From Candidatus Eiseniibacteriota bacterium (GTDB taxonomy: Bacteria; Eisenbacteria; RBG-16-71-46; CAIMUX01; VGJL01): a stretch of DNA of 64,000 nucleotides. The translations under genes were made by a program, and so were the position numbers. The stretch covers positions 192,001 through 256,000 of the forward strand of contig JBHGAY010000002.1 in assembly GCA_041946735.1 (NCBI GenBank), in the 5' to 3' direction. Under the pieces are notes generated by a model. That model saw nothing but the letters and a program-made list of their open reading frames with translations. It did not search any database and was not told where the DNA came from. This document shows positions 1 through 64,000 of the stretch, piece after piece. The stretch's first letter is position 1. Each line of letters starts with the position of its first letter.

Positions 1-263
1 AGCTTCACCCCCTCGTCGAGCGAGAGCGTCACCACGGCCCGCCCCTTCTCGTAGCGGATCGCGGCCACCTGTCCGGAGGAAACGCCCTGCACCTCGATCG
101 GATCCCCCTTGACGAGGCCGCTCGTCGTCGGAAAGGTCGCGATCACTTCCTGGTTCTTCCCGCCGACACGGAAGTTCTTGAACCAAAGGACGCCGAAGAC
201 GAGCAGGGCGACCGACAGGACGAAGAGGACTCCCACCTGGATCTGTTGGCTACGTTCCGACAT
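1..263 (-). CDS. mlaD: MlaD/MCE family lipid transport protein (3' part runs off the window)
   Basis: Manual translation from ATG at 263: MSERSQQIQVGVLFVLSVALLVFGVLWFKNF...FPTTSGLVKGDPIEVQGVSSGQV. N-terminal TM helix plus MCE motif, GGAGG RBS, downstream of mlaF. Confidence 0.85.
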   Translation of the reverse strand, partial: MSERSQQIQVGVLFVLSVALLVFGVLWFKNFRVGGKNQEVIATFPTTSGLVKGDPIEVQGVSSGQVAAIRYEKGRAVVTLSLDEGVK

Positions 264-299
264 TCGACCCTCCTGCGTCTCTCCCTGCGAGCTTCAAGA

Positions 300-1163
300 T
301 CATTCTTCTCCGGCGGGGCCGGCGCCGGACGCGCGCCGGGCGCGCTGCCCGAAACCCCATTGCCATCCGTCACGGCGACGGCCGGATCCGCGGGCGCTCG
401 AGGCGGGCGAGGACTCTTCGTCGTCCGTCAACGGACCGCGCGCCTCCCCGCGTATGAACTGCTGCACGACCGGGTCCTCCGAGTTGCGGACCTCCTCCGG
501 GGTTCCGGTGAACCAGATCTTCTGCTCGTGGATGAGGCAGATCCGGTCGGCGACGGTGTAGGCGCTACGCATGTCGTGCGTGACGACGATCGAAGTCGTC
601 CGGATCTTCTGGCGCAGCTCGACGATCCGCTGGTTGATCTGCTCGGCGGTCACCGGGTCGAGCCCGGTGGTCGGCTCGTCGTACAGCAGGTAGTCCGGAT
701 CCATCGCGATCGCGCGCGCGAGCCCCACCCGCTTGCGCATCCCTCCGGACAGCTCGGCCGGTTTCTTCGTCTCGATCCCGGGCAGCCCGACCATCTCGAG
801 CTTCTGCGCGACGATCGCCGCGATCTCCGACTCGCTTCGATTCGTGTGCTCGCGCAGCGCGAGGCCGACGTTCTGGCCGACCGTCATCGAATCGAAGAGC
901 GCCGCCATCTGGAACAGCATTCCAAAGCGACGGCGCAGCGCGGCAAGCTCGTCGTACCCCATCTTCGTCACGTCCTCGCCGTCCACGAGGATCGAGCCCG
1001 AGTCGGATCGCATCAACCCGATCACGAGCTTCAGCAGCACGCTCTTCCCGCTTCCCGATCGGCCGAGAACCACCATCGTCTCGCCCGTCCGGACCGTCAG
1101 GTTCACGTGGTCGAGCACCGTGTGACTCCCGAAGCTCTTGCACAGGTCGCGAATCTCGATCAC
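300..1163 (-). CDS. mlaF: ABC transporter ATP-binding protein, MlaF/Mkl family
   Basis: Walker A GRSGSGKS, signature LSGGMRKRVGLARA, YDEPTTGLDP; lies between mlaE and mlaD. Confidence 0.92.
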   Translation of the reverse strand: MIEIRDLCKSFGSHTVLDHVNLTVRTGETMVVLGRSGSGKSVLLKLVIGLMRSDSGSILVDGEDVTKMGYDELAALRRRFGMLFQMAALFDSMTVGQNVGLALREHTNRSESEIAAIVAQKLEMVGLPGIETKKPAELSGGMRKRVGLARAIAMDPDYLLYDEPTTGLDPVTAEQINQRIVELRQKIRTTSIVVTHDMRSAYTVADRICLIHEQKIWFTGTPEEVRNSEDPVVQQFIRGEARGPLTDDEESSPASSARGSGRRRDGWQWGFGQRARRASGAGPAGEE

Positions 1164-1194
1164 GATTCGATCCCCCGCTTCCGCATTCCACGGC

Positions 1195-1998
1195 TCATTG
1201 GGGGGGGAAGATCAGGCGGAAGATCACTTCCGCCAGGAAGTAATCGGCCACGAGGATCATCACGCAGCTCGCGACAACCGCCTTCGTCGTGACCTGTCCC
1301 ACCCCTTCGGCTCCGTTGCCGGTGTAGAAGCCGTTGAAGCAGCCCGCGATGGCGATCACGGCGCCGAACACGAAGGACTTGATCAATCCTCCATAGATGT
1401 CATGGATGTCGAACAGGAAACGCATGCCGCGTGTGAACGTCGACGCGGAGAGGCCGATGCGGGTGACGGCGACCAGCATGCCTCCGAGGATCGCGATGGC
1501 GTCGGCGAAGATGGTGATGAGCGGCAGCATCACGACTGCGGCGACGAATCGCGGAACGACCAGGTAGCGGACGGGCCGGATCGCAAGGGTCTCGAGCGCG
1601 TCGATCTGCTCGGTCACGCGCATCGTTCCGATCTCCGCCGCGAAGGAGGCGCCGACCCGGGCGCCGACGACGAGCGCGGTGAGGACCGGGCCGAGCTCGA
1701 TCACCACCGATTTGGCGATGACCGTTCCGACGAAGATGAGGGGGATCGTCCCTTGGAACTGATAGGAGCTCTGCAGCGAGGCGACTCCCCCGACGAACAG
1801 CGAGGTGAGGAAGACGAGCGGGAGCGACTGGTTTCCCACGAACCGCGCTTGCTCGAAGATCAACCGTACGTAGCGAAGGCCGGGGGGCAACTCGCGTAGG
1901 AACCGGGCCAGGAACAGAGCGAACCGGCCGGAGCCGGCGAGAAACCCGAGGATCCAGCCTCCGATCGTCGCGAAGATGCCCTGGAGCGCGGCTCTCAT
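1195..1998 (-). CDS. mlaE: ABC transporter permease, MlaE family
   Basis: ELGPVLTALVVGARVGASFAAEIGTMRVTEQIDALETL and GAEGVGQVTTKAVV motifs; start placed at MRAALQ (1998). Confidence 0.92.
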   Translation of the reverse strand: MRAALQGIFATIGGWILGFLAGSGRFALFLARFLRELPPGLRYVRLIFEQARFVGNQSLPLVFLTSLFVGGVASLQSSYQFQGTIPLIFVGTVIAKSVVIELGPVLTALVVGARVGASFAAEIGTMRVTEQIDALETLAIRPVRYLVVPRFVAAVVMLPLITIFADAIAILGGMLVAVTRIGLSASTFTRGMRFLFDIHDIYGGLIKSFVFGAVIAIAGCFNGFYTGNGAEGVGQVTTKAVVASCVMILVADYFLAEVIFRLIFPPQ

Positions 1999-2250
1999 AC
2001 CCCGACGGTACCTGCAAACCGGCGAGGCGGGAATGCCGGGACGCTCCCGGCCGGACGTCCGGGCGCCCCTGCACGACGGAGGCGCTCCCCGAAAGGTGCA
2101 GCGGGTGCGTCGCCCCGCCGGCGGCCGCGCCTCCATGCGGGCGGCCAGCGCACGCTACGAACGTTCGCCATTGGCGCCCGGCGCAGAGAGTGCGCGGCGC
2201 CGCGCCTCGAGAGGCGCGCGCCGGCCCCGGACCCGGTGCGCGGCCGGATC

Positions 2251-3357
2251 CTAGCCTTCCTCTCGCTCGGGACTGTCCAGACGGAAGAAGTTGCTCATCG
2301 TCCCGTCCTTCATCGTCTCCTGGAAGAGGAAGACCAGTTCGCGGTCATCGAAGACCCGTAGCCACTCGTCCCAGTCGATCCGGCGGAGATTGCCTCCGCC
2401 ATAGTCGGGGAAGTCGAAGCGCAGCACGCGGACCTCCTCGCCGTCGCTTCCGACGGTCGCAGGCTGAGCGCCGCGCTCCCCGGCCCATGCCTGGATCACC
2501 TCGTGCGACCGGGTCGCCAGGGTCTGCCCTGGGCGGTCGGCATGCTCGTCGCCGGTGTGAACCCACTTCGCGCGCTGCGCCGTCCGCGAAAGGCCGCCGC
2601 GGTTCTCGTCGAGGAAGCGCCGCTCCTCTGCGGTCGCGTTCTGCGCGCCGGTCCGCTCGCCGCCGCCGGCCGCTCCCCGCGACGTCGATGTCGATCTGCG
2701 CGGCGCCGCAGCCGGCCGGCGGCCGGCGCCCCGTCCACTCGCCCGCCTCGCCGTCGTTCCGCTCGTGGAGCGACGAGGCGTCGAGCGCGACGTCGCAGCC
2801 GTCGTCTTCTTCTTGCGCGCCGGCGCGCGGGTCGTCTTCTTGCGCGAGCGACCCTCCGCCGTCGTGCCACGCTTCGTCGTGCCGCGCTTCGCGGAGCGCC
2901 GCGTCCGCCCCTCGCCTTCCGAGCGGCGAGTCGAGGAGTCCGAGGCCTCGGGCCCGGAAGCCTTGCGGGTGGACTCCTTGCGGGTCCCGGCGCTGGAGCG
3001 GTTGCCGCGCCCGTTTCGCGCCCCGCCCGTCTTGCGAGCGCCAGTCCTGCGAGCGGCCGTCTTGCGAGCGGCGGTCCTCCGAGCCCCGGTCTTGCGAGCC
3101 GCGGTCTTCCGCGCGCCGGTCTTGCGAGAACCGGTCTTGCGCGCCGCGGCCCTCCGTGTGCCTCCCGCCTTCTTCGCGGCCGGCCCCTTCTTCGCGGCGG
3201 GCCGGCTTCTGGCGGGACGGCTCTCGCCTTCCTCGCTGCGCTCGGTCTGACGGGTACGCGAGCGGGAGCTCTTCGCGCCCGTGGTCTTGCGGGATGCGGT
3301 CTTGCGCGCCCCACGGGCCGTCCGTCCGGTCCTCTTCTCCTGCTCTTGATCTGCCAT
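2251..3357 (-). CDS. Histone H1-like Arg/Lys/Ala/Thr-rich protein with a C-terminal globular domain
   Basis: ATG at 3357 after a GA-rich RBS; tandem (A/S)RKT(G/A) pentapeptides; ordered C-terminal ~100 aa (TRSHEVIQAWAGERGAQPATV...LRFDFPDY...IDWDEWLRVFDDRELVFLFQE...SNFFRL). Confidence 0.75.
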   Translation of the reverse strand: MADQEQEKRTGRTARGARKTASRKTTGAKSSRSRTRQTERSEEGESRPARSRPAAKKGPAAKKAGGTRRAAARKTGSRKTGARKTAARKTGARRTAARKTAARRTGARKTGGARNGRGNRSSAGTRKESTRKASGPEASDSSTRRSEGEGRTRRSAKRGTTKRGTTAEGRSRKKTTRAPARKKKTTAATSRSTPRRSTSGTTARRASGRGAGRRPAAAPRRSTSTSRGAAGGGERTGAQNATAEERRFLDENRGGLSRTAQRAKWVHTGDEHADRPGQTLATRSHEVIQAWAGERGAQPATVGSDGEEVRVLRFDFPDYGGGNLRRIDWDEWLRVFDDRELVFLFQETMKDGTMSNFFRLDSPEREEG

Positions 3358-3792
3358 GGGAACACCTCTCTCTCTCTCTCGATCGCCTCCGGTTTGCGGG
3401 ATGTGGCGGCCCGGAGCGGTCCCGCGATCGATGCGCTGGAGATCGGGACCGTGATTCGATTCAAGTACGCGCGGCTTCGATGCGCCAAGGGAAAAGCGCT
3501 GGAACGCTCCCCGTGAAGTCGATGTCACGGAGGACGGCGAGGCGCACGCGGCCCCTCGCGGGCCAGCAGCAGCAGCAGCGGCGAAAGCTGCAGCGGCAGC
3601 CGCAACGACGCGGGCGTAGAGCGACCGGATGTCCTGCGCTCGCGCCGCGCCGCGCGTGGTGCTCCGCTCGCGCGGTGCGGCGCGGGCCCTCAGGAAATCC
3701 CGCCGCCGTTCGGCTACCATGGACTCGGCCGCGCCGGCACCCACGACAGCGCCGGCACGCGAGGGCGCAACCGCTCGGAAAGGATGAGGCGC

Positions 3793-6474
3793 ATGGATTC
3801 CTTGAACTCGTTCGGCACCCGCAGGAGCCTCGCGGTCGAAGGCGAGGCGTACACGATCCATGGACTGTCGCGATTGCAGGAGCTCGGCTACCCGGTCGCT
3901 CGCCTGCCCTTCGCGCTGAAGGTCCTCCTCGAAAACCTCCTCCGCCTCGAGGACGGCAGATCGGTCACGCGGGAGACGATCGAGGCGCTCGCCCGCTGGG
4001 ACGGCAAGCGGACGGAGGGGCCGCAGATCCCGTTCCTGCCGGCGCGCGTGCTTCTGCAGGACTTCACCGGCGTGCCGGTGGTCGTCGACCTCGCCGCCAT
4101 GCGAGACGCCGTCGCCCGCATGGGGGGCGATCCGTCCCGGGTGAATCCGCTTCTCCCCGTCGATCTCGTCATCGACCATTCCGTCTCCGTCGACTTCTTC
4201 GGGACGCCGGAGGCGTTCGGCCGCAACATCGAAAGGGAGTTCGAGCGCAACGGGGAGCGCTACGCGTTCCTGCGCTGGGGCCAGAAGGCGTTCACGAACT
4301 TCCGGGTCGTGCCGCCGGGCACAGGCATTTGCCATCAGGTGAATCTCGAGTACCTCTCCTCGGTCGTCGTCGCTCATGAGGACGGCGGAGGGAGGGTGGC
4401 GCTCCCGGACACGCTCGTAGGGACGGACAGCCACACGACGATGGTCAACGGGCTCGGAGTCCTCGGATGGGGCGTCGGAGGGATCGAGGCGGAGGCGGCG
4501 ATGCTCGGCCAGCCGTTCGACCTTCCGTTCCCGCAGGTCGTCGGATTCAAGCTGCACGGCACGCTGCCGGCCGGATCCACGGCGACCGATCTCGTCCTCA
4601 CCGTCACGCAGATGCTCCGCAAGAAGGGGGTCGTGGGACGGCTCGTGGAGTACTACGGCCCGGGACTCTCCTCTCTCTCGCTCCCCGACCGCGCGGTGAT
4701 CGCCAATATGTCGCCCGAGTACGGCGCGACATGCGGTCTCTTCCCGATCGACGAGGTGACGCTCTCCTACCTCCGCATGAGCGGACGATCGGCCCGTAAC
4801 GTGGCGCTCGTCGAGGCGTACGCGCGCGAGCAGGGAATGTTCCGGACCGACGCCTCTCCCGATCCGGTCTTCACCGACACCCTGGAGCTCGACTTGGGCT
4901 CGGTCGTCCCGAGCGTCGCGGGCCCCCGGCGTCCCCAGGACCGGGTTCCCCTCGGCGGACTGAAGGAGCACTGGAAGGAGGCGCTGCCGGCGCTTCGGCG
5001 GCCGACCTCGAAGGCGCCCGAGAAGGAGCACGGCGACGTCGTGATCGCCGCCATCACCTCCTGTACGAACACGTCGAACCCCTCGGTGATGCTCGGGGCC
5101 GGGCTCCTCGCGAAGAAGGCGGTGGAGCGCGGACTCACGACGAAGCCGTGGGTGAAGACGAGCCTCGCTCCCGGATCGAAGGTCGTGACCGACTACCTCC
5201 GCGAAGCCGGGCTGATCGCACCGCTCGCGGCGCTGAACTTCCATCTCGTCGGCTACGGCTGCACGACCTGTATCGGCAACAGCGGCCCGCTTCCCGAGGA
5301 GCAGAGCCGCGCGATCCGGGAGAAGGAGCTGGTGGCCGTCTCCGTGCTTTCGGGCAACCGGAACTTCGAGGGCCGCATCAATCCCGACGTTCGCGCGAAC
5401 TACCTCGCAAGCCCTCCGCTCGTCGTCGCGTTCGCTCTGGCGGGACGGATCGACATCGATCTCTATCACGATCCCATCGGCAAGGATCGTTCGGGGAAAG
5501 ACGTTTTCCTGCGGGAGATCTGGCCGACGCCGCAGGAGATCGCGGAGGTGATGGCCGGGACGGTGCATGCCTCGATGTTCCGCGACGCCTACGCCGACGT
5601 CTTCACCGGCGACGACCGCTGGCGCGCCCTGCCTGTCCCGGAGGGCAGCCTCTATCGATGGGATCCGAGCTCGACCTACGTGCAGAACCCGCCGTTCTTC
5701 GATGGCATGGCCCGCACGCCTCGGCCCGTGCCTCCGATCGCCGGCGCGCGTGTTCTCGCGCTGCTCGGCGACTCGATCACGACCGATCACATCTCGCCCG
5801 CCGGGTCGATCTCGCCTTCGTCGCCGGCCGGGCGCTACCTGACCGAGCGCGCGATCGAGCCGCGCGACTGGAACTCCTACGGCTCCCGGCGGGGCAATCA
5901 CGAGGTGATGATGCGCGGGACGTTCGCGAACGTCCGGCTGCGGAACCAGATGGTGGACGTCGAGGGAGGCTTCACGCTCCACCTCCCGGACGGCGAGAAG
6001 ATGTCGATCTACGACGCGGCGATGCGCTACGCCTCGGAGCAGGTGCCGCTTCTCGTGATCGGCGGCAAGGAGTACGGCTCGGGCTCTTCGCGCGACTGGG
6101 CGGCGAAGGGGCCGGCGTTGCTCGGCGTCCGAGCGGTCCTGGCCGAATCGTACGAGCGGATCCACCGGAGCAACCTGATCGGCATGGGGATTCTGCCGCT
6201 GCAGTTTCTCGAGGGACAATCCGCCGCCTCGCTGGGCTTGACCGGCCGCGAGCGCTACACGATCCACGGGATCGATACGCTGACCGCCGGGTCGACGATC
6301 GAGGTGACGGTCGAGGCGGACGGGGCGCCGGGCGCGACAGCGACGGGCGCGACGCCGGGCGCTGCAAGCGGGGCAAGGAGTTTCCAGGCTCGTGCGCGGA
6401 TCGACTCTCCGATCGAGCTGGAGTACTACAAGAACGGCGGCATCCTGCCGTACGTCCTCCGGCACATGATGTAG
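3793..6474 (+). CDS. acnA: Aconitate hydratase A
   Basis: [58 protein letters not shown]. Start 3793 or 3784. Confidence 0.97.
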
Positions 6475-6559
6475 AGGATCGCCGGCAGCGGCGAGAGCGC
6501 GAGACGTGCGGGGCGGCGCCGGAGAGCCGGCGCCGCCTCTGTTTCTTGGGACGGGTTCT

Positions 6560-6721
6560 CTACTCCGGAATCGTGTAGCGCTTCTCGATCTCCTCGCGGA
6601 TCCGCCGGCGCGATTCGCGCGCGCCGGTCGGAGCAGGCGCCGGCCGCCCGGACGCGCGGGCGGAGGCGGCCAGCGTCGCGTCGGGGGCATCGCCGAACGC
6701 AAGGACCGTGTCGATCCTCAT
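6560..6721 (-). CDS. Possible small hypothetical protein (53 aa)
   Basis: ATG 18 nt downstream of the cax stop, preceded by CAGGAG (short spacing); ends RRRIREEIEKRYTIPE. No recognised domain. Confidence 0.25.
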   Translation of the reverse strand: MRIDTVLAFGDAPDATLAASARASGRPAPAPTGARESRRRIREEIEKRYTIPE

Positions 6722-6738
6722 CTCCTGAGCAGAGGAGA

Positions 6739-7890
6739 TCAAAGGAAGAGGAATCCGAGCGCGATGATGACGTAGACGATGACGAGCTGGGCTCCCTCGA
6801 GCCAGCTCGACTCGCCGTCGCCGGAGATGTGACCGGCGATCAACGCGGCGAGCCCGAGCGCGACGACCTCGTACGGGTGGAAGAAGAGAGTCAGCTCGGA
6901 GCCGAAGAAGAGAGAGACGAAGACGAGGACGGGGCCGACGAACAGCGCGATCTGCATCGAGGATTCGAGCGCGACCGCGAGAGCGAGATCCATTCGGTTC
7001 TTGTACGCCTGCTGCACCGCGACCAGGTGCTCCGCCACGTTGCCGACGAGCGGGATCAAGACGGCGCCGAGGAAGAGCTCGGAGAATCCCGCCGCCTCCC
7101 GCACCGTCTCGATCGCGTCGACCAGGTATTCGCTCAGGAAGGCGATGAACACCGTCGCGACGGCGAGGACCCCGATTGAGCGCCGCACGCTCCATCGCGC
7201 ATGGGGTTTGTCGCCGGCCTCCGCTTCCGCTTCCGCCGTTTCTCCTGCAGGCGCTCTCGCCGGAGCCGCCGCCCCTTCCGCGGTTTCTTTCGCCGTTCCC
7301 GCCGCTGCGACGGTGGCCCCTCCGCCCGTGTACGTATAGATCAGCGTGAGAACGTAGACGATGATGAGCGCCGCGGCCACGCCGAGGCTCAGCTTGTCCA
7401 GACTCGGATCGGCGGCCGCCAGATGGAACGTCTCGCCCCGCTCGATCTCATGCAGGACGGCGAACAGCGTCGGGACGACGAGGCCGGCGACCGCGAGCAT
7501 CATCATGGAGGCGGAGAGGCTCGCAACGTCCCGCTGGAACGTCTGCCTACCGTTGCGGAGCCCGCCGGCGAGGAAGCTGATTCCGAGAATCAGCAGGAGA
7601 TTGCCAAGGATCGAGCCGGTGATCGATGCCTTGACGATCGCGAACTCGCCCCCCTTGAGGATGAAGATCCCCAGGATCAGCTCCGCCGCGTTCCCCAGGC
7701 TCGCGTTCAGCAGACCTCCGATGCGTGGACCTGCGCGATCGGCAAGCGCCTCGGTCCCTTCGGCCAGCAGTCCCGAGAGCGGCACGAGACCGAGGGCCGA
7801 GGCGAGGAACAGGAGGATCTCGTTGTGGACCGCGAAACGGAACAGGAAGGCGAGCGGAACGAAGACCAGCAGGACTCGCAACTTCTTCAT
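6739..7890 (-). CDS. cax: Calcium/proton exchanger (CaCA family, Cax/ChaA type)
   Basis: Alpha-repeat motifs GNAAE and GNVAEH, GSILGNLLL, GESSWLEGAQL; about 10 hydrophobic segments; GGAGG RBS before MKKLRV. Confidence 0.92.
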   Translation of the reverse strand: MKKLRVLLVFVPLAFLFRFAVHNEILLFLASALGLVPLSGLLAEGTEALADRAGPRIGGLLNASLGNAAELILGIFILKGGEFAIVKASITGSILGNLLLILGISFLAGGLRNGRQTFQRDVASLSASMMMLAVAGLVVPTLFAVLHEIERGETFHLAAADPSLDKLSLGVAAALIIVYVLTLIYTYTGGGATVAAAGTAKETAEGAAAPARAPAGETAEAEAEAGDKPHARWSVRRSIGVLAVATVFIAFLSEYLVDAIETVREAAGFSELFLGAVLIPLVGNVAEHLVAVQQAYKNRMDLALAVALESSMQIALFVGPVLVFVSLFFGSELTLFFHPYEVVALGLAALIAGHISGDGESSWLEGAQLVIVYVIIALGFLFL

Positions 7891-8230
7891 TCGCCCCTCC
7901 GATTCCTGGCCATGGGAACGCTTGCGAACATTCGACCGCCCGGACGAGCCGTCGTCGTCGTGCCCGCGTCCGCAGCGCCGTGTGGCGCATCGTAACGGCA
8001 GCGAGGGTTTTTCGCGAGATCCGAGGGCTGCGGGCCGGCGCCGGATCCGAATTCCTTTGTTTCGCGCCTCCTGCACCTTTCACGATCGGAGCAGGAGACG
8101 AGACGAAGCGGGCCCGGGGAGGCGACGAGAGCCCGGGCGCGAGCGAGCCACCGGTACGGCGCCTTCGATCCCTTCACGGCGCTCGCTTGCAGCGGCATCC
8201 GAAGAGGGGATCGAGAACGAGGAGCAAGCG

Positions 8231-8458
8231 ATGAAAGCTTCGAGCATCGTCGGCGTGCTGCTGATCATCGTCGGCATCGCGGCCCTGGCTCTCCAAGGCT
8301 TCCATTTCACCAAGAAGGAGAAGGCCCTCGACATCGGCGACATCGAGGTGACGACGGAGAAGCGCGAGCACGTCGCCCTTCCGCCGGTTCTCGGTGCGAT
8401 CGCCCTGATTGGCGGGATCGTTCTAGTGGCGGTGGGAAGCCGGGGGCGCAGCGGCTGA
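8231..8458 (+). CDS. Small two-TM membrane protein (DUF3185-like)
   Basis: GAGGAG RBS; MKASSIVGVLLIIVGIAALAL...LDIGDIEV...[17 protein letters not shown]. Confidence 0.75.
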   Translation: MKASSIVGVLLIIVGIAALALQGFHFTKKEKALDIGDIEVTTEKREHVALPPVLGAIALIGGIVLVAVGSRGRSG

Positions 8459-10396
8459 GAGGTCGGCCGGCCGCCCGTCGTCCCTGCGCTCGATCGTGAG
8501 CAGATCTCCGTAGGGCGAGAGCGGGTCGGGATGGTAGCCGATCAGGCGCGCGCCGAGCGCATCGAAGCGGACGTGACCGTCCAGGATCGCGCAGGGCCGC
8601 AGGGCGAGCGCCTTCGCCTCCACCTTCTGCCAGACGTTGGAGAGAGTGTCGGCAAGAGGGGATCGCGCGACCTGAATCAAGCTGTCCACCGCGGGGGCGG
8701 CGAGACCGGCGACGTTGTAGCTGCCGCCCCGTCCCCACAGCTCTCCGAGATCTTGGACGGCCGGCCGCTTCCACGCGACGACCGCCGCCTGGAAGCGGCG
8801 CTGCGCGATGCGGTCCGCCACTTCCGTCGCGGTCGCCGGCTGCAGGCGGCAACGGACCCCGAGCGCTTCGAGCTGCAGCAGAATCTCGACGGCGATCCGC
8901 TCGCGCCTCGCATTCGCCGGGTCGTAGAGGATCTCGAGATCGAGGGGACCGTAGAGCGCCAGCGCCGCGGCAATCGCCGCGGAGTCCGGGGCTGCGCCCT
9001 CGCTCGCGAATCGCGAACTGTCGGCGGTCGCCGTGGCGGCCGAGTCCGCTCCCGCGCCCGCGCCGCGCGTCGCGGCGGCCACGGGCGCCCCGCCTTGACT
9101 GTCCGGCTCGTGAGAAAGCAACGCAGAGAAGCCGGGAAGCGAGGAGCGCGCGGCAGCGGTATCCGGAACGCTGTCGAACGAGAACCCCGGAGCGATCGAG
9201 GGGCCCGGTATGGAGACGTCGCCTTCAATGGGACCGCCGCCTCCAGTGGAGACGCCGCCTTCAGCGGGAACGCTGTCCTCAGCAGAGACGCCGCCTTCCA
9301 CGGGGAAGGCGCCGGCGGCAGGGATCGGGCGGGGCCGGGCGACCTCCGTCCTCAAGAGCGTCCGCGTGAGAAGCCCCTCCCAGTCCTCGGCGGAGGAGAG
9401 CATGTCCGTTCCTCCCGCCGCCGCGGCTCGGATCCGGGCCCGGTCGAGCGCGGAGCCGACCACCTGCCGGGGACCGAGGCGGCCCCAGCCGAGGTCGTCG
9501 AGGTTCCAGACGAGGGCCTCGACGGCCGTGACGCCGGCGCGAACAAGGCGCACCTCCCCTGTCTCCTCCTGCAGCCGCGGCATCTCCTCCGGCGGCAGAT
9601 CGAGGGCGAGATCCGCGGCTCCCGTCGCGACCGCCAGCGCGCGCGAGCGTCCCGACGGGAGGAATCGCAGCAGGATCTTCTCCGAGCGGGGCGTCCGATC
9701 GAGCGGAGCGAAGGGGTGTCGCTCCAGGAGCATCTGCTGTCCGGGCTCCCATTCCACGACGCGGAACGGTCCCGCCGCCCGCACGGGGTACCCAGGCTCG
9801 CCGAGTCGCGTCTTCCGCTTCTGGCTGCGCGCCCAATCCTCCGCGGAGATCAGGGGAAGCGACGCCAGCTCGAGCGCGCGCGCCCGGGCGAGCGGACGCC
9901 GGAACCGGAACAGGACCTCTCCGGTCGACTCGATCGTCTCAACCGACTCGATCTCGTTCAGCCGCGCCGGCCAGGATCCGGCGATCGACGGATCGCGGTA
10001 GAGCCGGTAGCTGAGCTGGACGTCGGGCGCCCCGACGGCGGTCGTGTCCTCCCAGAACCGGTTGGGGTCGAGACGAAAGCGCATGCCTCGCCCTCCGTCC
10101 TCGAACTGCCAGGTCGTCGCCAGATCGCCGACGTAGTGCGCGTTTTCGAGGCTGTCCCCGTCGATCCGCACGAGGGACGGAAGGATCCAGGGCCAGATCG
10201 CCGCGGACGCCGAGCTGCGCGCGAGCGGCGGGACGAGATGGTCGGGCTCTTGAGGGACGACGACCACGAGCGCCGGGTACGTCTCGGCGAAGCGGTCCTC
10301 GGCGCTGCCCGCCGCATCTCGCCCCCGCCTCCCACCGCAACCGCCCGCGCTCGCGAGCAGGGCGACCAGGGTGAGCAGGGTCAGCGATCGGGTCAA
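8423..10396 (-). CDS. ABC transporter substrate-binding lipoprotein, family 5 (peptide/nickel)
   Basis: TTG start overlaps the aroC stop (TTGA); lipobox-like [29 protein letters not shown]; contains a low-complexity insertion. Confidence 0.75.
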
Positions 10397-11547
10397 GAGG
10401 AGGCCTCGCCGGAGGACGCCTCGCCGGGGCGGCGGGCGGCGGCATGCGCGTCGATACGCGCGGCCGCGCCTTCGAGCGCGAGCTGCCGCAGCGCATGGTC
10501 GGCCAGGACGATCGCCGCCATCGCTTCGACGATCGGAACCGCTCGAGGGACGACGCAAGGATCGTGACGGCCGGTGGCCGCGAGAATCCGAGCGTTCCCC
10601 TCCACGTCGACCGTCTCCTGCTCCTTGCGGATCGTCGCCGTCGGCTTGAATGCGACGCGCAGCAGGATCGGCTCTCCGTTGGAGATCCCGCCCTGGATGC
10701 CGCCGCTTCGATTGGAGACGGCGCGCACCCGCTCGCCGTCCCTCCGGAAGGGATCGTTGTGCGCCGATCCGGTCATGCGCGCGCCGGAGAAGCCCGATCC
10801 GCTCTCGAATCCCTTCGCCGCCGGAATGGACAGCATCGCGCGGCCGAGATCCGCTTCGAGCTTGTCGAAGACGGGCTCTCCCCATCCCGGCGGAACGCCG
10901 CGCGCGGCGAGGGCGACGACGCCGCCGAGCGAGTCGCCTTCGCGACGCGCCTGCTCGATCCGGCCGGTGATCGTCGCGGCGGCCGCGGGATCCGGACAAC
11001 GGGTCGGATCGGCGTCGACGTCCGCACGGCGCAGCGTCGCGGCGTCGACGCCGGCGGCTGCGATTCCCCCGATCTCGTCGACCCAGCCGACGAGATCGAC
11101 TCCGAACGCCGCGGCGAGCAGCTTCTCTGCGATCGCGCCCGCCGCGACCCGTCCGACCGTCTCCCGGGCGCTCGCCCTTCCGCCGCCGGATGCGCTGGCG
11201 ATCCCATACTTCGCGTGGTAGGTGAAGTCGGCATGCGAGGGGCGGAAGACGCCGGCGAGGGCGCGGTAGTCCGACGGCTTCGCATCCTCGTTCTCGACGA
11301 GCAGGAGGATCGGCGTGCCGAGCGTGAGGCCGTCCTGAACGCCGGAGAGGATGCGAATCCGGTCCGCCTCGCGCCGCGCGCTGGTCAGCCGGCTCTGTCC
11401 CGGCCGGCGCCGGTCGAGCTGCGCCTGCACGTCGTCCTCGGAGAGCGCGAGCCGCGGCGGGCATCCGTCCACGACCGCGCCGACCGCGGCCCCGTGGCTC
11501 TCTCCCCACGTCGTCACGCGGAACAGCCTGCCGATCGTGCTCGCCAT
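10393..11547 (-). CDS. aroC: Chorismate synthase
   Basis: [49 protein letters not shown]. Confidence 0.97.
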
Positions 11548-11831
11548 GAACCGACCTCCCCTCGAAAGGGCTGGACTTTCCATCGCCCGCTGCGGAAGGA
11601 CCACCCTCGCCACACCACGCGGCCTGCGGAAGGATCTCCTTCGCCCGCGACCTCGGGCGAGGGTAGCGCGGCCGGCCGAGCCGGGCCAATCGAACGTTCC
11701 CCGCATGGCGCGCGGCCGCACGACTTGGGTGCGGAGGACTGCGTCCGGTAGCCTGGAGGAAGGAGGGCGCGAGACGCGTTCCATGTATGCCGTCTCGCTC
11801 CCCACCGGCCGCGGAAAGGCTCGAAACGACC

Positions 11832-12941
11832 ATGAAAGCGATCGCGGTGAGGCCGGGAGTGAAGAGGTCGGCGAGGCTCGTCGACCGTCCGGTGCCTCGA
11901 ATTCTTGCGGCGGACGAGGTCAAGGCGAAGGTTCTCCACGTGGGCGTGTGCGGAACCGATCGCGATGAGATCGAAGGCGGCCGCGCCAAGCCACCCGAAG
12001 GGTCGGAGGATCTCGTCATCGGTCACGAGATGCTCGGACAGGTCGTCGAGATCGGCGGAGCGGTGCAGGGCGTCCGTCCCGGAGATCGCGTCGTCTTCAC
12101 GGTTCGTCGCGGTTGCGGCCGCTGCCGCCCTTGCCGCCTCGGCCGGTCGGATCTCTGCCGAACCGGGCTCTACCGCGAGCGGGGCATCTGGGGACTGGAC
12201 GGCTATCAGACGGAGTTCGCGGTCGAGCGCGAGCAGAACGTGGTGCACGTTCCGGACGCCGCGGGCCGCGCCGCCGTTCTCACCGAGCCGCTCTCGATCG
12301 TCGAGAAGGTGATCGAGGAAATGATCCGGGTGCAGGCGAACCGCCTGCCGGACTGGTCGAGGGGGGAAGCGCCGCTTCGGGGTCGCCACTGCCTGGTCGC
12401 CGGTCTCGGTCCGGTCGGCCTTCTCGCGGCGCTCGTGCTCCACCTTCGCGGCGCGGAGGTGTTCGGTCTCGACATCCTCGATGCGGACGCGGCGCGTCCC
12501 CGCTGGCTCGCTTCGATCGGCGGCACCTACATCGACGGCCGGGAAGTCCCGCCCGATCGCCTCGACGAGAAGATCGGAGCGATGAACATGATCGTCGAGG
12601 CGACCGGGGTCCCGGGGCTCGCGTTGAACCTCCTCGACGCGCTCGACCGTGACGGGATCTACGGGCTCACCGGAATCCCAGACGGCGCGGGCCTGATCCG
12701 CGTGCCCGGAGCCGAGCTGATGCGTCAGCTCGTCCTTCAGAACCAGGTGATGATGGGGAGCGTGAACGCCTCGAAGTCGCACTTCGCTGCGGCGGTCGCG
12801 GATCTCGCGCTCGCGGAGCGGGTCCTGCCGGGCAAGTGCGACGAGATGATCACCGGAAGCGTGCCGTTCGACCGCTTCGAGGACGCATTCGACAACCCGT
12901 CGGCCGATTCGATCAAGACCCTCATCGACTGGAATCCCTAG
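11832..12941 (+). CDS. Zn-dependent glucose 1-dehydrogenase (MDR family)
   Basis: VGVCGTD, GHE, structural Zn CxxCxxC...[22 protein letters not shown]. Confidence 0.85.
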
Positions 12942-13079
12942 CCGGCGCCACCGGTGAGAGCGAAGAGGCGCGCCCGTCGCAGCGGATGCGCGCCTCTTCG
13001 CGTGGTTCGGCTCGGCGGCGCCGCTTGCGCGTACGCCGGGGATCGACGAGCGGGGATCGACGAGCGGGCGCGCCCGGTC

Positions 13080-13571
13080 TCAGCCGAGCGGGGGCGCGGT
13101 CGCCGTCTGGGACGGCACCTCGAAGCGCGGCTCCGCCTTCTCCAGCTCCTGGTACTGCCGCTGCATCTCCGTTCCGAGCTGCTCGAGCTTCTTCTCGTCG
13201 ACGATCTTCTCGACCTTCGGGAAGAGGGTCTTCTCCTCCTCCTTCACGTGATGGTCGACGAGGTCCTTCAGGACCTTCATCTTCGCGTCGTAGGTTTCGT
13301 CGGTCGGGTCGAGGTCGAGCAGGTCGGCGATCACTCGCTTGACGGCGAGGTGCTCCTCGAGCGATTCGAGCAGAATCTCCTGGGTATTCTCCGCCTTGAT
13401 GCCCGGATAGAACGTGTTCTCCTCGATCGACGCGTGGCCCGCGAGCCGGTCGGCGATCTTCTCGAAGAGTTCCTGCTTGGTTTTGTGCGCCTTCTCCCCT
13501 GCCGCTTCGTACCTGGTGAAGAGCTCCTCGACTTCACGATGCTGCTTCTTCAGCAACTCGATCGCGTTCAC
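13080..13571 (-). CDS. Hemerythrin/HHE cation-binding domain protein
   Basis: AIELLKKQH, HASIEE..FYP, EEH, HHVKEEE..LFP; strong AAGGAGG RBS before GTG. Confidence 0.9.
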   Translation of the reverse strand: MNAIELLKKQHREVEELFTRYEAAGEKAHKTKQELFEKIADRLAGHASIEENTFYPGIKAENTQEILLESLEEHLAVKRVIADLLDLDPTDETYDAKMKVLKDLVDHHVKEEEKTLFPKVEKIVDEKKLEQLGTEMQRQYQELEKAEPRFEVPSQTATAPPLG

Positions 13572-14014
13572 GTCTCCTCCTTTCGCTCGTCTGCGCGAGC
13601 TCGCCCTCGTTCGCTCTCGCCGGCGCCTCCGCTTCGCGCGAAAGGCAGGCCGCTTCTCCGTCGCCTCCGTCCTCCGCCATCGCAGTCTTTCGCGATCCCA
13701 AACTCTCTATCTTTACCTCTAACAGAGCCCCCCACGTCTCCCAACCCAAAGCGGATTCATGAGAGCGATGTAAGGCACTCGCCGCCCCGCGCGCGATCCG
13801 GAGACGGCCGGCCGCGAGGGTTGGGCTTTCGCCGCGAGCGACCTCCCTCGCGCAACCTCCCCCGTGCCCCGCGCGGCCTCCCGCCCGCGCCCTTGAGGGC
13901 CGGCCGTCGGGGTGGTAGCGTCCTCAACGGTTTGGCGACATCGGTTCCCGGGAACGCGTTTCGGCGGTTCTCGCTTCGTTTGGCGCCCGCCTTCCGGCAT
14001 CCCGACGCGGCCCG

Positions 14015-15793
14015 ATGCGATCCCGAACCTGGGTTCGATCGATCTCGAGGCCGGCATTCCAGGAGAAGAAGAAGCTGCCCACTCTGACCCATCGCGCGAA
14101 GGCCGATCGCCTCGCCTATCTGCTCCAGGTCGCTCGCGATCTGGAGCGTTTCGCGCCCGACGAGGACGCCGACCGCATGCTCCGTCACGTCCACCGCGGA
14201 CTGGGCAAGCAGCTCGGCGCGGACCTGGGCTTCGCCTGGCGGCTCGATCGCGGCGTCACGATCCAGGCCACCTACCACCTCTGCTGGACGGCGAAGGGGG
14301 AGAAGCGGCTCGCTTCCGCGCCGCGGGAATCGCTGAGCGAGGAGGCGCTTCGCTTCGCGCGCGACCGGAAGTCGCCGCCCGATCCTGCTCTCCTTCTCAC
14401 CGTCGTGGAGTCTGCCGGGCGGCCGATCGGAGTGCTCGCGTTCCTCCGTCCTGGAAAGGCGTTCGGCCGCTCCGACGCGCTCTTCGCCGCTGACGCGGCC
14501 GAAATCCTGGGGCGCTCGCTCACGCATCGCGAGCAGGAGAGGCTCTTCGAGGTCCGCGAGCGGATTCTGCGCAAGGTCCTGCTGCAGCTGCGCCCGGCCG
14601 ACGTCCTCTATCAGGTGCTGCACGGACTGAAGCGCCTCCTGCGCTTCGACCATTCCGCGAGCGTGCAGACCTTCGATCCGGTCGAGTCGACGCTGACCGT
14701 CCGGGCGGAGACGATCGCGTGGACGAAGGCGAAGAGCCGGCGGATCGGCGAGATGGTCGAGATCGATGCCGCCAGCCGGGCGTTCCTCGGGAGGATCGAG
14801 CGCTCGCTTCTTCTCGATCCGTCGAAGCCGCCCGGCGATCTCCCTGCTCCGCTGCTCGAATCGTTTTGCGGCTCCGGTCCCGGCGTGCCCCCCGCGAGGT
14901 CGATCATCCTGGCGACGCTGGGCGGCCCCGACGGGCTCGTCGGAGTCCTCGTGATCCGGGATCTCGCCTCCGGCGCCTTCGTGCCGGCCGATCAGGCGAC
15001 GATCGATTCGTTCCTCCACATCCTGTCGGCGACGGCGCGCCACTACGAGTTCTTCCGGCAGCAGCAGACGCGACTGCTCGAAGCGGAGCGGCGCACCGCG
15101 CTCGGCGATCTGGCTCGCGCGATTTCGCACGACCTCAACAACGCCTTCGGGGTGATCCAGCCTCTGCTCGAGACGCTGCGGCGTGAGGCGGAGGCAGGGA
15201 CGATCGATCCCGCAAGGCTGCAGATGGATCTCGAGGTGCTCGAGCAGTACGTCGCCACCTCGCTGCGGATCTTCCAGGGACTGCTCTCGTTCTCGCGCGG
15301 CTCCATCGAGCCGGCGCGCGAGCTGCAGTTGCAGGACTGTCTGGAGTCGGTGCTCGCCCTGCTCGCGCGTAGCTTCGAGGCGCAGGGGATCTCTACGGTC
15401 CGGCGGATCGACGGCGATTTCCCGCGATTCCATGCCCGGCGCCAGGACATGGAGCAGCTCTTCCTGAACCTCCTCACGAACGCGCGCGAAAGCATGCCGG
15501 ACGGCGGGACGCTGACGATCGAGGCGGCCGTGGAGCCGGGCCCCGATGGCGAATCGTTGCACATTCAGATCCACGACACCGGGGTCGGGATCCCCGAGGA
15601 TCTGCTGCCGCGCATCTTCGAGCCGTTCTTCACGACGAAGCGCGGCGGGACCGGCCTCGGCCTCGACGTCTGCCGGTCGATCGTGTGGGAATACGATGGC
15701 CAGCTCTGGCTCCAGTCGAAGCTCGGGCGCGGAACGACCGCGCACGTGCGCCTGCCGCGCCAGCCGCGCCGCCGCGAGGAGCCCGAAACGTGA
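14015..15793 (+). CDS. Cytoplasmic GAF-domain sensor histidine kinase
   Basis: H-box ISHDLNN, N-box NLLTNARE, DTGVGI, FEPFFTTK, GTGLGL; no TM segment; start uncertain. Confidence 0.88.
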   Translation: MRSRTWVRSISRPAFQEKKKLPTLTHRAKADRLAYLLQVARDLERFAPDEDADRMLRHVHRGLGKQLGADLGFAWRLDRGVTIQATYHLCWTAKGEKRLASAPRESLSEEALRFARDRKSPPDPALLLTVVESAGRPIGVLAFLRPGKAFGRSDALFAADAAEILGRSLTHREQERLFEVRERILRKVLLQLRPADVLYQVLHGLKRLLRFDHSASVQTFDPVESTLTVRAETIAWTKAKSRRIGEMVEIDAASRAFLGRIERSLLLDPSKPPGDLPAPLLESFCGSGPGVPPARSIILATLGGPDGLVGVLVIRDLASGAFVPADQATIDSFLHILSATARHYEFFRQQQTRLLEAERRTALGDLARAISHDLNNAFGVIQPLLETLRREAEAGTIDPARLQMDLEVLEQYVATSLRIFQGLLSFSRGSIEPARELQLQDCLESVLALLARSFEAQGISTVRRIDGDFPRFHARRQDMEQLFLNLLTNARESMPDGGTLTIEAAVEPGPDGESLHIQIHDTGVGIPEDLLPRIFEPFFTTKRGGTGLGLDVCRSIVWEYDGQLWLQSKLGRGTTAHVRLPRQPRRREEPET

Positions 15794-15821
15794 GGCCGCG
15801 GAAAGCGGAGGAGGCAAGCTC

Positions 15822-17075
15822 GTGAGCGTCCCCCCCGATTCCCAGGCGAGCGAGGGGCGGGAGAACGACGCGCCCGACGCCGCGCCCGACAGCACGCCCG
15901 ACGCCGCGCGCGACCTCACGCCCGACGCCGCGCCTCCGTTCCGCCGGTCGGTCCTGGTCGTGGACGACGAGCCCGGCCTCCGGTACACCGCCCGGAGAAT
16001 TCTCGAGCCCGGCTACGAAGTGATCGACGCGAAGAGCGGGGAGGAGGCGCTCGACCGGCTCGGCGAGCGGAGCTTCCATATCGCGCTCGTCGACGTTCGC
16101 CTGCCCGGGCTGAGCGGCCTCGAGTTGCTGGCGGCGATCAAGGTCCTCTCCCCTTCGACCGACGTCGTCATCATGACCGGATCGGCGAAGGATCCGGACG
16201 AGGCGCTCCTCGGATCGATCCGCCGCAAGGCGTTCTTCTTCCTGCAGAAGCCGTTCAGCGCCGCCGTGCTTCGCACGCTCGTCGACCGGATCGCCGAGAC
16301 GCAGGTTCTCGAGGAGCGCGTGAAGCAGCACGCGGCCCGGCTCGAGGAGGATCTCGAAAGCGCGAGGATCTTTCAGCGCGCGCTCATCCCGTCGCTCCCC
16401 TGGAAGGGGGATCGCATCGTCATCGATGGCATCTACGTCGGATGCGAGCAGCTCAGCGGCGATCTCATCGATTGCTTCAGCCTTCCCTCGGGCGGAGGCT
16501 CGCTTCTGCTCGCCGCCGACATCATGGGGCACGGAGCGTCGGCAGCGATGATGACCGGGATGGTGAAAGGCCAGTTCCGCGCCGCGGCCGCGCAGCATGC
16601 CGACCCCGAGGCGCTGCTCCGCGCCGCCGACGAGGTCCTGCACGGATTCCAGCTCCAGCGATTCCTGACGGCGCTCGTCGTCCTCGACGATCCGGAGGGC
16701 GGCACCGTTCGCTACGCGGGCGCCGGACATCCTCCAGGCTTCCTCCGTCTTCCCGGCGGGAAGGTGGAACGTCTCGAGAGCGACGGCCCGCCACTGAACC
16801 TCCACCTGCCCGATCCGATCGAACGCTGCGGCCGGATCCTCCCCCGCGAACCGGGCAGCCGGCTGCTGCTGTGGACCGATGGTCTGGGCGATGCGCTTTC
16901 ACCGTCCGGAGAGCGGTTCCAGGAGACGCCGGAGTTCGCGAGCGCGATCGAGGCGGCGCTCGCGTGCGACAATCCCTCGGCCGCGCGGGCGGAGATCGAG
17001 GCGGCGCTCTTCGCGCACACCGCCCATCGGGCACAAGAGGACGATTGGGCGTTCCTCATTGCGGCGCTCGAGTAG
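15822..17075 (+). CDS. Response regulator receiver fused to a PP2C/SpoIIE (RsbU-like) phosphatase
   Basis: GGAGGAGG RBS before GTG; VLVVDDE, LVDVRLPG, KPF; phosphatase motifs SGD, ADIMGHG, AGAGHPP, WTDGL, EDD. Confidence 0.9.
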   Translation: MSVPPDSQASEGRENDAPDAAPDSTPDAARDLTPDAAPPFRRSVLVVDDEPGLRYTARRILEPGYEVIDAKSGEEALDRLGERSFHIALVDVRLPGLSGLELLAAIKVLSPSTDVVIMTGSAKDPDEALLGSIRRKAFFFLQKPFSAAVLRTLVDRIAETQVLEERVKQHAARLEEDLESARIFQRALIPSLPWKGDRIVIDGIYVGCEQLSGDLIDCFSLPSGGGSLLLAADIMGHGASAAMMTGMVKGQFRAAAAQHADPEALLRAADEVLHGFQLQRFLTALVVLDDPEGGTVRYAGAGHPPGFLRLPGGKVERLESDGPPLNLHLPDPIERCGRILPREPGSRLLLWTDGLGDALSPSGERFQETPEFASAIEAALACDNPSAARAEIEAALFAHTAHRAQEDDWAFLIAALE

Positions 17076-17273
17076 GGGACGCACCAGTTGGCGTGCCGCA
17101 CCCATGGCTTCACAGCAGGTCGGAATAATCGCGAATGACGAGTCGGCAAGGTGCAAAACGACCGACTTGATCCCGGCGGTGCCGTGCGGAACCACGAAGC
17201 GTTGTGGAACAGCAGCGCTTCCCGGTCCCGCAGGAAGTCGCGGTGATCGCGCAAAAGGCCAGGATCCCCGGCG

Positions 17274-18635
17274 CTACTGGCGCCGCAGTCCGTCCAGGAA
17301 TCCCGCGTCCACCCAGTACATGTCGCCGGCCAGACAGAAGAAGAGGTATCGACCGTCGGGAGAGAGTGCCGCCTGCCCGACGGGCGGAATGCCGAGCTTG
17401 TCGTCGAGCCGGACGATCGAGCCCCAGGATCCATCCGGCTTGCGGAAGCAGACATAGAGCCCCGCGCCCGGATTCCGGTAGGTGTCGAAGAGCAGGAGGC
17501 TCTCGTCCGGCGTGATGAAGGGGTGCGCGTCCGGAGCCTCCGAGTTCACGTCGCCGGGAATCACTTCGGGCTCGCCATAGGACGCCTCGGAGATCGTTGT
17601 GTCCCTCCCTTCGGAGCCCGGCGCTCCCTGCCCGGCCGGAGTCCTGCGGACGATGACGCCGTAGTCAGGACGGCCCGTGATCTCGGTGTAGTAGAGAACT
17701 CCGTCCCGCGTCGCCGTCGCATACATTCCGGTGAACAGCCTCTCCGCGGCTCCCCATCGGTCGCCGGCGCGCGGCGCGGCATAGATCGTGCGCTCTTCCC
17801 GCATTCCCTTCCGCCCGCAGAAGAAGATCGTCCGCCCGTTCGGGGCGACGCTGGCTTCCTCTGTCAGATAGGGATCCTCGAGCAGACGCACCGGCTCGGG
17901 AGCAGTCCACCCATCCTCGTTCCACCGGCACACCAGCGTTCCGACCAGCGACCGCGAGAAGTAGATCTCGCGGCCGTCCGGCGCGAAGGTGATCGAGTAC
18001 TCGTGGTCGGTGGTCGAGACGATCCCGGGCGCGAACACCTCCGGTCGCGTGGCTGGAGGCCTCTGGCCCAGATACGGCCCTTGGAGGCCGGTGCTCGCGC
18101 CCGGGGAGTGTTTCCCCTCCATCGCGAGCTGGATGCGCACGGTTGCGAGGAGCGCATCGAGATGATCTCGCATCCACGCGAGATCGCTGCGCTCCGGGTT
18201 CATCTGCGCGGCTCGCGCAAACGCAGCCCTAGCCTGCTCCTCTCTTGCGACCGCCAGATAGGCGGTCGCCAGCTCTGCGGCGAGCGGAGGCGAGTCGGCG
18301 TAGACGTTCGCGAGCAGCTCGATCAGAGCGAGCGAATCCCCCTTCCGGCCCTGCTGCTTCAGGCGCGCCGGAATCTCGCGCGCGAGCTGGTACATGTCGA
18401 TCTCGTAGGCGCCGGTCGTGTCCGCGAGGATTCCACGCAATCGCTCGATCGCCGCATCGATGCCTTCGTCGAGGAGAGCCTTCTCGAAGATCATCGCCGC
18501 CGAGGCGGGCGGCGTGCCGGCGGGTGCCGGATCGGTTCGCTCCGGCTGGGCGATGCCCGTGCTGCTGAAGATCGCGCAGGCCGCTCCCATCAGGAAGACT
18601 GCGGGGAGCCTGGAGAACACGGTTCCCGTTCTCAT
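17274..18635 (-). CDS. Secreted protein with a TPR-like helical region and a PD40/TolB-like beta-propeller
   Basis: Signal peptide; GPYLGQRPP..PEVFAPGIVS, FAPDGREIYFSR, HPFITPDESLLLF, LSPDGRYLFF. Confidence 0.78.
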   Translation of the reverse strand: MRTGTVFSRLPAVFLMGAACAIFSSTGIAQPERTDPAPAGTPPASAAMIFEKALLDEGIDAAIERLRGILADTTGAYEIDMYQLAREIPARLKQQGRKGDSLALIELLANVYADSPPLAAELATAYLAVAREEQARAAFARAAQMNPERSDLAWMRDHLDALLATVRIQLAMEGKHSPGASTGLQGPYLGQRPPATRPEVFAPGIVSTTDHEYSITFAPDGREIYFSRSLVGTLVCRWNEDGWTAPEPVRLLEDPYLTEEASVAPNGRTIFFCGRKGMREERTIYAAPRAGDRWGAAERLFTGMYATATRDGVLYYTEITGRPDYGVIVRRTPAGQGAPGSEGRDTTISEASYGEPEVIPGDVNSEAPDAHPFITPDESLLLFDTYRNPGAGLYVCFRKPDGSWGSIVRLDDKLGIPPVGQAALSPDGRYLFFCLAGDMYWVDAGFLDGLRRQ

Positions 18636-18685
18636 CGTTTCCCCCTTCCCCGGCCGTCCGGAGCCGGCCGGCGGTGGCGATCGAG

Positions 18686-20221
18686 CTACTCGAAGTGCTT
18701 CGCAGCGCCCCAGGCCTCCCGCAGCGGAAGGAGCGGCGCGCGCGCGATCCAGATCGGCGCCCCGTCCTCCACGCAGAGTCCGCATTCGAAGGAGCCGGCG
18801 GGCTGGACCTCCGCGAAGAACACCTGCAGGTCCTCCCGTGAGTCTCCGATCGCGACCCACGTGGAGACGCTGTCGTCCCGACCCGGTCCCCAGAGCCAGT
18901 AGCTGTTGTGCCCGCTGATCGCCGGCGGCATGCCGCGCCTGGCCCCCAGAATGTTCACCGCGCTCGCCTCCCCGTAGTTGGAGGCCGCGATGGCCGCGTG
19001 CCCGCGTTGCGAGGCCGGTAGCGCCGCGACGACGCGGTCGAGATCCTCGACCAACTTCTGCCATCCGAGCCGGTCGGCGAGGAGCTGCGGAAGCTCGAGC
19101 ACCTTGCCTCGCTCCATCTCCATCTGCAGGTGCAGGGTTTTCGTCCAGGCGGCCGTCGTCATGGGCGGCAGGACCGGCAGGCAGATCGGCAGCAGGGCCA
19201 GGGCCGAGGCGGCAAGGATCGCGCCGTAACCCCAGCCGGCCGCGCGGCGAGCGACGCGCCCGAGGCGGACGCCGCTCAGCGCGGCCGCCCCGGCGGCGAA
19301 CATCATCGGATACGCGCCCGCGATCCGGTCGGGGCGGCTGGAGCCGCTCGCGACCAGCAGGACGAGGAGCAGCAAGAATGTCCATCCGAGGGACCGGAAG
19401 CGTCGCGCCGCGGGCGCGAAGAGGCACCAGGCGAGTCCCGCCGCCCAGAGCGGAAAAGTCAGTGGATGGAGCGTGACGATCTGCTCGATGACGACGGCGT
19501 GGGGCGGAGTCGGAACGTTCTTGTACAGGTCGGCGTTGCGGTAGAACTCGAGCGACGGGAAGCCGTGGGCCGCCTGCCACGCGAGATTCGGGATCGTCAG
19601 CGCCGCGGCGAGAGCGGCGCCGAGCCACACGCCCGGGCTGCGCAACACGTTTCGGGAGGGGGAGAGGAACAGCCCGATGACGAGCACGACGCCGAACATG
19701 CCCGTCGTGTGCTTGTTCAGGATCCCGAGCCCCAGCGTCGCGCCGATCAGGATCCACCGCCTCGGCGAAGGATCGCGCAGATTCCGCACGAGCAGGAACG
19801 CCAGCAGCGTCCAGGTCAGGACCTCGAGGGCGTTCATCGAATAGAACCCGCAGATCGCGCGCAGAATCGGCGCGCAGGCGGCGGCGAGAGCGGCAAGCGT
19901 CGTCGCGCCTCGTCGAGCCCCAAGGTCCGACGCCATTCGCCCGGTGAGCCACACGGTCGCGCCCGCCGCCAGAGCCGGCACCAGGCGTATCGCGAAGATC
20001 CCGTGGTCGAAGAGCGCCACGACCGACAGAATCCAGATGGACAAGGGGGGATGGTCCACGTACCCGAGAGCCGGATGCCGCGCGCAGACGAGGTAGTACA
20101 GCTCGTCGCGAAAGTACTCCCAACCGAAGAGACCGAGGTTGCTGGCGAGGTGGAGGACCACCGTCGCCGCGGCGAGGGTCAGAACGGAGCGAGGGGTTTC
20201 GGGCACTGCTTCCGCCGTCAT
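18686..20221 (-). CDS. GT-C glycosyltransferase, family 39/83 (PMT/ArnT-like)
   Basis: YFRDELYY, GYVDHPPL, multiple TM helices, NYGEA, SGHNSYWLWG. Confidence 0.85.
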   Translation of the reverse strand: MTAEAVPETPRSVLTLAAATVVLHLASNLGLFGWEYFRDELYYLVCARHPALGYVDHPPLSIWILSVVALFDHGIFAIRLVPALAAGATVWLTGRMASDLGARRGATTLAALAAACAPILRAICGFYSMNALEVLTWTLLAFLLVRNLRDPSPRRWILIGATLGLGILNKHTTGMFGVVLVIGLFLSPSRNVLRSPGVWLGAALAAALTIPNLAWQAAHGFPSLEFYRNADLYKNVPTPPHAVVIEQIVTLHPLTFPLWAAGLAWCLFAPAARRFRSLGWTFLLLLVLLVASGSSRPDRIAGAYPMMFAAGAAALSGVRLGRVARRAAGWGYGAILAASALALLPICLPVLPPMTTAAWTKTLHLQMEMERGKVLELPQLLADRLGWQKLVEDLDRVVAALPASQRGHAAIAASNYGEASAVNILGARRGMPPAISGHNSYWLWGPGRDDSVSTWVAIGDSREDLQVFFAEVQPAGSFECGLCVEDGAPIWIARAPLLPLREAWGAAKHFE

Positions 20222-20293
20222 GTCCAAGTCCCGGTGGAGAGTAGCAGATGCGGGACGAGGGCGTAGGAGCGACGACTCGATCTCGTGACGACT

Positions 20294-20388
20294 CGAGCTG
20301 CGAGGATGGACTCGACACGCAACGCGACCTGATGTCCGAGCCACACGGCGAGGAGGCCGGCTCCGTTGGTCAGGACGACGTACGCCGA
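20294..20388. repeat. Direct repeat copy 1: 95-bp duplicate of the crcB 3' end
   Basis: Matches 20790-20884 at 90 of 95 nt by manual alignment; encodes SAYVVLTNGAGLLAVWLGHQVALRV on the minus strand. Confidence 0.92.
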
Positions 20389-20414
20389 GTCAGAAGGAGA
20401 ACTTGCGCCGGGCG

Positions 20415-20645
20415 GACGCGGCATCGACGTGTCGGAGCGGCGTTCGACGGCGGTCGGAGACGACATCGAAGCGTCCCGGAGGCTCACTGGGGAAACCGAG
20501 AGGAGACACGACGTGTCTCCGGCGACACCGGCGGCGGGCGGGGCGAGCATCGACGGGCCGAAGCGACGGCCAGCGCCGGGCGGGGCGAGCATCGAAGCAT
20601 CGATTCCCGATCCGACGGAGTCCGAATCGCAAGTCAACGCGTCCC
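20415..20645. repeat. Degenerate 42-bp-period tandem array
   Basis: (g/a)catcga-like cores start at 20421, 20463, 20505, 20547, 20589 and 20631; 19-bp exact repeat cgggcggggcgagcatcga at 20535 and 20577. Confidence 0.55.
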
Positions 20646-20789
20646 TGCTGCTTTCGCCCGGTTTCCTGCGTCCTGGTGAACGGACCTGCCGAGCCACGGC
20701 GACCGTCCTGTCGACAGCGTAAGCGCCGCATGGCGCTATCGACCCTTGCGGATCGGCCGCGGTCGTGACAAGCCGCCCCGCAGCGCGGA

Positions 20790-20884
20790 CGAGCTGTGAG
20801 GATGGACTAGACGCGCAACGCGACCTGATGGCCGAGCCACACGGCGAGGAGGCCGGCTCCGTTGGTCAGGACCACGTACGCCGA
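20790..20884. repeat. Direct repeat copy 2 (native crcB 3' end and downstream bases)
   Basis: Partner of 20294-20388, offset 496 bp. Confidence 0.92.
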
Positions 20885-21193
20885 CGCGGCGATCCATTCC
20901 GCTCCGGACGCGAGTCGGAACGCCTCGAGCGCGAAGGTCGAGAAGGTCGTGAATCCACCGAGGAATCCGACCATGAGCGCCATGCGCAAGGCGGGAGAGA
21001 GCAGCGCTCCTCTGTCGAGCATCCCGGCCACGATTCCGATGGCGAGACAACCGAGCGCATTGATGAGGAAGGTCTCCCAGGGAAAGGTCCCGCTGGTCGA
21101 CCTCGCGAGCAGACCTCCGAGGACCCAACGAAGGAGAGTCCCGGCGGCGCCAGCGACGGAAACGAGCAGCCACACCGGGAGAACGGAGCTCAT
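20807..21193 (-). CDS. crcB: Fluoride efflux channel CrcB/Fluc
   Basis: FPWETFLIN, GFLGGFTTFSTF; ATGA overlap with the DUF190 gene. Confidence 0.95.
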   Translation of the reverse strand: MSSVLPVWLLVSVAGAAGTLLRWVLGGLLARSTSGTFPWETFLINALGCLAIGIVAGMLDRGALLSPALRMALMVGFLGGFTTFSTFALEAFRLASGAEWIAASAYVVLTNGAGLLAVWLGHQVALRV

Positions 21194-21552
21194 CGGCTCG
21201 GCTCCCGGTCCTCCGGACCGAGGCCGGCATAACGAAGAACGCGCGCACGCTCGATGGTGATCAAACCGCCGGTCACCACCTGTTCGAGCCAAGGGAGCAG
21301 AGCCTGAATCCTCTCCTCGGTGTCTGCGATCTCGACAACGATCGGAAGGTCCTCGGAGAGACGAAGCACTTTGGCGGTGTGCAGGCGAGAGCTGCGACCG
21401 AACCCCATGAGTCCTCGGAGAACGGTCGCGCCGGCGAGATGGAGTTCCCGTGCCTTGAGCACGATCGCTTCGTAGAGCGGCTTGCCTTCATGCCGGTCGC
21501 TCTCTCCGAGAAAGATCCGCAACAATGTCGCGTCATCCGGAATCGTCATCAT
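21190..21552 (-). CDS. DUF190 family (PII-like) protein
   Basis: LLRIFLGESD..EGKPLYEAIV, GATVLRGLMGFG, LSEDLPIVVEI; typical crcB neighbour. Confidence 0.9.
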   Translation of the reverse strand: MMTIPDDATLLRIFLGESDRHEGKPLYEAIVLKARELHLAGATVLRGLMGFGRSSRLHTAKVLRLSEDLPIVVEIADTEERIQALLPWLEQVVTGGLITIERARVLRYAGLGPEDREPSR

Positions 21553-21565
21553 GGCTCCCTCCCTC

Positions 21566-21603
21566 AAAAAGAACGACTCCCGCGCGGTGCGCAGGAGTCA
21601 TCG
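21566..21603 (-). terminator. Intrinsic terminator forming the riboswitch expression platform
   Basis: Minus strand GAUGACUCCUGCGC-ACC-GCGCGGGAGUCGUU followed by CUUUUU; the 5' arm overlaps the aptamer 3' end. Confidence 0.8.
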
Positions 21604-21642
21604 GCCCTTGCAGTCGGGCGGTTACGGCGAACTCCATCGCCC
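21591..21642 (-). promoter_or_regulatory. Fluoride (crcB) riboswitch aptamer
   Basis: Minus strand GGCGATGGAGTTCGCC-gtaaccgccc...gggcc-GATGACTCCTG matches the fluoride riboswitch consensus; directly upstream of DUF190-crcB. Confidence 0.93.
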
Positions 21643-21681
21643 TCTGTAGATTTCCGCTTCCGAGCGACGCGGTCGTCTAGA

Positions 21682-22044
21682 TCAGTCCCAGATCCCCAGG
21701 ATCGCCTTCGCCTCCTCGCTGCAGTGCTTGCGCGGGTCCCAAGGCGGCGACCAGACGATCTCGATGTCGACGTCTTCCACTCCCGGCATCCGGCGGACCG
21801 CCATCTCCGCCGCCGCGAGGATCTCCGGCCCGGCGGGGCACATCTGGCTCGTGAGGGTCATGCGGAGGTCGACCTTCCTCTTCTCGGGATCGAGCGAGAC
21901 GCCATAGACTAAGCCGAGATCGACGACCGACAGCGCGATCTCCGGATCGCAAACCGGGCGCAGCGCCTCGATCACACCTTCCTCGGTCACGGGCCAGTCG
22001 CCCGCGGCCCTCTCTTCGGCCTTCTTCCCGTCGCTCTCGCTCAT
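21682..22044 (-). CDS. sufT: DUF59/SufT Fe-S cluster assembly protein
   Basis: DPEIALSVVDLGLVY, MTLTSQMCP, VWSPPW; last gene of the suf operon. Confidence 0.88.
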   Translation of the reverse strand: MSESDGKKAEERAAGDWPVTEEGVIEALRPVCDPEIALSVVDLGLVYGVSLDPEKRKVDLRMTLTSQMCPAGPEILAAAEMAVRRMPGVEDVDIEIVWSPPWDPRKHCSEEAKAILGIWD

Positions 22045-22637
22045 GGCGTGCCTCCCGTCTCGGCCTTCCTCCCGGACTCTGAATCGGACTCTGCGCCTTC
22101 CCCCTCCGTCGTCGTCGTCGCCTTCGTCGCTCCCGCCGCCTTCGCCGCTCCCGCGGCCTTCGCACCGGGTCGCGCCTTTCCCTCCTGCGCCCTTGCCTCC
22201 GCCCAGGTCGCGATCGCTTCCTTCACCGTCATCCAGGGCAGCAGCGCGCACTTCACGCGCACGGGGAACTTCGCCACCCCGCGCAGCGCCTCCAGATCTC
22301 CGAGGTCGAGATCGTCCGGCGGGGCCGCGCCATGGATCAGCTCGCGGAACACCTCGGTGAGCCGCTCGATCTCCTCCGGATCGCGGTCGCGCAGCAACTC
22401 GGAAAGCATCGATCCCGACGCGACGCTGATCGCGCAGCCACGGCACCGGATCTGCGCTGCGTGCACCTTGCCGGCGTCGATCTCGAGCGCAACGTGCACC
22501 TCGTCGCCGCAGATCGGATTGAACCCATCCTGCTCCACGTCGGCGCGCGCGACAGCCTCCCGCCCCCGCGGGCTGCGGTAGTGGTCGAGCACGACGTCGC
22601 GGTACAGATCGTCAAGCTCTGCGAATGGTTTGTCCAA
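22041..22637 (-). CDS. sufU: SUF system NifU-like protein SufU
   Basis: LYRDVVLDHY, NPICGD, GCAISVAS, FPVRVKCA; low-complexity C-terminal tail. Confidence 0.92.
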   Translation of the reverse strand: MDKPFAELDDLYRDVVLDHYRSPRGREAVARADVEQDGFNPICGDEVHVALEIDAGKVHAAQIRCRGCAISVASGSMLSELLRDRDPEEIERLTEVFRELIHGAAPPDDLDLGDLEALRGVAKFPVRVKCALLPWMTVKEAIATWAEARAQEGKARPGAKAAGAAKAAGATKATTTTEGEGAESDSESGRKAETGGTP

Positions 22638-23994
22638 AGTAGGACTGCGCCTCCTTCAGCGCCTCGAACAGCTCGTCGACGTCGGAACGATCGTTGTAAA
22701 TGTAGAAGCTCGCGCGCGCGGTCGCCGGGACGCCGAGCCGCCGCATCAGCGGCTGCGCGCAATGGTGCCCGGCGCGCACCGCGATCCCCCGCAGATCGAG
22801 CATGGTGGCGAGATCGTGCGGGTGCACCGTTTCGTCCCAGAATGAGACGACCCCGGTGCGCTCCTCCGGATTCGGCGGCCCGAAGATGCGGACCCCGGGG
22901 AGCGATCCGACCCGCTCCATCGCATAGCCGAGCAGATCGATCTCGTGCTGCCGCACGCGCTCCATGCCGATCGCGCCGAGGTAGTCGATCGCCCCGCCGA
23001 ACGCGACGACCCCCTCGATGTTCGGCGTGCCGGCCTCGTGCTTCCACGGCACCTCGTTCCAGGTCGCCCGGTCGAGACGCACCTCGCGGATCATTTCCCC
23101 GCCGCCGAGCATCGGCTCCGCTTCCTCGAGCAGCTCAGGCCTTCCCCAGAGGATCCCGACGCCGGTCGGTCCCAGCATCTTGTGCGCGGAGAACGCGAGG
23201 AAGTCCGCTCCGAGAGCGGGCCCGTCGACCGGCAGGTGCGGCACGCTCTGCGCCCCGTCCACGAGCACCTTGACGCCGCGGTCGTGCGCGAGGCGCGCGA
23301 TGTCGGCGATCGGGTTGATCGTCCCCAGGACGTTGGAAGCGTGCGTCAGCGAGAGAATGCGCGTCCGCGGCGTCAGCATCTCGTCGAGGCTTTCGAGACG
23401 GAGCCGGCCTTCGTCGTCGATCGGCAGATGACGGAGGACCGCTCCGGTACGGCCCGCGAGCTGGATCCACGGGACGAGATTGGCGTGGTGCTCCATTTCG
23501 GTCAGAAGCACTTCGTCCCCGGGCCGGATCCTCGGCTCCACCCACGAGCGGACAACCATGTTGATCGCCTCGGTCGCGTTGCGCGTGAAGACGACACCGT
23601 AGGGATCGAGGCCGCCGAGGAAGGCGCCGACCTTTCCGCGCACCGCCTCGTACGCTTCGGTCGCCTCGTTCGCGAGCGTGTGGATTCCGCGGTGGACGTT
23701 CGCGTTCTTCCTCTCGTAATACTCCTGGATCGCGCGGAGGACGAAGTTCGGCTTCTGCGTCGTCGCCGCATTGTCCAGGTAGACGAGGCGGCGATCGTTC
23801 ACCTCGCGCGCAAGGATCGGGAACTCCTTGCGGATCTTCGCGACGTCGAGCCCGCCTCCCGGCCTGCTCCCATGCGCCTCGCCGAGGCCGGGCGCGGGCG
23901 TCTTCGACTGCGCCTCCGCCGGCGTCTTCACCGATCCCCTTCCCGCCGGCTTCGCCGCCGCATCTCTGCTCTCACGATTCGCGCGCAGCGCCAT
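22612..23994 (-). CDS. sufS: Cysteine desulfurase SufS
   Basis: YLDNAATTQKP, ANVHRG, SAHKMLGPTG (PLP Lys), RAGHHCAQP. Confidence 0.96.
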   Translation of the reverse strand: MALRANRESRDAAAKPAGRGSVKTPAEAQSKTPAPGLGEAHGSRPGGGLDVAKIRKEFPILAREVNDRRLVYLDNAATTQKPNFVLRAIQEYYERKNANVHRGIHTLANEATEAYEAVRGKVGAFLGGLDPYGVVFTRNATEAINMVVRSWVEPRIRPGDEVLLTEMEHHANLVPWIQLAGRTGAVLRHLPIDDEGRLRLESLDEMLTPRTRILSLTHASNVLGTINPIADIARLAHDRGVKVLVDGAQSVPHLPVDGPALGADFLAFSAHKMLGPTGVGILWGRPELLEEAEPMLGGGEMIREVRLDRATWNEVPWKHEAGTPNIEGVVAFGGAIDYLGAIGMERVRQHEIDLLGYAMERVGSLPGVRIFGPPNPEERTGVVSFWDETVHPHDLATMLDLRGIAVRAGHHCAQPLMRRLGVPATARASFYIYNDRSDVDELFEALKEAQSYFGQTIRRA

Positions 23995-23996
23995 GC

Positions 23997-24344
23997 TCAG
24001 TCCTCCTCGTCCTCGTCGTCGTCGTCCTCGATCCCGACCAGGATCGATCCCTCCTCGTCGACCTTCACCGGGAAGGTCCGCACCGGGACGACGGCGGGCA
24101 GACGCACGACCGCCCCGCTGCGCACGTCGAACTGCGCGCCGTGCCGGGGGCACTCGATGACCGGACCGTCGAGGATCTCGATCCCGAACGGGCTTCCATC
24201 GTGCGTGCAAACGTCCTCGATCGCGTAGATCGAGCCTTCCACGTTGCAGAGGACGATCCGCTCTCCGCCCGCGCGGACGACGCGCGTCTCGCCGACCGGG
24301 ATCTCGGAGACGCGGGCGACCGGAACGAACGTTTCCGCCGTCAT
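23997..24344 (-). CDS. Rieske-type [2Fe-2S] ferredoxin
   Basis: CTH...CPRHGAQFD motif; acidic tail. Confidence 0.92.
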   Translation of the reverse strand: MTAETFVPVARVSEIPVGETRVVRAGGERIVLCNVEGSIYAIEDVCTHDGSPFGIEILDGPVIECPRHGAQFDVRSGAVVRLPAVVPVRTFPVKVDEEGSILVGIEDDDDEDEED

Positions 24345-25561
24345 CGGGAAAGCCCTCCGAGCCGGCGCGACGTCTCCTCGCGCAGCGAATCGGCGACGGT
24401 CCCGGGGATCTGCGAAAGCGTCTGCTCGAGGAAGCCGCCGACCACGATCCGCATCGCGTCGGCGTGGGCGAGCCCGCGCGAGTTCAGGTAGAAGAGCTGG
24501 TCGGGGTCCACCGGTCCGACCGCCGCGCCGTGCTTGCACCGCACCTCGTCGGTCAGGATCTCCAGCTCGGGGATCGACTCGGCCCTGCTCTCTTCGGACA
24601 GCAGAAGGTTCTTGTTTTCCTGATACGCCTCGCAATGCGGCGCGTTCTTGGCGATCCGGATCAAGCCGGTGTAGGCGGAGCGGGCGCGATCGGCGAGGGC
24701 GACGCGGAAGTCGATGTCGCTGAACGTCCGCGGAGCCACGTGATCGTGGACCGTGTGATGGTCGGCGCGCTGCCGCCCGTCCCCGTACACGACCCCGGTC
24801 ATCCGGCTCTCCGCCCCTTCGCCCGCCAGATCGACACGGAGATCGGCCTTGTACAATCCGGCGCCGAACGACGCGATCGCCATCTGCAGGCGCGCCTCGC
24901 GATCGAGCCGGGCGCGTACCGTCCGGTGCGAGACCACCTTCTTCCCGACATGCTGGATCGGCGCGTAGCGGACCTGCCCGCCGGGCGCGACGAACAGCTC
25001 CGTGACCTCGTTCACGATCGCGCCGGCGCCGCTGCCGTCCGGGCCCCGGGACTCCTCGACGATCGTGACGCTCGCGTCCTCTTCGACCACGATCAGGTTG
25101 CGAACGGCGCGGAACCCCTTGGCGCCCGCCAGCGTCGTCAGGATCCGGATCGGCACCTCGACCTGCGCGCCCCGCGGGATCTTCACGAAATGTCCCGCCG
25201 ACCAGAGCGAGGCGTTGAGCGACTCGGGCCGCCCGAAGGCGGCCGGCACGAGCCGGCCGAAGATCGAGGCGACCTGCTCGGGAAGAGCCTCCGCCGCCTG
25301 CCACAGCGGCAGGACGAGGACGCCGACGGCACGAGCCGCCTCGTCCGCCTCGACGACCGTTTCGAGGTCGAGCCGCGGAGGGCCGCCGTCCGACGCCGAG
25401 ACGATCTCGGGAGGTACGACCTCGGTCGGATCCGTGTAGCGCCACAGGTGCTGCGCCCGGTCGGGCAGCGGGACGTGCGCGAGCGCCTCCCGTCCCTCCA
25501 GGCGGATCGTTTCGATCAGCGCCGCTCCGCGCGGCGTGGCCTTCTCGTTCGTCGCCGGCAT
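24341..25561 (-). CDS. sufD: Fe-S cluster assembly protein SufD
   Basis: WRYT, NLLLS, PELEILTDEVRCKHGAAVG, LFYLNSRGL; TGATG coupling to sufB. Confidence 0.92.
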   Translation of the reverse strand: MPATNEKATPRGAALIETIRLEGREALAHVPLPDRAQHLWRYTDPTEVVPPEIVSASDGGPPRLDLETVVEADEAARAVGVLVLPLWQAAEALPEQVASIFGRLVPAAFGRPESLNASLWSAGHFVKIPRGAQVEVPIRILTTLAGAKGFRAVRNLIVVEEDASVTIVEESRGPDGSGAGAIVNEVTELFVAPGGQVRYAPIQHVGKKVVSHRTVRARLDREARLQMAIASFGAGLYKADLRVDLAGEGAESRMTGVVYGDGRQRADHHTVHDHVAPRTFSDIDFRVALADRARSAYTGLIRIAKNAPHCEAYQENKNLLLSEESRAESIPELEILTDEVRCKHGAAVGPVDPDQLFYLNSRGLAHADAMRIVVGGFLEQTLSQIPGTVADSLREETSRRLGGLSR

Positions 25562-27003
25562 CAACCCACCGATCCTTCCATCTCCATCTCGATGAGACGG
25601 TTCAGCTCGACCGCGTACTCCATCGGAAGCTCCTTCGTGAACGCCTCGATGAAGCCGTTGACGATCAGCGTCCGCGACATCTGCTCGGAGAGGCCGCGGC
25701 TCATGAGGTAGAAGATCTGCTCGTCGCCGATCTTCGAGATCCTCGCCTCGTGCTCGATCCGCACGCGATCCTCGTCGATCTCCATCGTCGGATAGGTGTC
25801 GGAGCGCGACTCCGGATCGAGCAGGAGCGCGTCGCACTGCACGCTCACCTTGCAGCCGACCGCCCCCTTGTGGACCTTGGCCAGTCCGCGGTAGGAGGCG
25901 CGCCCGCCGTCCTTCGAGATCGACTTCGACGTGACGGTGCTGCTCGTGCGCGGCGCGACGTGGACCACCTTCGCGCCGGCGTCCTGGTGCTGCCCCTTGC
26001 CGGCGAACGCGACGGAGAGGATCTCGCCACGCGCCCCTTCTCCGAGCAGGTAGACCGCCGGGTACTTCATCGTCAGGCGCGAGCCGATGTTGCCGTCGAC
26101 CCACTCGACCACCGCGTTCTTGTGCGCGACCGCCCGCTTCGTCACGAGATTGAAGATGTTGTTCGCCCAGTTCTGGATCGTCGTATAGCGGATGTAGGCG
26201 TCGTCGAGGGCGATCAGCTCCACGACCGCCGAGTGCAGCGAGTTCGTCGAGTAGATCGGCGCCGTGCATCCCTCGATGTAGTGCACGCGCGAACCGCGAT
26301 CGGCGATGATCAGCGTTCTCTCGAACTGGCCCATGTTCTCCGCGTTGATGCGGAAGTACGCCTGGAGCGGGATCTCCACCTTCGTGTCGGGCGGGACGTA
26401 GATGAACGATCCGCCCGACCAGACGGCGCTGTTCAAGGCGGCGAACTTGTTGTCGTTCGGCGGGATCACCGTGGCGAAGTACTTCTGGACGATTTCCGGG
26501 TGCTCGCGCAGTCCGGAATCCATGTCCATGAAGATCACGCCTTGCTTCGTCAAGCTCTCTTGAACCGAGTGATAGACGACCTCCGACTCGTACTGAGCGG
26601 AGACGCCGGCCAGGAACTTGCGCTCCGCCTCCGGAATGCCGAGACGATCGAACGTCTTCTTGATGTTCTCCGGGACCTCGTCCCAGCTCCGTCCCTGCTC
26701 GGCAATCGGCTTGATGTAGTAATAGATGTTGTCGAAGTCGATCGACTGGAGAAGCTCCGTGTTGCCCCAGGTCGGCATCGGCTTTGCCAGGAAGATGTCC
26801 AGCGCGTCGTGGCGGAACCGGCGCATCCATTCCGGCTCCTTCTTCATGCGCGAGATCATCTCGACCACTTCGTGATCGATCCCCTTCTTCCCCTTGTGGA
26901 AGTACTCTTCGGGATCGTGAAAGCCCCACTTCTCGGCGTAGTCGCCGCGAATGTCCAGCTTCTCGCGCGGCCCCTTGCCCGCTTCGGTCGCCCGGTCCGC
27001 CAT
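25561..27003 (-). CDS. sufB: Fe-S cluster assembly protein SufB
   Basis: [45 protein letters not shown]. Confidence 0.97.
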
Positions 27004-27008
27004 TGGCT

Positions 27009-27827
27009 CTATGCCTCCTTGCCCTGCGCGCGCGTCTCCGATGGCGCGGGCGCCTGGCTCTTCTCGATCCAGTCGTAGCCGAGCTCCTCCAGCTTGCCGA
27101 CCAGCTCGGGGCCGCCCGATTCGACGATCCTTCCCTCCATCAGCACGTGAACCGTGTGAGGCTGGACGTAGTTGAGGAGCCTCTGGTAGTGCGTGACGAG
27201 GAAGAGGCCGGTGTCGCTGCCGCAAACGGCGTTGATTCCGTTCGCGACGGTGCGCAGCGCGTCGATGTCCAGGCCCGAGTCGGTCTCGTCGAGCAGCGCG
27301 ACGCGCGGCTTCAGCAGCGCCATCTGGAGGATCTCCACCCGCTTCTTCTCCCCGCCCGAGAAGCCGTCGTTCAGCGACCGCGCCGCGAATGACGGCTCGA
27401 CGTCGAGCAGCTCGAAGGCGGCGTTCATCTCCTTGCGAAACTCCCGGATCGGCACCTCGACGCCCCGTCGAGCGTTGACCGCGGCGCGAAGGACGTTCGC
27501 GACGCTGACCCCCGGGATCGCGACCGGATACTGGAATCCGAGGAAGAGGCCACGGCGCGCTCGCTCGTCAGCCGGCATCGCGGTGATGTCCGCGCCGTCC
27601 ATGAGGACCCGGCCGCCCGTGATCGGATAGCTGGGATGCCCCATCAGGGCGGAGACGAGCGTGCTCTTCCCCGATCCGTTCGGACCCATCAGCGCGATCT
27701 TCTCCCCCGCGCGGATCTCGAACGACACGCCCCGAACGACCTCCCTGCCCGCGACGGCGACGCGGAGGTCCTCGCACACGAAGATCGGGCCCTGCTTCGC
27801 CTGATCCTGATCCATCGCTTCGGTCAT
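27009..27827 (-). CDS. sufC: Fe-S cluster assembly ATPase SufC
   Basis: [46 protein letters not shown]. Confidence 0.97.
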
Positions 27828-28531
27828 CCTCTCCCCGGCCCGCGGCCGGCTTGCGCCTTCTGTTTCCGTTCGGCCGTCTTCCGCACCGTCCTCTTCGTCC
27901 CCTTGGTCCCCTTCGCCCTCTCGGTCCCTTTCGCCCTCTCGGTCCCCTTCGCCCTCTCGGTCCCTTTCGCCCTCTCGGTCCCCTTCCGTCCCTCTCCCGG
28001 CGCCGGGGCCGGCGTCAGCGTCGCCGCGGCGGCAGCCGGCCGCTGTGGCAACAGTCGCGTCTGCATCTCCCCCTCGGCGTCCCAGGTCATCTCGAGGCGG
28101 GTGCGCGCGATCCCTTCGTTCGCGAGAAGGTCGGCGAGCGTGACCCGGGCCAGGGCGTTGCGCATGAGATCCTCGAGCGCGACCCAGAGCGACCGGACCG
28201 AGCAATCCTGGGTTCGAACGCAGACCGTCCCCAGGCCCGAGAAGCTCGTGCAATCGCCATGGTCGAACATCGGACCGTCGAGCGCGGCGAGCGCCTGGAA
28301 GAGAGTGATGTCCTGTGCGGGACGAGCCAGGGTATAGCCACCCGAGCGCCCGCGCTCGCTCGTCACCATCCCCGCGAGGCGGAGCCTGCGCAGGAGCTTC
28401 GCGGTATTCGGCAAGGGCATCCCCTCCGCAGCCGCGATTTCGGCAAGGGTCAGCCCCTTGTCGCCGTTTGCGACGCGCGCGAGCTGCAGAAGGCAGCGCA
28501 GTCCGTACTCCTCGCTGTGGGTGACCCTCAT
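27824..28531 (-). CDS. Rrf2 family transcriptional regulator (IscR-like) with a basic repetitive tail
   Basis: EEYGLRCL, SERGRSGGY.LA, three Cys (C-x9-C-x5-C); heads the suf operon. Confidence 0.9.
   Translation of the reverse strand: MRVTHSEEYGLRCLLQLARVANGDKGLTLAEIAAAEGMPLPNTAKLLRRLRLAGMVTSERGRSGGYTLARPAQDITLFQALAALDGPMFDHGDCTSFSGLGTVCVRTQDCSVRSLWVALEDLMRNALARVTLADLLANEGIARTRLEMTWDAEGEMQTRLLPQRPAAAAATLTPAPAPGEGRKGTERAKGTERAKGTERAKGTERAKGTKGTKRTVRKTAERKQKAQAGRGPGRG
27905..27986. repeat. 18-bp tandem repeat encoding (KGTERA)n in the Rrf2 tail
   Basis: ggtccc(c/t)ttcgccctctc, about 4.5 copies. Confidence 0.9.
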
Positions 28532-28664
28532 GGCTCCCCTGGCCCTGGTTCCAAGCCTTTTGCGAATCGGATGGTCGGCGTCTCGGCCGTTGGGCCGTCC
28601 CCGTTCGCCGGCCCCCGAGTTCGTTCCCGAGCGCCCTGGCGTCGGGGCGAAGCGCCCCTCGAGC

Positions 28665-28699
28665 AACATGGCAAATGTGGACTCAGAAGTCAAGTATTT
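28665..28699 (-). promoter_or_regulatory. Putative sigma70 promoter of the suf operon overlapped by an Rrf2/IscR-like operator
   Basis: Minus strand TTGACT-17 nt-CATGTT with extended TG; imperfect dyad AAATACTTGACT-TCTG-AGTCCACATTT in an AT-rich patch. Confidence 0.6.
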
Positions 28700-28877
28700 G
28701 AGGGAGGACGAAAGTCGGGCAGGAAGCGGAGTGGACGCGGGGCGGGGGTGGAGACGTGGGTGCAGACGGGGCGGAGACGGGGGAGCGGGGCGGAACCGAT
28801 CCCGGGTCTTGCCCCGCTCCCCCGCTACTGCCGCTGTTTCCTCGGTGAGCGCTTCTGGTGAGAGCTTCCCCCTTCCG

Positions 28878-29645
28878 CTACCGCCCGCGCATCTGGATGA
28901 CGGCCAGGACGGCGCCGGCGGGATCGGCGAAAACGCAGAAGCGCCCCACATCGGGAATGTCGGTCGGCTCGACGTACACCTTGCCGCCCAGTTCCCGGAC
29001 CTTCCGCGCGATCGAGTCGGCATCGCCCACCATGACGTAGGGCAGCCAGTGGGGTGGCACGTCCGCCTGCTGCGGCGACATCGCCATCATCCCGCCCACC
29101 GATCGTCCGCTCACCTGGAACTCCGTGTACCGGTGCTCCGGATCCTCCTTCAACCCCCAGCCGAGGAGCTTCGTGTAGAACTGTCCCGCCTGCGCCGTGT
29201 CCCGTGTGGCCAGCTCGCTCCAGCCGAACGGCCCGTTCTTCGACGTGCCGGGATGCTTGTCGAAGTGCGCGAGCGAGATCACGGCGCCGGTCGGATCGCG
29301 CAGGACGGAGATACGCCCGACCTCGGGAACTTCCATCGGCTCGGCGAGGATCTTCGCTCCCAACTCCGCCGCCCGCCGCGTCGTCTCGTCGATGTTCTCG
29401 ACGGAGACATAGGTCATCCAGTGCGAAGGGACCCCTTCGTACTGCGGGCCGGAGAGCTGATAGAGCCCCGCGACGCTCTCGCCGGCCGATTTCAGGATGG
29501 TGTAGCTTCCGCCTCCCTCGGGCATCGGCATGTCGTCCGCCTGCCAGCCGAAGAGGTGCTCGTAGAACGGCTTTGACTTCGAGGCATCGGTCGATCCGCA
29601 CTCGAACCAGCAGAACGTTCCGGGGGGATGATTGAGAGCCGCCAT
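28878..29645 (-). CDS. VOC/glyoxalase family protein with two domains (Cfp30B-like)
   Basis: PGTFCWFE..FYEHLFGW, HWMTYVSV, DPTGA, repeated in the second half; GGAGG RBS. Confidence 0.9.
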   Translation of the reverse strand: MAALNHPPGTFCWFECGSTDASKSKPFYEHLFGWQADDMPMPEGGGSYTILKSAGESVAGLYQLSGPQYEGVPSHWMTYVSVENIDETTRRAAELGAKILAEPMEVPEVGRISVLRDPTGAVISLAHFDKHPGTSKNGPFGWSELATRDTAQAGQFYTKLLGWGLKEDPEHRYTEFQVSGRSVGGMMAMSPQQADVPPHWLPYVMVGDADSIARKVRELGGKVYVEPTDIPDVGRFCVFADPAGAVLAVIQMRGR

Positions 29646-29797
29646 GGCAACCTCCGATCGAACTACGCATCGATCTTTCCTGAATTCATCTTTCCGGCCG
29701 CGCCAGTCAATCGAGGCGCCGGCGTTGCCGGGCAAACGGGGGAGTGTACTGCCGGGGCGGGGATTGTCTACAGGAGGAGTTGCGGGCGAGGAGGTGC

Positions 29798-30817
29798 TCA
29801 GCGCCCTTCCGCGCGCTGGGCGAGTGCCGTCCGGAGGAACGGGAGCCCCAAGATCCCGGGAAGCCAGTAGCCGCCGAGGGAATAGAGGATGCCGACGCCG
29901 AGCGAGACGGCGGAGGCGGAAACGGGGGCCATGAGGCGGATGAGCGCCGCATCCCGCGTCCCCATTCCCGCGAGCGTCACGGGAAGCAGGCCGACGAAGA
30001 TGGCGGCGGGCAGGGCGGCCAGCACCGGACCGAACGGCGTGGGGCCGCGGAGGCTCACGTAGAAGAGCCAGGTCTGCACGACGCTCGCGAGCCAGTTCGC
30101 GAGCGTCAACAGCAGCACCGGCGCGAGCAGGGCGGGCCGCCCGAGCAGGAGGCGGAGCGCTTGCAGGAGCCGGTCCACCTTCGGCCGCAGCTTGCGTGGG
30201 ACCGGCAGGCGGATCGTCAGAAGCGCGACGGTCCCGGCCAGACCGAGGACGAAGAGGCCCCCGGAGGCGAGCGCCAGCGTGTTCCATCCGCGCATCCAGG
30301 AGCCCGCGAGGCAGAAGGCGAGGAGAGTCAGGACGTCGAGGAGCCTCTCGGCCAGCACCGAACCGAGAACCGTGCTGACCGGCGCGCGGCCTCGCAGGAA
30401 GTACGCCTTCGCGAGATCGCTCCCTTTGGAGGGAGTGAAGACGGCGAGCGTGTTGCAGGCCATGATCAGCGAGAACGCCTGGCGGCCGGGGATCGGATGG
30501 CCGAGGGCGTCCATCATCCTCTGCCAGCGCCAGGCGGAGAAGACGGGGAAGGTGGCGGTCAGCAGCAGTCCGGCGATCAACGGAGCGAGGCGCGCCGAGC
30601 CGAGCAGCTCGAAGACGCGCGAGAACGAGACGTTGCGGAAGAGCAGGTAGAAGACGAGCAGAGTGACCAGGACGAGGACGGCCATCCGCACGACGTCGCG
30701 AAGGCTCGAGCGAATTCCGGGCGGCGGCGGAGTCTCGGGGACGCTGGATGGCGCGGCCGCCGGCGGCCGCGTCGCAGGCGCCGCACCGTCTCGCGTCGCG
30801 CCCGGCGATCCGCTCAC
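29798..30817 (-). CDS. Lysylphosphatidylglycerol-synthase-TM / flippase-like membrane protein (UPF0104)
   Basis: AWRW, TPSKGSDLAKAY, ERLLDVL, LPVTLAGMGTRD; GTGA overlap with the upstream gene. Confidence 0.82.
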   Translation of the reverse strand: MSGSPGATRDGAAPATRPPAAAPSSVPETPPPPGIRSSLRDVVRMAVLVLVTLLVFYLLFRNVSFSRVFELLGSARLAPLIAGLLLTATFPVFSAWRWQRMMDALGHPIPGRQAFSLIMACNTLAVFTPSKGSDLAKAYFLRGRAPVSTVLGSVLAERLLDVLTLLAFCLAGSWMRGWNTLALASGGLFVLGLAGTVALLTIRLPVPRKLRPKVDRLLQALRLLLGRPALLAPVLLLTLANWLASVVQTWLFYVSLRGPTPFGPVLAALPAAIFVGLLPVTLAGMGTRDAALIRLMAPVSASAVSLGVGILYSLGGYWLPGILGLPFLRTALAQRAEGR

Positions 30818-32589
30818 GCGTCTCCCCCGCTCTCGAGCGATTGCCGTCCCGTCGTCAGATCGAACGTCCTGCGGACCTCGATCGATCCCGTCCGATTCAG
30901 GCGCTCGACGTCGCTCGCCGCGAGGTAGCTGCCCCGGGCGCGCAGCTCGTAGCGCTGGAAATAGCGGGACTGCGGCACGTAGCGAACCGACCAGTCGTCT
31001 CCGATCTTTACTTCGCGGAAGGCGGGCCCGCCGCGGCGCTCGATCCGGTCGGTCACGGTCATCCGCTCCCCCTCGAAGCGGATCGTCCGCCGGAAATGGA
31101 CCGGAGCGCTCCCGCTCTTCGTCATCAGGAGCTTTCGGATCCATCCCTTGATCCGGTAGGCGGTCCCGGTGTGGGCGCCGGCGACGAGCATGAACATGCG
31201 GAAGCCGATCATCGTGAGCGGCGTGAACAGCTTCGAGACGACGTAGTGCATCTCCCCTTCGACTTCGAGCTGGTCGCTCTCCGCGATGGCCTGATGCTTC
31301 GGATCGATCCACTGCGAGGTGAGGACCTTCCCGTTCGCCATTCGCGCGAGGATGCCGCAATCGCTCAGGATCGACGTCTCGGTCGCGGGCTGATAGACGC
31401 GGATCGTCCCGCCCTTCGCGAGGTTCGTGGTGACGTAGGCGCTCGCCGTGCGTCGCGCCTCCATGCGGGAACCGGGCCAGTACTTCCGGAACGGCGCACC
31501 GCGCGCCGGGAGAACCGGCAAGCTGCCTGCTCGCGGCTTCCAGTCGATCCACGACAGAAGCAGCTCCGGAATCCTGTAGAGGAAGTAGCGATCCTCCTGG
31601 ATTTCGGGAGGAACGAGCCGCGCCGACCACAGCGCCTCGAGCATCGTCTCGGCCACAGCCGCGGCAACCGGATTCTCCGGCGCGAACAGCTCGAATCCGT
31701 GGGGATAGAAGTGGAGGGTCTGGCGGCTCCCCATCGATCCGCCGAGGCTCTCCCCCGGATAGACGAAGTAGGAGAGGTACTCGATCGCCTTGGCGCAGAC
31801 CTCTTCGATCCGCTCATCGGTGTAGCGCTTGCGCAGCTTTCCGAGGAACGACACGGTCGCCGAGAGATAGCCGAGATCGGCGCCGTCGTACTCCAGGCAC
31901 CAGCCTTCGGGATTGCAGTAGCGCAGGAAGTCGTCGAGCCGGACGTGGAAGCCTTCGAGCAGCTTCGGGTCGCGAAGCAGATCGTAGGCTTCGTAGATCG
32001 GCAGGACGGCCATCGCATGGTGATTGGCGAGAACTCCGGGCTCGTCGTACTTCGCGAGGAATCGCGCGGCGCGCGCGACGCAGGAGAGGAACCGTTCCCG
32101 CAGCTCCTTCGGGACGTTGGGCTCGATGCGACGATACGAATCGGCCATCGCATAGACGAGGAATCCGGTCGGGCCCGCCCACCCGCGCTCGTTGGGATAG
32201 AACTCGTCGAACGATCCATCCGGCCTCTGGATCTTCGTCCAGTACTCCATGGCTGCGAGGGTCCACAGCAGGATCTTGGGATTGCCGAGATACGGATTGT
32301 CCGGGAACGGCGTGGCGTAGGCGAGCGCGAGGGAATGGACGCCGAACTGCGCGATCGAGGAGGGGAAGTCGACGGTCCGGCAAAGCCAGTATTCCCGATG
32401 GAAGCAGCCGTAAGTGCGGGAGAACTCGTTTCGATCCTGCAGGGAGAGCAGCCGCGGAATCTGCGCGAGCGCGCGGTCGGAATAGGCGCGGCGCAGCTCT
32501 TCCCCGCGAGGCCGGCTCGCCGTCCTCTCGGGCGGGAGCGCCCCCTGCTGCGCGTCTTCGTCGACGCGTCGATCGGGCGGCACGATCAC
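30814..32589 (-). CDS. Conserved hypothetical protein, possible (alpha/alpha)-toroid / heparinase-like enzyme
   Basis: 591-aa ORF with normal composition; QRPDGSFDEFYP, EGWCLEYDGADLGY, GGSMGSR; coupled to the flippase-like gene. Confidence 0.65.
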   Translation of the reverse strand: MIVPPDRRVDEDAQQGALPPERTASRPRGEELRRAYSDRALAQIPRLLSLQDRNEFSRTYGCFHREYWLCRTVDFPSSIAQFGVHSLALAYATPFPDNPYLGNPKILLWTLAAMEYWTKIQRPDGSFDEFYPNERGWAGPTGFLVYAMADSYRRIEPNVPKELRERFLSCVARAARFLAKYDEPGVLANHHAMAVLPIYEAYDLLRDPKLLEGFHVRLDDFLRYCNPEGWCLEYDGADLGYLSATVSFLGKLRKRYTDERIEEVCAKAIEYLSYFVYPGESLGGSMGSRQTLHFYPHGFELFAPENPVAAAVAETMLEALWSARLVPPEIQEDRYFLYRIPELLLSWIDWKPRAGSLPVLPARGAPFRKYWPGSRMEARRTASAYVTTNLAKGGTIRVYQPATETSILSDCGILARMANGKVLTSQWIDPKHQAIAESDQLEVEGEMHYVVSKLFTPLTMIGFRMFMLVAGAHTGTAYRIKGWIRKLLMTKSGSAPVHFRRTIRFEGERMTVTDRIERRGGPAFREVKIGDDWSVRYVPQSRYFQRYELRARGSYLAASDVERLNRTGSIEVRRTFDLTTGRQSLESGGDA

Positions 32590-32825
32590 GATCTCGACCT
32601 CCTCTACGACTTCGGTTCTCGGGTTCGCTCGACGGGGCTGCTACGGCCCCGGCAGCCGCGCCGTTTCAACGCCGGAGACCGGCGGGCGGCCTCGATCGCA
32701 GCGACCCGACCGATCGTAGCAGCACCGGAGCTTGTTGTCGTCTCGCCGCTTGCGCGCCCTTCACTCCGCGCCAACTCCGGTCCTTCTCGTCCAAATCCGC
32801 CGAGCGTTCGTCCGGCTATCATGAA

Positions 32826-32882
32826 GTAATCAAGATTACGAAATAAAAACTTCTTGACCCTTCCCGCACCCTGTCGCATAGT
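32826..32882 (+). promoter_or_regulatory. Sigma70-type promoter with AT-rich UP element
   Basis: TTGACC (32854-32859), 17 nt, CATAGT (32877-32882); upstream gaaataaaaac tract and GTAATC-aa-GATTAC dyad (32826-32839). Confidence 0.65.
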
Positions 32883-32888
32883 GACATT

Positions 32889-33058
32889 GAGGGTCGTGAT
32901 CGGCCCAACGGTTTCGGGACCCGGCAAGCCGGAACAACCCGGAGACGAGAAGGTGGGGCAAGTCCCCACCCTTGCCCGTGTCACCTTTTGCGGCCAAAGG
33001 TGGTGCGGGCATCTCTTTGGCGCCCCGAATGGTTCGGCCATTCGGGGCGCGATCTTTC
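32889..33058 (+). ncRNA. Candidate stand-alone structured non-coding RNA
   Basis: Five consecutive hairpins starting at the predicted +1; G-U wobbles work only on the + strand; no credible ORF follows and the next gene is convergent. Confidence 0.55.
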
Positions 33059-33120
33059 GGGGCGCCTGCCTGGGCGGCCGCCTCCAGTTCGTGGCGGCCT
33101 TGCCCGGCACGCGAGCGCCC

Positions 33121-34215
33121 CTATTCGCGGGGATCCGGAGCCAGGGTTTCCTCGCCCGTCCACGTTCCGTCCGCCGCTCGAGGCGTCGCACCGGCGGCCG
33201 GTCCAGGCATCGTACCGGCCGGGTCTGAGCGCATCCCGTCGATCCGCTTCTCGATCCCCCCGCTCTCGATGACGAATCCTGCAGGCGGGGCCGCATCCTG
33301 CCAGGCCTGGCGCTCTTCCTCGGCGAGGCCCCAGCCATCCGGATGGAGCCGATAGCGAGCCAGGCGGCGGGAAAGATCCGCCTTCCGCTCCGCGACCGAA
33401 GCGGCGCGCCAGCGCGTCGCGAGAGCGGGCGACAGGATGCGGACGAGCCGCCCCGCCGTACAGACGACCGCGCGAGGATCGAGATCGGCGACCGTCCAGG
33501 CGCGCCGACTCCTGTGCGCGGCGGCGGCCAGCGTCCCGCTCCCGCAGGTCCAATCCGCGACTCGGTCCCCCTCGTCCGTGAACGCTTCGATCAAACGGAC
33601 GGCCAGGGCTTCCGGCTTCTGCATGGGATAGCCGAGCCGCTCGCTCGAGTCGGCGGGAAGGAACGGGATCTCCCACACGTCGTCGGCCCACGCGTAGCGG
33701 TACCAGCCCCGACGATCGCGATGCTCCTCGACCCCTCGACGGTTCGCGCGGTGCGCCAGGTAGCGCTTCTCCCGGAAGGCGTGGAAGGTGTGCGCTGGGC
33801 CGTTGCGCCAGACCAGGAGCGTGTCGTGCTTCCAGGCGAAGCGGTCCCGCGCCACGCCGCCGCTCCGGTAATGCCACACGATCTCGTTGAGGAATGCGGC
33901 CGGGCCGAGGCGTTCCTCGAGTGACACCCGCACGAACGGCGCGAGGCGAGGATCGAGATGGACCACCAGGATCCCGCCGGGACGAAGCGCCTCGATCCCA
34001 CGCTCGAGCCTCGGGATCCAGCACTCCAACCACTTGCCGCGATTCGAGCCGTCCTGCAGCGGGCTCTCCACGCGACCGAGACCGAATCGAAAGCGCTGGG
34101 CGCGTCCCGTCCCGAAAGGAGGATCGACGTAGAGCAGCGCCAGGCTTCCCCGCTCGACCGACTCGCAGGCTTGCAGGAACTCGGCATGGAGCAGGACGTT
34201 GGGGGCGGTGTCCAT
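33121..34215 (-). CDS. Orphan N6-adenine/N4-cytosine DNA methyltransferase (beta class)
   Basis: Motif IV LLYVDPPF, NEIVWHY, KHDTLL, DVWEIP, YPMQKPEAL, variant motif I DWTCGSGT. Confidence 0.85.
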   Translation of the reverse strand: MDTAPNVLLHAEFLQACESVERGSLALLYVDPPFGTGRAQRFRFGLGRVESPLQDGSNRGKWLECWIPRLERGIEALRPGGILVVHLDPRLAPFVRVSLEERLGPAAFLNEIVWHYRSGGVARDRFAWKHDTLLVWRNGPAHTFHAFREKRYLAHRANRRGVEEHRDRRGWYRYAWADDVWEIPFLPADSSERLGYPMQKPEALAVRLIEAFTDEGDRVADWTCGSGTLAAAAHRSRRAWTVADLDPRAVVCTAGRLVRILSPALATRWRAASVAERKADLSRRLARYRLHPDGWGLAEEERQAWQDAAPPAGFVIESGGIEKRIDGMRSDPAGTMPGPAAGATPRAADGTWTGEETLAPDPRE

Positions 34216-34308
34216 GGCGTCGTTCTTACGCCGCTCCCGGCCGCCTGTCCATCGCCGCTCTCCGCGAGACCGCCGGCCTTGTGTCACACGCCGGTCCGTC
34301 ACGGTTCG

Positions 34309-34338
34309 TTGACGATCCGGCGCTCCACCCGATACGAT
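34309..34338 (+). promoter_or_regulatory. Putative sigma70 promoter for the four-gene membrane operon
   Basis: TTGACG, 18 nt, TACGAT, about 75 nt upstream of the ATG at 34413. Confidence 0.45.
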
Positions 34339-34412
34339 CCGCGCGATTCGCGGCGTTACCGGATCGCTTGGGGTGGGGGCGAACGGGGCCGAGTCGCGGT
34401 GGGGGGAGGCGC

Positions 34413-35702
34413 ATGGGACAGGACCGGCTCTGGGCAGACCCGCATCCTCGCGGAGCGCGGCTCGGTCGCGATTGCATCCTTCTCCCCGGGATTCTCCTCT
34501 CGATCGTCCTTCTTTTCGCCGCCCCCGCGGCTCGCCCCGCCGTCGCGCAAACGGTCTCCGGGACGAGCGGCGAGCCGGCGCCCGCCATGCCCCCGGCCTC
34601 CTCCACCCCCACGGCTCCCGCCGCGACGCCGCGCGCTCCCGCGGACCTGCGCGCGATCGACACGCCCAACGACCGAGGCGAGAGCATCGACCTCACCTGG
34701 CAGGCAAGCCCCGACGAGGCGAGCGCGGTCACGCTGTACGAGATCCAGAGGTCGACCTCTCCCGAGGGACCGTTCGAGACGGTGGGGCAGATTCCGGCGG
34801 GGACGACCAGCTACACCGACAACTCCGTGAAGGACGAGACGGGCTACTACTACCGGATCGTGTCGGTCGGCAGTGGCTCCGGCCCTTGGGAGACCACGCC
34901 GGCCGTGGGGCCGGCGACGTCCCATGGGCAGTGGTTCGACGCCCGCAAGCTCCCCACGCTGCTTCTCACCTTCGCCTTCTGCGTGGCGGTCGTGTTCCTG
35001 ATCGGGCAAGCGCGCCGCGGGCGGCCGTTCTACATTCGGCCCATCCCCGGCCTGGCCGCGGTGGACGAGGCGATCGGGCGCGCAACGGAGATGGGCAAGC
35101 CGATCCTCTTCGTCTCGGGCCTCGGGACGGCAGGCGACGTCGCCACCCTTGCCGCCTTCACGCTGCTCGGGCGCGTCGCCCGGCGCACGGCCGAGTACCA
35201 GACCCAGGTGATCGTCCCCTGCTACGACCCGATCGTGATGACGATCTCGCAGGAGATCGTGAAGTCGTCGTACCTCGACGCCGGCCGGCCGGAGCTCTAC
35301 CGCCAGGACGACATCTTCTTCGTGACGCAGGACCAGTTCCCCTTCACGGCCGCCGTCAACGGCATCATGCTCCGCGACCGGCCCGCCACGAACTTCTACA
35401 TCGGCAAGTTCTACGCGGAGAGCCTGGTTCTCGCAGAGACCGGGAACATTGCCGGCTCCATCCAGATCGCGGGAACCGACGAGATGACCCAGATCCCGTT
35501 CTTCGTCGCGGCGTGCGACTACACCCTGATCGGAGAGGAGCTCTACGCCTCCAGCGCCTACCTCTCTCAGGAGCCGCCGCTGCTCGGAACCTTGAAAGCG
35601 CAGGACTGGGGAAAGGCCCTGGCCGCGTTTCTGATCGTGGCCGGAGCGATTCTCGCCGCCTTCGGGCAGAGCTGGTTCGTCCGGTTCTTCCAGGTTCAGT
35701 AG
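34413..35702 (+). CDS. Fibronectin type III domain plus DUF6754-like membrane protein
   Basis: Signal-like N-terminus; FN3 (IDLTWQAS..YEIQRS..YTD..YYYRIVSV); TM; IRPIPGLAAVDEAIGRATEMGKP, AESLVLAETG, ACDYTLIGEELYA; C-terminal TM. Confidence 0.8.
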   Translation: MGQDRLWADPHPRGARLGRDCILLPGILLSIVLLFAAPAARPAVAQTVSGTSGEPAPAMPPASSTPTAPAATPRAPADLRAIDTPNDRGESIDLTWQASPDEASAVTLYEIQRSTSPEGPFETVGQIPAGTTSYTDNSVKDETGYYYRIVSVGSGSGPWETTPAVGPATSHGQWFDARKLPTLLLTFAFCVAVVFLIGQARRGRPFYIRPIPGLAAVDEAIGRATEMGKPILFVSGLGTAGDVATLAAFTLLGRVARRTAEYQTQVIVPCYDPIVMTISQEIVKSSYLDAGRPELYRQDDIFFVTQDQFPFTAAVNGIMLRDRPATNFYIGKFYAESLVLAETGNIAGSIQIAGTDEMTQIPFFVAACDYTLIGEELYASSAYLSQEPPLLGTLKAQDWGKALAAFLIVAGAILAAFGQSWFVRFFQVQ

Positions 35703-35751
35703 TTCGAGGCGCGCGCAAGGAACACGAGAGGGAAGGAAGGGCTCACCGACG

Positions 35752-36366
35752 ATGCGACGCGGGCTGCCGAAGCTGATCACCGCAATCACCGGGCTGTTCC
35801 TGGCGATCCAGTACTTCAGCCCCCACAAGTTCTCGGAGAAGTTCTTCGAAACGGCGCTCGACTGGCTGATCATCATCGGCATCTTCTCGATCATTCTCGG
35901 AATCGCGAGCTTGTCGAAGCAGCACCTGTCGAAGATCCAGCGCAAGGAGGGGGGATCGTTCAACAGCAGCGTGCTCCTGGCCGGCCTCGTGTTCATGATC
36001 CTCGCCGGCTTTCTCGGAGGAACGGGGGAAGGCTCGCTGTTCCTGCAGGGATACAACGGCATTCTCAATCCCGTCACGTCGACGATGTTCGCGCTGCTCG
36101 CCTTCTACATCGCCTCGGCCGCCTACCGGGCGTTTCGGGCGCGCACTGTCATCGCGACGATCCTGCTCGTGAGCGCCGTCATCGTGATGATCGGCCGTGT
36201 CCCGGCCGGGGAGGCGATGATCCCGGGGATCGCGAAGGCTTCCGACTGGCTGCTCAACGTCCCGAACATGGCCGCGAAACGGGCGATCGCGATCGGCCTC
36301 GGGCTCGGCGGCAGCGCGACGGCGCTGAAGGTCGTGCTCGGCATCGAAGCGCCGCATCTTCGTTAG
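35752..36366 (+). CDS. Uncharacterised multi-pass membrane protein
   Basis: About 6 hydrophobic segments; STMFALLAFYIASAAYRAFR, AAKRAIAIG. Confidence 0.85.
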   Translation: MRRGLPKLITAITGLFLAIQYFSPHKFSEKFFETALDWLIIIGIFSIILGIASLSKQHLSKIQRKEGGSFNSSVLLAGLVFMILAGFLGGTGEGSLFLQGYNGILNPVTSTMFALLAFYIASAAYRAFRARTVIATILLVSAVIVMIGRVPAGEAMIPGIAKASDWLLNVPNMAAKRAIAIGLGLGGSATALKVVLGIEAPHLR

Positions 36367-36378
36367 GGAGGGGAGCCG

Positions 36379-37200
36379 ATGGCGAAGTTCGACATCACGC
36401 ACGTCGACCGGCGGCTTATCTACGGCATCATCTTCCTCGCCGTCCTCGTGCCGCTCTTCATTCCGGCGCCGAAGTCGATTCGCATCACTCCCGAGGTTCG
36501 GGTGGTGTACGACCGGATCGAGGCGCTCCCTCGCGGCTCGATCGTCATGATCCCGGCGGAATACGATCCGTCGATGAGCGCCGAGCTCTCTCCCTTGACG
36601 ATCGCGGTGCTGCGGCAATGTTTCTCCCGTGACCTTCGCGTTCTGATGACGTGCCTGATGTCGAACGGGGTCTCCCTCGTCGAGAGCGAGCTGACGCGGG
36701 TGGCACGGGAGTACGGAAAGACCTACGGGGTCGACTACGTCTACCTCGGCTACAAGCCCTACCCCGGGGTCGTGATCATGGCGATGGGAGAGGACTTCCG
36801 GAATCCGTTCCCCACCGACTACTACGATCACCCGCTCGACACCCTTCCGATGATGAAGGGGGTCAAGAACTACCAGAACGTCGCGCTCGTGCTGACGATC
36901 AATGCCACGAGCGGAATCGACTACTGGATCACCTACGGGCAGGGACGGTACAAGTTCCCGCTCGCCGTCGGCTCCTCCGCGGTCATGGCCCCGAACTACT
37001 ACAACTACCTGCAGTCCGGCCAGCTCTTCGGCCTGATCGGCGGGCTTCGCGGAGCGGCCGAGTACGAAGAGCTGATCGACAAGCCGGGAACGGCCGTCCG
37101 GGGAATGTTCGTGCAATCGGTCGCGCACCTCGTGATCGTCGGCCTGATCGTGGTCGGCAACGTGAGCTTCATCATCGAGCGCCGGCGGAGGAGAGGATAG
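36379..37200 (+). CDS. Uncharacterised membrane-anchored protein (TM, alpha/beta domain, TM)
   Basis: DRRLIY, YGVDYVYLGY, YLQSGQLFGLIGGLRGAAEYE, C-terminal TM ending GN; GGAGG RBS. Confidence 0.85.
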   Translation: MAKFDITHVDRRLIYGIIFLAVLVPLFIPAPKSIRITPEVRVVYDRIEALPRGSIVMIPAEYDPSMSAELSPLTIAVLRQCFSRDLRVLMTCLMSNGVSLVESELTRVAREYGKTYGVDYVYLGYKPYPGVVIMAMGEDFRNPFPTDYYDHPLDTLPMMKGVKNYQNVALVLTINATSGIDYWITYGQGRYKFPLAVGSSAVMAPNYYNYLQSGQLFGLIGGLRGAAEYEELIDKPGTAVRGMFVQSVAHLVIVGLIVVGNVSFIIERRRRRG

Positions 37201-37205
37201 ACGCG

Positions 37206-37868
37206 ATGGAGACGATGATCGTCCAGACGGTAGCGGTGATCCTGACGCTCGCGATCTTCTCCTTCCTCTGGAGGGACAATCCGTTCTACAAGTTCGCCGA
37301 GCATCTCGTCGTCGGCGTCTCGGCCGGCTACTGGGTCGTGATCCTCTACCGCACCTCGCTCGTCCCGAAGCTGATCGAGCCGGTCGGGCGCGTCCTGAAC
37401 GGCACGTCGACGACGCTTCTCGATCCGCTGGTCATCGTGCCGTCGTTCCTCGGGATCCTGCTCTTCACCCGCTTCGTCCCGAAGTACGCATGGATCTCGC
37501 GGATTCCGATGGCGTACATCCTCGGCGTCGGCTCCGGCGCGGCGATCCCGCTCGTCCTGCAGACCTCGGTGATCCAGCAGATCTATCCGACGATGGCGAT
37601 GTTCCTCCCGGGACAGTCGCTGTCCGCGTCGCAGGTGGCGTTCCAGCTGATCATCCTGCTCGGCGTCGTTTGCGGGCTCGCCTACTTCTTCTTCTCGGCG
37701 CGTCACGAAGGGGTGCTCGGAGGAATGTCGAAGGCCGGAATCTGGATCCTCATGGTCGGCTTCGGCGCGAGCTTCGGCTACACGGTGATGAGCCGCATCA
37801 GCCTTCTCTACGGGCGGGTGAACTTCCTGTTCTTCGAATGGCCGGCGACGATTCGCGCGCTCTTCTAA
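37206..37868 (+). CDS. Uncharacterised multi-pass membrane protein
   Basis: TLAIFSFLWRDNPFYKFAEHLVVGVSAGY, YFFFS, MVGFGASFGYTVMSRISLL. Confidence 0.85.
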   Translation: METMIVQTVAVILTLAIFSFLWRDNPFYKFAEHLVVGVSAGYWVVILYRTSLVPKLIEPVGRVLNGTSTTLLDPLVIVPSFLGILLFTRFVPKYAWISRIPMAYILGVGSGAAIPLVLQTSVIQQIYPTMAMFLPGQSLSASQVAFQLIILLGVVCGLAYFFFSARHEGVLGGMSKAGIWILMVGFGASFGYTVMSRISLLYGRVNFLFFEWPATIRALF

Positions 37869-37920
37869 CGAGCAAGGACGAACGAAGGCGCAAGGACGAA
37901 CGCAAGGTCGGGCAGGAAGG

Positions 37921-38505
37921 TCAGATCTCGAGCAGGAGCATCGGCTCGGGGATGAACGGATCCCACGCAGGTCTTCGCTGACCGTTGGGGACGGTGAGGC
38001 ACGGGGACCAGGCGGGCTCTCGAGGCTCGCGGATCAGCCGGACGCCCGCTTCGGCGAGCGTCCGGTTGGATTTTCGCCTGTTGCACTTCACGCACGACAG
38101 GGCGCAGTTCGTCCAGGTCGTGCGTCCCCCTTTCGAGCGCGGGACGATGTGGTCGACCGTCAGCTCTTCGATCCCCGGCTTCGATCCGCAGTACTGGCAC
38201 GTGTAGCGGTCGCGCCGGTAGATGTTCTTGCGCGAGAAGGTCACCCGGCGGCGCGGGATCGCGTCGTAGTGGCTCAGCAGGAGCACTTCGGGGACCCGCA
38301 GCCGGTACTGGACCGTCGTGATGAACGGTTCGCCATCGGCCGGCCCGAGCGCGGCCCACGACTCGAAATCGTGAACGCTGCAATCGACGGGGAGCACGGC
38401 GCGCGCGGCTTCACGGTAGAGCAAGCAGAGGGCGGAGCGAACCGTTGTGGTTCCGATCGCGCTCCAATGTCGATTCAGGACGAGGGCCCGTTCCGATAAC
38501 ACCAT
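37921..38505 (-). CDS. HNH endonuclease (McrA-like)
   Basis: ALVLN, FSRKNIYRRDRYTCQYCG, LTVDHIVPRSKGG, WTNCALSCVKCNRRK. Confidence 0.9.
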   Translation of the reverse strand: MVLSERALVLNRHWSAIGTTTVRSALCLLYREAARAVLPVDCSVHDFESWAALGPADGEPFITTVQYRLRVPEVLLLSHYDAIPRRRVTFSRKNIYRRDRYTCQYCGSKPGIEELTVDHIVPRSKGGRTTWTNCALSCVKCNRRKSNRTLAEAGVRLIREPREPAWSPCLTVPNGQRRPAWDPFIPEPMLLLEI

Positions 38506-38774
38506 GCGTCGATGCCGCTCCCTGGCCGGTCCTGGAGGCCGCGCCTGTGGCAGAGGATAGCAGAGCCGCCCCGCCTCCCGGAAGCGGGCTGCTGCGTTGC
38601 GGCGAAGCGCGTCGCCGGCCGCCCGGGTGAGGTGAACGGCAGGGGGGCATCCTTGATCCACCCCGCCTCCCATGGCAGAATGCCCTGTTTCGTCCCGCCC
38701 ATCGCCGCCACCCTCGGGACGACCGGCGGCCGTCCGCCGTCCCGAGGCCCGAAGACCCAAAGGAGCCGTTCCCG

Positions 38775-41120
38775 ATGAGCCCGAGCGAACCGAAGTCCCA
38801 GGCCGCGCGGTACCCCTACGACCGGTGGAACAAGGTCGCCGACCTGGTGGACGAGTGCATCGACATGATGCTGAACTTCCGCCAGAGCGGCCATCCAGGG
38901 GGATCGCGCTCGAAGGTGCATGCGCTTCTCGCCACGCTCCTCGGCGACGTGATGCGCTGGGACGCCCGCCGTCCGGAGAAGCGCTTCGCCGACCGGTTCG
39001 TTCTCGTCGCCGGCCACACCGCGCCGCTCGTCTACGCGACCCTGCCGGTTCTCAACGAGGCCCTGCGCGTGAAGCACCGCCAGACGGGTGACGACCGCTA
39101 CGCGATCGCGGACGAGGAGCACCGCGCCCTGTACTGGGAGGAGCTGCTCCGCTTCCGCCGCCGCGGCGGCCTGCCGGGACACGCCGAGATGGAAGGCAAG
39201 ACGCTCTTCTTCAAGTTCAACACCGGTCCGTCCGGGCACGGCAGTCCGGCGGCCGCAGGAGAAGCGACGGCGTTGAAGCTCGCCGGGGCCCCCGAAGTCC
39301 GCGTCTTCGCCTTCGAGGGAGAGGGAGGGCTGACCGCGGGCGCGTCTCACGAGACGAAGAACACCGCCTGGGGCCTCGGTCTTGGAAACCTGCTGTACGT
39401 GGTCGACTGGAACGACTTCGGAATCGACGACCATCCGGTCTCGAGCGTGATCCACGGCGATCCGGAAGCCTGGTTCGCTCCCTACGGCTGGCGCGTCCTC
39501 GGGACGGATCACGGGAGCGACTTCGCTCACGTCCATCCGGTTCTGCGGGAAGCGGTGGGCGGAGGCGATCCGAACATCCCGACGATGGTGTGGGTGAAGA
39601 CGAGGAAGGGACGCGGCTACCTCAAGTACGACTACAAGAGCCATGGGACTCCTCACCCGCCGAATCACGAGCTGTACTGGGAGATCCGCCGCGGGTTCGC
39701 CGAGAAGTACGGAGTCGACTTCGAGGGGTTCGGCCTGCCCGCGCCGAAGGACCCGGAGGAGTTTCGCCGCCAGGCGGAGGTCAACCTCCGCAAGGTGATC
39801 GAGGTCCTCCATCGCGACCAGGAGCTGGTCGACTACCTCGCCGACACCCTCGTCCGTATCGGGGACTCGGTCCCCCAACGGATCGAGGGCTTCCGGCTCG
39901 ACGGCCGGCATTCGCCCGTCCGGGATCCGATCGTGACCGACTACCGCTCCTATCCGGCCTCGCTGTGGGCCACGCCCGGCGAGAAGCAACCGAACCGCGC
40001 AGCGCTCGGCAAGTGGGGGGCGTGGGTGAACTCCCATTCGCACCGCAAATACGGCCGGCCCCTGTTCCTGGCCATGTCGGCCGACCTCGCCGGCTCGACG
40101 AACGTCGCGGGCTTCGGCGAAGGGTGGGAGGGCGAGCCCGGCTTCGGCAAGTACGGGTGCCGCGACAATCCCGAAGGGTGCCTGCTCCCTCAGCAGATCA
40201 CGGAGTTCACCAACGCAGGGATGACGGTCGGCATCGCCTCGGTGAACATGAGCGAGAAGCCGTACGAGGAGTTCGAGGGATTCTACGCAGCCTGCTCGAC
40301 CTACGGCAGCTTCTCGTACCTGAAGTACGGGCCGATGCGGCTCTTCAGCCAGCTCGCGCAGGACTGCCCGCTCCGCGTCGGGAAGGTCCTGTGGGTAGCC
40401 GGGCACTCCGGACCGGAGACGGCCGACGACAGCCGGACGCACTTCGGAATCTTCGCCCCCGGCGTGACGCAGCTCTTCCCCGACGGCCACGTCTGCGATC
40501 TGCATCCCTGGGAGCACAACGAGGTGCCGGTCGTGATCGCCGCCGGGCTCGCCTCGCGGGCGCCGATCCTCGCCCTGCACCTGACGCGCCCCGCCATCCC
40601 CATTCCGGACCGCCAGGCGCTCGGAATCGCCCACCACTTCGAAGCCGCTCGCGGGGCCTATCTCCTGCGGGACTATGCGCCGGGCAAGAAGCCGATGGGA
40701 TGCATCCTCGTCCAGGGGACGATGACCACGCACAACGTCCTGCAGATCCTGCCCCAGCTCGATCGCGAGGGATTGAACGTCAAGCTCGTCGCCGCGATCA
40801 GTCCCCAGCTCTTCGCCTGGCAGAGTCAGGAATACCGGGATCGCATCCTTCCCGAAGAGGACCTCTGGGACTGCACCTTCATCTCCAATCGAAGCCGGAG
40901 GCTGATGTACGACTGGATGCTCCACAAGGGGAGCGCGGAATACGCGATGACCTCCGACTTCGACGACCGGTGGCGCACGGGAGGGACGGTGGACGAGGTG
41001 CTGGAGGAGGCCCATCTCTCGCCGGAGTGGCTTCTTCGCGGGATCGAGCGATTCGTCCGAGACCGCGAGACCCGGCTGGCGAAGCTGCAGGCGGGGATCG
41101 AGAAAGCCCGAAGCCGCTGA
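38775..41120 (+). CDS. Transketolase-family ThDP-dependent enzyme (single chain)
   Basis: SGHPGGS, DRFVLVAGH, LPGHAE, TGPSGHG, ThDP motif GEG...DWN, SADLAGST, HSGPETADDSRTH. Confidence 0.85.
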   Translation: MSPSEPKSQAARYPYDRWNKVADLVDECIDMMLNFRQSGHPGGSRSKVHALLATLLGDVMRWDARRPEKRFADRFVLVAGHTAPLVYATLPVLNEALRVKHRQTGDDRYAIADEEHRALYWEELLRFRRRGGLPGHAEMEGKTLFFKFNTGPSGHGSPAAAGEATALKLAGAPEVRVFAFEGEGGLTAGASHETKNTAWGLGLGNLLYVVDWNDFGIDDHPVSSVIHGDPEAWFAPYGWRVLGTDHGSDFAHVHPVLREAVGGGDPNIPTMVWVKTRKGRGYLKYDYKSHGTPHPPNHELYWEIRRGFAEKYGVDFEGFGLPAPKDPEEFRRQAEVNLRKVIEVLHRDQELVDYLADTLVRIGDSVPQRIEGFRLDGRHSPVRDPIVTDYRSYPASLWATPGEKQPNRAALGKWGAWVNSHSHRKYGRPLFLAMSADLAGSTNVAGFGEGWEGEPGFGKYGCRDNPEGCLLPQQITEFTNAGMTVGIASVNMSEKPYEEFEGFYAACSTYGSFSYLKYGPMRLFSQLAQDCPLRVGKVLWVAGHSGPETADDSRTHFGIFAPGVTQLFPDGHVCDLHPWEHNEVPVVIAAGLASRAPILALHLTRPAIPIPDRQALGIAHHFEAARGAYLLRDYAPGKKPMGCILVQGTMTTHNVLQILPQLDREGLNVKLVAAISPQLFAWQSQEYRDRILPEEDLWDCTFISNRSRRLMYDWMLHKGSAEYAMTSDFDDRWRTGGTVDEVLEEAHLSPEWLLRGIERFVRDRETRLAKLQAGIEKARSR

Positions 41121-41458
41121 CCTGACCGTCGCGCCGGCAGGATGGGGGTGAGGCCAAGGGGGCTCCCGCTCTCCCACCGCCCGTCGGCCCGGGGCCGCCA
41201 GCGAGGCGGCCCCGCCCCGCCGGCCGCTGTCTCCCCCTCGCTGGCCGCCAGGCCAGCCTCTCGTTCGTCCCTGTCTCTCCTGCGCGCCCCTGCTCGCGAC
41301 CGTTCGCCCCGGTTCAGCCCGGTTCGCCGCCTCGCCTGCTCCACTCCCCCGCTTCCGAATCCCACGCGCGAGGAATATCATCGCGATGCTTCCAACACTC
41401 CCGCCCTAGGTCGCAGGTGCGGACGACATCCATGCAGCCACTGACTGGGGGGGATTCC

Positions 41459-43489
41459 ATGAGATTCTTCTTCGGGCTGATCGTGTGCCTCACGCTCTTC
41501 TCCACCCTCGCTTCCGCGCAGGTTCCGAAGGCGGTCCTCGCCGAGGACGCGACGGCCACGTGGTGCCAGTACTGCCCGGCGGCGTATCAGGGACTCGAGA
41601 TCATGAAGTCCCGGTACGACGCGAACGAATTCGCGGCGATCCGGTACTTCTCGACGTCCGGCTCGCTCGGCTCCTCGGAGACGGACGCTCGCATCAACTA
41701 CTACCAGGTCACCGGATACCCGACGGTCATGTTCGACGGCAGCCAGCGCGTCGTCGGCGGAGGCGCGGTGGTCGCCACCGGCTCCGCTTACGACCCGCTC
41801 GTCTCCGGAGAGCTCGGCGTTCCGTCGCCCTTGAAGATCACGATCGACAGCGCCGATCTCGTCGGTCCCGCCGGCTCCATCAGCTTCCACGTGGAAGTCG
41901 CCGACAACATCGCCGACATCTCCGGGATGAAGATCCGCGGCGCACTGCTCGAAAACGACGTCTACTGGTGCTGCGGGTACGGCGGCGAGGACACATGGGA
42001 AGACGTGACGCGGGACGTGATGCCCGACGTCGCCCTCAGCGTCTCGCAGACAGGCCAGGTCCAGCCCGTCACCCACAACTTCACGATCGATCCCACCTGG
42101 GAGACCCCGCAGCTCTGGATGGTCGTCTGGGTGCAGGACGACACGCACGCGAAGTACATCATCCAGTCGGAGTCCACGCGCCCGAAGCCGGCGTACTCGC
42201 TCCGGTACTGGGCGAAGGGAGATCGTGCGACGATCGGGCCGTCCAACGGCACGTTCGAGTACCAGGACTTCGCCGTGTTCAACATGGGGACCTCCTCGGA
42301 CGTCATCCGGGTCGCACTCGATCCGGGCACGCTCCCGCAGGGCTGGAACGTCTCCTTCTCGGACGGCAACGTCGACTACACCGACTACGTGGATCTGAAC
42401 CTCGCGTCGGGGGAAAGCCGTGTCTTCCATGTGAAGGTGCAGCCGACGAGGCCGGGATACGCTTCGCCGGCCATCGTCCTCACGTCGCCGAACCTTCCCG
42501 GAGTCGAGCGCCGGATCGGCTACTCCTACGTGACCGATGACGTGCAGGTGCTCGTCGTCGACGACGACGGCGCCGAAAGCTACGAGGACTACTACGTGGA
42601 CGCCCTGGCCAACTACGGGGCGACGTTCGGGGTGTGGAACCGCAACTTCGCCGCGTTGAGCGGCGCGCAGCTGCAGAACTTCCCGGTCGTCTTCTGGGAG
42701 ATCGGCCTGTCCTACCCGACCCTGACCGACACCGATCGCGCGGCGCTCTCGGCCTTCCTGGATGGCGGCGGCAAGCTCTTCATCAACGGGCAGGATCTCG
42801 GCTGGGAGATGAACGACAACGGCGGCCAGTCGCTGCTCTGGTACCACAATTACCTGCACGCCGGTTACTACGCGGACGACACGAATCGCTACAACCTGAC
42901 CGGCGTCGCCGGCGATCCGATCTCCGACGGCATGACGCTGGTGATCCAGGGCGGCGATGGAGCGAACAACCAGGAGTATCCGGACGCGATCAACCCGTTC
43001 GACGCCTACGCGACGTCGATCTTCAGCTACGACGGCTATGCTCCGGCGAAGGCCGCTCTGAAGGTCGACACGGGTGTCTATCGCGTCGTCTATCTCGGCT
43101 TCGGCTACGAGGCGATCAGCACCCAGGCGAATCGGCGGCTGCTCGTGGAGCGGATCCTCGGGTGGTTCGGCGTGACTCCGATGGATGTCGGCGATCCGAT
43201 CGATGCGGCGCAGTCCTTTGGAGTCCAGGCCTTCCCGAACCCGGTCCACGCGGGGACGACCTTGAGCTACCAGCTCCCGTCCTCCGGACCGGTTCGGATC
43301 GGGATCTACGACCTCGACGGCTCGCTCGTCCGCGAGCTGGCCGCTCCGGCGCAGGACGCTGGAAAGCACACGCTCTACTGGGACGGCCGGAACAGCTCGG
43401 GGAACCCCGTCGCCTCCGGCGTCTACTTCTATCGCCTGCATGCGAATGGCATGGAGACGCCGGCAGGAAAGCTGATCCTGACCCGGTGA
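41459..43489 (+). CDS. Secreted Omp28-related (thioredoxin-like CxxC) protein with C-terminal FlgD-Ig/T9SS-like domain
   Basis: Signal peptide; EDATATWCQYCP, GYPTVMFDG; VLVVDDD domain; PNP...IYDLDGSLVREL...WDGRNSSGNPVASGVYFYRL. Confidence 0.82.
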   Translation: MRFFFGLIVCLTLFSTLASAQVPKAVLAEDATATWCQYCPAAYQGLEIMKSRYDANEFAAIRYFSTSGSLGSSETDARINYYQVTGYPTVMFDGSQRVVGGGAVVATGSAYDPLVSGELGVPSPLKITIDSADLVGPAGSISFHVEVADNIADISGMKIRGALLENDVYWCCGYGGEDTWEDVTRDVMPDVALSVSQTGQVQPVTHNFTIDPTWETPQLWMVVWVQDDTHAKYIIQSESTRPKPAYSLRYWAKGDRATIGPSNGTFEYQDFAVFNMGTSSDVIRVALDPGTLPQGWNVSFSDGNVDYTDYVDLNLASGESRVFHVKVQPTRPGYASPAIVLTSPNLPGVERRIGYSYVTDDVQVLVVDDDGAESYEDYYVDALANYGATFGVWNRNFAALSGAQLQNFPVVFWEIGLSYPTLTDTDRAALSAFLDGGGKLFINGQDLGWEMNDNGGQSLLWYHNYLHAGYYADDTNRYNLTGVAGDPISDGMTLVIQGGDGANNQEYPDAINPFDAYATSIFSYDGYAPAKAALKVDTGVYRVVYLGFGYEAISTQANRRLLVERILGWFGVTPMDVGDPIDAAQSFGVQAFPNPVHAGTTLSYQLPSSGPVRIGIYDLDGSLVRELAAPAQDAGKHTLYWDGRNSSGNPVASGVYFYRLHANGMETPAGKLILTR

Positions 43490-43623
43490 CGATGCTCGGG
43501 AGAGCTTCGAGCTTCGAGCTTCGAGCGGTCGGCGTTCACGTGAACGCCTGATCCTCGGATCGCGTTCTCGGGCGAGTGGCGGGGGGAGCCGGCGGGCTCC
43601 TCCCGCCATTCAACTGTCTCCGC

Positions 43624-44397
43624 TCAGGAGGCGGACGGAAGGCTCTCGAGGACCTGGCGGGCGCGCTCGAGATGGCGTGGATCGAGGCCGGTCGGCGTTG
43701 CTCCGCCGTAGTCGCGAAGCAGGCGGTCGATCGTCTTCGGCGCTCGCCTCGCGAAGTGGATGAGCACGCGCCCGACTCCCTGTCGCACCCAGGGATGCGG
43801 CTCGGGATCCTGCAGGAGCAAGCGGAGGATCGGGAGGGCTCGCGAGGCGGTGACCCCGCGCGATCCACGGGCCCGCCGGGAAGGGAGCAGCGCGAGGGCC
43901 GCAGCCCGCCGCCGGAGCGGATTCGGACTCACCGCCCACAGAGCGTGCTTGCCCATAAACGCCGGATTGCGCGAGATCAGGCGGCCCTGGATCTCGGCGA
44001 GGCGATCGGCCACCCAGGGATGGCGCAGCGACCGCGATTGCGCGGCGGTCGTCTCCAGCGCCCAGTCGGGCCAGAGGTCGGCGATCCTGTCGAGGATCTC
44101 CAGCGCAAGCACCTGCTCGTCGTGGTAGCGGCCCTGCGAAAGGCCGGCCATGACGCGGGCCGCCGTCGCCCGGTTGCCGTTTCGCAGTAGCGCGGCCGCC
44201 GCGCGCGCACCGATGCGGCGAATCGTCCGGCGCGACACCCCGGCGTGCGCGAGTCCCCTGCCGGATCGACGGCTCCTTCCGCCCGCCCGCACGAAGTGCG
44301 CGCGGCGCAGGAGAGCATGCCGCAGGTCCTCGGCATTCCAAGGAAGGCCGGATCCGGAAGCGCGGCGATGGCCGTTCGTTTCTTCCATGGGGGTCAT
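43624..44397 (-). CDS. Divergent DNA alkylation repair (AlkD-like, HEAT) protein
   Basis: W..D.LA, WAVSPNPLRRRAA, LLQD..PWVRQGVGRVL pattern resembles the AlkD family. Confidence 0.55.
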   Translation of the reverse strand: MTPMEETNGHRRASGSGLPWNAEDLRHALLRRAHFVRAGGRSRRSGRGLAHAGVSRRTIRRIGARAAAALLRNGNRATAARVMAGLSQGRYHDEQVLALEILDRIADLWPDWALETTAAQSRSLRHPWVADRLAEIQGRLISRNPAFMGKHALWAVSPNPLRRRAAALALLPSRRARGSRGVTASRALPILRLLLQDPEPHPWVRQGVGRVLIHFARRAPKTIDRLLRDYGGATPTGLDPRHLERARQVLESLPSAS

Positions 44398-44456
44398 TGT
44401 CGCGGATCGAAGAGCGCGATTCCACAGCGGAGCGCGCGCGCGCTCGCCTGTTGCGC

Positions 44457-44500
44457 AAAAAAAGAAGCCGGCCTTCCATCGAGGAAGGCCGACCCCTTTT
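44457..44500 (-). terminator. Intrinsic terminator, probably bidirectional
   Basis: cggccttcc-atcga-ggaaggccg stem, flanked by A7 on the left and T4 on the right; just after the stop at 44517. Confidence 0.85.
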
Positions 44501-44516
44501 CGCTTCTACTACGCGA

Positions 44517-45323
44517 TTAGCGGTAGAGGCCCTTCAGGCTGCCCCAGCTCTTCTCCTGCGTGGCGACAGGGCCGCACAGGGCGAGCAGGTGCTGCATGAC
44601 ACCGGTCAGAGCAGCCGCGTCATCGCAGCCGTACTCGACCGTCGAGAAGGCGGCAGCGTTGAGGACCGATCCGCCCTCGGCCGGACCGTACAGATCCGAG
44701 CTCCACGTCACGAGACCCTGAGACAGCGGATAGATCTCATCCGTGAACCAGGGGTTCGAGGCCATGCACGGGAACATCGAACCGGAGACGCCCTCGAGAG
44801 GACCACCGGCCGTTCCGTCATAGGTCATCGAGCTCGCATCGTTGTAGTTGGCATCTTCGTAGGCGCCCGCGACACCGAGATAGGTCTGCGGGAAGCCCGT
44901 GTAGCTGCCGCGCTGATAGAGGTAGTCCTGGCCGATCACCCACGCGCACTTGCCGGCATCGAGGAACGCAGCGATCTGGTTCTCGTCGCCGGTGAGGAAG
45001 TAACCGCTCCACCACAGGTCGGAGCAGTCAACCGTGAGCGAGGTGTAGCCAGCCGTCGACGGCCAGTTGCCCATCGGGTCGTAGATGAGGTCCACAGGGG
45101 CCTCACCCGCAGCCGTGAGGGCGCTGACATAAGCCGGACCGAGATCGGTGAACGTGCCCGCGATGATCGAGACGACCAGTGCCGAACCCGGGTTCTCCGA
45201 GTCGATCTGGTTGCTGTGCGGCGTGTAGACGCCCTCGATCACCTGGTCGTTCTTCGCGACGTCGCGAGCGACCGCGGTGCCGGCGATCAGAAGAACAGCG
45301 AGAAGCACGAGAACAACGCGCAT
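44517..45323 (-). CDS. Secreted protein with C-terminal PVATQEKSWGSLKGLYR motif
   Basis: Sec signal MRVVLVLLAVLLIAGTAVA; acidic/aromatic mature domain; own promoter and terminator. Confidence 0.85.
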   Translation of the reverse strand: MRVVLVLLAVLLIAGTAVARDVAKNDQVIEGVYTPHSNQIDSENPGSALVVSIIAGTFTDLGPAYVSALTAAGEAPVDLIYDPMGNWPSTAGYTSLTVDCSDLWWSGYFLTGDENQIAAFLDAGKCAWVIGQDYLYQRGSYTGFPQTYLGVAGAYEDANYNDASSMTYDGTAGGPLEGVSGSMFPCMASNPWFTDEIYPLSQGLVTWSSDLYGPAEGGSVLNAAAFSTVEYGCDDAAALTGVMQHLLALCGPVATQEKSWGSLKGLYR

Positions 45324-45459
45324 TTCAAGCCCCTTCCTGACTCGAGACAACCGGATCCTTCTCATGAGCAGGGGACCGGCTTCCCGAGATGATGTGTGAG
45401 TCGTGCGACAAGCACGCCGCTTGCGCGACGAGCCTGCCACCTAGTTCTAGGCGTAATCC

Positions 45460-45488
45460 ATTATAAGGACCCGCCTAGGAAGCGTCAA
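45460..45488 (-). promoter_or_regulatory. Near-consensus sigma70 promoter
   Basis: Minus strand TTGACG, 17 nt, TATAAT; about 135 nt upstream of the ATG at 45323. Confidence 0.85.
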
Positions 45489-45520
45489 CACCGAATACCC
45501 GCGTGGTACAAGCTGACTTA

Positions 45521-46777
45521 TCAGCGACCTCGGCCTTTCTCAGCCTCCCAACGCTGGAATCGTCCGGCCGTTTCCACCGCCCTGCGGACGAGGGCGGTAT
45601 CTTGATCGGCCTTCGCGGCGAAATCCCTTAGCGCGGTGAGCATTCCTTCGTTGCCTGCAGCGAGGCCGAACCGGCTCTCGCGGTCGATCAGCTCGAGCGC
45701 CTGTAGGGACAACGACTTATCGCTACCCAGGAGAGCCGGGATCAGGGTCGGCTCGAGCAGCCGCGTGCAATACCAGAGATCCTGATACCTGCCCAGCTCG
45801 GCGCGATCCGGGATGCTGGACGTGGAGTCACGAATCCCCGTCTGGTCGTCCCCGTATTCCTCGAGCAGGAGGCCAATCGCTCGTGCGTCTCCGGAATACG
45901 CCAGGCCCTGCAGCGCGGCGCGGCGCAGCTCCGCGTCGGTCGTCTCGCGGAAGATGGCGAGGAGGGCGTCGTATGCGGACCCCTTCATCTTCATTCCCGC
46001 GGCGATCAGGAGCCGCCCTGGAGGGGGAACGTCTCCCTTGCGATATTTCGCGAGCTGATCGAGGAGCAACCGGTTCGCACGAGGATCGCGAGACTCCGCC
46101 ATCATGTCGGTCGCGAGCGCCTGCAGCGCGGGACTCGAGCTGCCCGCGTAGGCGCGGATCCGGGTGAGGATCGAGTCCTCCGAAGAAAGGTAAGCGGCCG
46201 CCATCTCGATCTGCGACCGGACGCCGGGCGGGTAGGACGAGTGGTCGGCGAGCGACAGCATCGCGTCGCCGAGGATCCGGCCGTCCTCCGGAGGGAAACT
46301 GTCGCGCTTGGAGGAGACGTAGGCGATCGCCTCCTTATGGCAACCCATCTGGAGGTTCGGGTTGCGGATCAGCGATGCCAGATCCGCAACCGGGAACGGG
46401 GCGAAGCGGAGCTTCGCGCGGACGAGGCCCGAGACGGCGTTGCGCTCCGACTCCTGCTCCGCCGCGATGTCGCAGAATCGAATCAGGTCACTGACGGTGA
46501 TGCCGGTGAGAAGCCGGCCCATCCGGTCCGTGCGCTCTTCGCGCGTCAGGGTCGCCCAGGCTGCGGTCGAGTCCTTCCATGTGGCGAGCAACTCCATGAT
46601 GCCGAGCTTCTGCTCCGTCCCTTGCCCGGCGGCTTGCTCGGGCGCCGCGCGAGACGCGCGACTCGGGAGGCACAGGCCGAGCAGTGCCAGCCCGACGGGA
46701 AAGAGGAACGAGGCGAGAACGGCCGCGGCGCCGAGCCGCGAGCGGGCGGAACCCGAATGCAGGCGGATCGTCTTCAG
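45521..46777 (-). CDS. Exported HEAT-repeat hypothetical protein
   Basis: AAGGAGGAG RBS before an in-frame CTG at 46777, followed by a signal peptide; ELRRAALQGLAYSGDARAI HEAT-like repeat. Start uncertain. Confidence 0.65.
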   Translation of the reverse strand: MKTIRLHSGSARSRLGAAAVLASFLFPVGLALLGLCLPSRASRAAPEQAAGQGTEQKLGIMELLATWKDSTAAWATLTREERTDRMGRLLTGITVSDLIRFCDIAAEQESERNAVSGLVRAKLRFAPFPVADLASLIRNPNLQMGCHKEAIAYVSSKRDSFPPEDGRILGDAMLSLADHSSYPPGVRSQIEMAAAYLSSEDSILTRIRAYAGSSSPALQALATDMMAESRDPRANRLLLDQLAKYRKGDVPPPGRLLIAAGMKMKGSAYDALLAIFRETTDAELRRAALQGLAYSGDARAIGLLLEEYGDDQTGIRDSTSSIPDRAELGRYQDLWYCTRLLEPTLIPALLGSDKSLSLQALELIDRESRFGLAAGNEGMLTALRDFAAKADQDTALVRRAVETAGRFQRWEAEKGRGR

Positions 46778-46823
46778 GGTCTCCTCCTTGCGCCGCGCGC
46801 GGCGCCGTCCCACGATACCATCG

Positions 46824-49241
46824 ATGCCGCAGATCCGCGAACCGCTGCTGCCCGCGCCCGTACGGATGCCGGTGCGCGTTCCCCACGGCGCCGGCCGATT
46901 CGGCGCCTCCGCAGGCTCCGGCTCTCGCGGCGCCGGCTCCGCCTCCTGCGCCCGCACCGGCCGCAGGGCGTGGACGGCCGCCGGGACGGCGAAGACGATC
47001 GCGCTCCTCTTCTCGTCCTGTCTCCTCGCATTCGGATCGGCCAGCGGAGGTCCGAACGCCAGCCCCCGTTCTTCCGGCGGCCTTGCCGTCGCCCCCCTGG
47101 GCCAAGGCGCCTCGGCCGTTTCCCGAGCGACCGAGGCGGAGATCCTCCGCCTCGAGGACCGTCGGGAGTATGGGACTGCCCTCGTCCGACTGCTGATCTC
47201 GAGCGAGCCCGCCGTGCGCGAGCGCGCCGCGGTCGCCGCCGGACGGATCGGCGATCCTCGGGCGATCGCTCCGCTGGCTGCGCTCTTGCGGGACACCGAA
47301 CCGCGCGTGAGGCGCGAGGCGGCCTTCGCGCTCGGCGAGATGGAAGACAGCGCGGCTGTGACGCCGCTGGCACTGCTTCTCTCTTCGCAGGCGGAGCGCG
47401 ACGAGGAGGTGCGCGCACTCGCGATCGAGGCGCTCGGGAAGCTCCAAGCGATTGGAGAGGCTCCGTCCTGTGTCGCCGCGTTGCGCGACAGATCGCCAGC
47501 CGTGCGCGTGGCGGCCGCCTACGCCGTTTGGAAGCTGCGGGCCGCGGACGCGGTTGCGCCACTGATCGAGAGCAGCCGCGCGGGAGATCCCGAGGAGCGC
47601 GCCGCCGCCTGCTACGCGCTCATGCGGATGCTCGGCGCCCCGCCGTCCGGTCGTACGCCGGTGCCCGGGGCGGCAGCGCTGGACAGCACCGCGACGGCAG
47701 GCGCAATCGCCGCGCTTTGCGACCGGATCTCCGATCCGGATCCTTTCATCCGTCTCTCGGCCGCGCGCGGGTTGTCGCGCGCGCCCGGGGCGGCGACGCT
47801 CGCGCTCGCCGCTCTCGGGGCGCTCGAAAAAGCGCGGGACGACCCGGACTGGCGGGTCCGCGTGGAAGCGTTGCGCTCGCTCGACGCGATGGCCTCGCCG
47901 CCGCCCTCTCCATCGCAGTCGCCCGCGCCATCGCCGGCGACTGCGCCATCGGCGTCGCCCGCGTCCCTCTTCGCCGCAGCGCTCGCCGCGCTCGAAGATC
48001 CCAACCCGAACGTGCGCATCACGGCAATCGAAGCTCTCGAGAGGGCGGGAAGCGAGGACGAGGTGCTGTCTCGGCTCCGGCGCGTGCTCGAGGGCTCGCC
48101 GTCCGAACGGGAACGGGAGGTCGCCGCGCTGGCCATCGCGGGAAGGCTGGAGGAGGCCGGCGCTCCTCCGGCCTCCGTTGCGGCGCTGGCCCGGAAGCTG
48201 GCAGCGGACCGATCGTGGCGCCTGCGGGCCGCCGCCGCCGATCTGCTGGCGCGCCGGGATGCGGCAGCGGGACGAGCAGCTCCCGGCTTGGTCGATTCCC
48301 TCTGGAAGGACGATCCGCGCGTCGCGAAGAACGCGATCCCCGCGCTTCTCGCCCTCCGCATCCCGGCTGACGCTCCGCCTGCCGGGCGACTCGAGGCCAT
48401 GCGCGTGACGCTCGATCGCGCGCTCGCCTCTCCCGATCCCGTAATCCCGGCCGTGGCGATCGAAGCGGCGCGCGCGGCCCTCGGCGACAGCCTCCCGCCC
48501 GACGCGCGGGACGCATGGATCGCGTTCCTCGCCGCCGCATGGGAAGGGACGCCGCCGGCCGGCGAGGATCGGGCCCTCGCGATCCTCTCGGCGCTCGAGC
48601 CCTACGCGAGCGCGTCGGCTCCTGCGCTCCGGATCGTGCGAGACGCGGCCGCGCCCGATGCCGCCCCCGCGTTTCAGGACGAGATCGTCCGCCGCGAGGC
48701 GCGCCGCATCCTCCGAGCGGCAGGAGAGGATGTCGGGCCGGAGCCTCCGATCGAGACGGGCCGATCGCCGGCCGAGTACGGGCGGATCGCAGCCTGGGCG
48801 GAGCAGGAGCATGCGATCGAGATCCGGACGGGCGGCGGGACGATCGAGATCCGCCTCTTCCCGCACGAGGCGCCCCTCACCTGCTGGAACTTCGTCCGCC
48901 TCGCCGAGTCGGGGTACTTCGACGGCAGCGCCTGGCACCGCGTGGTGCCCGATTTCGTCGTGCAGGACGGAGATCCGCGCGGCGACGGCTTCGGCGGCCC
49001 CGGGTATCGGATCCGATGCGAAATCCACAAGGACCGCCGCTACGGCACGGGCAGTCTCGGAATGGCGCTGTCGGGCAAGGACACGGGCGGAAGCCAGTTC
49101 TTCCTCACTCATTCCCCCCAGCCGCATCTCGACGGCCGTTACACGGTCTTCGGCCAGGTCGTCTCCGGCCAGGAACTCGTCGACCGCGTGGCGCAAGGAG
49201 ATCGCATCGACTCCATCCGGGCGGTGTCCGCCGTTCGATGA
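46824..49241 (+). CDS. HEAT-repeat protein with C-terminal cyclophilin-type peptidyl-prolyl isomerase
   Basis: Many VRxxAAxALG repeats; APLTCWNFVRL, HRVVPDFVVQDGDP, DTGGSQFFLTH, HLDGRYTVFGQV. Start uncertain. Confidence 0.88.
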   Translation: MPQIREPLLPAPVRMPVRVPHGAGRFGASAGSGSRGAGSASCARTGRRAWTAAGTAKTIALLFSSCLLAFGSASGGPNASPRSSGGLAVAPLGQGASAVSRATEAEILRLEDRREYGTALVRLLISSEPAVRERAAVAAGRIGDPRAIAPLAALLRDTEPRVRREAAFALGEMEDSAAVTPLALLLSSQAERDEEVRALAIEALGKLQAIGEAPSCVAALRDRSPAVRVAAAYAVWKLRAADAVAPLIESSRAGDPEERAAACYALMRMLGAPPSGRTPVPGAAALDSTATAGAIAALCDRISDPDPFIRLSAARGLSRAPGAATLALAALGALEKARDDPDWRVRVEALRSLDAMASPPPSPSQSPAPSPATAPSASPASLFAAALAALEDPNPNVRITAIEALERAGSEDEVLSRLRRVLEGSPSEREREVAALAIAGRLEEAGAPPASVAALARKLAADRSWRLRAAAADLLARRDAAAGRAAPGLVDSLWKDDPRVAKNAIPALLALRIPADAPPAGRLEAMRVTLDRALASPDPVIPAVAIEAARAALGDSLPPDARDAWIAFLAAAWEGTPPAGEDRALAILSALEPYASASAPALRIVRDAAAPDAAPAFQDEIVRREARRILRAAGEDVGPEPPIETGRSPAEYGRIAAWAEQEHAIEIRTGGGTIEIRLFPHEAPLTCWNFVRLAESGYFDGSAWHRVVPDFVVQDGDPRGDGFGGPGYRIRCEIHKDRRYGTGSLGMALSGKDTGGSQFFLTHSPQPHLDGRYTVFGQVVSGQELVDRVAQGDRIDSIRAVSAVR

Positions 49242-49287
49242 TTCGGTGCATGGAGACGCAGGCGGGCCGGGACTATGATCGCCGGAG

Positions 49288-50925
49288 ATGACCGTGAGTA
49301 GAGACCGCCACCCGAAGTCCGTCATGCCGCCGCTGCCCCCGTCCCGTCGCCGGCGGCGGCCGCGCCCTCGGTTCGCCCGTCTGGGCGCCCTTGGTATGGC
49401 CATGATCGTGGCCGCCTGCTCCCTCTTCTCCACCGACGTCGTTCCGGCCGCGCGAGCGCAGACCGAGTCGCGCACCGACCTCAACCAGCTCTTCCGCAGG
49501 CTGCTGCAGTCCGACACGATCCAGGATCGGCAGCAGATCTGCTCGGAGGTCGATCCGCGGACCGTCCCCCCGTACGTGGGCCTCTTCTGCCAGGGATACC
49601 AGGCGCTCGCGATCGGGAGCGACAGCCTGGCGGTGCGCCTGCTGTCCGAAGCGCTCGATCTGCAGCCGAACTTCGCCGTCGCCTGCCTCGCCTACGCCGA
49701 CGCCTTCGCCGAGCGCGAGCAGTGGGAACCGGCGGCGTTCTGGTACGAGACCGCCAGCAAGATCTCTCCGATGCGCCTCGACCCGTACTACGGCCTCGGC
49801 CGCGTGTGGCTCGCGCGAGCCCAGGCCGAGGGGACGCCCGCCTACGAGAAGGCGCTGGCGGCCTTCGAAGGGATGACGCACGCGTCGCCGTCCAACCCGG
49901 ATGGCTGGAGCAATATGGGGATGGTCCTCGCCCTGCTCGGCCGGTACGGCGAAGCCGAGACGCACTATCGGGAAGCGCTGCGGCTCACGCCGAAAGATCC
50001 GGAGATCCATTACAGCCTCGGTTCGCTCGCCTCGCGTCGCGGGGACGATGCGACGGCCGAGGCCGAATGGAAGAAGACGCTCGAGCTGGCCCCCGCCTAC
50101 GGCGCGGCGGCGGTGGAGCTGGCCTCGCTCTATGGCCGGCAGGGACGGCTGCAGGAGGCGAGCAGCGTCCTCGAGAACGCGGTCGACGATACCGGCGGCG
50201 GGCCCGACGCGGCACGCCTTCGCCGCGACCTCGGTCTGCTGGTCCTGAGAAGCGGAAAGGCCGATCGTGCCGTGTCGCTCGTCGAGCAGGCGAAGATGAT
50301 CCATGCCGATCCGCGAACGCTGGTGGTCTACGCGCACATGAAGCTGTTGCAGGGAAAGACCGAGGCGGCCCTTTCGGCGCTTGCCGAAGCGGCCCGCCAG
50401 GACACCGCGGCCGCCGGTCCGATGATCCGCCAGTGGGCCCCCACGCTCCAGAAGGTGCTCCTGACTTTCGGCACGAGCGACCCCGTCGGAGCGACCGCCA
50501 TCCGCTCGCTTTTCGGCCACGCGGATCTCCAGCGCGAGGTGGTCCCGGAGGAGGCGAGCCTGGCGCTGATCGATCAGATGCTCCCGGGATGGAGGATCCC
50601 GGCCGGCAAGCTCGAGGTGAAGCCGACGAAGCCCGAGCGGGAGTACGACACTCCGCCTTCCCCGGTCTATCGCCCGCCCGCCTTCTATCCGGAGACGGCC
50701 ATGGGGATCGAGGGGACGGTCATCGTGAAGCTGCGCGTCGATACGCGCGGCATCGTAAAGGACGCGAAGGTGCTCGAGGGCGGAAACCCCGCCCTCGAGT
50801 GGGCGGCCCTCGATGCGGCGAAGCGCTGGCGGTTCGACCCGGCGAAGCTCGACGGGAAGCCGGTCGAAGCGGACGTCACGATCCCCTTCAAGTTCACGAA
50901 CTCGCCGACGCAGCCCCCCCAGTAG
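49288..50925 (+). CDS. TPR-repeat protein with TonB C-terminal domain
   Basis: N-terminal hydrophobic segment, several TPRs, YPETAMGIEGTVIVKLRVDTRG...AALDAAKRWRFDPA. Confidence 0.85.
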   Translation: MTVSRDRHPKSVMPPLPPSRRRRRPRPRFARLGALGMAMIVAACSLFSTDVVPAARAQTESRTDLNQLFRRLLQSDTIQDRQQICSEVDPRTVPPYVGLFCQGYQALAIGSDSLAVRLLSEALDLQPNFAVACLAYADAFAEREQWEPAAFWYETASKISPMRLDPYYGLGRVWLARAQAEGTPAYEKALAAFEGMTHASPSNPDGWSNMGMVLALLGRYGEAETHYREALRLTPKDPEIHYSLGSLASRRGDDATAEAEWKKTLELAPAYGAAAVELASLYGRQGRLQEASSVLENAVDDTGGGPDAARLRRDLGLLVLRSGKADRAVSLVEQAKMIHADPRTLVVYAHMKLLQGKTEAALSALAEAARQDTAAAGPMIRQWAPTLQKVLLTFGTSDPVGATAIRSLFGHADLQREVVPEEASLALIDQMLPGWRIPAGKLEVKPTKPEREYDTPPSPVYRPPAFYPETAMGIEGTVIVKLRVDTRGIVKDAKVLEGGNPALEWAALDAAKRWRFDPAKLDGKPVEADVTIPFKFTNSPTQPPQ

Positions 50926-51040
50926 CGCCGGCCGCAGCGACGCGGCGGCAGCAAGGATCCGGTGGACGAGCAGCGGCCCCGGCCTCGCGCACGGGCGAGG
51001 CGGGGCCGCTTGCAGCGACGCTCTGTAGGAAGGGGGAAAG

Positions 51041-51814
51041 CTACTCGCCGCACGTCAGGTTATCGCAAGAGTCCTGTCCCATGGGCATCCCGTCCTGGTT
51101 CTCGCAATCCTCCAAGGTCGTCACGATGCAGGATCCATCCTGGAGGCAACAGGCCATCGTCTCCGGAGGCTCCGGCGGCAAGGTCACCGTCACGTCGTGC
51201 GAGGGCGGGCTCCAGATGTCGTCCGAGCCGGCGTCGAAGTGCAGCCGGAAGCCCTCGAGGCCGCCGGCCGTGGCGTAGATCGGGATCCTCCACTGCTCGT
51301 GAGGCCCGAGCTCCGGCGAGCAGTCCTCGCCCGCGCACATGGGATGCGCGTAGTAGATGCCGGTCCCCGAGGGCGGGTAGACTCCGTGGCTGCCACCATC
51401 GAAGCCGAAGAGCCCTGTGTCCGTTTCGCTAAAGTCGTCGGGGACGGTCAGGTAGTCACCGACCTGGACGGACCAGCCGGGCTGCCAGACGTACTCTGCC
51501 GCCATCGTGACGAGGAGATTGACTCCCGTGATCGGATAGTCGGTCGTGTTGGTGACGACGATGGTGAAGGAGTTCGCCTCCGCGATCCAGCTGTCTGTGA
51601 TCCATGGATCGTCGGAGGAGCCGACGTACCAGTTCTCCGCGTCTTCCACCGTCACCCAGAGGCGGGCCGGGTTCCCCATCTGCGTCCCTTCGATTCCCTG
51701 GCTGGCGGTATCGACCGGCGCGGTGGACTCCTCGCTACAGCCTGCGAGGCTTGCACCGAGCCCGATCGAGAGAAGGACAAGGAAGCGAAAGGCGTTCTTG
51801 TTGAGCTTGATCAT
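51041..51814 (-). CDS. Lipoprotein with a choice-of-anchor N-like domain and Cys-rich C-terminus
   Basis: Lipobox LAGC; SHGVYP, LHFDA and PSHD motifs; tail ACCLQDGSC...C...C...C; GGAGG RBS. Confidence 0.7.
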   Translation of the reverse strand: MIKLNKNAFRFLVLLSIGLGASLAGCSEESTAPVDTASQGIEGTQMGNPARLWVTVEDAENWYVGSSDDPWITDSWIAEANSFTIVVTNTTDYPITGVNLLVTMAAEYVWQPGWSVQVGDYLTVPDDFSETDTGLFGFDGGSHGVYPPSGTGIYYAHPMCAGEDCSPELGPHEQWRIPIYATAGGLEGFRLHFDAGSDDIWSPPSHDVTVTLPPEPPETMACCLQDGSCIVTTLEDCENQDGMPMGQDSCDNLTCGE

Positions 51815-51986
51815 GGCCTCCATCCTCTCTCCTGCCCTTCTGGGGCAGCGCTTCTTCGATGGATGCCAGTTCCGTTCCTGGTCGTTCGATGCGGCGGGGA
51901 CCCGCCTTTCCAATCTGTTGCGGGCGGCCTGTCTTTCGGGGGCTACCAAGAGATTGCAGATCGCACGATGCAGAGTGCGCGACGGT

Positions 51987-52024
51987 GAAAGGGATCCCCG
52001 TGGGGCGAACCCCCCGGGGATCCC
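51987..52024 (-). terminator. Terminator-like hairpin after the S8 peptidase gene
   Basis: Minus strand GGGAUCCCCG-G-GGGG-UUCG-CCCC-A-CGGGGAUCCC followed by UUUC. Confidence 0.65.
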
Positions 52025-52057
52025 ACTCGTTCCTTTCGGGATGGCGGACGCGATCGC

Positions 52058-54358
52058 CTACTTCAAGAGGAGCAGGCGCGTCTCGCCGGAGAGGCGGCCG
52101 TCGAGCATCAGCCGAGCGTAGTAGACCCCGCTCGGAACCGGGCGCCCAACGTCCTCCGAACCATTCCACACGAACTCGTGCGGGCCTGCGGGCAGGGCGC
52201 CGTCGTGGAGCACGGCGACACGGCGGCCATCGACCGCGTAGATCGCGAGTCGCGCTCCAGCCGCTTCCGGTAGCTGGAGACGGATCGTCGTCCTCGGACG
52301 GAACGGGTTCGGAGAAGCCGTCAGGAGGACCGAAGCATCCCCGGGGAACACCACGCGCCGCTCGCTGCTCATCGACTCACGCCCTCCCGCGGCCGCAATG
52401 ACAACGGCGGGGCCCGGATCGGGAAGCAGGCCGCCCGAGGGAACTCCGGTCAGGAGGATGTCGTCGACGTACGCGCCCTCCCTTGTTTGGGAGGCGTTGC
52501 TCACGAAGACGAAGCGGAATCGCAGATTCGTGAAGCCGGTCAGCGTGTAGGCCGGATTCACCCAGCCCGAGTTGTTGTACCAGCGCTGCTGCTCCGTCCA
52601 CCCTGTTCCGTTCCAGTATTGGAAGGACAGGTAATCGGAGCTGTTGCGCGTCGCGTACCAGATCCAGAAGGAGAGCCTGAGGTCCGTGTAGCCGCTCACG
52701 TCGATGCCGTTGATGAGGGTCATGTGGGAGTTCATGTTGTTGTCGTACTTCTGCCCGGACACGTTCGAGTTGTCCGCGCAGTAGGCGCTCACGGTGCCCG
52801 AATGCACCCGCGCGCCCGAGCTCTTTGTCTGATCTCCCCAGTAATCGAGCCCGCTCGATCCGTTGCCGTCGCCCGCATCCCAGACGCCTCCGGGGACGGT
52901 GGTCGCTTCGAACCCCTCGGAGAAGATCGTCACCGGATCGCCGCCGCCGCCGCCTCCGCCCGCATTCCCCACGGCCTCGTAGGCGTTCAGCCGACCGTAT
53001 CCGGTCTGCGTGTCGTAGCCGCCGGCTCCGATGTCATCGCAAGTGTTCCGCAGGACGGTCCGCAGACCGTCGTTGGTGAGCGCGGGATTCTGCGACCAGA
53101 CGAGGGCGCCGATTCCGGCCGCATGCGGCGTCGCGGAGGAGGTCCCGTTGAAGTCGGAGATGTAGTCTCCGGAGACGAATCCCCCGGAGCCGCGGACGTC
53201 GGAGGTGTGGATCCGCACGCCGGGGGCCATGAAGTCCAGGCCCGTGCCATAGTTCGATCCCCACCAGGTCTCCCCGTCGCAGCTCGAAGGGTTCTTCCTC
53301 TCGTTGCAGGGAGAAAGGGCGCCCACGGCGATCGTGTTGGAGTAGGCGGCCGGATAGTCGAGCGAGGACCGGTTCGAGTTGCCCGCCGCGGCGAAGATCG
53401 CGCATCCCTTTCCGTAGGCGTAGTTGACCGCCGTCTGCAGCGTCGCCGATGCGCCGCCTCCCAGGCTCATCGACAGAATCCTGGCCCCATGGTCCGCCGC
53501 CCAGTTGACGCCGTTGGCGACCGCCGTGTAGGAGCCGCTTCCGTTCGCGTCGAGCACCTTGACGGGCAGCAGCTTCACGCCCCAGGCGACGCCGGCAATC
53601 CCCTGCGCGTTGTTGCCGGCTCCCAGCGCGATGCCGGCGCAGCAGGTGCCGTGTCCGTTGTCGTCGTTGGGATTCGCGTCGTTGTTGATGAAGTCGTAGC
53701 CGTTGGCGAGCACCCGGCCGGCGAACTCCGGGTGTCCGGCGTCGACGCCCGTGTCGATGATCGCGAGGATGAACGAGCCGCTTCCCGTCTGCAGGTCCCA
53801 AGCCTGATCCGTGTCGGTGTCGCAGTCCGGAGTCCCGACCGTCCCACCCCCGTAACGGAGCGCCTGACCGGTATTGTCGTGCGCCCACTGCTGGGGATAG
53901 TAGGTGTCGTTGGGAACGAGCATCGCATGCGCGACCCGGTTCGGCTCGGCGAAGACGATCTCGCCGAGAGCCGCGAGGAGCGCGGCCGCCGACTCGGGCG
54001 ATCGGGCGTCCGCGTAGCGGGCGAGGAAGATGCGGTCCATCCCGGCGGCGCTCTTCGCGCTTGGATCGATCGAGAGATCGAACACCGGCTGGATCGCGCG
54101 GGCGGAGAGCAAGGCGAGGGCGCGATCCACCTCGACGAGTCCGGTGCGCCCGGTCGCGAGCCGCAGCGGATCGAACGAGGGGGACAGGAACGCGTCGTTC
54201 GCGAGCTGGAGGATCACTTCGCCGGGAACGGCCTCGGCGTCCGATGCCGGCACGAGGCCGGGGGCGGGCGCCGGAGCATTCGCCCAGGATGCCGCCGTGG
54301 AGATGAGGAGCGAGAGGGCAACGGCCGCGAGCGTCTCGACCTTCGGTACGAGCTTCAT
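52058..54358 (-). CDS. Secreted S8 (subtilisin-like) serine peptidase with C-terminal FlgD-Ig domain
   Basis: Triad IIDTG, HGT, GTSSATP; oxyanion AAAGN; propeptide; beta-sandwich domain; PNPF...IYAVDGRRV...WNG...PSGVYY. Confidence 0.93.
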   Translation of the reverse strand: MKLVPKVETLAAVALSLLISTAASWANAPAPAPGLVPASDAEAVPGEVILQLANDAFLSPSFDPLRLATGRTGLVEVDRALALLSARAIQPVFDLSIDPSAKSAAGMDRIFLARYADARSPESAAALLAALGEIVFAEPNRVAHAMLVPNDTYYPQQWAHDNTGQALRYGGGTVGTPDCDTDTDQAWDLQTGSGSFILAIIDTGVDAGHPEFAGRVLANGYDFINNDANPNDDNGHGTCCAGIALGAGNNAQGIAGVAWGVKLLPVKVLDANGSGSYTAVANGVNWAADHGARILSMSLGGGASATLQTAVNYAYGKGCAIFAAAGNSNRSSLDYPAAYSNTIAVGALSPCNERKNPSSCDGETWWGSNYGTGLDFMAPGVRIHTSDVRGSGGFVSGDYISDFNGTSSATPHAAGIGALVWSQNPALTNDGLRTVLRNTCDDIGAGGYDTQTGYGRLNAYEAVGNAGGGGGGGDPVTIFSEGFEATTVPGGVWDAGDGNGSSGLDYWGDQTKSSGARVHSGTVSAYCADNSNVSGQKYDNNMNSHMTLINGIDVSGYTDLRLSFWIWYATRNSSDYLSFQYWNGTGWTEQQRWYNNSGWVNPAYTLTGFTNLRFRFVFVSNASQTREGAYVDDILLTGVPSGGLLPDPGPAVVIAAAGGRESMSSERRVVFPGDASVLLTASPNPFRPRTTIRLQLPEAAGARLAIYAVDGRRVAVLHDGALPAGPHEFVWNGSEDVGRPVPSGVYYARLMLDGRLSGETRLLLLK

Positions 54359-54470
54359 GACCTCGAACCTCCTGATTGACGAGGGCCTTCGAGCGCCGTG
54401 TCGATGGCGCCCACCTGCCGATGAAGAGTGGCCGCGGCCGTGGCTACCCGCCTCTCTTTCGGGCGGTCGG

Positions 54471-54499
54471 ATTCTAGGGGGCGGAGGGGGCGCGGTCAA
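54471..54499 (-). promoter_or_regulatory. Sigma70 promoter for the S8 peptidase
   Basis: Minus strand TTGACC, 17 nt, TAGAAT. Confidence 0.75.
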
Positions 54500-54834
54500 C
54501 CCGCGGGCGCGTGATCGGCCTGCTTGGGCGGTCTGCTCGCGCCGCCCATGCGGGCGTTCGTGCGGCAGCTCGATGGCGATTCCGTCTCGACTTTCCGCCC
54601 CGCGATCCGGCAGCCTTCTCTGTTTCATGCCTGCGGGGCGGGACCGACACGCCCACCAAGCGAGGGACCGAGAAAAAGGCGGGAAGCCTGTCGATTCCGG
54701 CCCCGCCCGCTCGTCGTCGTTCATAGAAGGGGCTGGGGAAGCGGCCGCAAGCCAGGCGGCGCCCGAAAGCGGCCGGCTCCCCAGCCCGAGCCGACCCAAA
54801 ACGAGCCGAGACTTTGCGACAAGGAGAGAATCCA

Positions 54835-55254
54835 ATGCGAGTGATGGTCATGGTCCGAGCGAACAAGGACACGGAAGCGGGCGTGATGCCGAGCGAGAAG
54901 ATGCTTGCCGACATGACGAAGTTCAACGAGGAGCTGGCCGAGGCCGGCGTGATGCTCGCGGGCGAAGGACTCAAGCCGAGTTCCAAGGGAGCCCGGATCC
55001 AGTTCACGGGAGGAAAGAGGAACGTGATCGATGGCCCGTTCGCCGAGGCGAAGGAGCTGATCGCCGGCTACTGGCTCTGGGAGGTCAAGTCGCTCGACGA
55101 GGCGATCCAGTGGGCGAAGCGCGCTCCGATGGAGGAAGGCGCTACGCTCGAAATCCGCCCGTTCTTCGAGGCGGAGGACTTCGGGAAGGAGTTCACTCCG
55201 GAGCTTCGCGAGCGCGAGGAGAAGTTGCGCAAGCAGCTGGAGGCGAAGCAGTAG
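54835..55254 (+). CDS. YciI family (DGPF) protein
   Basis: GEGLKPSSKG, VIDGPFAEAKELIAGYW, EIRP; AAGGAG RBS. Confidence 0.92.
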   Translation: MRVMVMVRANKDTEAGVMPSEKMLADMTKFNEELAEAGVMLAGEGLKPSSKGARIQFTGGKRNVIDGPFAEAKELIAGYWLWEVKSLDEAIQWAKRAPMEEGATLEIRPFFEAEDFGKEFTPELREREEKLRKQLEAKQ

Positions 55255-55320
55255 ATTCGCCCGGTTCCCTGGGCGGGTTCGCAGGACCGAGCGGAGCGGC
55301 GAGGAGGGCGAGCAAGCCCT

Positions 55321-55405
55321 TCCCGCCGCTTCGCGGCTTTGCTGCTCTCCCGCCTCGCTGCTTTGCTGCTCTCCCGCTTCGCCGCTTCGCCGCTTGGCCG
55401 CTTGG
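55321..55405. repeat. Degenerate 8-bp tandem repeat between convergent genes
   Basis: gcttcgcc / gctttgct / gctctccc units. Confidence 0.65.
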
Positions 55406-55416
55406 CGCCGGGACGC

Positions 55417-56712
55417 TCACGCGACCGGCCGGTAGAAGCGGAACAGCTCGTTGCCGATCGGAAGCACCTCGAGGTCGCGGAAGCCGGCCTCCTGCGCGTA
55501 CCGTCGCACCGTGTCGGTACGCATCACGGTGCCGGTCGCCGCCGACGGCTGCTCCGCCATCACGGCCGGCAGGCAGTGGAATACGCTCGCTCCGTACATC
55601 AGCCACTCGAACCCGCCCGCATGAGGATCGAATCGATCGGCAACGCGCTCGTCCATGATCAGGATCTCCCCTCCGTCCCGGAGGAGGCGCCTCAGGTTTC
55701 GTAGCGTCCCAGCGGGATCGGACATGTCGTGGAGGCACTCGAACAGGGTCGCGAGATCGTACGTTCCGGCGAGGCTCGGATCGGCCGCGTCGCGAACGTG
55801 GAAGCGGACGCGTTCGAGCAGATCGGGGCGCGACGCCGAGGCGGCGGTCTCGGCGAGATTCGCCCGGGCGAGTTCGATCGACGGCTCGTCGAGATCGAAG
55901 CCGTCGACGGTCACGTTCGGATAGGCAAGCGCGATCCCGATGCAGGACCACCCGGCGCCGCAACCGACGTCGGCGACGGCGGCCGGCGCTTTCGAACGCA
56001 GTCGAGCGTCGATGCTCGCGACGGCCGGGAGCCATTCCTTGCCCAGCTCGTTGAGGAAGATGCCGCGGTTCAGCCTCGCCTGCCCCAGGCGCATGTCCGA
56101 TCCGTAGGCGGCGAACGGCACGCCGCCGCCCGTCCTGTAGGCCTGAACGATCTCGGGCAGCGGGCGGACGAGGCCCGCGGCCGCCTGCGCGATCGGCGCG
56201 AGGTACCCCGGAGAGTCCCGGCGCGCGAGCGCTTCCACGTGCGCCTCCGGCAGGAAGAACCGGCGGGACGTCGCATCGAGCCTCGCATCCTCGACTCCAA
56301 GCACGCCGCACACCGCCTGTTGCTCGAGCCACTCCCTCACGTACCTCTCGTGCGTCCCGGTGCGCCGCGCCAGCTCGATCGACGTGAGCGGACCGTCCTC
56401 GGCGAGAACCTGATAGAAACCGAGCTGGTCTCCGAGATGGATCGAGCAGATTGCGAACATTCCCTCGGCGGCATTGAGGACGCGCTGGGCGAATCGTTCC
56501 GCGTCCGCCGCGGCCATCTGCTCCGCCCCGGGCTCGTGCTGCGCCGCGGGCTTCTGCTGCGCTGCGGCGTCTTGCTGCGCCCCCGCGCCGCCGTTCCCGC
56601 TGCGCGCTCCATCCGCCGCTTCCCGCGCTTCGCCTTCCGCGACGAGGAACGTCGTTCCTGCCTGCTCCTCGTTCCGTTCGATTCTCCCCCTAGCCTCATC
56701 GTCCCGCTTCAT
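55417..56712 (-). CDS. Class I SAM-dependent methyltransferase with N-terminal wHTH (Rv2258c-like)
   Basis: LGDQLGFY, ERYVREWLEQQA, VADVGCGAGW, FECLHDMSDP, HCLP, TGTVMR; GGAGG RBS. Confidence 0.88.
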   Translation of the reverse strand: MKRDDEARGRIERNEEQAGTTFLVAEGEAREAADGARSGNGGAGAQQDAAAQQKPAAQHEPGAEQMAAADAERFAQRVLNAAEGMFAICSIHLGDQLGFYQVLAEDGPLTSIELARRTGTHERYVREWLEQQAVCGVLGVEDARLDATSRRFFLPEAHVEALARRDSPGYLAPIAQAAAGLVRPLPEIVQAYRTGGGVPFAAYGSDMRLGQARLNRGIFLNELGKEWLPAVASIDARLRSKAPAAVADVGCGAGWSCIGIALAYPNVTVDGFDLDEPSIELARANLAETAASASRPDLLERVRFHVRDAADPSLAGTYDLATLFECLHDMSDPAGTLRNLRRLLRDGGEILIMDERVADRFDPHAGGFEWLMYGASVFHCLPAVMAEQPSAATGTVMRTDTVRRYAQEAGFRDLEVLPIGNELFRFYRPVA

Positions 56713-56949
56713 GGCTGGCCTCCTCTCCGTTCGTTCCATTTCTTGGTTCTGCTACAGTCCCCGGTTCACTCGACCCGCCGGTCGGGTCGTCCCTTCACTC
56801 CCTCGATGCGCAGGCTCTCGCCATCTCCCGACAGGAAAAGAGTGGGCTCGGCTCTCGGGCGAGGGAGGACCCGGCAGCGGACAAGGGGGGACTGCGGGAG
56901 GGGCCGAAAAGGGACGGAGGAGAGAGGGCGGACCCGGGAGCGGACGGAA

Positions 56950-57537
56950 ATGCTCGAGTCGCAGAAGCGCACCCACGAACTTACACGGCTGCTCCAGGAC
57001 GCGGCGAGCGGCGACCGCGGAGCGTACGATCGGTTGCTCCCTCTGGTCTACGAGGAGCTGCGGCGCGCCGCCCGACGCCAGCTCGCGCGGGAGCGCGCCG
57101 GCCACACGCTGCAGACGACCGCGTTGGTGCACGAGGCGTATCTCCGGCTGGCCGCGGGCGCGCCCCCGGACTGGAAGGACCGTTCCCACTTCCTCGGTAT
57201 CGCGGCGCGCGTCATGCGGCGAGTTCTCGTCGACCACGGCCGCCGGCGCGCCGCCGTCAAGCGGGGCGGCGATCCGATCCGCACCGAGTTGGGGGAAGTC
57301 GCCGAGGAAGGGCCTGCGATCCCGATCGAGGAGCTGCTGGCGCTGGAGGAGGCGATCGAGCAGCTGCGTGCGGTCGAGGAGCGGCTGGCTCGTGTCGTCG
57401 AGCTTCGCTTCTTCCTCGGCATGAGCGAGGAGGAGATCGCCCACGTCCTCGGCGTCTCCGCGCGCACCGTCGAGCGGGACTGGAGCAAGGCCCGCGCGCT
57501 CCTGCACTCTCGGATCTACGGAGACGAGGACCCATGA
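56950..57537 (+). CDS. ECF sigma factor, kinase-associated (ECF43 / TIGR02999 type)
   Basis: LLPLVYEELRRAA, HTLQTTALVHEAYLRL, AARVMRRVLVD, VVELRFF.G, RTVERDW. Confidence 0.92.
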   Translation: MLESQKRTHELTRLLQDAASGDRGAYDRLLPLVYEELRRAARRQLARERAGHTLQTTALVHEAYLRLAAGAPPDWKDRSHFLGIAARVMRRVLVDHGRRRAAVKRGGDPIRTELGEVAEEGPAIPIEELLALEEAIEQLRAVEERLARVVELRFFLGMSEEEIAHVLGVSARTVERDWSKARALLHSRIYGDEDP

Positions 57538-60500
57538 GCGGCGACGGAGCAGGCGGCGGAGACGCAGGCGGCCCGGACCGCGCGGATCGCGCGGATCGCA
57601 CGGCCCGAACGGCGCGCACAGCTCGCACGGCGCTGACGGCGCTGACGGCACGCGCCCTCGAGGTCTTCGACCAGGCGCGGGACGTCCCCGCGGAGCGCCG
57701 AGCCGCCTGGTTGTCCGCCGCATGCGGGGACGATGCGACGCTGCGCCGCCAAGTCGAGCGTTTGCTGGACGCCAGCCGTCGAAGCGGCGGAATCCTCGAC
57801 CGTCCCTTGCATGTGCAGGCGCTCCAGATCTTGTCCGGAGGCATCTACGGGGACATTCACGGAGACATTTTCGGAGGCACTCCGGGAGACGCTTCCAGAG
57901 ACATTGCGGATGACACGGGATCGTCCGCCGGGCCAAGCGACGCCCCGTCCGTCCCGGCTCGCCCCCCGTCGCGCACCGATCCGATCCGTATCGATCGCTA
58001 CCGCATTCTCGAGCGGCTCGGTGGCGGCGGAATGGGGACGGTCTACCGCGCGCTGGACGAGCGGCTCCAGCGCCTCGTCGCTCTGAAGGTCTTGAGCGGC
58101 TTCGAGTCGACGAGCCCCGGCTCGCGCGAGCGTTCGCTGTCGGAAGCGCGGGCGGCGGCCTCGCTCGATCACCCGAACCTCTGCCCCGTCTACGACGCGG
58201 GCGAAGCGGACGGCTACCTGTACATCGCGATGGGGTACTGCGCGGGAGAGACGCTGGAGGCGCGCCTGGAGAACGGCCCGCTGCCGATCGCCGAAGCGCT
58301 CGCGGTCGCGACGGCGGTCGCGGACGGCCTGGCGAGCGCTCACGCGGCCGGCATCGTCCATCGGGACATCAAGTCTTCGAATGTGATGCTCGAGCCCTCG
58401 GGCGGCGTGAAGATCGTCGACTTCGGGATCGCGAAGCGGTCGAGCGTTCCCTCGAATCTGAGCCTCGCGGGAGCGCGCTTCGGAACACCGGCCTACATGT
58501 CTCCCGAGCAGGCGCGAGGCGAGGAGGTCGACGGTCGCACCGACCTCTGGTCCCTCGGGTGCATTCTCTATGAAATGTTAACGGGAAAGAGGGCGTTTCC
58601 CCAGAAAGGCGAGCTCGCGGTCCTGCGCGCGATCCTCGAGGACGATCCGCTCCCGGCCTCCACCCTCCGGCCCGGCGTCCCTTCCGCGGTCGACGCCATT
58701 CTGCGGCGCGCGCTCGCGAAGGACCGAGACCGGCGCTGGGCGACCGCTGCAGAGATGCGGGACGCCCTCGAGCGAGCGGCTCCCGGCTGGCTGCGTTCGG
58801 GCGGGGAACCGGCCCCGCGCCCGACGATTCGCCCCGATCGGCTGCCCTTGCCGCCGACACGCCTGATCGGGCGCGACGATGACGTCGAGCAGGTCTTTGC
58901 GTTGCTTGCCTCCTCGCGGCTCGTGACCCTGACGGGGCCCGCGGGGACCGGCAAGACGAGACTCAGCCTCGAGGTCGCCCGCCGCGCGTCGGCTTCGTTC
59001 GAGGACGGGACTTGCTTCGTCCCGCTCGCAGGCGTCGAAGACCCCTCGCTCCTGCCGTCCATGATCGCCCGGAATCTCGGCCTGCTCGACGCTCCGGCGC
59101 ACGAGACCGCCGAAGGCCTCGCCTCGGCGATCGAGGACCGAAGTCTGCTCCTCGTTCTCGACGACTTCGAGAGGATCGTGTCCGGAGCGGCTGCAGTCGT
59201 CTCGCTGCTCGAGCGATGCCCTGCGATCAAGATCCTCGTGACGAGCCGTGTGGTGCTGCGGGTGAGCGGAGAACAGGCGTTTCCGGTCCCGCCCCTCGCG
59301 CTTTCGGCGCAACCGGGCGACTCGCAGGCGGCGTTGCCCCGACCGGAGCGCGCCGCGTCGTCCCCCGCGGTCGAGCTGTTCCTCGAGCGAGCGCGCGCGG
59401 TCCGGCCTGGGCTCGCGCTCGATGGCGAGGAGCTTGCCGCAGTCCTCGAGATCTGCGAGCGGCTGGAGGGAATGCCGCTCTCGATCGAGCTGGCGGCCGC
59501 TCGCGTGCGCGTCTTCTCGCCGCGCGCCCTGCTCGCCCGTCTCGGGAAGCGCCTCGATCTCCTGCGGGACGGCCCGCGCGACCGGCCCGCCCGTCACCAG
59601 ACGCTTCGTTCGGCCATCGCGTGGAGCCACGATCTGCTCGAGCCGGGTCTGCGCACGTTCTTTCGCCGGCTCGCGGTCTTCGTCGAGGGGTTCACGATCG
59701 AGGCGGCCGCCGAGGTGACGGGGGCAGGAAGCGAGACCGACGCGATCGAGCGGATCGAGGCGCTCGTCGACCAGAGCTTGATCCGTCCCGAGGCGGGCGA
59801 CGTCCCCCGTTTTCGGATGCTCGAAACGATCCGCGAGTACGCGATGGAGCGCCTGGAGGAAGCAGGCGAGGCGGAGATCGTACGGAAGGCGCATGCCCGC
59901 TTCTTCCTCGCGCTCGCCTTGCAGGCCGAGAGGGAGCTCGTGGGCGCCGAGCAGGGACTGTGGCTGCGCAGACTCGACGAAGAGAACGGGAACCTGCGCG
60001 CCGCGCTCGCCTGGGCGGAAAGCGCGCTGGATGCGCCAGAGGGCCACGCTGCCAAGACAGAGGGGCCGGCGGCCGCTGTGGAAGGCGCGGCGGCGGCCGC
60101 TGCGGAGGGCGCTGCGGCAGGCGCGACGGCAAACGCGGCGGCAGGCGCGGCGGCAGACGCCGGACCGAAGCCATCGGAGATCGGGATCGGGATCGCCACC
60201 GGCCTGTGGCGCTACTGGCTCGCCCGAGGCCAGCTCCGGCAGGGCCGGACGCATCTTCGCGTCGTGCTCGAGCGCGACCCTCTTCCTCCCTCCGCCGCCC
60301 GTGCCCGGGCGCTCCACGGGGCCGCCACGCTGGCGCACAACGAAGGGGACAACCACGAGGCGCACCGACTCCTGGTCGAGGCGCTCGAAATCCGGCGCGG
60401 ACTCGAGGACGAGAGAGGCATCGCGGAGATCCTGAACAATCTCTCCTGGGTCGGCTGCGAGCTGACGAGGCTCGACGAGGCCGAATCGCTGGCGCGCGAG

Positions 60501-61463
60501 GCACTCGAGCGCAATCGCGCGCTGGGCGAGCAGCGGGGCGTCGCTCTCTCCTTGAACAATCTCGGATGGATCGCGATGTATCGGGGCCTGAGCGTCGAGG
60601 CGGGACGGTTCCTCGAGGAGTCCCTCGAGATCCGCCGGAAGCTCGATGACCGGAGGGGAATCGCGTTCGCCGCCGCGAACCTCGCGTGGCCGAGGATCCT
60701 CTGCGGCGATTTCGCCTCGGCGGAGAAGCTGCTCGACGAAGCCGAGCGTGCCCTCCATGGGCTTCAGGACCGGCTGCTGGCGGCGCTGGCCCGGCACCAT
60801 CGCGGTGAGATCGCCTTCGAGCGAGGCGAAATGGACCGTGCGGAAGCGTTGCTGCTCGAGAGCGCCTGCGGGTGGCGCGACTCGGGAAACCGGTCCGGCA
60901 TCGCCTGGTCGTCCATGCGCATCGGGGAGCTGTACCGCGTCGGTGGAAAGATCGAGCGTGCCGCCATCCTTCTGGAGGAGAGCACCCGGACATGGAGGGA
61001 GGTCGGAGGCGCGTGGGGCCTCGCCTGCGCGCTCGCCATCCAGGCTCGGGTCTTTCACGATCGAGGCCGACGCAGCGAGGCGCTAGCTTGCATCAACGAG
61101 GCTCTCGGTCTCCAGCGCTCGATCGGGGACCGGCGAGGCGAGGCGGAGTCCCTCCAGATCCTCGCGATCCTCGAGGCGAGCGCGAGCCCGGAGGCAGGCG
61201 AAGGCCCGGAGGAGAGCGCAGGTCCGGAGGCGAGCGCCGGCCCGGCCCCGGAGGCAGCCGGAGGCGAGCGGGAACGACTCGCGCGAATCGCCCGGCGGAT
61301 CGGGGAGGCGCAGCGGCTGCGCGAGCAGATCGGAACTCCGACGCCTCCTCGCCTGGCCCGCGAGATCGCCTCTCTGCGTACCGCCCTCGAAGAGCGACTG
61401 GGCCGGGACGTCTGGATGCGAATCGGCGAGGAAGAGGGCGGGGCAGCGCCGAGAAGCGCGTAA
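57534..61463 (+). CDS. Ser/Thr protein kinase fused to a STAND (NB-ARC-like) ATPase and TPR repeats
   Basis: GGGGMG, VALK, HRDIKSSN, DFG, GTPAYMSPE; Walker A GPAGTGKT, LLVLDDFE, GMPLSIELAA, RFRMLETIREY; TPRs (LNNLG); ATGA overlap with the ECF gene. Confidence 0.92.
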   Translation: MSGDGAGGGDAGGPDRADRADRTARTARTARTALTALTARALEVFDQARDVPAERRAAWLSAACGDDATLRRQVERLLDASRRSGGILDRPLHVQALQILSGGIYGDIHGDIFGGTPGDASRDIADDTGSSAGPSDAPSVPARPPSRTDPIRIDRYRILERLGGGGMGTVYRALDERLQRLVALKVLSGFESTSPGSRERSLSEARAAASLDHPNLCPVYDAGEADGYLYIAMGYCAGETLEARLENGPLPIAEALAVATAVADGLASAHAAGIVHRDIKSSNVMLEPSGGVKIVDFGIAKRSSVPSNLSLAGARFGTPAYMSPEQARGEEVDGRTDLWSLGCILYEMLTGKRAFPQKGELAVLRAILEDDPLPASTLRPGVPSAVDAILRRALAKDRDRRWATAAEMRDALERAAPGWLRSGGEPAPRPTIRPDRLPLPPTRLIGRDDDVEQVFALLASSRLVTLTGPAGTGKTRLSLEVARRASASFEDGTCFVPLAGVEDPSLLPSMIARNLGLLDAPAHETAEGLASAIEDRSLLLVLDDFERIVSGAAAVVSLLERCPAIKILVTSRVVLRVSGEQAFPVPPLALSAQPGDSQAALPRPERAASSPAVELFLERARAVRPGLALDGEELAAVLEICERLEGMPLSIELAAARVRVFSPRALLARLGKRLDLLRDGPRDRPARHQTLRSAIAWSHDLLEPGLRTFFRRLAVFVEGFTIEAAAEVTGAGSETDAIERIEALVDQSLIRPEAGDVPRFRMLETIREYAMERLEEAGEAEIVRKAHARFFLALALQAERELVGAEQGLWLRRLDEENGNLRAALAWAESALDAPEGHAAKTEGPAAAVEGAAAAAAEGAAAGATANAAAGAAADAGPKPSEIGIGIATGLWRYWLARGQLRQGRTHLRVVLERDPLPPSAARARALHGAATLAHNEGDNHEAHRLLVEALEIRRGLEDERGIAEILNNLSWVGCELTRLDEAESLAREALERNRALGEQRGVALSLNNLGWIAMYRGLSVEAGRFLEESLEIRRKLDDRRGIAFAAANLAWPRILCGDFASAEKLLDEAERALHGLQDRLLAALARHHRGEIAFERGEMDRAEALLLESACGWRDSGNRSGIAWSSMRIGELYRVGGKIERAAILLEESTRTWREVGGAWGLACALAIQARVFHDRGRRSEALACINEALGLQRSIGDRRGEAESLQILAILEASASPEAGEGPEESAGPEASAGPAPEAAGGERERLARIARRIGEAQRLREQIGTPTPPRLAREIASLRTALEERLGRDVWMRIGEEEGGAAPRSA

Positions 61464-61503
61464 GCATCGCCGGCGCGCGATACGGCCCGCGACGCCGCGC
61501 TGC

Positions 61504-62214
61504 CTACTTCGGAATCCCGAACACTTCCAGCACCCAGTCCTCCACGAGGTCCTGCGCCTCGGTCGCGACCTCCCCGAGGGTGTGTCCCGCGCCGGGGAAG
61601 AGAACGATCCGCTTCGGATCCCGGGCCTTCTCGTAGAGATCGCGCGAGATCTGCGCGGGAAGGACAGGGTCATCCGTCCCATGGAGCAGGAACACCGAGC
61701 AGCGCGGTCCGAGGATCGAGACTTGTTCCGCGCCGGATCCTTGGGTCGCGATCAGCGCCGAGCCGATCACCCAGGGGGACTTCGCCGCAGCTTGCACAAT
61801 GACCGCCCCGCCGAAGGAATGGCCGACCAGGATCATCTGCGCGACTCCGTGATTGAGCAGATAGTCCTCGGCCGACCGGAGATCGTAGACCGCCTCCTCC
61901 AGGACCCCCGGCTGCCGGAAGCGCACGCGCAGTGAGTGAATCGAGCGCCCCCGGAGGCGGCGGCACAGGATCGGGTAGAGCCCGTGCGCAGGGGAATCCC
62001 AGCCACCTCCCGCGCCTCCCACCCACGCGACCGCGCGCTCGGAGCCCGGCGACTCGTAATGGCGAAGCTCGATCTGCCCCCGTTGCGTCCTCATGCGCAC
62101 AACGAAGAAGCCCTCCGCGACGACAGGCCCGGTCTCGATCGCCGCCGTTTCGGCATCGAGCGGCATGGGGTCGAGCGGTCTGGGGTCGAGCTGCCCGTCT
62201 GGGTCGGCTGTCAT
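61504..62214 (-). CDS. Alpha/beta hydrolase
   Basis: Nucleophile elbow GHSFGG, HGTDD, GAGH. Confidence 0.85.
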   Translation of the reverse strand: MTADPDGQLDPRPLDPMPLDAETAAIETGPVVAEGFFVVRMRTQRGQIELRHYESPGSERAVAWVGGAGGGWDSPAHGLYPILCRRLRGRSIHSLRVRFRQPGVLEEAVYDLRSAEDYLLNHGVAQMILVGHSFGGAVIVQAAAKSPWVIGSALIATQGSGAEQVSILGPRCSVFLLHGTDDPVLPAQISRDLYEKARDPKRIVLFPGAGHTLGEVATEAQDLVEDWVLEVFGIPK

Positions 62215-62371
62215 GGGATCGCCTCCCGCCGGCGCGCGACATAGGCCCTCCGCCAGCTTCGTCCATTTGATGGGATCGCGACCGGCGGCTCAAGCGCAGG
62301 CCGCTCCGAACTCTCGTCGGGCGCACATCCATTGGGATGAAGGGCCGTGGGGCGGTCTCCGCCCGCGGACG

Positions 62372-64000
62372 CTAGTCGCCCGTCCGTCCGAGGAAGCCGT
62401 CCAGAAGCGCGTGATAGGCGGCCGCTTCCCCCGAGGCCGAACCGAGGCGTCGCGCCGCGGCGCTCAGTCCCTCGTGCGCCGCGCGAAAATCTCCTTCCAC
62501 CCAGGAGCAGAGTGCGAGTCGCACCTCCTCGCTCCCGGGATCCCGGGGCGGCTCGTTCGCGGCGCCCGGCTCGTTCGCCGCGCCCGGCTCGCGCGCGGCG
62601 CGGCGGTAGGCGTCGCGCGCTTCCTCCGTCCTGCCGAGACAGAGAAGCGCATCGCCGCGCGCGCGGAGATGCTCTCCGCCACGACCCGCCGGCGCCTCGC
62701 GCGCGAGAAGCGGCCCGAGGAGTCCGGCCCGCAGGAGCGACTCGCTGCTCCTTCCGGCGAGATCGATCGAGCGAAGCGCCTGTTCCGCGTTGCGCACGGC
62801 CTCCGCCTCCAACTCTCCCCGTCCCGTGCCGCCGAACGTCTCTTCCCACGCTCGCTCCGCCTCGGGAACGCAGCCCACCTCGAGCAAGGTTTCGATCCGA
62901 GCGAGAGCGAACGTCTCCCCGTCGTAATCGCCGCGGCGGCAGACACCGCGGCCGGCCAACAGCCGGAGCGCCCGCGCCCGCAACGGGTCGAGCGCCGGCG
63001 GCCTCACCCCCTCGCGCGTCTCGCCGCGCGCTTGCAGCAGCGCGATCGCGAGCATCCCGTCGCGGTCCCGCGCCTCGGCCGCGCGGCAGCGCTGTTCCGC
63101 TTCCAGGTAGCGAGCGCCGAGCGAGGCCCGGCCGAGGAGCGTGAGGACGACACCCAGCTTGTAGTGCGTCGCGAGCGGTTTCTGATTGAAGAAGCTCCGG
63201 AAGTAGCTCCGGCCAGGCTCGAGGATCGCACGCTCGGCGTCGAGAGGGAGAGGGCGTTCGAAGTCCCGCAGATCGAGCGGCTCGCTCTCGGAGGAACCGG
63301 CCGGCACGAAGCAGACCTGGTTGCGGTCGAGGCGCCATACGCGGTAGCGGCCGCAGGCGCTCAGGTTCGCGAGGATGTCGAGATCGTCGAAGTCCACGAC
63401 GAGGAACTCGACCTGCGCCGGGACGGCGCAGCGGGCCGCGGAAACGGGCGACTCGGCGAGCGCGGCCCGGATCCGGAATAGCTCCTCGTACTCCTCCAGG
63501 CGGTGGACATCGCTCCGTCCGTCGATCCAGACCGGGTGCGCATGGGAGACCGGATCGGCGTAGAAGAGGAACGGTCCCGCCGAGCCGAAGTTGAGGGGAA
63601 GCACCGCCCCGCCGCCTTTCGTCCTGGCGACCGCGCGGGCGGAATCGATCGGGAAGAAGTCCTCCTGGAGGCCGAGCCCGGGCCTGGGAATGCGATCGGT
63701 CCAGCGCGAGATGGCCCCGATCGGGTAGAGGAACGCGAGCGCGGCCGTGATGGCGCAGACGGCCAGCCATGGCGCGCGGCCTCGGTCCCACCTCGCGTGC
63801 GGAAGGCTCGTCGCCGTCAGATAGCCGGCGACGACGGCCGCGAGCGCGACGTTGCGGACGGCGGAGAGACCGAAGGGAATGAAGAGCGCCAACCAGAGAA
63901 CGTGCGCGAGCGAAGCGGAGCGGGCGCGCCGCGCCAGGAGCACGGCCGCGATCAGCAGCAGCGCCAAGGCGACGGCGACGTCGGCGGAGAGAGCCAGGAG
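62372..64000 (-). CDS. Membrane protein with C-terminal TPR-like repeats (5' end beyond the window)
   Basis: Open frame to the edge; TM helices, VRN, FPIDSA, WIDGR motifs reminiscent of GT-C-like membrane proteins; helical repeats. Confidence 0.6.
   Translation of the reverse strand, partial: LLALSADVAVALALLLIAAVLLARRARSASLAHVLWLALFIPFGLSAVRNVALAAVVAGYLTATSLPHARWDRGRAPWLAVCAITAALAFLYPIGAISRWTDRIPRPGLGLQEDFFPIDSARAVARTKGGGAVLPLNFGSAGPFLFYADPVSHAHPVWIDGRSDVHRLEEYEELFRIRAALAESPVSAARCAVPAQVEFLVVDFDDLDILANLSACGRYRVWRLDRNQVCFVPAGSSESEPLDLRDFERPLPLDAERAILEPGRSYFRSFFNQKPLATHYKLGVVLTLLGRASLGARYLEAEQRCRAAEARDRDGMLAIALLQARGETREGVRPPALDPLRARALRLLAGRGVCRRGDYDGETFALARIETLLEVGCVPEAERAWEETFGGTGRGELEAEAVRNAEQALRSIDLAGRSSESLLRAGLLGPLLAREAPAGRGGEHLRARGDALLCLGRTEEARDAYRRAAREPGAANEPGAANEPPRDPGSEEVRLALCSWVEGDFRAAHEGLSAAARRLGSASGEAAAYHALLDGFLGRTGD

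Follow-up and report, generated by a model that had tools for sequence, protein, structure and literature searches.

Introduction

RsaE and RoxS of the Firmicutes are trans-encoded sRNAs with unpaired stretches rich in C and U, and they function independently of Hfq. A different mode of recognition is known from CopA and RNA I, plasmid antisense RNAs that make a kissing contact from an apical loop of 6-7 nt. Our search of the literature found no regulatory RNA specific to Candidatus Eisenbacteria. The present work concerns one locus in the window, by which we mean the whole 64-kb stretch of DNA analyzed, from a genome (G000 below) of this phylum of uncultured soil bacteria. Throughout, family 1 denotes the family to which this genome belongs, and family 2 denotes a second family of the same order.

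We conclude with high confidence that the locus is a stand-alone RNA gene on the plus strand. It shares with the RsaE/RoxS-type sRNAs a promoter-to-terminator unit of ~75-130 nt, a protective 5' hairpin, a C/U-rich segment ahead of the terminator and a host without detectable Hfq. A preliminary description of the locus, made from the DNA letters, had proposed a possibly undescribed sRNA, and the analysis reported here arrives at a conserved single-copy RNA gene present in ten genomes, with no Rfam family at threshold. Taken as a whole, the reading that we favor, and which we regard as probable, is that of an uncatalogued promoter-to-terminator family of trans-acting sRNAs that function without Hfq or ProQ and recognize their partner through a loop or a linker.

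Results

Promoter and layout of the element

A consensus scan of positions 32000-34000 returned a single promoter-like site, TTGACC-17-CATAGT on the plus strand (shuffle average 0.2). The same scan returned one terminator-like site, at 32973-33011 on the plus strand and followed by TCTCTTT, which corresponds to the hairpin designated H4. The features of the element are the following.

32816..32853, plus strand: AT-rich UP-like tract, lying 5' of the -35 box and recognized by its GC content
32854..32882, plus strand: predicted sigma-70-type promoter, TTGACC-17-CATAGT, from the consensus scan and presumably active
32889..33019, plus strand: predicted sRNA transcript of ~131 nt, with +1 placed by the spacing from the -10 box and the 3' end by the U-tract
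32891..32906, plus strand: H1, 5'-terminal hairpin GGGTCG-TGAT-CGGCCC, family 1 only
32911..32946, plus strand: H2, long hairpin with a variable apex, family 1 only
32952..32970, plus strand: H3, 5' hairpin of the core, GGTGGGG-CAAGT-CCCCACC, a covarying helix
32971..32973, plus strand: unpaired C/U-rich linker CUU (CCCUU when the end of H3 is included), consensus CCYUY
32974..33010, plus strand: H4, 15-bp intrinsic-terminator hairpin, from the terminator scan and covariation
32989..32995, plus strand: apical loop of H4, UGCGGCC, invariant across the 10 copies of both families
33011..33019, plus strand: U-rich tail ATCTCTTTG, a T-rich tail being present in 10 of 10 copies
33020..33050, no strand assigned: H5, perfect 13-bp hairpin, found in this genome only and outside the conserved RNA

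The conspicuous AT-rich patch to which the preliminary description had drawn attention is borne out, as positions 32816-32855 constitute the lowest-GC 40-mer in the entire 64-kb window (0.25 vs 0.68). The GC content of the 40 nt that precede the -35 box is 0.23-0.33 in the five family-1 copies of the element and 0.38-0.60 in the five family-2 copies. The promoter TTGACC-17-CATAGT, with +1 near 32889, reads in the sequence exactly as had been described, and boxes of the same type recur at the same distance in all ten copies. The -35 box is of the TTGAC type throughout, with the variant GTGACG in G002. The -10 box, 17-18 nt after it, is in every copy of the -ATnnT type, with A at position 2 and T at position 6. 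In the family-2 promoters TTGACC, TTGACG or TTGACT is followed after 17-18 nt by TACGTT, TACTTT, ATAAAT or TAGCGT, and the RNA follows directly.

Distribution among relatives

With 32826-33070 as the query, BLAST searches of 60 relatives yielded significant matches in four of the five same-family genomes. The matches covered query positions 81-194 only, which correspond to 32906-33019 of the window; the one family-1 relative that gave no match (G001) is 75% complete. All five family-1 genomes that carry the RNA have the same 28-mer over the H4 loop and 3' arm. The other three families of the order, represented by 29 genomes, lack it even when up to three mismatches are allowed. A covariance model built from the H3-H4 part (R1) recovered four further copies, all in family 2, at 38.8-49.5 bits. 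All other matches of R1 scored at most 27.6 bits, and those that were inspected (L039-L043) lay in stretches unlike the element. The model was rebuilt from nine copies (R2), and it matched 10 of the 35 genomes of the order. Family 1 contributed this genome and four of five others, and family 2 contributed five of 13; the 15 genomes of family 3 and the single one of family 4 gave no match. Across 151 sampled genomes of the class, R2 found nothing beyond these ten, with one match per genome. All ten carriers are MAGs of Candidatus Eisenbacteria from two families of one order. The search of related MAGs with a covariation check, which the preliminary description had recommended, thus places the element in ten genomes, with compensatory changes in H3 and H4.

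Public sequence collections were scanned with shorter probes. A 21-mer scan of public genome contigs gave nine loci, three of them with the whole element. The loci in Alloalcanivorax, Halioglobus, Rickettsiales, Schumannella, Roseivivax and Solirubrobacteraceae hold the 21-mer only, within unrelated DNA, and were treated as chance. A 25-mer scan of metagenome contigs gave two contigs, identical to each other in the stretch shown and to the G002 copy, which added no diversity.

Neighboring genes and independence of the RNA

Three units flank the element in the window.

30814-32589, minus strand: gene for a 591-aa protein, divergent to the sRNA, with no Pfam or NCBIfam match
33121-34302, minus strand: orphan N6/N4 DNA methyltransferase (PF01555, E 3e-25), convergent to the sRNA
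~34400-37197, plus strand: conserved membrane operon of three genes, the first encoding a DUF6754 protein (E 1e-116)

The 591-aa gene is syntenic in four family-1 relatives from related genera, at 47-72% identity. The other two genes of the operon matched no family above the cut-off. Only here and in G004 (59% identity) does the methyltransferase separate the sRNA terminator from the DUF6754 operon. It is absent from that place in G005, in which the same-strand DUF6754 operon starts ~120 nt past the terminator, whereas here the operon begins only after the methyltransferase; other DNA follows the RNA in G002 and G003. The stretch that follows the sRNA can thus be described as a variable slot. 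The 3' part of the RNA was considered as an integration site for this slot and rejected, its 28-mer having no second copy at up to three mismatches.

The downstream gene is convergent in two of five family-1 loci and in three of the four family-2 loci examined. By tblastn, none of the six neighbors in the window was found in four family-2 loci, and the left neighbor in family 2 is a divergent UbiE-like methyltransferase. The order in these loci (L035-L038) is a zinc-type dehydrogenase-like ORF (plus strand), a UbiE/COQ5 methyltransferase (minus strand) and the sRNA (plus strand). In two of them the downstream protein has a PEP-CTERM-like tail, recognized by eye.

These arrangements bear on the possibility that the RNA is a cis-acting leader or attenuator of the downstream same-strand DUF6754 operon, with the methyltransferase of this genome as a later insertion. 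The proximity of the DUF6754 homologue to the terminator in G005, on the same strand, would fit such a role, as would the order of 591-aa gene, RNA and operon, which is loosely kept in family 1. Yet the gap between RNA and operon is filled by the convergent methyltransferase (G000 and G004) or by other DNA (G002 and G003), and 28 nt of the RNA are invariant all the same. The neighbors in family 2 are unrelated to those of family 1. The most conserved part of the element, moreover, is the terminator; an aptamer-like domain is absent, and the 5' domain is variable or missing. We regard a leader as very unlikely. Because the neighbors differ between the families and the downstream gene is often convergent, the RNA travels as its own unit rather than as a leader. 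The same had been proposed earlier from the orientation of the flanking genes, and it is now upheld by the element's own promoter, by the different neighbors in the two families and by convergent downstream genes in several loci.

Folding, covariation and strand

The segment 32886-33062 folds at -94.7 kcal/mol, compared to a shuffle mean of -75.1 (z -4.28), and none of 200 shuffles was as good. The fold includes H1, H3, H4 and H5 as they had been described, in agreement with the nearly complete folding claimed for this stretch. The minus strand also folds unusually well (z -4.83), so that the fold of a single sequence does not decide the strand.

Comparison of the copies was more informative. 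In a MAFFT alignment of nine copies (A4), 96.3% of the cells of H4 are paired, compared to 37-55% when the partners are slid. Both partners have changed in four pairs of H4, and in four more a change of one partner leaves a wobble-compatible pair. The share of paired cells was reached by one of 500 shuffles. In a ten-copy alignment, which was fitted to the model and is for that reason biased towards the structure, 97.7% of the cells are paired, nine of 22 pairs are changed on both sides, and none of 500 shuffles was as high. Covariation within the five family-1 sequences alone is indistinguishable from that of shuffles (216 of 500), and the structural support thus comes from the comparison of the two families. 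The covariation as a whole rests on ten sequences from two related families, with one of the two alignments structure-fitted. Examples of compensation in the H4 stem are UUU/AAA to UCU/AGA, ACC/GGU to GUC/GAC and, in G029, GGUGCGGGC to GACGCGGGC.

The promoter and the T-tract lie on the plus strand in all ten copies. Furthermore, G-U pairs occupy 16 of the 135 cells of H4 in A4, and they become A-C mismatches if read on the other strand. The promoter, the T-tract and the G-U pairs across the relatives all point to the plus strand. The preliminary description had favored this strand as well; its promoter and G-U arguments hold in the relatives, as does the position of the T-tract, and the fold of the single sequence gives no preference.

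The equal folding of the minus strand, and the presence of H4 and H5 as inverted repeats between convergent units, would also be expected of a palindrome that acts at the DNA level, or of a mere terminator (that of the convergent methyltransferase gene, for example), in either case with promoter-like sequence beside it by chance. The G-U pairs of H4 speak against both, as they are sensible only in a plus-strand RNA. So does the confinement of the T-tract to the plus strand. The promoter and H3 are, in addition, conserved together with H4 in all ten copies, including those at loci without a convergent gene. A palindrome or a simple terminator is on these grounds highly improbable, and we retain the plus-strand RNA gene.

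A compact core with an invariant loop

The two families share a core of ~75 nt, consisting of a 5' hairpin, the linker CCYUY, the 15-bp terminator hairpin with the UGCGGCC loop, and the U-tract. The family-2 copies are of this size, ~75 nt, with a hairpin of 9-10 bp right at the 5' end, a C/U-rich linker of 4-6 nt, the 15-bp terminator hairpin and the U-tract. The family-1 copies consist of the core (H3, linker, H4 and tail) and an extra 5' domain, which in four genomes comprises H1 and H2. RNAalifold recovered all of H1-H4 in four family-1 RNAs. It predicts for H1 a helix of seven pairs, two of which are changed on both sides. The base helix of H2 (32914-32918 with 32938-32942) is retained in the four RNAs, while its apex is different in each. 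The 5' domain of the G002 copy is longer and unlike the H1/H2 of the four other family-1 genomes.

Within the core, every cell of the H3 helix is paired in the ten-copy model-fitted alignment, and four of its six pairs are changed on both sides. The loop that it carries is variable: CAAGU, CGAGU, GUAGUA or CUAGA in family 1, and of the GCCA, GAUU or CCCG type in family 2. The free variation of the H3 loop and of the H2 apex removes an earlier idea, that of a protein-binding RNA that uses repeated CAAG loops. The linker reads CCTT, CCTC, CCTTC or CTAC across the ten copies and may act as a seed. The conserved unpaired stretches are short overall: the loop measures 7 nt and the linker 3-5 nt. 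It is the UGCGGCC loop of H4 that is invariant, a feature which had not been singled out before. This invariant loop on a terminator stem is the most interesting feature of the RNA.

All five hairpins of the preliminary description are present in the sequence at the places that it gave. The last of them is specific to this genome, and the conserved RNA extends no further than the U-tract that follows H4: no relative aligns past query position 194 (33019 in the window), and none reaches H5. H5 is flanked by the sRNA terminator on one side and by the end of the convergent methyltransferase gene on the other, and it may serve as a back-up or bidirectional terminator.

Known RNA families and coding potential

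A scan of the 64-kb window with Rfam at the gathering thresholds gave no match at the element. The only above-threshold match in the window is a full-length fluoride riboswitch (RF01734, 54.2 bits) at 21585-21650 on the minus strand. A second Rfam scan, of 32600-33300 with E up to 10, gave seven weak matches, all far below threshold. The RNA family is absent from Rfam 15; the family is new, and the kind to which it belongs is an ordinary one. The preliminary description had named a match to a known Rfam family as the finding that would remove novelty, and no family reaches its threshold.

The best of the seven matches was Pxr (RF01812), a family of myxobacterial sRNAs, at 32945-33058 (21.7 bits, E 0.19). 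It was the only model to align end to end, as would be seen if the element were a divergent member of that family. The score, however, falls well short of the 80 bits required by the gathering threshold. H5, on which the alignment relies, is not conserved, and the organism belongs to another phylum. We consider membership in the Pxr family extremely improbable, and the element is treated below as a family of its own.

The 6S RNA was not among the seven matches at 32600-33300. A genuine 6S RNA (RF00013) is located elsewhere in this genome, at 40516-40694 of contig C25 (70.9 bits), and one is found in each of four relatives. A genuine small SRP RNA (RF00169, 65.8 bits) is on contig C15. The earlier judgment that the element is neither 6S nor SRP RNA is consistent with these assignments, both RNAs being encoded elsewhere in the genome and no Rfam family reaching threshold at the locus.

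The ORF at 32854-33228, which overlaps the element, gave no Pfam match. The H3 loop of one relative carries a 1-nt insertion, by which any reading frame would be broken. The substitutions track base-pairing, without codon periodicity, and conservation ends at 33019. Judged from these features of the sequence, the element is not protein-coding, and the preference of the preliminary description for a non-coding RNA over a protein from this ORF is sustained by the missing Pfam match and by the insertion.

Traces in RNA libraries

Assembled contigs from three RNA libraries of three studies and from one DNA run were compared. Each RNA library held one short contig, of 200, 159 and 151 nt, matching 32946-33019, 32901-33018 (library X13) and 32945-33019, respectively. 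The contigs are 95-99% like the core and have flanks unlike this genome, which indicates that they come from relatives. They extend 22-75 nt beyond the terminator. As assembled contigs show neither strand nor ends, and RNA libraries can contain DNA, the three contigs are a weak hint of expression. That the RNA runs do not cover the flanks carries no weight as evidence, since relatives differ from one another there.

RNA-binding proteins and candidate targets

Five genomes that carry the RNA (completeness 84-99%) were searched for the common RNA chaperones. Hfq (PF17209) was found in none of the five and ProQ likewise in none, with control genomes matched in both cases. CsrA, in contrast to these two, is encoded in all five. 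No loop of the conserved core contains a GGA motif in the ten-copy alignment.

Searches for a base-pairing partner found no target with the loop complement, the linker complement, the divergent neighbor or 7-mer enrichment. The genome contains 33 sites of TGGCCGCAA, the 9-mer complementary to the loop, which is approximately the chance expectation. The best-looking of these sites, in a signal-peptide gene of contig C38 (+6 to +15), was dropped as a conserved target, as the gene is unmatched in five relatives. The scan with the linker complement was too noisy to read. Pairing of the apical fragment with the 5' region of the divergent neighbor was no better than shuffled in all five family-1 genomes. 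The heptamer GGCCGCA ranked sixth of 140 7-mers of the same composition in crudely defined non-coding DNA (ratio 0.294, compared to a median of 0.264), which we treated as no signal. A loop-loop kissing contact inside the RNA was rejected too, the H3 loops not being complementary to UGCGGCC in the ten-copy alignment, as judged by eye.

These observations are relevant to whether the partner of the RNA is a protein. The UGCGGCC loop might dock a dedicated RNA-binding protein, which the RNA titrates or guides, with a divergent CsrA as a speculative candidate. The loop is invariant in ten of ten copies while the stem beneath it covaries, and an invariant loop suits protein recognition just as well as base-pairing, for which no target was found. 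The presence of CsrA in the five genomes tested, where Hfq and ProQ were not found, is in keeping with the proposal. According to a published survey of CsrA, a machine-learning model predicts few canonical-type CsrAs in Eisenbacteria (PMC13443453). The core, however, has one invariant loop, as opposed to the many GGA loops in known CsrA sponges, and that loop does not contain the GGA motif. No candidate protein gene is linked to the RNA, and its neighbors differ between the families. We rate a protein-binding RNA, the main rival to our reading, as unlikely, and we keep to a trans-acting sRNA that recognizes its partner through the loop or the linker.

Discussion

From the collective evidence on the ten copies, we propose the following course of events. 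The predicted RNA, ~131 nt in this genome and ~75 nt in the sister family, would be made in one order of Candidatus Eisenbacteria. Transcription would proceed from a strong sigma-70-type promoter with its AT-rich upstream tract. The transcript would begin with a hairpin at its very 5' end and would end at the intrinsic terminator H4. We infer that it regulates in trans, without the assistance of Hfq or ProQ. The invariant UGCGGCC loop, presented on the long terminator stem, would then pair with sites that contain GGCCGCA, and the linker CCYUY, which resembles an anti-Shine-Dalgarno sequence, may assist. Base-pairing through the loop or the linker is a tentative part of this proposal. A more far-reaching version holds that the UGCGGCC loop is a dedicated recognition code, either the kissing seed for a regulon or the dock of a novel RNA-binding protein; we consider it rather doubtful. 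If true, Eisenbacteria, an uncultured phylum that seems to lack Hfq and ProQ, would have in this RNA its first defined global regulator at the post-transcriptional level, and the ~75-nt form of the sister family would represent the minimal functional module.

As a kind, the RNA is unsurprising, lineage-restricted sRNAs that run from promoter to terminator being common. Its clear boundaries, compact 75-nt core and invariant loop make it ready for an Rfam-style family. The element can serve as a marker of the order in metatranscriptomes and as an entry to post-transcriptional control in a lineage without Hfq or ProQ.

The comparison with known systems sets the RNA apart from each of them in a different manner. 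In size range, and as a highly structured stand-alone gene, it is similar to the 6S and SRP RNAs, but neither architecture is present here. As a multi-hairpin sRNA that ends in a terminator, it is like Pxr (RF01812). Riboswitches and other cis-leaders differ from it in that the gene downstream of the element is not constant and that the terminator is its most conserved part. It is unlike the CsrB/RsmZ-type sponges, as the loops of its conserved core are devoid of the GGA motif, and unlike the Hfq-dependent sRNAs, as Hfq was not found in the five genomes tested. With CopA and RNA I it has in common a short loop, here invariant and placed on a long stable stem, which is the obvious recognition surface. 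Those two are cis-antisense RNAs, whereas nothing conserved is encoded opposite the present element and no complementary loop was found. The resemblance in overall design to RsaE and RoxS has its limits as well: similarity in sequence or model is absent, neither family being listed by the Rfam E-value scan, and conservation here is highest in the terminator loop UGCGGCC, in place of their C-rich loops.
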